This document shows, piece by piece, positions 1 to 2,400 of a stretch of DNA of 2,400 bases (positions within the stretch are counted from its first letter, which is position 1; each line of letters begins with the position of its first letter). The stretch is from Escherichia coli (lineage in GTDB: Bacteria > Pseudomonadota > Gammaproteobacteria > Enterobacterales > Enterobacteriaceae): NCBI RefSeq assembly GCF_003334255.1, contig NZ_QOWU01000135.1. One strand, written 5' to 3'. The notes under the pieces are model-generated. The model made no database searches. It worked only from the letters and a program-made list of their open reading frames with translations, and was not told the DNA's origin. The translations under genes were made by a program, and so were the position numbers.

Positions 1-22
1 AAAAACGAGTATTTTTAGTCAT
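1..22 (-). CDS. IS3-family transposase OrfA, N-terminal 7 codons only (MTKNTRF...), 3' part outside window
   Basis: ATG at 22-20 on the minus strand, preceded by AGAGG (minus strand, positions 35-31) at suitable spacing. The translation MTKNTRF is the characteristic start of IS629/IS1203-type OrfA. Only 22 nt are in the window, so the call rests on context. Confidence 0.5.
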
Positions 23-30
23 CCTGTTTA

Positions 31-35
31 CCTCT
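31..35 (-). promoter_or_regulatory. Shine-Dalgarno (AGAGG) for the IS3-family orfA
   Basis: AGAGG on the minus strand, 8 nt upstream of the ATG at 22-20. Confidence 0.45.
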
Positions 36-101
36 TTCTCAGGGAGTTTAGTCTCCAGGATTTCCGGGGCGGTTCAATCTGATATAGACGGACATCTAAG
101 T

Positions 102-527
102 ATGGAATTACAGGACTGGCGAAAAGAACCTCGTAAAAACTATTCGAATGAATTCAAACTTCGTATGGTGGAACTGGCATCACAACCTGGAGCTTGTGTT
201 GCACAGATTGCACGTGAAAATGGCGTCAATGATAATGTTATTTTCAAATGGCTCAGGCTCTGGCAGAACGAAGGGCGTGTTTCGCGGCGTCTTCCGGTAA
301 CGACCTCTTCTGACACTGGCGTTGAATTATTACCTGTAGAAATAACGCCGGATGAGCAGAAAGAACCTGTGGCGGCCATTGCGCCGTCTTTATCCACTTC
401 CACTCAGACCAGAGTCAGTGCCAGTTCCTGCAAGGTGGAATTCCGTCACGGTAACATGACGCTGGAAAATCCATCGCCAGAGCTGCTCACGGTGTTGATC
501 CGTGAACTGACCGGGAGGGGGCGATGA
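102..527 (+). CDS. tnpA: IS66-family TnpA (Orf1), small helix-turn-helix DNA-binding protein, 141 aa
   Basis: ORF track 102..527. The N-terminal segment NYSNEFKLRMVELASQPGACVAQIARENGVNDNVIFKWLRLW has the transposase-type HTH signature. It sits immediately upstream of tnpB and overlaps it by ATGA. The start at 102 is the first in-frame ATG but has a weak RBS; the frame stays open upstream, so the true start is uncertain. Confidence 0.85.
   Translation: MELQDWRKEPRKNYSNEFKLRMVELASQPGACVAQIARENGVNDNVIFKWLRLWQNEGRVSRRLPVTTSSDTGVELLPVEITPDEQKEPVAAIAPSLSTSTQTRVSASSCKVEFRHGNMTLENPSPELLTVLIRELTGRGR
514..518 (+). promoter_or_regulatory. Shine-Dalgarno (GGAGG within GGGAGGGGG) for tnpB, embedded in the 3' end of tnpA
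   Basis: GGAGG at 514-518, 5 nt upstream of the tnpB ATG at 524. Confidence 0.55.
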
Positions 528-874
528 TCTCGCTCCCATCAGACACTCGAATCTGGCTGGTTGCCGGCGTTACTGATATGCGTAAATCCTTCAACGGTCT
601 GGGTGAACAGGTACAACATGTGCTGGATGAGACCCCCTTCTCCGGTCACCTGTTCATCTTCCGTGGCCGACGGAGTGACATGATTAAAATCCTCTGGGCT
701 GATGCTGATGGTCTGTGCCTGTTCACCAAACGCCTGGAGGAAGGCCAGTTTATCTGGCCTGCGGTGCGTGACGGTAAGGTATCCATTACCCGCTCGCAGC
801 TGGCAATGCTCCTCGATAAGCTGGACTGGCGTCAGCCAAAAACATCCCGTCTTAACGCACTGACAATGTTGTAA
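524..874 (+). CDS. tnpB: IS66-family Orf2 / TnpB accessory protein, 116 aa
   Basis: ORF track 524..874. The translation MISLPSDTRIWLVAGVTDMRKSFNGLGEQVQ...IFRGRRSDMIKILWADADGLCLFTKRLE is the highly conserved IS66 Orf2 sequence. The ATG at 524-526 overlaps the tnpA TGA at 525-527, and a strong SD lies upstream. Confidence 0.9.
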   Translation: MISLPSDTRIWLVAGVTDMRKSFNGLGEQVQHVLDETPFSGHLFIFRGRRSDMIKILWADADGLCLFTKRLEEGQFIWPAVRDGKVSITRSQLAMLLDKLDWRQPKTSRLNALTML

Positions 875-904
875 AAATGTCATGGCCGGATTATAAAAAC
901 GGTC

Positions 905-2400
905 ATGAGTCGGAAATACCTCATTCGTATCACTGAGCTGGAAAGGCTGCTCTCTGAGCAGGCTGAAGCCCTCCGTCAGAAAGACCAGCAACTGAGTCTG
1001 GTTGAAGAGACGGAAGCCTTCCTGCGCTCTGCACTGACACGTGCCGAAGAAAAGATCGAAGAAGATGAACGGGAAATAGAACATCTGCGGGCTCAGATAG
1101 AAAAACTGCGCCGGATGCTGTTCGGTACCCGTTCTGAAAAACTGCGTCGTGAAGTTGAACTGGCTGAGGCTCTGCTGAAACAACGTGAACAGGACAGCGA
1201 TCGTTACAGTGGGCGGGAAGACGATCCTCAGGTTCCCCGCCAGTTGCGACAGTCGCGCCATCGTCGTCCGTTACCGGCACACCTTCCCCGTGAAATACAC
1301 CGCCTGGAGCCAGAAGAAAGCTGTTGCCCGGAGTGTGGCGGTGAGCTGGATTATCTGGGGGAAGTCAGCGCTGAACAGCTGGAACTGGTGAGCAGTGCCC
1401 TGAAAGTGATCCGCACAGAACGGGTAAAAAAAGCCTGTACAAAATGTGACTGTATTGTTGAAGCACCGGCGCCGTCCCGCCCGATAGAGCGTGGTATCGC
1501 GGGCCCCGGATTACTTGCCCGCGTGTTAACGGGAAAATACAGCGAACATCTGCCACTGTATCGTCAGAGTGAAATCTTTGCCCGCCAGGGTGTCGAACTG
1601 AGCCGGGCCTTACTCTCCAACTGGGTTGACGCGTGCTGCCAGTTAATGACACCGGTGAATGATGCCCTGTACCGTTATGTAATGAACACCCGCAAGGTTC
1701 ACACTGATGACACACCGGTAAAGGTACTGGCACCGGGTCAGAAAAAGGCGAAAACAGGGCGTATCTGGACGTATGTCCGGGATGATCGCAATGTGGGTTC
1801 GTCATCTCCTCCAGCGGTCTGGTTCGCGTACTCGCCGAACCGGCAGGGGAAACACCCGGAGCAACACCTCCGCCCCTTCCGGGGTATCCTGCAGGCGGAT
1901 GCGTTCACAGGTTACGACAGGTTGTTCAGTGCAGAACGTGAAGGTGGTGCACTGACAGAAGTTGCGTGCTGGGCCCATGCCCGGCGAAAAATCCACGATG
2001 TATACATCAGCAGCAAAAGTGCGACGGCAGAAGAAGCCCTGAAGCGAATCAGTGAACTGTACGCCATCGAGGATGAAATACGGGGATTACCGGAGTCAGA
2101 GCGTCTTGCCGTCAGGCAGCAGCGAAGCAAAGTGTTACTGACGTCGCTGCATGAATGGATGGTGGAGAAGAATGGTACGCTGTCGAAAAAATCCAGACTG
2201 GGCGAAGCGTTCAGCTATGTACTGAATCAGTGGGATGCCCTCTGTTATTACAGTGATGACGGTCTGGCGGAGGCGGATAATAATGCTGCGGAAAGAGCGC
2301 TTCGTGCAGTCTGTCTCGGAAAGAAAAACTCTTATGACCTTTGTCAAATATTGAGCCCAAAAAGACCTTACGCAGCTCCGGGAGCTTCGTTATATCGCGG
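905..2400 (+). CDS. tnpC: IS66-family transposase TnpC (DDE transposase), 3'-incomplete in window; the last ~23 codons diverge from the conserved family sequence
   Basis: Frame 2 is open from the ATG at 905 to the window end, and my own translation confirms it. The N-terminal region is a charged coiled coil (ELERLLSEQAEALRQKDQQL...IEHLRAQIEKLRRMLFGTRSEKL) containing the IS66 FGxxSEK motif. Candidate catalytic residues are D at 1706-1711 (HTDDTPV), D at 1898-1900 (ILQADAFTGY) and E at 2291-2293 (NNAAERALR). The start has no obvious SD. Confidence 0.85.
   Translation, partial: MSRKYLIRITELERLLSEQAEALRQKDQQLSLVEETEAFLRSALTRAEEKIEEDEREIEHLRAQIEKLRRMLFGTRSEKLRREVELAEALLKQREQDSDRYSGREDDPQVPRQLRQSRHRRPLPAHLPREIHRLEPEESCCPECGGELDYLGEVSAEQLELVSSALKVIRTERVKKACTKCDCIVEAPAPSRPIERGIAGPGLLARVLTGKYSEHLPLYRQSEIFARQGVELSRALLSNWVDACCQLMTPVNDALYRYVMNTRKVHTDDTPVKVLAPGQKKAKTGRIWTYVRDDRNVGSSSPPAVWFAYSPNRQGKHPEQHLRPFRGILQADAFTGYDRLFSAEREGGALTEVACWAHARRKIHDVYISSKSATAEEALKRISELYAIEDEIRGLPESERLAVRQQRSKVLLTSLHEWMVEKNGTLSKKSRLGEAFSYVLNQWDALCYYSDDGLAEADNNAAERALRAVCLGKKNSYDLCQILSPKRPYAAPGASLYR
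1322..1453 (+). other. Cys-rich zinc-ribbon motif within TnpC (CCPECGG ... CTKCDC)
   Basis: Translated cysteines at codons starting 1322, 1325 and 1334 (SCCPECGG) and at 1436, 1445 and 1451 (CTKCDC), spaced as in the IS66 transposase zinc-finger domain. Confidence 0.6.

Follow-up and report, generated by a model that had tools for sequence, protein, structure and literature searches.

Members of the IS66 family of insertion sequences generate an 8-bp target duplication, and the IS66-mediated deletion in pAt15955 provides an example of how homologous recombination between IS copies leads to replicon fusion or deletion (PMC6778807). The intact reference copy of the family member ISEc23 used here (L002) comprises 2,532 bp, starts with GTAAGCG, has inverted termini beginning GTAAGCGT, and is framed on both sides by a perfect 8-bp target duplication, ACTTAAGA. 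IS629/IS1203 of E. coli and Shigella, which belong to the IS3 family, measure 1,310 bp, end in TG...CA with 25-bp repeats, and carry an orfA/orfB frameshift with an ALIL pseudoknot. A link of IS629 to genomic deletions via the excision enhancer IEE has been described (PMC9943667). Leclercq and Cordaux reported in 2012 that the group II intron E.c.I4 homes into the transposase genes of IS629, IS911, ISEc16 and ISEc31, and argued that IS-plus-intron tandems of more than 3 kb should undergo recombination more readily (PMC3522654).

The stretch of E. coli DNA analysed here (2,400 nucleotides, referred to as the window) joins an IS629/IS1203-like end directly to an ISEc23 copy. It represents ordinary IS-on-IS wreckage, already known in kind, within an IS-rich mosaic of plasmid and chromosomal sequence; the ISEc23 segment is an internal fragment with a different insertion sequence to its left and to its right, each of which is a lineage switch point. 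The entire window is found exactly at positions 5097-7496 of contig L003 (GCA_001299315.1, CYUC01000007.1, 130,057 bp), and its features are the following:

1 to 76, minus strand: left end of the IS629/IS1203-like element of the IS3 family (100% identity to IS1203-family copies)
52 to 76, minus strand: left inverted repeat (IRL) of this IS3-family element, TGAACCGCCCCGGAAATCCTGGAGA (both element ends compared on L003)
77 to 101, plus strand: residue of the ISEc23 leader, ISEc23 positions 61-85 (alignment to the intact copies L001, L002 and L004-L010)
102 to 527, plus strand: ISEc23 tnpA, 141 aa, HTH_Tnp_1 (ORF list, RefSeq WP_000422741.1, Pfam)
524 to 874, plus strand: ISEc23 tnpB, 116 aa, TnpB_IS66 (ORF list, RefSeq, Pfam)
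905 to 2330, plus strand: 5' part of ISEc23 tnpC (DDE transposase), interrupted by ISEc45 at ISEc23 position 2314
2329 to 2330, no strand: CT dinucleotide common to both ISEc45 junctions, the shared core (junction sequences)
2331 to 2400, minus strand: end of ISEc45 (IS110 family), downstream of its transposase gene (RefSeq, Pfam)

The assignment to ISEc23 is based on the order tnpA-tnpB-tnpC, three genes on one strand with the stop codon of tnpA overlapping the start of tnpB in the tetranucleotide ATGA at 524-527, and on the presence of the IS66-family domains HTH_Tnp_1 and TnpB_IS66 as well as LZ_Tnp_IS66, zf-IS66 and DDE_Tnp_IS66 (Pfam), with RefSeq product names in agreement. Furthermore, positions 77-2400 are 100% identical to four plasmid records, annotated as IS66-like TnpA, TnpB and 'ISEc23 family transposase', in which ISEc23 is likewise split by ISEc45 and its left end is intact. 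An earlier reading of the sequence (the sequence-only reading) had taken the element for an ISEc8-like member of the IS66 family; the family was right, the closer relationship was not. Its placement of the tnpA start at position 102, behind a 25-bp spacer that follows the IS3-family terminus at position 76, agrees with the open reading frame 102-527 and its RefSeq counterpart. What the window copy shares with the plasmid ISEc23 copies is thus the gene order and the full identity over 77-2330; it differs from intact ISEc23 in that positions 1-60 are gone and tnpC is split by ISEc45.

In intact ISEc23, tnpA is preceded by a leader of 85 bp beginning GTAAGCGTAAACTG, in accord with the earlier statement that IS66-family elements carry several tens of base pairs at this place. 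All nine intact copies compared, which lie in three different outside flanks, have an extra 60 bp (GTAAGCGTAAACTG...GACGCCC) upstream of the part retained in the window, such that window position 77 corresponds to ISEc23 position 61, and the window copy has lost positions 1-60 and with them the left inverted repeat. The base preceding the breakpoint is C in every intact copy and A in the window, where it is the last base of the IS; the breakpoint therefore lies exactly at 76/77, and the IS3-family terminus ends 25 bp ahead of tnpA. With up to three mismatches allowed, the left repeat of ISEc23 was not matched anywhere in the window, a repeat search of the window disclosed no hidden IS66 repeat, and the first 60 bp of ISEc23 were absent from the 13.5 kb of L003 examined. 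The GTAAGCG terminal repeats, present at both ends of the reference copy, are accordingly not both found here: the left end, beside which one side of an 8-bp target duplication would lie, is gone, and the right repeat at L003 9090 is present but comes from another IS66-family variant. The ISEc23 copy in the window thus belongs to the family as a remnant and not as an intact element. The sequence-only reading had held that 77-101 contains no IS66 inverted repeat and that the IS3-family element cost the IS66 element its left end, and both points stand, the loss amounting to precisely 60 bp.

The element on the left is, by every property compared, of the IS3 family. In a BLAST search of 5,426 complete E. 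coli genomes, positions 1-76 matched IS3-like elements of the IS1203 family with 100% identity (E = 3e-35), among them copies in several O157:H7 chromosomes annotated as 'IS3-like element IS1203 family transposase'. The minus strand of this segment opens with TGAACCGCCCCGG..., the IS629/IS1203 terminus, and the orfA start codon at 22-20 (protein start MTKNTRF) leads leftwards out of the window. On L003 the element extends over 1593-5172, a length of 3,580 bp made up of a 1,310-bp IS and a 2,270-bp group II intron in orfB. Its termini are TG...CA with imperfect 25-bp repeats agreeing in 22 positions, the two ends being TGAACCGCCCCGG... and ...CCGGGGCGGTTCA, and the IS parts are 95.2% (positions 1-524) and 98.7% (516-1310) identical to a 1,310-bp IS1203 copy of O157:H7. 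Outside the window, Rfam identified the ALIL frameshift pseudoknot at L003 4721-4837 (121.5 bits) and Pfam the rve (DDE) domain on the orfB fragment, and sister copies carry the RefSeq note 'programmed frameshift'. The spliced length, the identity of 95-99%, the TG...CA ends, the 25-bp repeats and the orfA/orfB frameshift are those of IS629/IS1203 from E. coli and Shigella, whose sister copies generate 3-bp target duplications; the present copy differs from them in the 2,270-bp intron in orfB, in its unrelated flanks, and in the absence of a duplication. The last feature points to a rearranged IS3-family copy and not to a different family.

That 1-76 looks like an IS3-family end by chance, or that 77-101 forms a complete short IS66 end, are two ideas without appreciable probability. 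A chance likeness was ruled out by the match over all 76 positions (E = 3e-35), and is countered as well by the continuation of the element on L003, where it measures 3,580 bp and includes the ALIL pseudoknot and an ORF with the rve domain; 77-101 is too short for a full end, since intact ISEc23 needs 85 bp ahead of tnpA. A neighborhood of this kind was also encountered in O157:H7 strain 4276 (L045 1577-1640), where only 61 bp, themselves a piece of IS629, separate an IS1203 copy from the intact left end of an IS66-family element. Nesting or close adjacency of the two families has thus occurred repeatedly in E. coli.

The exact junction at 76/77 is rare and was seen in one NCBI draft assembly only. 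Nothing matched it contiguously among the 5,426 complete E. coli genomes, the PLSDB plasmids, the GTDB representatives or the JGI metagenomes; the exact 24-mer across it, GGCGGTTCAATCTGATATAGACGG, returned zero matches in the GTDB representative genomes and JGI metagenomes, and BLAST of window positions 1-160 against the complete E. coli genomes and PLSDB gave nothing beyond two-piece, non-adjacent matches.

On the right-hand side, the match to intact ISEc23 copies stops from position 2331 on, where ISEc45 splits tnpC at 2330/2331, past ISEc23 position 2314; the tnpC frame continues into ISEc45 to give a chimeric product of 522 aa. This chimeric TnpC is specific to the ISEc45-split copy and occurs in twelve contexts, one of which is L003. 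ISEc45 has its transposase gene beyond the window, on the minus strand (L001 6506-7639, annotated as ISEc45-family in RefSeq); this gene encodes the Pfam domains DEDD_Tnp_IS110 and Transposase_20. Together with the CT core at both junctions, GAAAAACT / CTTATGACC and CATACCAT / CTTTATG, and the absence of a target duplication, the DEDD transposase identifies ISEc45 as a member of the IS110 family. The insertion in ISEc23 tnpC was examined over L001 6254-7700 and over window 2315-2400, with the junction at 2330/2331. In an approximately 90%-identical IS66-family variant (plasmids L018 and L020-L022), ISEc45 occupies the same insertion point, which fits sequence-specific targeting by this element. 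A near-copy of the target CTCGGAAAGAAAAACT (window 2315-2330), CTCAGATAGAAAAACT, with 14 of 16 positions in common, is located at 1092-1107 within tnpC; this site carries no insertion and is probably a chance similarity.

Beyond ISEc45, L003 holds a 218-bp terminal piece of an IS66-family element, which ends in an intact right repeat at 9090 and is followed by a Tn3-family resolvase and transposase and by the IncFII repA gene. This right-hand part of the contig is identical to the plasmid lineage L018 and L020-L022, in which the IS66-family element shares only about 90% identity with the window; on L003, both the 3' remnant and the right repeat accordingly derive from an IS66-family variant of approximately 90-94% identity. 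L003 equals the L001-type ISEc23 over 5173-8872 and the L022-type plasmid over 7434-13569. The overlap of these two perfect identities places a lineage switch inside ISEc45 (L003 7434-8872, window approximately 2338 onwards), and it follows that the right inverted repeat near the ISEc23 fragment is not its own.

The far side of the IS3-family element bears on the kind of event that removed the left end of ISEc23. The left flank on L003 is chromosomal, with cfa, ribC, mdtK, ydhQ, two tRNAs, ydhR, and a truncated gene of the FAD/NAD(P)-binding, ydhS-like type, while the right flank consists of ISEc23, ISEc45, the Tn3-family element and the IncFII repA. The sequence-only reading had proposed to look for the missing IS66 end on the far side of the IS and for a 3-4 bp target-site duplication around the IS. 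Neither was encountered: the place is taken by the truncated ydhS-like gene, and the flanks are CGG and ATC (...gccaCGG, the IS, ATCtgat...), without the 3-4 bp duplication of the IS3 family. As a control, the flanks of five sister composites of this element and its intron were compared for duplications. Two of them split a single gene and have 3-bp duplications (CCA/CCA and AAC/AAC); the other three have different DNA on each side and no duplication, and in two of these the flanking genes clearly differ. The window copy belongs with the sister copies having unrelated flanks and no duplication. The unrelated far flank and the absent duplication together define the event on L003 as truncating, not simply nested. 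Of the two possibilities named beforehand, a nested or a truncating insertion, the second thus holds for the contig as deposited, where the IS sits at a rearrangement by which ISEc23 lost its left end, and the first fails unless the contig is chimeric.

Along these lines, the junction probably arose by transposition followed by recombination between this IS and a copy in ydhS, with ISEc23 left behind as a dead internal fragment, and we hold this history with good confidence. An IS629-like element, already bearing its intron, would have inserted between positions 60 and 61 of a plasmid ISEc23, within the leader, its left end forming the junction; transposition into the leader is well supported, because the junction uses the exact IS terminus. 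Homologous recombination with a second IS copy in ydhS would then have linked chromosome and plasmid, and detached the remnant from the left 60 bp of ISEc23 and from the plasmid DNA upstream of them. Such recombination between two IS copies is the most likely cause of the unrelated far flank; the order of events, as well as the preference for recombination over deletion or assembly error, is what we infer from the pattern. The reciprocal junctions should read ...TTAGACGCCCATC / TGAACCGCCCCGGG and GGGGCGGTTCA / CGG plus the 3' part of ydhS. With the IS66-mediated deletion in pAt15955 (PMC6778807) this scheme has in common a single IS between non-matching flanks; different from that case, no parental copies were observed here and the structure is that of a single draft contig.

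The draft status of the assembly weighs against this history. The contig crosses two repeats of 3.58 kb and approximately 1.44 kb, each of them a lineage switch point, and one or both of the repeat-spanning joins may be assembly artefacts. In addition, the ydhS-IS junction, which creates a fusion ORF, occurs in one contig only, BLAST with it found no identical insertion in the complete genomes, and a synthetic reciprocal junction (ISEc23 1-63 plus the IS629 right end) gave only two-piece matches there. It is therefore conceivable, if on balance unlikely, that a simple nested insertion was turned into a chimera during assembly through the shared 3.58-kb repeat, a second IS copy residing in chromosomal ydhS; the real plasmid would then carry ISEc23 1-63 on the far side of the IS and a duplication of ATC. 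Two lineage switches at repeats within 4 kb of a draft assembly are in line with such an error, and the 3,580-bp IS-plus-intron composite is often present in multiple copies in E. coli (PMC3522654). Short-read assemblers, however, usually break at multi-copy repeats instead of joining through them, and a contig with the reciprocal junction was not found, in a search limited to complete genomes.

A one-step route would dispense with the second IS copy altogether: an IS629-like copy beside ydhS on the same replicon would have deleted the DNA up to ISEc23 60/61, by intramolecular transposition or by the activity of IEE. The absence of a target duplication and the unrelated flanks are as expected for such a deletion, and IS629 is associated with IEE-promoted genomic deletions (PMC9943667). 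This route nevertheless appears improbable. It needs a plasmid segment already linked to the chromosome at ydhS, for which no support was obtained here. Deletions of the IEE type usually remove the IS or make use of microhomology, whereas the IS terminus at 76 is intact to the last base. Transposition followed by recombination between IS copies is thus retained as the preferred history. That the contig is also correct throughout, an IncFII-type plasmid segment being joined to the chromosome at ydhS via a single 3.6-kb IS629-intron tandem with a second crossover in ISEc45, is a more tentative proposition to which we would grant slightly less than an even chance. If true, it would be a concrete case in which insertion sequences enlarged by an intron, and IS110-family insertions at specific sites, serve as preferred recombination points at which replicons are fused and reshuffled.

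A further point in this context is the intron carried by the IS3-family element. The 2,270-bp insert in the IS629-like orfB encodes a reverse transcriptase/maturase (Pfam RVT_1 and GIIM) and fits the Rfam model Intron_gpII, including a match to domain V. By analogy with the introns of PMC3522654 it is probably of the E.c.I4 type: the RT/maturase ORF, domain V, the site in an IS629-like orfB, and a tandem of more than 3 kb are shared with E.c.I4-type introns in IS3-family transposase genes, the difference being that the intron here lies outside the window and is likened to them on general features. The 3,580-bp composite, covered to at least 80%, occurs in 1,405 complete E. coli genomes, and the full-length copies among the matches listed are 99.3-99.7% identical. 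Fresh 3-bp target duplications were seen around the composite at differing sites, and the IS thus still appears to transpose with the intron aboard.

As to the consequences for ISEc23, the remnant cannot transpose, given that one terminal repeat is missing and tnpC is split. The earlier expectation that loss of the left repeat immobilises the copy is therefore sound but redundant: the tnpC split at 2330/2331 also exists in plasmid relatives with an intact left end, which means that this ISEc23 copy was already dead before its left end was lost. Strict consensus scans for promoters and terminators over the junction and the intact ISEc23 leader returned nothing. A relaxed scan of the intact leader gave one weak sigma-70-like candidate (8/12, TTGGTA-N18-TATAGA) at ISEc23 positions 43-72; the truncation would remove its -35 hexamer, for which the same scan offered no substitute in the window. 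Expression of tnpA and tnpB may be altered by the loss of the left end. In the IS3-family elements IS911, IS2 and IS3 an outward-facing -35 hexamer resides in the right repeat, not in the left. The end abutting tnpA is the left end of the IS3-family element, with its transposase gene pointing away from tnpA, so that by analogy an IS-borne outward promoter is not expected at this junction.

Beyond annotation, the locus is of little importance: the ISEc23 copy should be annotated as a remnant that is non-autonomous, lacks the left repeat and has its transposase gene split, and the IS629-like element indicates either the breakpoint of a rearrangement or a possible misassembly that joins chromosome and plasmid. 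For users of this draft genome it matters that the contig mixes chromosomal and plasmid sequence at a repeat, which calls for a check ahead of replicon assignment or plasmid typing.

Two further observations concern the ISEc23 segment and its plasmid surroundings. In comparison with the intact ISEc23 of L002, 41 of the 44 mismatches upstream of the ISEc45 junction fall within window positions 491-947, which span the end of tnpA, tnpB, and the start of tnpC, and the remainder is nearly identical to the L002 copy; this distribution suggests a recombinant patch among ISEc23 variants. Furthermore, the plasmid contigs L028 (2249-3539) and L025 present an empty site with no IS66-family element, where the resolvase is followed by an intact ORF of 90 aa, one of 43 aa, and a DUF6622 gene; relatives that carry the IS seem to retain just 66 aa of the 90-aa ORF.

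Follow-up and report, generated by a model that had tools for sequence, protein, structure and literature searches.

Gene content and family assignment

The stretch of DNA analysed here, 2,400 nucleotides of an Escherichia coli contig and referred to throughout as the window, carries three genes on its plus strand in the order tnpA, tnpB and tnpC. The first, tnpA (102..527), encodes a 141-aa helix-turn-helix accessory protein that scores 83 bits against the NCBIfam model NF047595, "IS66-like accessory protein TnpA", for which the curated cutoff is 74, and that also matches PF01527 (HTH_Tnp_1) with an E-value of 8.7e-12. Its coordinates are the same as those of RefSeq protein WP_000422741.1 in locus L001, a copy 100% identical to the window. 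The second gene, tnpB (524..874), encodes a 116-aa IS66 Orf2-like accessory protein with 119.8 bits against NF033819 (cutoff 50) and a PF05717 (TnpB_IS66) match of 2.8e-36 over residues 9-106; it terminates at the TAA at 872-874 and corresponds to WP_000624652.1 in L001. The start of tnpC lies 30 nt past the tnpB stop. This gene (905..2330) encodes a DDE transposase that is truncated in the window and scores 401 bits against NF033517 (cutoff 180), with E-values of 9.8e-94 for PF03050 (DDE), 7.9e-12 for PF13005 (zf-IS66) and 3.9e-11 for PF13007 (LZ_Tnp_IS66). A 240-aa ORF on the minus strand (539-1261) runs antisense across tnpB and the start of tnpC and is probably spurious.

The identities that had been proposed for tnpA and tnpB are borne out by the protein HMMs. 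The features expected of an IS66 member are found together at this locus, namely a TnpC with catalytic domain, zinc finger and leucine zipper, a TnpB, the helix-turn-helix of TnpA, and an ATGA junction with tnpB in the -1 frame. The assignment to IS66 is made by the protein HMMs and not by the overlap. In the original prediction the overlap had been taken to support the family assignment; it is consistent with IS66, but ATGA is the commonest co-directional gene overlap in prokaryotes and is therefore weak evidence for the assignment and not diagnostic of it. Comparison with solved structures gave no relevant sequence match for TnpB and only generic helix-turn-helix or designed-repeat matches for TnpA. 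To our knowledge, what the two IS66 accessory proteins do biochemically is still poorly defined.

State of the ISEc23 copy

Positions 77..2330 (plus strand) are an internal fragment of ISEc23, an IS66-family element of 2,532 bp, beginning at element position 61. From 77 to 2400 the window matches three E. coli plasmids (NZ_CP060062, NZ_CP060058 and NZ_CP116070) at 100% identity; the element is annotated there as ISEc23, and RefSeq annotates tnpA, tnpB and an ISEc23-family transposase on them. Searched with megablast, 4,320 of 5,426 complete E. coli genomes contained IS66-like matches.

The first 76 bp of the window (1..76, minus strand) are an inverted terminus of an IS3-family element (IS629/IS1203-like), with a 96-99% match to IS3-family transposase gene ends in loci L002 and L003. 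Read as the reverse complement, this end starts TGAACCGCCCCGG... and includes ATGACTAAAAATACTCGTTTT, which encodes MTKNTRF, the start of orfA. It adjoins ISEc23 position 61 and occupies the place of the left inverted repeat. The intact left end of ISEc23, 60 bp beginning GTAAGCGTAAACTGACC..., is found at L001 2941-3000 and not in the window. Neither of the GTAAGCG... terminal inverted repeats is present in the window, the first 60 bp having been replaced and the right end lying beyond it; these repeats are present in sibling copies (L001 from 2941 onward; L003 at 3438 and 5969). The intact reference copy of ISEc23 is L003 3438-5969, which is 2,532 bp long and carries an 8-bp duplication, CCTTTTTC, on both flanks. 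Any native upstream promoter region of ISEc23 is missing from the window along with the left inverted repeat. The joint between the IS3 end and ISEc23 position 61 was not found among the E. coli matches listed, of which the best full-length match has 97.2% identity and is in three pieces.

At the other side, the end of an ISEc45 element (IS110 family) is inserted in tnpC (2331..2400, no strand assigned), with the junction falling within 2331-2343; the alignment to intact ISEc23 ends at window position 2343. The TnpC of the window departs from the intact 537-aa protein of L003 after ...LGKKN, where the intact protein reads ...LGKKNFMFFGSDHGG.... In L001 and L002 the ISEc45 transposase gene lies directly next and the remainder of tnpC resumes past ISEc45; tnpC is an annotated pseudogene in L001. 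Besides the window, three plasmids and the chromosome of one strain, MB19, have ISEc45 inside tnpC, with coordinates of 5254-6700 in L001 and 6047-7494 in L002. In L001, some 14 bp of ISEc23 (L003 5749-5762) can be aligned at either side of the ISEc45 insert. The shared insertion could go back to one ancestral event, or ISEc45 could target IS66 tnpC in a site-specific manner.

The window copy of ISEc23 is defective. The junction between tnpA and tnpB is itself intact, but it stands in a dead element and is a relic there, because the left end has been displaced by the IS3-family element and tnpC has been cut by ISEc45. In L002 (3834-4265), an N-terminally extended tnpA, the annotated start of which lies inside the adjacent IS3-family element, has been named ‘accessory protein TnpB’ by RefSeq. 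This naming looks like an annotation error arising from the IS3 insertion.

The tnpA/tnpB junction

Window positions 521-527 read GCGATGA. The start codon of tnpB (ATG, 524-526) and the stop codon of tnpA (TGA, 525-527) overlap as ATGA at 524-527 on the plus strand, placing tnpB in the -1 frame with respect to tnpA. The Shine-Dalgarno sequence of tnpB, GGAGG at 514-518 on the same strand, lies within the 3' end of tnpA and is separated from the tnpB ATG by a spacer of 5 nt (519-523). The plus-strand ORF list gives the same two genes (102..527, 141 aa; 524..874, 116 aa), and the RefSeq CDS boundaries in the 100%-identical L001 copy, 3026-3451 and 3448-3798, correspond to window positions 102-527 and 524-874 with the same 4-nt overlap. 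Against the sequence, the ORF list and the RefSeq boundaries, the overlap and the GGAGG that had been predicted are exact to the base. A mis-indexed sequence, in which the two codons would not actually overlap, was also checked for; there is no indexing error, and the ATG and TGA truly overlap. Of the span originally quoted for the overlap, 521-527, the overlap itself occupies 524-527, and the GCG at 521-523 amounts to three extra bases.

The reading frame of tnpB is open only from 506, a TGA at 503-505 standing just before it, and the ATG at 524 is the sole canonical tnpB start upstream of the conserved domain. The in-frame ATG at 578 is too late to be the start, because the PF05717 domain already begins at residue 9. 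The tetranucleotide ATGA occurs 18 times on the plus strand of the window and is by itself unremarkable; what rises above chance is its placement between two HMM-verified genes, together with its conservation. As co-directional genes with a stop and a start that overlap by 4 nt, tnpA and tnpB are positioned as a coupled pair would be.

Conservation of the overlap among IS66 lineages

The overlap had been called a conserved hallmark of IS66-family elements, and comparison with other members of the family had been proposed as a check. The comparison covered 188 loci. From these came 122 distinct junctions that have an ORF close upstream, and 51 TnpB lineages, a lineage being a TnpB cluster at 80% identity. 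TnpB loci were taken from viral contigs and from a one-genome-per-species collection. At each locus the codon aligned with TnpB Met1 was located, and then the nearest stop that ends an ORF of 70 codons or more on the upstream side. Most of the sampled loci are alpha-, beta- and gammaproteobacterial, and the others come from a few Acidobacteria and from unclassified viral contigs; the sample does not extend to Firmicutes or Bacteroidota. DNA and protein searches of a plasmid collection, which returned at least 5,000 records each, mostly from Enterobacteriaceae, added no diversity.

In the first set (157 loci, 91 distinct junctions) the four-base overlap, N-TGA, was found at 77 of 91 junctions, as ATGA in 63, GTGA in 13 and TTGA in one; seven others have a 1-nt TGATG overlap, the remainder being rare variants or decayed copies. 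In a second set, of greater divergence, N-TGA was found at 27 of about 33 junctions, alongside in-frame abutting arrangements (TAG|ATG, and TAA followed by 3 nt and GTG). Counted by lineage, the 4-nt overlap is present in 43 of 51 (84%). Because GC-rich DNA gives long ORFs by chance, the upstream ORFs were verified with an iterated HMM seeded with the TnpA of the window. By this measure 121 of the 122 are TnpA homologues, and the stop falls at +1 in 104 of these 121 (86%). The start codon of tnpB varies between ATG, GTG and TTG; its position and the TGA are constant. TnpB homologues nearly always begin with ‘MI’, that is, ATG-AT. Junctions other than N-TGA are mostly short-range as well, with 1-nt TGATG overlaps, 7-8-nt overlaps or gaps of 0-3 nt, and these are arrangements of the kind associated with reinitiation. 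The description as a conserved hallmark thus holds for the lineages sampled, mainly Proteobacteria, with the 4-nt overlap in 84-86% of lineages or junctions.

Several departures from the usual arrangement could be traced to particular groups. An ISEc8-like enterobacterial group (L052, L058, L067, L073 and L050; junction at approximately 2481-2524) reads TGATGA. Because tnpA ends here at the first of the two TGA triplets, the overlap is a 1-nt TGATG; ATGA is still present, but the frame relation of tnpB to tnpA differs. In L189, L190 and L195 (junction at approximately 1470-1520), where TnpB is distant at about 50% identity, tnpA and tnpB are in the same frame and abut as TAG|ATG or TAA plus 3 nt plus GTG. 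An ISEc23-like copy in L018 (junction at approximately 2490-2510) has the tnpB ATG changed to ATA (GACGATAATCT), by which the start and the overlapping stop are both lost; this copy is decayed.

Shine-Dalgarno strength and possible independent initiation of tnpB

In the window, the predicted duplex of the tnpB Shine-Dalgarno sequence with the 3' end of 16S rRNA is -10.8 kcal/mol, a strength that no background window in the element reaches; the predicted duplexes of tnpA and tnpC are -3.2 and -3.3 kcal/mol. The starts of tnpA (102) and tnpC (905) look poorly initiated, with almost no Shine-Dalgarno sequence, a strong one being present at tnpB (524) only. Comparable values are found across the enterobacterial-like clade (median -9.8 kcal/mol), whereas the median over the 65 non-enterobacterial junctions is -2.7 kcal/mol, no different from coding background (rank 0.52). 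Among the 43 lineages with the overlap, the duplex is -6 kcal/mol or stronger in only 9 and weaker than -4.4 kcal/mol, which is essentially no Shine-Dalgarno sequence, in 28. The strong Shine-Dalgarno sequence that had been predicted at the junction is therefore real in the window and restricted to some lineages, not a hallmark of the family. Among the sampled lineages the conserved feature is the N-TGA overlap and not the Shine-Dalgarno sequence.

With such a site in front of it, tnpB might be translated independently off its own strong Shine-Dalgarno sequence, and the ATGA would then be mere compact packing with no regulatory role. The duplex of -10.8 kcal/mol, the strongest in the element, at a near-optimal spacing of 5 nt would suit this reading, as would the general frequency of such junctions, the 4-nt overlap being the commonest co-directional arrangement among 1,695 prokaryotic species and 707 of 2,987 (24%) E. 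coli unidirectional pairs lying at -8 to +6 nt (PMC10666635). The E. coli pair bioBF has the same overlap and no coupling (PMC6728339), and the hairpin that might mask the tnpB Shine-Dalgarno sequence bears no sign of selection (see below). However, diverse lineages retain the overlap in 84-86% of cases though the flanks and even the start codon change, and most lineages with the overlap have no Shine-Dalgarno sequence, so that independent initiation cannot be the general rule of the family. Moreover, when upstream ribosomes were stopped in five native E. coli pairs that overlap by 4 nt, the downstream gene lost its translation in four of them, although Shine-Dalgarno sequences were present (PMC6728339). 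We therefore consider uncoupled translation of tnpB an unlikely account of the junction. In the window itself, the very strong Shine-Dalgarno sequence makes some independent initiation of tnpB plausible, and coupling there could be partial, as it is in the E. coli pair menDH (PMC6728339).

Rejected frameshift fusion of TnpA and TnpB

With respect to tnpA, tnpB lies in the -1 frame, and TnpA and the OrfA of IS3 elements have the HTH_Tnp_1 domain in common. A programmed -1 frameshift towards the 3' end of tnpA (one candidate site is A-GGG-GGC, 516-522) might therefore yield a TnpA-TnpB fusion, like the OrfAB of IS3. The tRNA-Gly on GGG at 519-521 could re-pair at GGG 518-520, and five database proteins (P0136, P0154, P0181, P0228 and P0257, each the representative of a 50%-identity cluster) do combine a TnpA-like helix-turn-helix with TnpB. 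Yet an X-XXY-YYZ slippery heptamer was found in the accessible region at none of 91 junctions, and the tnpB frame is open for just 6 codons upstream of the ATG in the window. The G-run is not conserved either, close relatives having GGGGAAG or GGGGACG. Nearly all lineages keep a start codon at one and the same place in the alignment, and TnpB homologues begin with ‘MI’; a fusion would need neither. The fused database proteins resemble rare frameshifted copies or out-of-frame gene calls, and the TnpA+TnpB architecture occurs in none of the 120 closest clusters. With no slippery heptamers and with fused proteins that look artefactual, the frameshift fusion was rejected, and we regard it as highly improbable. 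Two further cluster representatives have unusual architectures, P0143 joining a TnpB N-terminus to a C-terminal part of TnpC and P0146 carrying an unrelated N-terminal region of 288 aa. All of these proteins look as if they came from copies with frameshifts or deletions, or from faulty gene calls, real fusions being less probable.

Predicted hairpin over the junction

Folding predicts an RNA hairpin at 507..542 (plus strand) that would hold the AUGA in its loop and bury the Shine-Dalgarno sequence, with predicted pairings of CUGA 507-510 with UCAG 539-542, GGGAG 513-517 with CUCCC 533-537 and GGG 519-521 with CUC 529-531. The GGGAG/CUCCC pairing recurs in nearly all of 26 enterobacterial junctions. 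If it were functional, the GGGAG of the Shine-Dalgarno sequence in the enterobacterial clade would pair with tnpB codons 4-5 (CUC-CCN, Leu-Pro) and would be left available to a just-terminated ribosome only; coupling would then be obligatory and 1:1, with tnpB silent whenever tnpA is untranslated. We consider this improbable. The predicted hairpin is no more stable than dinucleotide shuffles (z of -0.28 and -0.71), it lies at a median percentile of 0.26 among synonymous recodings of tnpB codons 2-7 (below 0.05 at 3 of 26 junctions), and its covariation of 0.146 is not in excess of the 0.136-0.142 obtained in three of the controls (those slid by -1 to -3). The pairing recurs because a purine-rich Shine-Dalgarno sequence is complementary to Ser-Leu-Pro codons under any codon choice. 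On the results with shuffles, recodings and covariation, a selected Shine-Dalgarno-masking hairpin was rejected as a demonstrated element, and the structure stays a prediction only.

Probable translational coupling of tnpB to tnpA

Taken with its conservation and with what has been measured for E. coli gene pairs of the same geometry, the ATGA junction most likely couples tnpB to tnpA by termination-reinitiation. A ribosome ending tnpA at the UGA at 525-527 would already sit over the AUG at 524-526, and contact of its anti-Shine-Dalgarno sequence with the GGAGG, 5 nt upstream, would keep the terminating ribosome in place. On arriving, such a ribosome would also have melted any local structure over the Shine-Dalgarno sequence and start codon, and it could restart on tnpB without leaving the mRNA. 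The output of TnpB would in this manner be tied to that of TnpA and both proteins would be made side by side, as might be expected of partners that act together. For tnpC separate initiation is probable, because its start lies 30 nt downstream of tnpB and has a weak Shine-Dalgarno sequence.

The description of the junction as a classical arrangement for translational coupling is borne out as regards the arrangement, pairs with a 4-nt overlap being coupled in four of five E. coli cases (PMC6728339). In that study the contribution of the Shine-Dalgarno sequence differed among pairs, and local structures were noted around the overlap. [quoted passage not shown] In IS66 lineages that have the overlap and no Shine-Dalgarno sequence, tnpB would seem to be without an obvious independent route of initiation, and since the overlap is kept there, we infer that tnpB generally relies on ribosomes coming from tnpA. 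In IS66, tnpB would then depend on tnpA translation, and TnpA and TnpB may form a complex. A literature search, the primary IS66 papers lying beyond it, found no experiment on IS66 translation and nothing mechanistic on coupling, the ATGA junction or the accessory proteins of the family.

Comparison with known systems

ISEc23 and the canonical three-ORF IS66 elements (IS66, IS679, ISEc8 and ISRm14) agree in gene order (tnpA-tnpB-tnpC), in their protein families and in the 4-nt ATGA overlap that sets tnpB in the -1 frame. The junction in the window does not differ from that of canonical elements; the copy around it differs in being without its left inverted repeat and in having an interrupted tnpC. 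Some relatives (L052 and L067 of the ISEc8-like group) have the 1-nt TGATG overlap instead of ATGA. The ATGA overlap of IS66 elements was reportedly described, by Han et al. in 2001 and Gourbeyre et al. in 2010, as suggesting translational coupling, with tnpC said to lie a short distance downstream. The tnpA/tnpB overlap is an ordinary arrangement. It confirms that the correct tnpB start has been annotated and has little import beyond annotation quality. By analogy with other overlapping pairs, it also suggests, weakly, a constant ratio of TnpA to TnpB synthesis and joint action of the two proteins, a hint that is useful because the roles of the accessory proteins are poorly defined. That N-TGA is conserved rather than the Shine-Dalgarno sequence is a small refinement to the textbook statement, and it fits reinitiation better than independent initiation across the family.

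[quoted passage not shown] 2019, PMC6728339) likewise have ATGA, a Shine-Dalgarno sequence in the upstream gene and predicted local structure. For these pairs coupling was measured, whereas for IS66 tnpA/tnpB it is deduced. The orfA/orfB genes of IS3-family elements resemble tnpA/tnpB in the HTH_Tnp_1 domain of the upstream protein and in the -1 frame of the second gene. IS3 elements produce a fusion transposase by programmed -1 frameshifting at a slippery motif of the A-AAA-AAG type with a downstream structure; an AL1L pseudoknot is annotated in the IS3-family elements of L002 and L003. The ISEc23 junction is unlike these in having no slippery heptamer, an overlap of only 4 nt and a downstream gene with a conserved start of its own. 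The istA/istB genes of IS21 are said (by Mahillon and Chandler in 1998) to have an ATGA-type overlap that is read as translational coupling. The successive genes of rit recombinase trios are also joined by ATGA stop/start overlaps, which have been read as translational coupling (PMC2864759). In both rit and IS21 the protein families and the transposition chemistry are unrelated to those of IS66.

Follow-up and report, generated by a model that had tools for sequence, protein, structure and literature searches.

Promoter-like geometry in the tnpB-tnpC gap of an ISEc23 copy suggests a separate tnpC transcript in IS66-family elements

The 30-nt gap between tnpB and tnpC in an ISEc23 copy from Escherichia coli is best read as a compact internal promoter of the sigma70 type, which would produce a leaderless tnpC mRNA and be accompanied by a fold-back hairpin over the start codon; we place the probability of this reading at roughly 0.55. 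The conserved promoter-like geometry of this gap suggests that tnpC has a transcript of its own. The conserved elements are fixed relative to the tnpC ATG, rather than to the tnpB stop, making a separate leaderless tnpC transcript what appears to be the better explanation. The wider proposition, that tnpC of the IS66 family is generally transcribed leaderless from a conserved promoter in the gap, apart from the coupled tnpA and tnpB, with fold-back silencing in enterobacterial clades, may be given about even odds.

The ISEc23 copy and its tnpB-tnpC junction

The window (the whole stretch of DNA that was analysed, 2,400 nt) carries tnpA, tnpB and the DDE transposase gene tnpC in the order that defines the IS66 family, as identified with NCBIfam profiles. 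A sequence search found that DNA 100% identical to it bears ISEc23-family annotation, and the element matches 4320 of 5426 complete genomes. The copy in the window is, to judge from its sequence, truncated and dead, having been cut by IS1203-like and ISEc45 insertions. Its main features are as follows.

1-76, minus strand: terminal part of an IS3-family (IS1203/IS629-like) element that has inserted into the left end of ISEc23
102-527, plus strand: tnpA, an ORF for an IS66-like accessory protein of 141 aa (PGAP annotation; NF047595, 83 bits, cutoff 74)
513-521, plus strand: strong Shine-Dalgarno (SD) sequence GGGAGGGGG for tnpB (anti-SD duplex -11.2 kcal/mol)
524-874, plus strand: tnpB, an ORF for an IS66 accessory protein of 116 aa, with its TAA stop at 872-874 (NF033819, 119.8 bits, cutoff 50)
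905-2331, plus strand: truncated tnpC (IS66 DDE transposase); intact ISEc23 tnpC homology stops at about 2331
2332-2400, no strand assigned: foreign DNA interrupting tnpC, belonging to one end of an inserted ISEc45 (IS110 family; breakpoint from alignment)

At the left, the first 59 nt of ISEc23 are replaced by the end of the IS3-family element, and homology in alignments to ISEc23 copies begins at 77; bases 1-110 match loci annotated 'IS3-like element IS1203 family transposase' that adjoin IS66 tnpA. At the right, TnpC scores 397.8 bits against NF033517 (cutoff 180), covering profile positions 4-346 of 387, and PGAP labels the gene a pseudogene, 'missing C-terminus'; plasmid NZ_CP060062.1 is 100% identical over the 2332-2400 region, with the ISEc45 transposase immediately downstream. 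The terminal inverted repeats, which start GTAAGCG (an intact relative, L173, ends GTAAGCG...CGCTTAC), are absent at both ends from the window, where homology to intact ISEc23 spans only 77 to about 2331. Across the whole window Rfam gave zero matches at E<=1, and a promoter/terminator consensus scan called no terminators.

The ATG of tnpB (524-526) overlaps the TGA of tnpA (525-527) as ATGA, in the -1 frame, and this overlap plus the strong SD clearly points to translational coupling of these two genes. At the next junction, the arrangement described in the earlier note holds: the tnpB TAA at 872-874 and the tnpC ATG at 905-907 lie in one frame (905-872 = 33, a spacer of 30 nt), and the spacer reads as ten sense codons (AAA TGT CAT GGC CGG ATT ATA AAA ACG GTC) with no in-frame stop. 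The absence of an SD ahead of tnpC is likewise borne out, the strongest anti-SD pairing over the preceding 20 nt being -3.3 kcal/mol, compared with -11.2 for tnpB. Therefore an unconventional route to initiation is needed. A different tnpC start codon, a possibility the earlier note had left room for, is not supported, as the PGAP starts and the N-terminal alignment agree with ATG 905: PGAP places the start identically in eight related records, and TnpC homologues align beginning at residue 1. This ATG is the earliest ATG, GTG or TTG in frame past the tnpB stop, with the next Met some 70 codons further on, and appears to be the only plausible tnpC start.

Conservation anchored to the tnpC start codon

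Relatives were compared over 40 non-redundant IS66-family tnpB-tnpC junctions, which share descent and come nearly all from Proteobacteria, such that inheritance could account for part of the signal; the start codon was reassigned by hand in five cases, two of which belong to the non-redundant set, after N-terminal conservation was seen. A scan of viral contigs returned mostly near-identical ISEc23/ISCro1 copies, adding clade variants only and no phylogenetic breadth, and at least 5000 enterobacterial records were among the matches listed by a plasmid tblastn.

The common frame of tnpB and tnpC, to which the earlier note had attached significance, does not persist in this comparison. Homologues use all three frames (0, 1 and 2 in 14, 10 and 16 junctions respectively), ISCro1 and ISEc8 both being in frame +1 with spacers of 19 and 49 nt. 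Nor is spacer length kept, the other feature proposed for a conservation check, as it spans 19 to 125 nt over the 40 junctions, and even within the ISEc23 clade two copies have spacers of 29 and 31 nt, and hence differ in frame. A shared frame has a one in three chance of arising, and a shuffled spacer of the same composition is free of stops with P = 0.44; at a joint value of about 0.15, the open spacer in the same frame is no more than chance. The shared frame is thus, as far as these comparisons go, an accident.

Conservation is found when the junctions are instead aligned on the tnpC ATG. In the window, the junction has the following elements.

869-874, plus strand: -35-like hexamer TTGTAA, overlapping the end of tnpB (its final sense codon and TAA stop)
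880-888, plus strand: 5' arm UCAUGGCCG of a predicted hairpin, in the promoter spacer and upstream of the proposed transcription start
892-897, plus strand: -10-like hexamer TATAAA, 17 bp past the -35 box and 7 bp ahead of A905, within the hairpin loop
900-908, plus strand: 3' arm CGGUCAUGA of the hairpin, including the tnpC AUG
905-907, plus strand: tnpC start codon, with A905 as the proposed +1 and C904 at -1 (pyrimidine at -1, purine at +1)

What was observed is the geometry of these elements, their conservation, and the associated statistics. Firstly, within the ISEc23 clade TTGTAA is unchanged in 12 distinct junction variants and the -10 region, ATTATAAAA, is unchanged across the clade, while the DNA between the two invariant boxes is variable. 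The variants with 29- and 31-nt spacers retain the 17/18-bp and 6/7-bp spacings, so the frame shifts. Secondly, in elements from Oxalobacteraceae and Acerihabitans TTGTAA likewise precedes the -10 box by 17-18 bp, and where it has been duplicated, in L038, one copy is still 17 bp from that box. Thirdly, the positions conserved relative to the ATG (T-35 in 30/40, A-11 in 24/40, T-7 in 21/40, C-1 in 26/40 and A+1 in 39/40) fall on canonical promoter numbering when +1 is the A of the tnpC ATG. Fourthly, the -10 box keeps a constant 6-8 nt from the ATG while the distance to the tnpB stop ranges from 19 to 125 nt.

Scoring with position weight matrices (PWMs), built from approximate literature frequencies, gave a -10 match above 3 bits at -14 to -12 in 29/40 junctions, as against 1.7/40 at other offsets; of the further controls, tnpB starts gave 1/40 and internal ATGs 2.2%. 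The -35 matrix exceeded 2 bits in 20 of the 40 at the 17-bp spacing, and in 0-6 at spacings of 8-29. The candidate in the window ranks first of 23,650 promoter placements on both strands, its hexamers agreeing with the sigma70 consensus at 4/6 (TTGTAA) and 5/6 (TATAAA) positions at a separation of 17 bp, inside the 17+/-1 range. The promoter/terminator consensus scan did not call a promoter in the tnpB-tnpC spacer, and the window's -10 box has A in place of the highly conserved T at position 6; a TAnnnT box is present in many relatives, as TAAAAT, TAATAT, TAAACT, TATAGT or TATACT.

The translation signals are consistent with this pattern. SD-like motifs precede tnpC in 2/40 junctions, and an anti-SD duplex of -4.4 kcal/mol or stronger is found for tnpC in 3/40, versus 22/39 for tnpB. 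The assigned tnpC start is ATG in 39 of the 40. Sequence features of the leaderless type are hence present in the window: the ATG at 905, an anti-SD duplex of just -3.3 kcal/mol, and a -10 box 7 nt upstream.

Routes to tnpC initiation

From these patterns we infer that the gap acts as a promoter, where exactly transcription starts, that tnpC is translated leaderless and what the hairpin does. RNA polymerase would recognise TTGTAA at 869-874, which borrows its last three bases from the tnpB stop, and TATAAA at 892-897, these being separated by 17 bp and followed by 7 bp before A905. Transcription would start at the A of the tnpC ATG, or one to two bases from it, giving a leaderless mRNA on which ribosomes would initiate at the 5'-terminal AUG with no need of an SD. 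Such a message would account for the absent ribosome-binding site. The promoter geometry (3+17+6+7 = 33 nt from T872 to A905) would set the length of the spacer, and hence yield the shared frame as a by-product.

As the 5' arm at 880-888 lies upstream of the proposed +1, the hairpin would form solely in transcripts that read through from tnpA and tnpB or begin outside the element. In enterobacterial clades, such read-through tnpA-tnpB-tnpC or external transcripts would fold, burying the AUG in a form of fold-back inhibition. The hairpin 880-888/900-908 appears in both minimum free energy (MFE) and centroid structures, with z = -2.7 to -3.7 against shuffles; it begins 5 nt past the tnpB stop, and in the predicted fold the AUG is paired in RNA beginning at 872 (z -2.7), and unpaired in RNA beginning at 905. 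It is retained, in partly re-registered form, in ISEc23 (z -5.4), ISKox1 (z -5.2) and ISEc8 (z -2.9), with compensatory changes in relatives at the arms, but the Acerihabitans copy has lost it. When a fixed 9-bp structure is imposed on the 12 clade variants, covariation is weak, with two double-change pairs and a score reached by 10/500 shuffles; individual variants, when folded, give re-registered stems. A hairpin occluding the AUG throughout the family was initially suspected because ISEc23, ISEc8 and ISCro1 each show one, and was rejected, as the mean pairing probability over the 40 junctions is 0.51, against 0.50 for dinucleotide shuffles. The AUG-masking hairpin is therefore predicted to be clade-specific, belonging to only some IS66 clades.

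Translational coupling, with which the same hairpin is compatible, is the alternative with most in its favour, although we consider it doubtful, with perhaps a one-in-four chance. It holds that tnpC is translated only from a tnpA-tnpB-tnpC mRNA, on which a ribosome terminating at tnpB melts 880-888 and reinitiates, without an SD, at the AUG 30 nt on. The lack of an SD before tnpC fits this, as do a hairpin that buries the AUG from 5 nt past the stop, within reach of the terminating ribosome, the retention of that hairpin by the clade through compensatory changes, and the evident coupling of tnpA to tnpB. However, the distance from stop to ATG is free to vary across the family, and the ISEc8 hairpin does not begin until 27 nt past the stop. 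The overlapping or closely spaced stop and restart with an SD, by which reinitiation is usually recognised, is not found here, given a gap of 30 nt with no SD and a range of 19-125 nt in relatives. Reinitiation without an SD across at least 30 nt is also generally inefficient. Boxes positioned relative to the ATG, with the T/A/T pattern and 17-bp periodicity typical of promoters, are not predicted by reinitiation. Hence, of the earlier suggestion that TnpC depends on reinitiation after tnpB, the part that survives is the compatibility of a hairpin near the stop with coupling; as an account of the junction it is not favoured over an internal promoter with a leaderless message.

A further alternative concerns the inverted repeat round the -10 box (GGCCG...CGGYC), which could serve as a DNA operator, bound by a dimeric repressor of the tnpC promoter, for instance the helix-turn-helix (HTH) protein TnpA. 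This idea addresses the hairpin part of the model alone, replacing the role of the RNA hairpin. Inverted repeats that flank or overlap the -10 box recur in the otherwise unrelated spacers of ISEc8, L071, L041, L031, L087, L044 and L133, and compensatory changes preserve a DNA palindrome equally well as an RNA stem. Yet the G-U pair G885-U903 in the window, and re-registered stems such as that of L008, suit RNA pairing better than a fixed palindrome, and the arm sequences differ from clade to clade, rendering an operator unlikely.

Less likely still is SD-independent internal initiation on the polycistronic mRNA, with the A/U-rich box AUUAUAAAAA in the loop serving as an S1 or standby site. Most family members do have an A/U-rich element immediately 5' of the AUG, and in the ISEc23 clade and ISEc8 the box falls in the loop of the hairpin and would be single-stranded there. 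Nevertheless, the box keeps T1, A2 and T6 while allowing G or C at positions 4-5 (TAAGCT, TAGACT, TAAACT, TATACT), which is a -10 signature; neither the second box, at exactly 17 bp upstream, nor the preference for C-1/A+1 is given a role; and the AUG is itself base-paired inside the hairpin.

The weakest proposal, which extends an idea in the earlier note, is that a functional TnpB-TnpC fusion arises by readthrough of the UAA at 872-874, and although the two ORFs are in frame here and stop-free between, this is very improbable, as family frames are random, only 8 of the 14 frame-0 spacers are open (the others hold in-frame stops), and the spacer 'codons' are substituted at all three positions among relatives, with no protein-level constraint seen. 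Leaky stops are not preferred at tnpB over the 40 junctions (TAA 17, TAG 16, TGA 7), a relative (L082) carries TAATAA, and the window has UAA followed by A, whereas UGA or UAG is typical of leaky contexts; UAA is the stop codon terminated most efficiently. Random frames, and the 29- and 31-nt spacers in close relatives, therefore argue that a readthrough fusion is not a selected feature; it would be noise at most. Longer TnpB hits were considered as natural fusions or readthrough products and rejected: P0001 and P0002 are internal duplications, P0146 is an unrelated N-terminal fusion, and the fused protein P0143, the one inspected among the longer hits, is a deletion fusion.

Significance and relation to known systems

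Elements of the IS66 family rank with the most abundant insertion sequences of E. coli, and are widespread in Proteobacteria. If an internal promoter with a leaderless tnpC message is correct, the DDE transposase would be regulated separately from TnpA and TnpB, by an initiation mechanism independent of SD sequences and of the host over many bacterial lineages, which would explain how IS66 elements function in hosts with differing ribosome-binding rules. The -10 box and hairpin arm would then offer a simple experimental handle on transposition control. For annotation, the start at ATG 905 is confirmed, and neighbouring genes in the same frame should not be over-read.

Han and colleagues reportedly described in 2001 the organisation of IS66 elements as tnpA, tnpB and tnpC, with the tnpB ATG overlapping the tnpA TGA, and with a short interval before tnpC, whose frame relative to tnpB may be any of the three. 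They are also said to have found the intergenic regions to lack common structural features, and to have inferred translational coupling for all three genes. The gene order and ATGA overlap are the same here, and the variable tnpC frame is reproduced in the 40 junctions. The difference is the conserved arrangement of -35 box, 17 bp, -10 box, 6-7 bp and ATG in the tnpB-tnpC gap, which suggests a separate tnpC transcript and would, if true, revise this view of coupling throughout and of intergenic regions with no feature in common. Classical coupling involves ATGA or TGATG overlaps, or the unmasking of a sequestered start, as in MS2 and trp-type systems. Hence tnpA and tnpB are a textbook case, and the tnpC hairpin beside the tnpB stop resembles structure-mediated coupling, but tnpC differs in its 30-nt gap without an SD, a gap that in relatives measures anywhere between 19 and 125 nt.

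Among mobile elements in E. coli, lambda cI, transcribed from PRM, and Tn1721 tetR have leaderless mRNAs, and both GeneMarkS-2 and Zheng and colleagues, in 2011, are said to predict leaderless genes by a -10 box some 6-8 nt ahead of the start codon. The putative tnpC transcript would share with such messages a 5'-terminal AUG, the lack of an SD, a near-universal ATG and a -10 box kept close to the start codon at a fixed spacing, but its start site is here predicted from sequence. Leaderless mRNAs are inefficiently translated in E. coli. In enterobacteria, 10-18 leaderless genes have a transcription start site (TSS) exactly on the start codon (PMC3415461), and a compiled figure puts leaderless mRNAs at about 0.5-1.4% of genes (PMC6161684). 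This rarity counts against the leaderless model for tnpC. In the main text of an E. coli/Klebsiella TSS paper, no transposase is named with the leaderless genes, and a literature search returned no relevant report of IS66 leaderless genes, an IS66 TSS or a tnpC promoter.

The closest parallel to the predicted hairpin is the fold-back inhibition of transposase translation reportedly described for IS10 by Davis, Simons and Kleckner in 1985, and for IS50 by Krebs and Reznikoff in 1986. In these elements, the transposase start codon pairs with sequence present only in transcripts begun upstream of the element's promoter, and read-through RNA is consequently untranslated. The likeness lies in the predicted pairing of the tnpC AUG with the arm at 880-888, upstream of the proposed +1. 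The differences are that the transposase mRNAs of IS10 and IS50 carry both a leader and an SD, whereas the ISEc23 tnpC transcript would be leaderless; that the IS66 hairpin is confined to some clades, and is known here from predicted folds; and that the protected gene is an internal, third gene, such that the transcripts blocked would include the element's own tnpA-tnpB mRNA.

The tnpB-tnpC junction of a truncated element

The window carries a truncated IS66-family member of the ISEc23 type, all three of its products (TnpA, TnpB and the transposase) scoring above the curated NCBIfam cut-offs for IS66. E. coli plasmids carry DNA 100% identical to window 77-2400 under the annotation ISEc23, and 4320 of 5426 complete E. 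coli genomes contain DNA related to the element.

Features of the window element
1-76, reverse-oriented: IS1203-like (IS1203/IS629-like) IS3-family terminal sequence, with its insertion point 25 bp 5' of the tnpA ATG
102-527: tnpA
524-874: tnpB, stop TAA 872-874
869-905: promoter-like layout of TTGTAA (869-874), 17 bp, TATAAA (892-897), 7 bp, A905
905 to about 2331: tnpC, ATG 905-907, cut at about 2331
about 2332-2400: ISEc45 (IS110-family) insertion interrupting tnpC

This copy of ISEc23 is dead. The IS3-family end has replaced the first 59 nt of the element, including the GTAAGCG inverted repeat, and the transposase lacks its C-terminus owing to the ISEc45 insertion. Several E. coli plasmids (e.g. 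NZ_CP060062.1) carry the ISEc23::ISEc45 junction with 100% identity; relative to these plasmids, the IS1203 insertion is an addition in this genome. Judged by eye, the intact ISEc23 copy (L173) has possible tnpA promoter boxes, TTGGTA and TATAGA separated by 18 bp, and the IS3-family insertion also removed the possible -35 box. The sequence upstream of tnpA, ATATAGACGGACATCTAAGT (window 82-104), offers no good Shine-Dalgarno (anti-SD duplex -3.2 kcal/mol); 13 nt separate its TATAGA box from the ATG, meaning this is not a leaderless geometry.

The earlier note was correct that the tnpB stop and tnpC ATG share a frame; ten sense codons (KCHGRIIKTV) lie between them, and tnpC lacks a Shine-Dalgarno. 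The strongest anti-SD pairing available to tnpC, -3.3 kcal/mol, compares with -11.2 for tnpB, the start of which combines a GGGAGGGGG box with an ATGA overlap with tnpA, a textbook coupling signal. ATG 905 is the only plausible tnpC start, as it is the first start codon past the in-frame stop, PGAP places the start at its equivalent in eight related records, and the alignment of TnpC homologues begins at residue 1.

Frame sharing and readthrough

The shared frame is not more than chance would produce: multiplying 1/3 for the frame by 0.44, the chance that a 10-codon spacer of the same composition is open, gives about 0.15. The relatives compared came from E. coli genomes and plasmids, from a 100,044-species genome collection (80 loci) and from viral contigs (80 loci). 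Of 54 junctions belonging to the ISEc23/IS682/ISKox1 clade, 52 have a 30-nt spacer, and the other two have spacers of 29 and 31 nt. Outside this clade, the spacers of ISCro1 (19 nt) and ISEc8 (49 nt) both place tnpC in frame +1, and the spacer of a Massilia element measures 30 nt (frame 0) versus 29 nt in its Oxalobacteraceae sisters. Across 40 non-redundant IS66-family junctions, the frames divide 14:10:16, spacers span 19-125 nt, and 8 of the 14 frame-0 spacers are stop-free. Homologous elements with tnpC in other frames, which the earlier note had named as counter-evidence, thus exist; Han et al. 2001 likewise reportedly place tnpC in any of three frames. The same-frame finding is itself ordinary, a chance coincidence in a well-known IS family.

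The spacer 'codons' vary at all three positions among relatives. Hence, with random frames, variable spacers and unconstrained 'codons', a TnpB-TnpC fusion by readthrough at the UAA-A stop would be at most noise, and this earlier proposal is rejected. The fused or extended TnpB database proteins inspected were deletions, duplications or unrelated fusions, rather than readthrough products. Two E. coli TnpB proteins of 146 and 137 aa (P0001 and P0002), annotated as ordinary TnpB, contain internal tandem duplications of 21-30 residues. Relatives at 76-90% identity (L002-L004) differ from the window at about 905-1100 by a 21-nt in-frame indel in the part of tnpC that encodes the N-terminal coiled coil (401 query bases versus 380), which lies outside the spacer, as their spacer length matches that of the window.

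Promoter geometry anchored on the tnpC start

When the tnpC ATG was used to align the 40 junctions, with +1 as the A, canonical sigma70 numbering emerged, with an A/T-rich stretch at -12 to -9. The assigned start was ATG in 39/40; the sample is nearly all proteobacterial, its members are related by descent, and five start codons had been re-assigned manually, of which the non-redundant set contains two.

Bases enriched by position relative to the tnpC ATG
-35: T, 30/40
-34: T or C, 34/40
-32: C, 21/40
-11: A, 24/40
-7: T, 21/40
-1: C, 26/40

Using weight matrices built on approximate literature frequencies, a -10 box exceeded 3 bits at register -14..-12 in 29/40 junctions (28/40 without the one hand-reassigned junction among them). 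The corresponding control rates were 1.7/40 for other offsets, 1/40 for tnpB starts and 2.2% for ATG triplets within tnpC. Given this box, the only -35 peak was at 17-bp spacing, with 20/40 above 2 bits, versus 0-6 at spacings of 8-29. SD-like tetramers occurred in 2/40 junctions, each within a TATAGG box. The window's candidate promoter ranked top of 23,650 placements scored on both strands; its TATAAA has no T at position 6, and a consensus promoter scan of the window did not call it.

The tnpB stop sits in the -35 box, so the distance from T872 to A905 is 3+17+6+7 = 33 nt; the 30-nt spacer and shared frame follow from this arithmetic. The 29-nt clade variant retains the 17 bp and reduces the final gap to 6, the 31-nt variant combines an 18-bp spacer with a 7-bp gap, and in Solimicrobium silvestre (L038:2843-2896) TTGTAA occurs twice, at the tnpB stop and exactly 17 bp 5' of TAAACT, which looks as if duplication of the -35 element had compensated for an insertion. 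As sequence comparisons, these natural experiments support probable selection on promoter geometry, not frame. Across 12 distinct clade junction variants, both boxes are invariant and the bases between them variable.

In alphaproteobacterial loci (e.g. L025, L031, L041, L069, L076, L085, L089), the -35-like box, TTCACN/TTCCCN, is supplied by a GGATTC(A/C)C motif that is strongly conserved; the additional conserved GGA 5' of this box exceeds a plain hexamer, and might be a regulator binding site. In Roseibium sp. TrichSKD4, more than 20 near-identical copies of one IS66-family element (L044-L066) indicate a recent transposition burst. In ISCro1 (L009:2556-2580), an SD-like GAGGA lies only 1-2 nt 5' of the ATG and belongs to a 6-bp stem (GUGAGG/CCUCAC) whose loop contains the AUG. 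Because these bases can equally be read as TAAAGT, 6 nt, ATG, SD-led and leaderless starts are indistinguishable in that subgroup.

A putative leaderless transposase mRNA

The spacer RNA is predicted to fold into a 9-bp stem (880-888/900-908; z-score -2.7 to -3.7), with the -10 box in the loop and the AUG in the 3' arm. The ISKox1 stem shows a double change from G-C to A-U and includes a tenth pair (z -5.2), the canonical ISEc23 stem is re-registered as ACUC.UGACCG/CGGUCA.GAGU (z -5.4), and ISEc8 has an unrelated 9-bp stem at the same place (z -2.9). Fixed-structure covariation is modest, with double changes at 2 pairs and a score reached by 10/500 shuffles, and an Acerihabitans copy has lost the stem. 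Over the 40 junctions AUG occlusion showed no excess (0.51 versus 0.50 in shuffles), and therefore the hairpin is a clade-level feature, not a family hallmark.

The best explanation, to which we assign a probability of roughly 0.55, is that an internal promoter in the tnpB-tnpC gap yields a leaderless tnpC mRNA, with a hairpin masking the AUG in longer transcripts. As the proposed start at 905 is downstream of the hairpin's 5' arm, the 5' AUG is predicted to be free in RNA from 905, and buried in RNA begun upstream; the SD-less AUG would thereby be masked in read-through RNA, including the element's own tnpA-tnpB mRNA. Termination-reinitiation after tnpB, as the earlier note proposed, is a less likely alternative for the ISEc23 clade, where the hairpin starts 5 nt past the tnpB stop, and Han et al. 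2001 reportedly inferred translational coupling; however, it would not explain why elements are fixed relative to the ATG, why they show a 17-bp periodicity or why the distance to the stop varies. That the inverted repeat is a DNA-level operator seems improbable, and an S1 or standby site in the A/U box still more so, as this leaves the T-A-n-n-n-T pattern and -35 box unexplained.

Leaderless mRNAs are rare in enterobacteria (PMC3415461; PMC6161684). The conserved promoter geometry predicts one for the IS66 transposase, and no description of such a geometry or mRNA was found in the searchable literature. Han et al. 2001 are said to have reported no common feature among intergenic regions, which the conserved tnpB-tnpC geometry contradicts. 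Computational support exists for IS66 combining known kinds of regulation, which is relevant to the fields of insertion sequences and leaderless translation. The proposed tnpC mRNA would share its device with the leaderless mRNAs of other mobile elements, lambda cI and Tn1721 tetR, and the proposed masking of its AUG would share that of fold-back inhibition in IS10 and IS50.

What the first reader, a model, noticed from the sequence alone, without database searches (positions are those of the whole stretch)
2325..2400. The tnpC reading frame departs from the conserved IS66 transposase sequence after the catalytic Glu: possible second junction
After RAVCLG, IS66-family transposases, as I recall them, continue with a strongly conserved R/KKNWLF(A/F)GS segment. 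Here the translation reads GKKNSYDLCQILSPKRPYAAPGAS, and the nucleotide sequence from about 2330 becomes AT-richer and unlike the preceding coding DNA. This suggests the transposase C-terminus is interrupted by an insertion, deletion or recombination joint near 2329-2332. Together with the left-end disruption, this copy would then be a decayed IS66 remnant.
Basis: partly seen in the sequence, partly recalled or inferred. Interest (0 to 1): 0.5.

Follow-up and report, generated by a model that had tools for sequence, protein, structure and literature searches.

The report
ISEc45 inserted into ISEc23 transposase gene
The reading frame changes at base 2330 because a second, RNA-guided mobile element (ISEc45, IS110 family) has inserted into the transposase gene of the first (ISEc23, IS66 family); this is an ordinary, already annotated nested insertion, although this element lineage seems to aim specifically at that conserved spot in IS66 transposase genes.

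Summary
ISEc23 tnpC runs normally up to Asn475 (…AERALRAVCLGKKN). After the dinucleotide CT at 2329-2330, intact copies continue TTTATGTTCTTTGG (FMFFGS). The window instead continues with the last 70 nt of the right end of ISEc45, a 1,444-bp IS110-family element whose 377-aa DEDD transposase is on the opposite strand.

In plasmids 100% identical to window 77-2400, the missing 62 tnpC codons resume immediately after the element, with only the CT shared. The event is therefore a simple insertion.

ISEc45 has an IS1111-type layout: 10-bp subterminal inverted repeats, a short 5' end and a 251-nt 3' non-coding end. That end encodes a conserved, covarying two-loop RNA. Its loop segments match the flanking target and change when the target changes.

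Relatives with 56-71% identical transposases from other phyla mostly sit antisense at the same G(R/K)KN|(W/F/Y) codons of IS66 genes that are only 35-57% identical. This points to bridge-RNA/seekRNA-guided targeting of IS66 transposase genes.

The ISEc23 copy is defective: tnpC is split and its left 60 bp are lost to an IS3-family element. The feature itself is known and annotated; the lineage-wide preference for IS66 is a modest extra.

The parts
1..76 (-). Left end of an IS3-family element. The reverse complement reads TGAACCGCCCCGG...AGGTAAACAGG then ATGACTAAAAATACTCG = MTKNTR. It abuts the truncated ISEc23.
   Evidence: Read directly. A near-identical sequence at L003 1501-1577 lies at the start of an annotated IS3 family transposase. 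Hits to window 1-76 always fall in IS3-family annotations.
77..2330 (+). ISEc23 (IS66 family) remnant lacking its first 60 bp, including the left inverted repeat GTAAGCG. It holds tnpA 102-527, tnpB 524-874 and the tnpC 5' part from 905.
   Evidence: ORFs. RefSeq annotation of identical DNA. The intact left end is seen in L001, L002 and L003.
905..2330 (+). tnpC codons 1-475 of 537. It ends after ...LGKKN, 12 residues after E463 of the NNAAERALR motif.
   Evidence: On the intact protein, Pfam DDE_Tnp_IS66 covers 196-486 and DDE_Tnp_IS66_C covers 494-530.
2329..2330 (.). Crossover ('core') dinucleotide CT (AG in ISEc45 orientation). It is present once in the empty site and at both junctions of the inserted element.
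   Evidence: Empty site GAAAAA-CT-TTATG. Filled site GAAAAA-CT-CTTATGACC ... CATACCAT-CT-TTATG.
2331..2400 (-). Last 70 nt of the right end of ISEc45 (IS110 family), positions 1375-1444 of the 1,444-bp element. The transposase gene and the predicted guide RNA lie beyond the window end.
   Evidence: 100% identity of window 77-2400 to L001 3001-5324 (2324/2324). RefSeq annotates an 'IS110-like element ISEc45 family transposase' on the minus strand just downstream. Element ends were defined.
2333..2342 (.). Right-hand subterminal inverted repeat TATGACCTTT. Its partner is at positions 5-14 of the left end.
   Evidence: GGTCATAAG / ATGRKATGACC are conserved in relatives.
2342..2347 (-). TTGACA, the candidate -35 box of the promoter that would form when the element ends are joined in a circle: TTGACA, 17 nt, then TGnTATGAC from the left end.
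   Evidence: The sequence was assembled by hand. TTGACA is kept at the same distance from the end in 8 of 10 relatives. The function is inferred, not tested.
2374..2386 (.). 13-nt palindrome AGCTCCGGGAGCT in the trailing part of the right end. It has no assigned role and is not conserved in relatives.
   Evidence: The terminator scan found nothing.

Best explanation
Position 2330/2331 is the right-end junction of an ISEc45 insertion into the tnpC gene of an ISEc23 copy. ISEc45 is an IS110-family element with an IS1111-type layout. It has a 59-nt 5' end, a 377-aa DEDD transposase on the window's minus strand, and a 251-nt 3' non-coding end with 10-bp subterminal inverted repeats.

Inferred mechanism, by analogy with IS621, ISEc11 and ISEc21. 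The element excises as a circle. Joining the ends creates a promoter whose -35 box, TTGACA, lies at window 2342-2347. A structured RNA of about 165 nt from the 3' end binds the transposase.

One internal loop of this RNA pairs with the target. [quoted passage not shown] A second loop carries AUAAGAG, which matches the element's own right end plus core. Recombination at the shared dinucleotide inserts the element without a duplication and always antisense to tnpC.

The target is the DNA encoding the conserved G(R/K)KN|(W/F/Y)(L/M/V)F block of IS66 transposases. The insertion removes the last 62 residues of TnpC, including the IS66 C-terminal domain. Together with the lost left inverted repeat, this leaves the ISEc23 copy non-autonomous.

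What is shown: the junction, the precise insertion, the element's identity and domains, the conserved structured RNA, the guide-target concordance and the recurrence of the site. What is inferred: the circle, the promoter, RNA expression and RNA guidance.
For: Junction and precise insertion:
- Window 77-2400 is 100% identical to L001, where the element occupies 5255-6698 and tnpC resumes at 6701. The empty site is seen in intact ISEc23.

Identity of the element:
- RefSeq names it ISEc45.
- Pfam finds DEDD_Tnp_IS110 and Transposase_20.
- NCBIfam NF033542 'IS110 family RNA-guided transposase' scores 278 bits against a cutoff of 140.
- There is distant similarity to the solved IS621 transposase, E 6.6e-10.

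Site specificity:
- 625 E. coli records hold at least 80% of ISEc45, and 532 hold it together with IS66 flanks.
- All 9 E. coli copies examined are antisense in tnpC of ISEc23, ISEc22, ISEc43 or unnamed IS66 members, at the same codon boundary.
- Relatives with 56-71% identical transposases (Nitrosomonas, Trabulsiella, Planctomycetota, sphingomonads, Ralstonia) share the ends. They interrupt IS66 tnpC genes that are 35-57% identical to ISEc23 at residue 472-475.

RNA:
- The conserved 3'-end structure has 21 pairs, 12 with compensatory changes. 88.6% of cells are paired, against 34-56% when partners are slid, and 0 of 500 shuffles reach the observed covariation.

Guides:
- The left-target segment is CAUAUAG, CACGUAG, CAGCCAG or CAGGUAG, at flanks CATAAAG, CACGTAG, (C/G)AGCCAG and GAGGTAG respectively.
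- In total 68 of 77 positions are identical, and 9 of 20,000 shuffles of the pairing reach that.
- The right-target segment pairs at 6-8 of 8 positions when G-U is allowed.
- L011 carries the same element with no IS66 similarity detected in its flanks, but at a matching 12-nt site.

Literature:
- NCR position, subterminal repeats and guide order (top-strand match 5' of bottom-strand match) fit what is published for IS1111-type elements (PMC11187229; PMC11208160).
Against: - The window ends 70 nt into the element. The rest of ISEc45, its RNA and the displaced tnpC 3' fragment are inferred from identical loci, and the window's exact source was not found in the two collections searched.
- The window-type guide CAUAUAG matches its ISEc23 target at only 6 of 7 positions. 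One E. coli copy (L049) shows 4 of 7.
- The right-donor guide could not be identified convincingly.
- Rfam has no matching family.
- The candidate -10 box TATGAC lacks the usual final T, and the promoter scan cannot be run on a hypothetical circle junction.
- At 377 aa the transposase is longer than the 330-350 aa quoted for IS1111-family members. Its subgroup placement was not tested.
- The loci compared are related by descent, so the shuffle statistics overstate independence.
- Nothing about RNA expression or activity was tested.
Confidence: 0.9

Rival explanations
1. In the window's own genome, the sequence after 2330 is only a fragment of the ISEc45 right end, joined to tnpC by a later deletion or recombination. 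Neither the whole element nor the tnpC 3' part would then follow.
For: The window stops at 2400, so nothing downstream is seen. This copy already has one other rearrangement (the IS3 end at 76/77). The exact source is not in the collections searched. Truncated ISEc45 pieces and ISEc45 copies hit by further IS do exist (L039, L042 and L047; partial hits).
Against: The junction itself is the canonical insertion junction. All 2,324 bases from 77 to 2400 are identical to loci with a complete element. All 9 E. coli copies examined have both tnpC halves.
Confidence: 0.06
2. ISEc45 landed in tnpC by chance once, and the composite then spread clonally or horizontally. The apparent site specificity is common descent rather than RNA-guided targeting.
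For: Many E. coli copies are nearly identical composites found in different contexts. These could have moved as units or by homologous recombination between IS66 copies.
Against: The same codon boundary is occupied in different IS66 family members (ISEc22, ISEc23, ISEc43). It is also occupied in IS66 genes only 35-57% identical from other phyla, by elements with 56-71% identical transposases. The loop segment changes with the flank. One copy sits at a matching site with no IS66 similarity detected in its flanks (L011).
Confidence: 0.03
3. KKNSYDLCQIL... is a genuine alternative C-terminus of a functional IS66-family transposase.
For: The frame stays open through the end of the window.
Against: The DNA after 2330 is the conserved end of an unrelated element found at 56-100% relatedness in many bacteria. 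The read-through adds only 47 unrelated residues before a stop. It replaces the conserved FMFFGS...DDE_Tnp_IS66_C region. RefSeq marks these genes as incomplete pseudogenes.
Confidence: 0.01

Closest known systems
ISEc45 (ISfinder name; RefSeq 'IS110-like element ISEc45 family transposase')
   Same: The window's 2331-2400 is identical to the right end of annotated ISEc45 copies. The transposase sequence matches the ISEc45 entry listed in the source data of PMC11187229.
   Different: Nothing differs; it is this element. No paper in the searchable library describes its target or its RNA.
ISEc11, ISKpn4, ISPa11 (IS1111-family elements with a seekRNA; Siddiquee et al. 2024, PMC11187229)
   Same: The long non-coding region lies downstream of the transposase gene. 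There are subterminal inverted repeats with short terminal extensions. No target duplication is made. The ends are placed to form a junction promoter. The top-strand-matching RNA segment lies 5' of the bottom-strand-matching one.
   Different: The target is different (an IS66 transposase gene). The transposase is 377 aa rather than 330-350 aa. In the part of the paper's identity table shown by the lookup, ISEc45 is about 14-25% identical to the other listed transposases. No experiments exist for ISEc45.
[quoted passage not shown]
   Same: The strategy is the same: an RNA-guided IS aimed at a conserved stretch within another IS family's transposase gene.
   Different: ISEc21 has its non-coding region upstream and the opposite guide order. 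Its victim family is IS3 rather than IS66.
IS621 bridge RNA recombinase (Durrant et al. 2024, PMC11208160; structures 8WT6-8WT9)
   Same: It has a DEDD plus Transposase_20 recombinase. Its two-loop RNA has left and right guides that include a core dinucleotide shared by target and donor. The core is CT on one strand here and CT in IS621.
   Different: Protein similarity is only distant (E 6.6e-10 over about 95 residues). [quoted passage not shown]
IS4321/IS5075 and the IS1111-attC group (IS1111-family elements that target the Tn21-family inverted repeats or integron attC sites)
   Same: They are site- and orientation-specific and insert into sequences carried by other mobile elements. This rests on reference titles cited in PMC11208160 and on established knowledge.
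   Different: Those targets are non-coding repeats of transposons or integrons, not a transposase coding sequence.

Membership tests
IS110 family insertion sequence (DEDD, RNA-guided) | The transposase has an N-terminal DEDD/RuvC-like domain (PF01548) and a C-terminal Transposase_20 domain (PF02371). | tested here: met
   Pfam PF01548 at 10-158 (E 3.6e-15) and PF02371 at 227-298 (E 6.9e-23). NCBIfam NF033542 scores 278 bits against a cutoff of 140. A GLVPGEYSSG motif is present.
IS110 family insertion sequence (DEDD, RNA-guided) | Site- and orientation-specific insertion with no target duplication beyond a shared core. | tested here: met
   Comparison of empty and filled sites shows only CT shared. 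The site and the antisense orientation are the same in 9 E. coli copies and in most of the more distant relatives whose junctions could be read.
IS110 family insertion sequence (DEDD, RNA-guided) | The non-coding end encodes a structured RNA whose loop segments match both target strands around the core. | tested here: met
   The structure has 12 of 21 pairs covarying. The left-target guide covaries with the flank (68/77 identities, 9/20,000 shuffles). The right-target guide pairs at 6-8 of 8 positions.
IS110 family insertion sequence (DEDD, RNA-guided) | The RNA also carries segments matching both donor ends. | tested here: inconclusive
   AUAAGAG, equal to the right end plus core, is invariant next to the GGGG/CCCC hairpin. 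The segment expected to pair with the left end is at best a 4-5 nt UCAU and does not include the core (inspection).
IS110 family insertion sequence (DEDD, RNA-guided) | A circular intermediate with a junction promoter, and an RNA bound to the transposase and required for transposition. | not testable with these tools
   Only the sequence is suggestive: TTGACA, 17 nt, then TGnTATGAC across the joined ends. TTGACA is conserved in 8 of 10 relatives.
IS1111 subgroup or family | Subterminal inverted repeats of 7-17 bp with short terminal extensions. | tested here: met
   There is a perfect 10-bp repeat TATGACCTTT / AAAGGTCATA, 4 nt from the left tip and 2 nt from the right tip.
IS1111 subgroup or family | The long non-coding region lies downstream of the transposase gene, and the top-strand match lies 5' of the bottom-strand match. 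| tested here: met
   The 5' end is 59 nt and the 3' end is 251 nt. The RNA order is right-target guide then left-target guide. The criteria come from PMC11187229.
IS1111 subgroup or family | The transposase clusters with IS1111 relatives across its full length and has the typical length of 330-350 aa. | tested here: inconclusive
   At 377 aa the length is outside the quoted range. No phylogeny was made. In the part of the paper's identity table shown by the lookup, ISEc45 is only about 14-25% identical to the other listed transposases.
IS66 family (ISEc23), the interrupted host element | tnpA-tnpB-tnpC organisation with an IS66 DDE transposase. | tested here: met
   ORFs at 102-527, 524-874 and from 905. 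RefSeq names them. The intact TnpC matches NF033517 at 452 bits and the Pfam IS66 domains.
IS66 family (ISEc23), the interrupted host element | An intact, autonomous copy: both terminal inverted repeats (GTAAGCG...) and a full-length tnpC. | tested here: not met
   The left 60 bp, including the left inverted repeat, are absent. tnpC is cut after codon 475 of 537.
Any curated Rfam RNA family | A covariance-model match in the ISEc45 non-coding ends. | tested here: not met
   There were no matches at E <= 1 over L001 5150-6800 on either strand.

The most novel reading that the evidence does not exclude
The ISEc45 clade may be an old lineage of bridge-RNA/seekRNA elements, spanning several phyla, that specialises in one conserved codon block, G(R/K)KN|(W/F/Y), of IS66-family transposase genes. 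Its left-target guide would drift to follow the codon choices of local IS66 variants: CAGCCAG for NWL, CAGGUAG for NYL, CACGUAG for NYV and CAUAUAG for NF/YM. That would be a dedicated 'parasite of a parasite' which disables IS66 copies while using them as safe, multi-copy, horizontally mobile landing pads. No paper in the searchable library reports this.
Probability: 0.55. Interest if true: 0.45.

Novelty: already known. Interest (0 to 1): 0.3.

Why it matters
For annotating this window, the result settles the question. The odd tnpC tail is not a new transposase variant. It is read-through into a nested, catalogued IS, and the ISEc23 copy is dead.

More broadly, the locus is a clean natural example of bridge-RNA/seekRNA targeting. 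It offers a readable empty site, a filled site and a guide, and natural retargeting can be seen between E. coli variants and across phyla.

If the IS66 specialisation holds up, it adds a second documented case, after ISEc21 and IS3, of an RNA-guided IS aimed at another IS family's transposase gene. That bears on how mobile elements find harmless insertion sites and compete with each other. It also offers naturally diversified guide-target pairs for an IS1111-type recombinase.

Tried and rejected
- Rfam search of the element and its flanks found no family.
- The promoter and terminator scan of the right end found nothing. The palindrome at 2374-2386 is therefore left unassigned, and it is not conserved in relatives.
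- A naive k-mer search for target or donor matches in the non-coding end gave only short ambiguous hits. The guides became clear only after aligning relatives.
- I tried to find the donor left-end guide by analogy with the target loop. No segment including the core fits, so this stays unresolved.
- L039 and L042 looked like a second target site in tnpC, at residue ~357. Inspection showed copies truncated inside the RNA region, so I rejected that reading.
- Relatives below about 52% transposase identity do not share the end motifs used for the search (ATGRKATGACC / GTCATAAG). I did not analyse them further.
- Searches for the window's exact source found no record with the IS3|ISEc23 junction in one piece, using the whole window against plasmids and the first 200 bases against E. 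coli genomes.
- Literature searches for ISEc45, ISEc23+IS110 and IS66+IS1111 returned only inventories, with nothing on this target.
- I did not use the protein-database searches, structure prediction or the metagenome scan. The DNA evidence was already decisive.
Full report
**What is in the window.**
- Positions 102-527, 524-874 and 905 onward are the tnpA, tnpB and tnpC genes of an IS66-family element. RefSeq names identical DNA ISEc23.
- An intact ISEc23 TnpC (537 aa, locus L003) continues ...LGKKNFMFFGSDHGGERG....
- At DNA level the intact gene is GAAAGAAAAAC TTTATGTTCTTTGG. The window is GAAAGAAAAAC TCTTATGACCTTTGTCAAATATTG.
- The last tnpC residue is N475, 12 residues after E463 of the AERALR motif, and 62 residues are lost.
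- On the intact protein, Pfam places DDE_Tnp_IS66 at 196-486 and the IS66 C-terminal element at 494-530. The cut falls at the very end of the catalytic domain and removes the C-terminal domain.

**What the foreign sequence is.**
- Window 77-2400 is 100% identical (2324/2324) to several E. coli plasmids.
- In one of them (L001), the sequence after the break continues into a gene annotated 'IS110-like element ISEc45 family transposase' on the opposite strand. It is followed by a 'transposase domain-containing protein, missing N-terminus'.
- Reading the DNA shows the inserted block at L001 5255-6698 (1,444 bp). Its far junction...AAAGGTCATACCAT-CT-TTATGTTCTTTGGCAGCG, resumes tnpC exactly where the intact gene would continue.
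- Only CT is shared by the two junctions and the empty site. This is a precise insertion with a 2-nt crossover core and no real duplication.
- The encoded 377-aa protein has DEDD_Tnp_IS110 and Transposase_20 domains. It passes NCBI's 'IS110 family RNA-guided transposase' model at 278 bits against a cutoff of 140. It is distantly similar to the solved IS621 transposase.
- Window 2331-2400 is thus the reverse complement of the last 70 nt of the ISEc45 right end.

**Anatomy of ISEc45**.
- In its own orientation the element has a 59-nt 5' end, the transposase gene, and a 251-nt 3' non-coding end.
- A perfect 10-bp subterminal inverted repeat (TATGACCTTT / AAAGGTCATA) lies 4 nt from the left tip and 2 nt from the right tip. 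The right copy is window 2333-2342.
- Joining the ends would give TTGACA, 17 nt, then TGG-TATGAC. The TTGACA is window 2342-2347 on the minus strand.
- Junction promoters of this kind are documented for ISEc11, ISEc21 and IS621. Here the promoter is inferred only. TTGACA is kept at the same distance from the end in 8 of 10 relatives.
- Downstream non-coding region, subterminal repeats and terminal extensions are the published hallmarks of IS1111-type members. The 377-aa length is above the 330-350 aa quoted for that group, and I made no phylogeny.

**Is the site chance or choice?**
- In complete E. coli genomes, 625 records hold at least 80% of ISEc45, and 532 hold it together with about 300 bp of IS66 flank on each side.
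- I examined nine copies in detail. All lie antisense in an IS66-family tnpC at the same codon boundary: two, and seven more.
- The host elements differ. They are ISEc23 (KKN|FMFF), ISEc22 (RKN|YLFF), ISEc43 (KKH|YVFF) and unnamed members (KKN|YVFF).
- A scan of one genome per species found 39 loci encoding relatives.
- Those with 56-71% identical transposases share the end motifs ATGRKATGACC and TTGACAA.GGTCATAAG. They come from Nitrosomonas, Trabulsiella, Planctomycetota, sphingomonads, a Rhodobacteraceae MAG, Ralstonia and Acidobacteria.
- Where flanks are readable, these relatives split IS66 tnpC genes that are only 35-57% identical to ISEc23, at residues 472-475, again antisense.
- The reconstructed empty sites translate to ...DNN.AE.A.R....G(R/K)KNWLF.G....
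- One copy (L011) has flanks with no detectable IS66 similarity, yet they carry a matching 12-nt sequence.
- This pattern is hard to explain by one lucky insertion spreading clonally.

**The RNA.**
- Aligning the 3' ends of ten relatives plus a second E. coli variant shows a conserved core of about 165 nt.
- RNAalifold gives a closing helix, two short helices (…/GAGG), an inner hairpin, and an invariant GGGG/CCCC hairpin.
- Of the 21 pairs, 12 show compensatory changes. 88.6% of cells are paired, against 34-56% when partners are slid, and no shuffle of 500 reaches the observed covariation.
- Between the CCUC/GAGG helix and the inner hairpin is an internal loop.
  - Its 5' side is (C/A)AAGAAUU. 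[quoted passage not shown]
  - Its 3' side is identical to the left flank plus core, and it varies with that flank:

| Element(s) | Left-target guide | Left flank + core |
|---|---|---|
| Six relatives | CAGCCAG | (C/G)AGCC-AG |
| L013 | CAGGUAG | GAGGT-AG |
| One E. coli variant | CACGUAG | CACGT-AG |
| The window's variant | CAUAUAG | CATAA-AG |

- Overall, 68 of 77 positions agree, and 9 of 20,000 re-pairings reach that. The loci are related by descent, so this number overstates independence.
- After the GGGG/CCCC hairpin comes an invariant AUAAGAG, identical to the element's right end plus core.
- This is the layout described for bridge RNAs and seekRNAs. The top-strand match lies 5' of the bottom-strand match, as reported for IS1111-type elements and opposite to IS621 and ISEc21.
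- The UU facing the core explains why right junctions read either AG or AA while left junctions read AG.
- I could not identify a convincing guide for the left donor end. Rfam has no family for this RNA.
- The RNA core maps to L001 5500-5334, which would be window 2410-2576. It starts 10 nt beyond the window end, so none of it is in the window itself.

**Consequences for the ISEc23 copy.**
- tnpC is split, and the read-through product would add 47 unrelated residues and stop at window-equivalent 2473.
- On the left, window 1-76 is the end of an IS3-family element. Its reverse complement reads TGAACCGCCCCGG… followed by ATG ACT AAA AAT ACT CG (compare).
- That IS3-family end abuts position 77. 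The first 60 bp of ISEc23, with the GTAAGCG inverted repeat seen in L001, L002 and L003, are missing.

**Caveats.**
- The exact source of the window was not found: no record carries the IS3|ISEc23 junction in one piece. Everything beyond base 2400 is inferred from loci identical over 77-2400.
- The window-type guide has one mismatch to its ISEc23 target. One E. coli copy (L049) has a guide that fits its flank poorly, at 4 of 7. This may reflect tolerance of mismatches or later exchange between copies.
- No expression or activity data exist for ISEc45 in the searchable literature.

**Comparison and novelty.**
- The feature is a copy of a catalogued IS inside another catalogued IS, and RefSeq annotates it as such. 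As a finding it is already known and ordinary.
- The closest mechanistic models are ISEc11, ISKpn4 and ISPa11 (IS1111-type seekRNA) and IS621 (bridge RNA).
- The closest biological precedent is ISEc21, which targets a conserved DDE-codon stretch of IS3-family transposase genes.
- I did not find it reported that the ISEc45 clade does the equivalent to IS66 family genes across phyla, with guides tracking local codon usage. I rate this as a modestly interesting extension of a known principle.

Noticed in passing
window 1-77: An IS3-family element end (reverse complement TGAACCGCCCCGG...; orfA starts MTKNTR at 22->1) abuts ISEc23 at position 77. The first 60 bp of ISEc23, including its left inverted repeat, are missing. 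No record in the E. coli or plasmid collections has this junction in one piece.
   Followed up: partly
L046, L047, L008, L013 right junctions: The right junction reads ...CATAAG-AA-TT... while the left junction of the same copy reads ...-AG-ATG.... This occurs where the host Asn codon is AAT. It fits a guide with UU opposite the core, which pairs with AA or, by wobble, AG. It would mean the two junctions keep different core bases after recombination with a mismatched core.
   Followed up: partly
L049 (NC_022370.1, E. coli PMV-1): This ISEc45 copy has the CACGUAG guide variant but sits at a CATAA-AG flank, matching only 4 of 7. It may be an off-target insertion, or a later exchange between ISEc45 or IS66 copies.
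   Followed up: no
L047 (NZ_CP022086.2, E. coli O104:H4): Triple nesting: an IS3-family element is inserted inside the ISEc45 3' non-coding end, and that ISEc45 is itself inside an IS66-family tnpC. The element span is 2,757 bp instead of 1,444.
   Followed up: no
L011 (Planctomycetota MAG JAQCBR010000008.1), junctions at 1006 and 2468: A full-length relative whose flanks show no detectable IS66 similarity. The flanks still contain GAAGAA-CT-GGCTGA, which matches its guides (left-target guide 7/7). This suggests recognition of the DNA sequence rather than of an IS66 context.
   Followed up: partly
L004 (MAG 'Collinsella sp.' JAIJJM010000012.1): A contig assigned to an actinobacterial MAG ends in a transposase 100% identical to E. 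coli ISEc45. This is probably a binning or contamination artefact, or a very recent transfer.
   Followed up: no
L039 and L042 (Novosphingobium), about 2640-2670: These relatives are truncated inside the predicted RNA, just after the GAGGCAGCC helix, and are followed by other DNA and an IS66 tnpC fragment on the same strand. They are remnants, not a second target site.
   Followed up: yes
window 2331-2346 against the intact ISEc23 sequence: The ISEc45 right tip CTTATGACCTTTG resembles the displaced tnpC sequence TTATGTTCTTTGG. As a result, BLAST alignments to intact ISEc23 overrun the true junction by 13-16 bases. This looks like chance, because relatives in other IS66 hosts show no such similarity.
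   Followed up: yes
window 524-527: The tnpA stop and the tnpB start overlap as ATGA. This is the usual IS66 arrangement, suggestive of translational coupling.
   Followed up: no

Follow-up and report, generated by a model that had tools for sequence, protein, structure and literature searches.

Does an insertion sequence whose transposase gene keeps its catalytic residues, with other mobile elements lodged on either side of it, still encode a working enzyme, and could such a copy move by itself or with help? This question is raised by the window, the 2,400-nucleotide stretch of Escherichia coli DNA that we analysed (contig NZ_QOWU01000135.1 of assembly GCF_003334255.1). The original prediction held that the catalytic core is intact up to the DDE glutamate and that any inactivation is recent or confined to the ends of the element and the C-terminal tail of the protein. 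Our analysis indicates that the window is very probably the middle of one ISEc23-type element of the IS66 family, broken by two other insertion sequences and left with a TnpC that is probably inactive. Such a disrupted ISEc23 copy is ordinary, already known and annotated.

Three elements meet in the window. Positions 1-76 are the terminal 76 bp of the left end of an IS1203/IS629-type element of the IS3 family, which lies on the minus strand, points leftwards and ends ...GGGGCGGTTCA at position 76. An internal segment of an ISEc23-type element follows on the plus strand (77-2329), equivalent to positions 61-2313 of the 2532-bp element, and positions 2331-2400, on the minus strand, are the end of the IS110-family element ISEc45 that lies downstream of its transposase gene; judging from the related copy L001, this gene lies beyond the window on the minus strand. 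The ISEc23-type segment carries, all on the plus strand, an intact open reading frame for the 141-aa accessory protein TnpA (102-527; 83 bits to NCBIfam IS66_ISRel24_TnpA, cutoff 74; WP_000422741.1 in L001), an intact gene for the 116-aa accessory protein TnpB (524-874; over the curated cutoff of NCBIfam IS66_TnpB, E = 3.4e-35; WP_000624652.1 in L001 and L008) and codons 1-475 of the 537 codons of tnpC (905-2329). The tnpB start overlaps the tnpA stop (ATGA), and the gene order tnpA-tnpB-tnpC is the IS66-family arrangement.

Megablast against complete E. coli genomes identified the element in the window as ISEc23, and window positions 77-2400 recur with 100% identity in the E. coli plasmids NZ_CP060062.1, NZ_CP060058.1 and NZ_CP116070.1 and in the PLSDB entry CP055726.1. 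RefSeq labels the identical tnpC 'IS66-like element ISEc23 family transposase; incomplete; missing C-terminus'. As the intact reference we used a 2532-bp ISEc23 copy on plasmid pTW10590_133 (L003:1802-4333), which has a target-site duplication on its flanks. Window positions 77-2329 are 97.9% identical to this reference at the nucleotide level, or 99.8% when the tnpB segment is excluded. Under the ISfinder isoform rule, elements bear the same name if their nucleotide identity exceeds 95% or their amino-acid identity exceeds 98%; at this nucleotide identity, and with 471 of 475 TnpC residues shared with the RefSeq-annotated ISEc23 taken as reference, the window copy is an isoform of ISEc23. It has the gene order of ISEc23 (for example, WP_000080193.1), from which its TnpC differs at 4 positions over residues 1-475; unlike ISEc23, it lacks within the window 60 bp at the start and 219 bp at the end of the element, owing to the nested IS1203 and ISEc45, and its tnpB segment comes from another IS66-family lineage.

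An ungapped comparison of positions 77-2329 with the reference found 44 substitutions in 2253 bases and 0 indels. The substitutions are unevenly spread: 41 of the 44 fall within 491-947, a plus-strand segment comprising tnpB and the first tnpC codons, leaving 3 in the other 1796 bases. The segment has a 100% match in strain G1/2 (L008), in another IS66-family element whose overall identity is 93.6%, and it is 96.7% identical to IS682-type elements, against about 91.5% to typical ISEc23. Because the differences cluster in 491-947, where they match another IS66-family element, the window copy is, on its sequence, best described as a recombinant and not a decayed element. At the locus that L008 shares with the chromosome of E. 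coli Ec55 (L007:3926-6561), an IS66-family tnpC truncated at 1098 bp abuts a second, full-length tnpC, a nested or recombined IS66 arrangement.

The interior of the window copy is otherwise nearly identical to intact copies and bears no secondary lesions. Between positions 1706 and 2293, the stretch that holds the proposed catalytic residues, there is one difference from intact ISEc23, a synonymous one at 2038. TnpC residues 1-475 differ from the intact protein at 4 positions (Q3R, A10T, C213S and I265V), all in variable columns of a family alignment, with residues that occur elsewhere in the IS66 family; in this alignment, 0 columns of at least 90% conservation are altered specifically in the window copy. 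The alignment comprises 112 diverse full-length IS66-family transposases, taken from a representative library with clustering at 50% identity. The expectation that damage would be confined to the ends was borne out, with the IS1203-type insertion at 76/77 and ISEc45 at 2329/2330.

We then asked what the surviving part of tnpC encodes. Translation of 905-2400 gave a frame that runs from the ATG at 905 to the end of the window without a stop, and the ungapped alignment with intact ISEc23 showed substitutions only and no indel, in agreement with the claim that 905-2330 is free of stops and frameshifts. Homology to tnpC ends at 2329/2330, and the frame continues open inside the inserted ISEc45; in the 100%-identical copies a stop lies 47 codons past the junction, yielding a 522-aa chimera. 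Pfam matched LZ_Tnp_IS66 at TnpC residues 60-130, zf-IS66 at residues 138-182 over the full model (1-46/46) and DDE_Tnp_IS66 (PF03050) at residues 196-477 (E = 9.8e-94, model positions 1-274 of 284), and NCBIfam transpos_IS66 matched tnpC over profile positions 4-346 of 387 (E = 5e-119, 397.8 bits, cutoff 180). The zinc-ribbon cysteines proposed from the sequence are present within 1325-1447 on the plus strand (CPEC...CTKC) as C141 (1325-1327), C144 (1334-1336), C178 (1436-1438) and C181 (1445-1447), conserved among the 112 homologues in 99%, 98%, 98% and 91%, respectively.

The catalytic residues had been placed at a D/D pair (1706-1711), a further D (1898-1900) and an E (2291-2293), and in the frame of the ATG at 905, on the plus strand, these codons read GATGAC (D268-D269), GAT (D332) and GAA (E463). 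Profile and family alignments put the catalytic residues at exactly these positions with none substituted. Across the 112 homologues, D268 (1706-1708) is conserved in 100% (112/112), D332 (1898-1900) in 99.1% and E463 (2291-2293), within the motif DNNAAERALR, in 98.2%. The motif C355-W-A-H358 (1967-1978, plus strand), which starts the helical insertion domain, is equally firm, C355 and H358 being 100% conserved. The column of D269 (1709-1711) holds D in 83%, E in 16% (18 homologues) and A in one. On conservation, the ambiguity within the D/D pair is settled for D268 as the putative first catalytic aspartate, with D269 as a neighbouring acidic residue, D or E. That D269 instead binds the metal at the first catalytic position is unlikely: it adjoins D268, both are acidic, and 111 of 112 homologues (99%) have D or E in its column, but D268 is strictly invariant while D269 gives way to A in one homologue and to E in 18. 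Whichever of the two binds metal, the residue is intact in the window copy and the conclusion is unchanged.

Assignment of D268 as the first catalytic aspartate is consistent with the predicted fold. An AlphaFold2 model of intact TnpC, built on the family alignment (pLDDT 92.4, pTM 0.79), places D268 in a predicted strand (264-276), D332 two residues past another (328-330) and E463 near the start of a predicted helix (460-476), with a run of helices (356-450) between the second aspartate and the glutamate. In the model, the residues thus occupy the placement of an RNase H fold, D on beta-1, D just after beta-4 and E on the following helix, and the predicted TnpC fold is structurally similar to solved DDE transposases and integrases. 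The predicted topology is that of an RNase H-fold DDE enzyme with a helical insertion domain, and we assign catalytic roles to D268, D332 and E463 from conservation together with this predicted fold. A sequence search of PDB entries matched no solved IS66-family structure. The transposase of ISCth4 (PDB 6xg8), which belongs to a different family, IS256/Mutator, is 15% identical in sequence to TnpC; ISCth4 is without TnpA and TnpB accessory proteins, without the IS66 zinc ribbon and without a C-terminal PF13817. Literature searches found no published residue numbers for the IS66 DDE triad, and nothing mechanistic on CwAH, ISEc45 or ISEc23.

With the catalytic residues accounted for, the state of the enzyme turns on what ISEc45 takes away. 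In an identical plasmid copy, ISEc45 adds 1446 bp between the tnpC halves, with its transposase on the minus strand, and beyond it the last 62 tnpC codons and the right inverted repeat resume; the last 219 bp of ISEc23 on the right-hand side, including this inverted repeat, lie outside the window. The uninterrupted site reads GGAAAGAAAAACTTTATGTTC; at the left junction ...AAAAACT is followed by CTTATGACC, and at the right junction ...CCAT is followed by CTTTATGTTC, with a CT dinucleotide on both sides of ISEc45. The breakpoint in the window (2318-2331, plus strand) consists of the half-motif G472-K-K-N475, the CT core (2329-2330) and the ISEc45 junction. The cut after N475 lies 12 residues past E463, at the end of the helix that bears the glutamate (460-476), and splits the most conserved stretch after the glutamate, leaving G472-(R/K)473-K474-N475 on one side and W/Y476-L477-F478-x-G480-S481 on the other (N475 98%, F478 95% and G480 95% conserved among the 112 homologues). 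The DDE_Tnp_IS66 domain itself is cut at model position 274 of 284. Lost with the remaining 62 residues are Pfam PF13817 (494-530 of the intact protein), the helices predicted by the AlphaFold2 model at 482-500, 505-518 and 521-527, and the residues F478, G480, A489, L527 (93%) and P529 (97%), each at least 93% conserved. The claim of an intact catalytic core is supported within limits: it is right up to E463 and the 12 residues that follow, but the DDE domain is cut, GRKNWLF.GS is split and PF13817 is lost. With no full-length, PF13817-containing TnpC, the window represents a disrupted member of the IS66 family and not an intact one.

These observations suggest the following account of the copy. 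ISEc45, a site-specific element of the IS110 family, sits in tnpC after codon 475, and the IS1203/IS629-type element 25 bp upstream of tnpA parts the left inverted repeat from the genes. The 475-codon stretch is colinear with an intact 537-aa TnpC and keeps the zinc ribbon and the leucine-zipper region as well as D268, D332, E463 and the CwAH motif, with the kept residues at positions expected for an RNase H-fold DDE transposase. The split in the post-glutamate motif and the loss of the three C-terminal helices (PF13817) would nevertheless most likely inactivate the 522-aa chimera, and movement would occur only if an intact ISEc23 transposase acted on the inverted repeats lying outside the window. 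Judged from conservation alone, the chimeric TnpC is probably inactive, because the break splits the post-glutamate motif and removes the PF13817 helices. The last 62 tnpC codons being lost to ISEc45, the window copy is probably non-autonomous, unable to move on its own. Han et al. are said to have reported in 2001 that IS679 needs all three of its genes.

We also weighed whether the truncated TnpC, residues 1-475 with a 47-residue foreign tail, might still be active, in which case the copy would be autonomous apart from its displaced ends. Neither the three catalytic residues nor the zinc ribbon nor the N-terminal coiled-coil region has been lost, the frame is open, and the break comes at the end of the helix 460-476 and not inside it. 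This reading is nonetheless highly improbable: the break divides G(R/K)KN-WLF.GS at its conserved residues, the domain removed is conserved throughout the family, and the IS1203 element lies between the genes and the first 60 bp of ISEc23. A further point against it came from the complete E. coli genomes, which we searched with an uninterrupted element rebuilt by joining the two halves of tnpC. The best single-piece matches had 98.0-98.1% identity, and at least 99% was reached only in ISEc45-interrupted copies, so among these genomes the mosaic variant is seen only in the interrupted state, with no uninterrupted version at that identity. We continue with the preferred reading, a probably inactive chimera in a copy that probably cannot move on its own. 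The result is of low importance; pipelines are right to call such a tnpC an incomplete pseudogene despite its untouched catalytic residues, and insertion sequence copies that look clean can be disabled by nested insertions alone, a point of use when counting potentially active copies in E. coli genomes and plasmids.

The disruption on the left side is likewise a nested insertion sequence. Over bases 1-76 the window matches, at 100% identity, the end of an O157:H7 element (L004:4001-4076) annotated 'IS3-like element IS1203 family transposase', and the ATG of the IS1203-type transposase is the reverse complement of window positions 20-22. Homology to ISEc23 begins exactly at 77, where the IS1203-type end abuts ISEc23 position 61, placing the insertion at ISEc23 position 60/61, with the tnpA ATG 25 bp downstream. 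This displaces the first 60 bp of the element, with the left inverted repeat GTAAGCGTAAACTGACC..., to a place outside the window. In searches of 5,426 complete E. coli genomes and of PLSDB, the exact IS1203/ISEc23 junction did not turn up as one contiguous sequence, and a 40-base exact scan of GTDB representative genomes returned 0 matches to it. In strain MB19, a similar IS3 element lies at a different ISEc23 position (172-176). Expression of the genes may be impaired too, given that IS1203 parts them from the first 60 bp: the tnpABC operon may have lost any promoter in the displaced stretch, where we assume one to lie. A promoter and terminator scan upstream of tnpA found no sigma-70-like site and performed no better than on shuffled sequence.

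Whether the copy could be moved by others depends on its inverted repeats, both of which lie outside the window, and we turned to sibling copies. An ISEc23 isoform is expected to have terminal inverted repeats that begin GTAAGCG and an 8-bp target-site duplication; the siblings in L001, L002 and L003 have the ends GTAAGCGTAAAC.../...GACGCTTAC and are flanked by 8-bp duplications. The two ISEc45-interrupted siblings lie at different sites, each with its own 8-bp target duplication (GTAGTTTT in L001 and GAATTACC in L002). The plasmid ISEc23::ISEc45 composites that are identical to window positions 77-2400 are like the window copy in sharing the ISEc45 junction and in having an incomplete tnpC, and unlike it in that their left end and inverted repeat are intact, with no IS1203 at position 60/61.

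Possession of both inverted repeats and distinct duplications by the interrupted copies in L001 and L002 would be expected if an intact ISEc23 moved the interrupted element in trans; the window copy, non-autonomous, would then travel as a composite of about 5.3 kb with IS1203 and ISEc45 as passengers. Intact ISEc23 is common: 2422 genomes have places that cover 80% or more of the query. We consider such mobilisation possible but doubtful. Between the two composites that we compared, the ISEc23 parts differ and so do the ISEc45 parts, the latter being 97.4% identical to each other. ISEc45, moreover, is a site-specific element that enters a similar site in an unrelated gene as well. The data are explained equally well if ISEc45 inserted independently into copies after these had transposed. 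The duplications in L001 and L002 fit either history, independent insertion or mobilisation in trans.

The site specificity of ISEc45 was apparent from four junction settings, from which a target of approximately AAARAACT^WTATGTT, with CT on either side, can be derived. ISEc45 lies in the tnpC of ISEc23 in L001 (6254-7702) and L002 (7547-8996) and in an IS66 remnant of UTI89 (L005:2999-4448), with the same junction in each, and in strain HSP425 (L006:2999-4446) it lies at a look-alike site within an O-antigen glycosyltransferase gene, where the flanks are TATAAAAGAACT and CTATATGTTG. In tnpC, the target coincides with the codons for the conserved GKKN-FMF motif just past the catalytic glutamate, and it is of mild interest that the ISEc23 tnpC is always cut by ISEc45 at the same codon. 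One reading of this recurrence is that ISEc45 is a dedicated parasite of ISEc23-type elements and that TnpC(1-475) could be a trans-dominant inhibitor instead of simple debris. If so, each ISEc45 hit would produce the same TnpC(1-475), keeping the DNA-binding regions and the catalytic triad. We regard this proposal as very unlikely.

The ends of ISEc45 differ in length outside its transposase gene: upstream of the gene there are only 63 bp, and the non-coding sequence downstream measures about 250 bp. In L001 the ends of the element occupy 6254-6505 and 7640-7702, and window positions 2331-2400 belong to the first. A 10-bp subterminal inverted repeat (TATGACCTTT/AAAGGTCATA) is present, and the layout of the ends presumably resembles that of the IS1111 subgroup. 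In the IS1111 subgroup, the guide RNA is encoded 3' of the gene. An Rfam search of the window and L001 found no family for the ISEc45 end, its only match being the ALIL pseudoknot of an IS3 element. A k-mer search for a guide-like match between the 3' non-coding end of ISEc45 and its target returned one 7-mer, where by our own estimate about one would be expected by chance, and this candidate was dropped.

Among complete E. coli genomes, 632 contain the ISEc45 end and 529 the ISEc23::ISEc45 junction. We rejected the view that these 529 genomes show the full composite to be widespread: each of the three chromosomal hits that we inspected (3/3) is a short remnant, and all lie at one conserved locus, so the count of 529 overstates how far the full composite has spread. 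In L009, L010 and L011 (about 4326-4700), the remnant consists of 255 bp of IS66 tnpC and a piece of ISEc45, beside PTS ascorbate transporter genes. Its junction is 100% identical to window positions 2250-2400, and the locus is the same in the three unrelated strains; the ISEc23::ISEc45 junction sequence thus exists also as decayed debris.

What the first reader, a model, noticed from the sequence alone, without database searches (positions are those of the whole stretch)
2374..2386. Perfect 6-bp inverted repeat AGCTCC-G-GGAGCT in the divergent tail
A short palindrome lies in the region that no longer looks like tnpC. The loop is too tight for a stable hairpin, so if functional it is more likely a dimeric protein-binding or restriction-type site. 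It could also be chance.
Basis: seen in the sequence. Interest (0 to 1): 0.12.

Follow-up and report, generated by a model that had tools for sequence, protein, structure and literature searches.

The report
Small hairpin in ISEc45's right end
The palindrome is the tip of a small stem-loop near the right end of ISEc45, a known RNA-guided (IS110/IS1111-type) insertion sequence that has jumped into the transposase gene of another insertion sequence; it is a minor, probably accessory feature of a known element.

Summary
The palindrome AGCTCC-G-GGAGCT is real (window 2374-2386) and extends to 10-nt arms with one mismatch (2370-2390). As a class it is at chance level: 7 such inverted repeats in the window against 6.2 expected.

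The 'divergent tail' (2331-2400) is the last 70 bp of ISEc45. This IS110-family, IS1111-group element sits antisense in the ISEc23 (IS66-family) tnpC gene, at codons K-N|F of the conserved GRKNWLF motif, with a 2-bp CT core.

In IS sense the palindrome is at 1391-1403 of 1446. That is 20 nt past the closing helix of the covariation-supported bridge-RNA core and 22 nt before a conserved TTGACA and the sub-terminal repeat. It matches neither guide loop.

Across five related lineages the lower seven base pairs persist: three invariant, three with compensatory double changes. The apical TCC/GGA that makes the perfect palindrome is ISEc45-specific, and loop length varies from 3 to 10 nt. That pattern fits a stem-loop, not a dimeric protein or restriction site.

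The most likely role is a 3' boundary or insulator hairpin on the transposase-bridge RNA transcript (inferred, confidence about 0.5). It fails a standard terminator test, and its stability is ordinary.

The element is already catalogued, so interest is low.

The parts
905..2330 (+). ISEc23 (IS66-family) tnpC, truncated after codon N475 of the G-K-K-N|F-M-F motif. This is the target gene of the insertion.
   Evidence: NCBIfam NF033517 transpos_IS66 at 398 bits. An intact copy reads gaaagaaaaaCTttatgttc. PGAP annotates it as an ISEc23 pseudogene in L001.
2329..2330 (.). CT core dinucleotide (AG in IS sense). It is present at both junctions of the insertion.
   Evidence: Left junction aaaaaCT|cttatgacc, right junction ataccatCT|ttatgttc, empty site aaaaaCTttatg. 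The same core occurs in about 50 reconstructed sites.
2331..2400 (-). Last 70 bp of the right end (RE) non-coding region of ISEc45. This is IS-sense 1377-1446 of 1446; the transposase gene lies beyond the window on the - strand.
   Evidence: 100% identical to plasmid NZ_CP060062, where the IS110-like ISEc45 transposase is annotated 250 bp further on. Durrant 2024 Suppl. Table 5 lists ISEc45 as IS1111 group with its bridge RNA in the RE.
2334..2342 (-). Sub-terminal inverted repeat of the RE (AAAGGTCAT in IS sense). Its partner ATGACCTTT lies at IS positions 9-17 of the LE, outside the window.
   Evidence: Direct reading of the element ends. GGTCATAAG is invariant in all relatives.
2342..2347 (-). 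TTGACA (IS sense 1430-1435), a conserved -35-like hexamer. In a circular RE-LE junction it would lie 17 nt upstream of TATGAC.
   Evidence: TTGAnA is conserved at this position across the clade. The junction-promoter role is inferred by analogy with ISEc11.
2353..2368 (-). Weak second hairpin with a U5 run (GGUCUUUUUGGGCUC in IS sense). It contains a second copy of AAGGTC.
   Evidence: MFE folds. Not conserved in relatives.
2370..2390 (-). Stem-loop ACGAAGCUCC-C-GGAGCUGCGU (IS sense 1387-1407). Seven lower pairs are conserved in the ISEc45 subclade.
   Evidence: for the arms. -8.5 kcal/mol as RNA. Present in the MFE fold of the whole NCR. In alignment A2 there are 3 invariant pairs, 3 pairs with compensatory double changes and 82% of cells paired, against 21-46% when the partner is slid.
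2374..2386 (.). The reported perfect palindrome AGCTCC-G-GGAGCT. It comprises pairs 5-7 of the conserved stem plus the ISEc45-specific apical TCC/GGA.
   Evidence: The apical 3 bp are absent from L084, L087, L089 and L090, which have 8-10 nt loops instead.

Best explanation
Window 2331-2400 is the right end of ISEc45, an IS110-family, IS1111-group, bridge/seekRNA-guided insertion sequence. It is inserted antisense into the ISEc23 tnpC gene at its preferred site. The palindrome is the apex of a 21-nt stem-loop in the non-coding region downstream of the ISEc45 transposase gene. It lies 20 nt after the closing helix (P1) of the roughly 170-nt bridge-RNA core, which carries the target- and donor-binding loops. 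It lies 22 nt before the conserved TTGACA and the sub-terminal repeat at the element's tip.

Shown here: the location, the identity of the element, the bridge-RNA core with guides that match target and donor, and conservation of the lower stem by compensatory changes.

Inferred: the hairpin forms in the tail of the transposase-bridge RNA transcript and acts as a 3' boundary or insulator. It could be a weak termination or pause site, or an exonuclease stop, separating the functional RNA from the -35 and recombination end. The perfect 6-bp symmetry with a 1-nt spacer is a lineage-specific extension of that stem, not a recognition site.
For: Element identity and junction.

Listing as IS1111 group with RE bridge RNA.

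Bridge-RNA core: 13 of 23 consensus pairs have compensatory changes.

Guides: the 5' side of the target loop, AAGAAUU, pairs with the right flank AGTTyTT. The 3' side, CAnnnAG, tracks the left flank plus core. The CACGU variant sits at CACGT|AG sites; the CAUAU variant sits at CATAA / CACAT / AATAT|AG sites.

The palindrome matches neither target nor donor.

Stem conservation: in five lineages (ISEc45, Salmonella L084, L087, L089, L090/L215/L009) pairs 36-59, 38-57 and 42-53 change on both sides (A-U/G-C, G-C/A-U, C-G/U-A) and 3 pairs are invariant. 0 of 500 shuffles reach the observed pairing or covariation, and slid controls give 21-46% paired against 72.5% (82% for the lower helix). The flanking tail sequence is otherwise poorly conserved.

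The hairpin persists in the MFE fold of the whole 266-nt NCR.

60 of 62 ISEc45-type tails collected keep it intact.

Clade-wide, the strongest local hairpin of the RE tail ends 19-40 nt before the element end in 23 of 29 distinct tails, against 28% of shuffles.

In ISEc11 the functional RNA and the RE end are separable at 46 bp from the end, the same boundary zone.
Against: Stability is ordinary. The ISEc45 tail has an MFE z-score of +0.10 and the clade mean is only -0.62.

The hairpin is not a canonical intrinsic terminator. The U5 run starts 6 nt after the stem and is absent from relatives, and the terminator scan does not call it.

Covariation rests on only five lineages, and one stem position is a persistent mismatch.

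The clade-wide consensus fold predicts no conserved structure in the tail.

A variant with two unpaired substitutions exists (L203/L207).

No G-U pairs reveal which strand is the folding one.

There are no expression or 3'-end data, and Rfam has no match.

The 19-40 nt window was chosen after seeing the data, and the sequences are related to each other.
Confidence: 0.5

Rival explanations
1. Neutral or chance palindrome. The tail between the bridge-RNA core and the RE tip is a loosely constrained spacer. A short inverted repeat arose there by chance and is carried along with every ISEc45 copy without any role.
For: Palindromes of this class occur at the chance rate, 7 against 6.2 +/- 3.1. The tail MFE z-score is +0.10. 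The tail is not conserved across the clade, and RNAalifold predicts no structure there. The apical part is ISEc45-specific. A variant with two unpaired changes exists. ISEc11 tolerates a 745-bp insertion at the comparable position.
Against: Three of seven lower-stem pairs show compensatory double changes in an otherwise fast-diverging stretch, and the 3' half CTGyG-AGG is an island of conservation. Hairpins cluster at the same distance from the RE end across subclades.
Confidence: 0.3
2. The hairpin acts on the opposite (window +) strand. Guide-determined orientation always places ISEc45 antisense to IS66 tnpC. The hairpin would impede read-through from the IS66 promoter into the element, which would otherwise make RNA antisense to the bridge RNA and transposase mRNA.
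For: Orientation relative to tnpC is fixed in all loci examined. The + strand RNA folds equally well, at -8.0 kcal/mol. L089's A.C mismatch at the stem base would be a G.U pair on this strand.
Against: No U-tract follows the stem on this strand (UAUAUCGCGG). The terminator scan finds nothing there. The truncated tnpC frame is open for 47 codons through the hairpin, so ribosomes would unwind it. The support is a single-sequence hint only.
Confidence: 0.1
3. Double-stranded DNA site. The palindrome would be bound by a dimeric protein (transposase, host factor or regulator), or be a restriction/modification site.
For: Perfect dyad symmetry with a 1-nt centre. It lies near the recombination end of the element.
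Against: The symmetric apical arms are not conserved in relatives. 7 to 10 nt lie between the conserved lower half-sites, which would change helical phasing. Base changes are compensatory rather than sequence-preserving. In this family, donor and target recognition is by RNA guides at the element tips. No recurrence was found outside ISEc45 copies.
Confidence: 0.05

Closest known systems
ISEc11 and other IS1111-family elements with a downstream seekRNA (Siddiquee et al. 2024, PMC11187229)
   Same: DEDD transposase, short LE and long non-coding RE, and sub-terminal inverted repeats. The RNA downstream of tnp has segments matching both target strands. Insertion is site-specific without duplication, and the -35 sits at the RE tip. 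The functional RNA is separable from the last roughly 46-70 bp of the RE.
   Different: The ISEc45 transposase is 377 aa, against 330-350 aa typical of IS1111 relatives. The target is a transposase gene motif. No stem-loop between the seekRNA and the RE tip is described for ISEc11 in the text read. Nothing about ISEc45 has been tested experimentally.
IS621 bridge RNA (Durrant et al. 2024, PMC11208160; Hiraizumi et al. 2024)
   Same: Two internal loops, one pairing with target and one with donor, and a 2-bp CT core. In each loop one guide is complementary to one strand and the other guide is same-sense as the flank plus core.
   Different: In IS621 the RNA is in the LE, upstream of the recombinase, and the sub-terminal repeats are 2-3 bp. 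Here the RNA is in the RE and the sub-terminal repeat is 9 bp. The hairpin studied here lies outside both loops.
ISEc21 (IS110 family) targeting the DDE-coding region of IS3-family transposase genes (PMC11187229)
   Same: An RNA-guided IS whose natural target is a conserved coding motif in another IS family's transposase gene.
   Different: ISEc21 belongs to a different IS110 subgroup with an upstream NCR, and its target family is IS3. Here the target is the IS66 TnpC G(R/K)KN(W/Y/F)LF motif.
Rho-independent (intrinsic) terminators; the predicted terminator after ssr9 in ISPpu9 (PMC12288879)
   Same: A G+C-containing hairpin at the end of an IS-encoded non-coding RNA region, upstream of the element end.
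   Different: The U-run begins 6 nt after the stem and is not conserved, the stem is only -8.5 kcal/mol, and the consensus scan does not call it.

Membership tests
IS110 family, IS1111 group (bridge/seekRNA-guided insertion sequences) | DEDD (RuvC-like) transposase with the PF01548 and PF02371 domains | tested here: met
   NF033542 'IS110 family RNA-guided transposase' scores 278 bits against a cutoff of 140. PF01548 and PF02371 are found on all relatives. The gene lies outside the window, in L001 8506-9639(-).
IS110 family, IS1111 group (bridge/seekRNA-guided insertion sequences) | Long non-coding region downstream of tnp (RE) and a short LE | tested here: met
   The RE non-coding region is 251 nt and the LE 61 nt. 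Durrant Suppl. Table 5 lists ISEc45 as bridge RNA end RE, group IS1111.
IS110 family, IS1111 group (bridge/seekRNA-guided insertion sequences) | Sub-terminal inverted repeats of 7-17 bp | tested here: met
   ATGACCTTT (IS 9-17) pairs with AAAGGTCAT (IS 1435-1443; window 2334-2342).
IS110 family, IS1111 group (bridge/seekRNA-guided insertion sequences) | Site- and orientation-specific insertion at a short core, without a conventional target duplication | tested here: met
   The empty site is compared with the filled site. About 50 reconstructed sites share the CT (or TT) core inside the same IS66 motif, all in the same orientation.
IS110 family, IS1111 group (bridge/seekRNA-guided insertion sequences) | The NCR encodes a structured RNA whose loops are complementary to target and donor | tested here: met
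   The consensus structure has 13 of 23 pairs compensatory. Guide variants track flank variants. This is computational only; expression and protein binding were not testable.
IS110 family, IS1111 group (bridge/seekRNA-guided insertion sequences) | Circular intermediate with a promoter assembled at the RE-LE junction | not testable with these tools
   The sequence would give TTGACA-17 nt-TATGAC at the junction. The -10 is weak because it lacks T6.
Intrinsic (Rho-independent) terminator | Stable G+C-rich stem followed within 0-2 nt by a U-tract | tested here: not met
   The scan of L001 8200-9760 does not call it. The U5 run starts 6 nt after the stem, relatives lack the U-run, and the stem energy is -8.5 kcal/mol.
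Dimeric protein-binding or restriction-type palindromic DNA site | Half-site sequence and spacing conserved in homologous elements | tested here: not met
   The apical arms TCC/GGA are absent from relatives. The spacing between conserved halves varies, and changes are compensatory rather than sequence-preserving. Actual protein binding was not testable.
Any curated RNA family (Rfam 15) | Covariance-model match | tested here: not met
   No match up to E = 1 over L001 8150-9800 on either strand.

The most novel reading that the evidence does not exclude
The stem-loop is a functional, previously undescribed module of IS1111-type elements: a positionally conserved 3' hairpin that sets the 3' end of the transposase-bridge RNA transcript, or insulates the junction promoter from it. 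It sits in a clade of RNA-guided insertion sequences that is specialised, across phyla, on destroying IS66-family transposase genes at one conserved motif.
Probability: 0.3. Interest if true: 0.35.

Novelty: already known. Interest (0 to 1): 0.15.

Why it matters
For the palindrome itself, little. It explains the 'divergent tail' as the tip of a catalogued mobile element, and it removes a candidate protein or restriction site.

If the hairpin really marks the 3' boundary of the bridge-RNA transcript, it would help define the minimal RNA and the minimal right end of IS1111-type recombinases. That is useful when such systems are engineered.

The surrounding observations are of more interest to mobile-element biologists than the palindrome is:
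- a whole clade of RNA-guided IS aimed at one IS66 transposase motif;
- natural guide variants that track their target variants;
- rearrangements at the element's own guide-coding DNA.

They remain extensions of published principles.

Tried and rejected
1. Rfam scan of the element on both strands found nothing.

2. The terminator and promoter consensus scan called no terminator at the hairpin and no promoter in the element.

3. I searched the NCR for matches to target and donor, to test whether the palindrome is a guide. It is not; the guides lie upstream.

4. The thermodynamic test of the tail gave a z-score of +0.10 for ISEc45, so stability alone gives no support.

5. The clade-wide consensus fold of the tail predicted no alignable conserved structure. 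Support therefore comes only from the close subclade and from positional clustering.

6. Four further relatives at 66-70% identity were fetched to enlarge the subclade. They belong to other subclades with unrelated hairpins, so the covariation sample stayed at five lineages.

7. The restriction-site reading has no test available and no supporting evidence. The 13-mer contains only common short sites (my own reading of the sequence).

8. Literature searches for ISEc45, and for IS110/IS1111 elements targeting IS66, found only resistome listings and the two 2024 catalogues. Neither catalogue mentions IS66. ISfinder could not be consulted.

Full report
OBSERVATION. The 13-mer AGCTCCGGGAGCT is at window 2374-2386, with perfect 6-nt arms around one central base. 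The inverted repeat extends to 10-nt arms, 2370-2379 and 2381-2390, with one mismatch. As a class this is not unusual. The window holds 7 perfect 6-bp-arm inverted repeats with loops of 0-10 nt, against 6.2 +/- 3.1 in dinucleotide shuffles, and 42% of shuffles have one with a 1-nt spacer.

WHAT THE TAIL IS. Window 77-2400 is 100% identical to E. coli plasmids such as NZ_CP060062. Their annotation shows ISEc23 (IS66-family) tnpA, tnpB and a truncated tnpC. These are followed on the opposite strand by an 'IS110-like element ISEc45 family transposase', and then by the C-terminal remnant of the IS66 transposase. A chromosomal locus has the same arrangement.

Comparison with an intact ISEc23 (gaaagaaaaaCTttatgttc) fixes the insertion. 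tnpC ends at window 2330, and the inserted element is 1446 bp including one copy of a CT core that is present at both junctions. Window 2331-2400 is therefore the last 70 bp of ISEc45.

In IS sense the transposase occupies 62-1195, so the 251-nt non-coding region lies downstream of the gene and only 61 nt lie upstream. Nine-bp sub-terminal inverted repeats are present: ATGACCTTT and AAAGGTCAT. The protein matches NF033542, 'IS110 family RNA-guided transposase'. Supplementary Table 5 of Durrant et al. 2024 lists ISEc45 as IS1111 group with the bridge RNA detected in the RE. Full-length ISEc45 is present in 587 of 5426 complete E. coli genomes. The 60 nt around the palindrome occur in 868 places in 621 genomes.

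THE RNA CONTEXT. I fetched relatives of the transposase at 47-93% identity from genomes, metagenomes and plasmids. All have the same layout. Their downstream regions share strongly conserved blocks and end in TTGAnAAnGGTCATAAG.

A consensus fold of 17-27 distinct sequences gives three elements: a long closing helix P1 that starts right after the stop codon, an arm with an internal loop closed by CCUCG/nGAGG, and an arm with the hairpin GGGGnnnnnnCCCC. 13 of 23 predicted pairs show compensatory changes.

The loops behave as guides:
- The 5' side of the first loop (AAGAAUU / AAAAAUU) is complementary to the right flank AGTTCTT / AATTTTT.
- Its 3' side (CAGCCAG) is same-sense as the left flank plus core, CAGCC|AG. 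It varies with the flank. ISEc45 copies carrying CACGUAG sit mostly at CACGT|AG. Copies carrying CAUAUAG, as in the window's element, sit at CATAA|AG, CACAT|AG or AATAT|AG.
- The second loop carries AUAAGAG, which equals the RE tip CATAAG|AG.

This is the bridge/seekRNA architecture described by Durrant 2024 and Siddiquee 2024.

WHERE THE PALINDROME SITS. In IS sense the palindrome is 1391-1403 and the extended hairpin is 1387-1407. That is 20 nt after the 3' strand of P1 (which ends at about 1366) and 22 nt before TTGACA (1430-1435). It has no match to target or donor. It lies in the stretch that is not conserved across the clade and for which the consensus fold predicts nothing.

IS THE HAIRPIN CONSTRAINED? 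The close relatives are Salmonella L084 (86% aa identity), L087 (79%), L089 (74%) and L090/L215/L009 (75%). In these the tail is otherwise very divergent, yet MAFFT aligns both stem halves. The sequences are:
- ISEc45: ACGAAGC-UCCCGGA-GCUGCGU
- L087: GCGAAGC-UGUUUCAG-GCUGCGC
- L084: GCGGAGU-CCAUUACUGA-ACUGCGC
- L090: GCACAG-AAAAAUCAGG-CUGUGC

Of the seven lower pairs, three never vary and three change on both sides (A-U/G-C, G-C/A-U, C-G/U-A). One is a mismatch in three lineages and C-G in two. 82% of cells are paired, against 21-46% when the partner is slid, and no shuffle out of 500 reaches the observed pairing or covariation score.

The apical three pairs (UCC/GGA) that create the perfect palindrome exist only in ISEc45; relatives have 8-10 nt loops. 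The predicted fold opens the top C-G pair to give a 3-nt loop, at -8.5 kcal/mol as RNA and -6.4 as DNA. The hairpin also appears in the MFE fold of the whole 266-nt region. 60 of 62 ISEc45-type tails in the collected loci keep it. Two, probably one insertion, carry two unpaired substitutions.

Beyond the subclade, other lineages have unrelated hairpins at a similar place. The strongest local hairpin of the last 112 nt ends 19-40 nt before the element end in 23 of 29 distinct tails, against 28% of shuffles. That window was chosen after seeing the data and the sequences are related, so this is supportive only.

LIMITS. Thermodynamically the tail is unremarkable: the z-score is +0.10 for ISEc45 and the clade mean is -0.62. 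The hairpin is not a canonical terminator. The U5 run starts 6 nt after the stem, relatives lack it, and the scan does not call it. No G-U pairs show which strand folds. Five lineages is a small sample.

INTERPRETATION. The most likely reading is a small stem-loop in the 3' tail of the transposase-bridge RNA transcript. It would mark the boundary between the functional RNA and the recombination end plus -35 hexamer, possibly as a pause or weak termination site or an exonuclease stop. In ISEc11 the RNA-coding region supplied in trans ends 46 bp from the element end, and a 745-bp cargo is tolerated at that point. That fits such a boundary zone, but equally suggests that nothing there is essential. 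I put 0.5 on a constrained stem-loop with this kind of role, 0.3 on a neutral or chance feature, 0.1 on a role on the opposite strand against read-through from tnpC, and 0.05 on a duplex protein or restriction site.

COMPARISON AND NOVELTY. The element is catalogued, and its bridge RNA was predicted to lie in the RE. The palindrome is a minor feature of it, so the finding counts as already known in kind.

Several context observations were not found in the papers I could search. These are the clade-wide specificity for the IS66 TnpC motif, the natural guide variants, and the partial tandem duplications that start exactly at the element's own guide-coding DNA. They are listed under things noticed in passing.

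Noticed in passing
window 2321-2335; loci L005-L026, L084-L092, L095-L221: Every relative whose RE ends in GGTCATAAG is inserted at the same place, always antisense. The hosts include E. coli, Salmonella, Enterobacter, Vibrio, Nitrosomonas, Rhizobium, Novosphingobium and the planctomycete Limnoglobus. The site is between the second and third bases of ...AAGAAC|T GG..., the codons for K-N-W of the IS66-family TnpC motif G(R/K)KN(W/Y/F)(L/M/V)F. 45 or more of 51 reconstructed empty sites translate to ...AERAxRPxxxGRKNWLFxGS.... This looks like a clade of RNA-guided IS specialised on inactivating IS66 transposase genes. It was not mentioned in the papers searched.
   Followed up: partly
L001 8420-8432 (IS sense 1269-1275); loci: There are two natural variants of the left-target guide within ISEc45. 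CACGUAG copies lie mostly at CACGT|AG sites (IS66 relatives encoding KNYVF). CAUAUAG copies, as in the window's element, lie at CATAA / CACAT / AATAT|AG sites. This looks like natural re-programming within a single IS 'species'.
   Followed up: partly
L111 4866-5046 (+); L112 12047-12174 (-): Two metagenome contigs carry ISEc45 followed by a second partial RE. One restarts exactly at IS position 1275, the AG|AAAGAGG of the target-loop guide. The other restarts at 1328, the AG of AAUAAG|AG in the donor-loop guide. This suggests recombination at the element's own guide-coding DNA, which mimics target and donor.
   Followed up: partly
L012 and L018 (Rhizobium sp. ASV20): Two relatives sit in a different transposase gene. 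Its product reads ...GGRKHWLWRAVDQDG... and ...KGKKYWLWRAVDQDG..., which from memory looks IS6-like. The nucleotides around the core resemble the IS66 site. This may be an off-target or secondary target.
   Followed up: no
window 1-76: The window starts with the terminal 76 nt of an IS3-family element (IS1203/IS629-like, reverse orientation). It replaces the first 60 bp of ISEc23, including its terminal repeat GTAAGCG; compare L003 2439-2498. This ISEc23 copy is therefore disrupted twice.
   Followed up: partly
window 2331-2346: BLAST alignments to intact ISEc23 run on to 2343-2346, past the true junction at 2330. The cause is that the ISEc45 tip (CTTATGACCTTTG) resembles the continuing tnpC sequence (TTTATGTTCTTTG). 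This explains why the divergence seems to start later than it does.
   Followed up: yes
window 2404-2410 equivalent (L001 8328-8334; IS sense 1367-1373): GUUCUUU lies directly after helix P1. It is complementary to AAAGAAC in the left target flank, 4-10 nt from the core, and is conserved in the ISEc45 subclade only. It could be an extra guide or a coincidence, because the target is itself a partial palindrome (AAAGAA...TTCTTT).
   Followed up: no
window 2330-2400 and L001 8254-8397: The truncated tnpC frame stays open for 47 codons into the ISEc45 right end, reading through the palindrome (...YAAPGAS...) before a stop.
   Followed up: yes
window 2364-2369 and 2335-2340: AAGGTC, the core of the sub-terminal repeat, occurs a second time 29 nt further inside, immediately after the hairpin. 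Relatives have AGGATAAG / AGGACAAG there, which loosely resembles the RE tip AGGTCATAAG.
   Followed up: no
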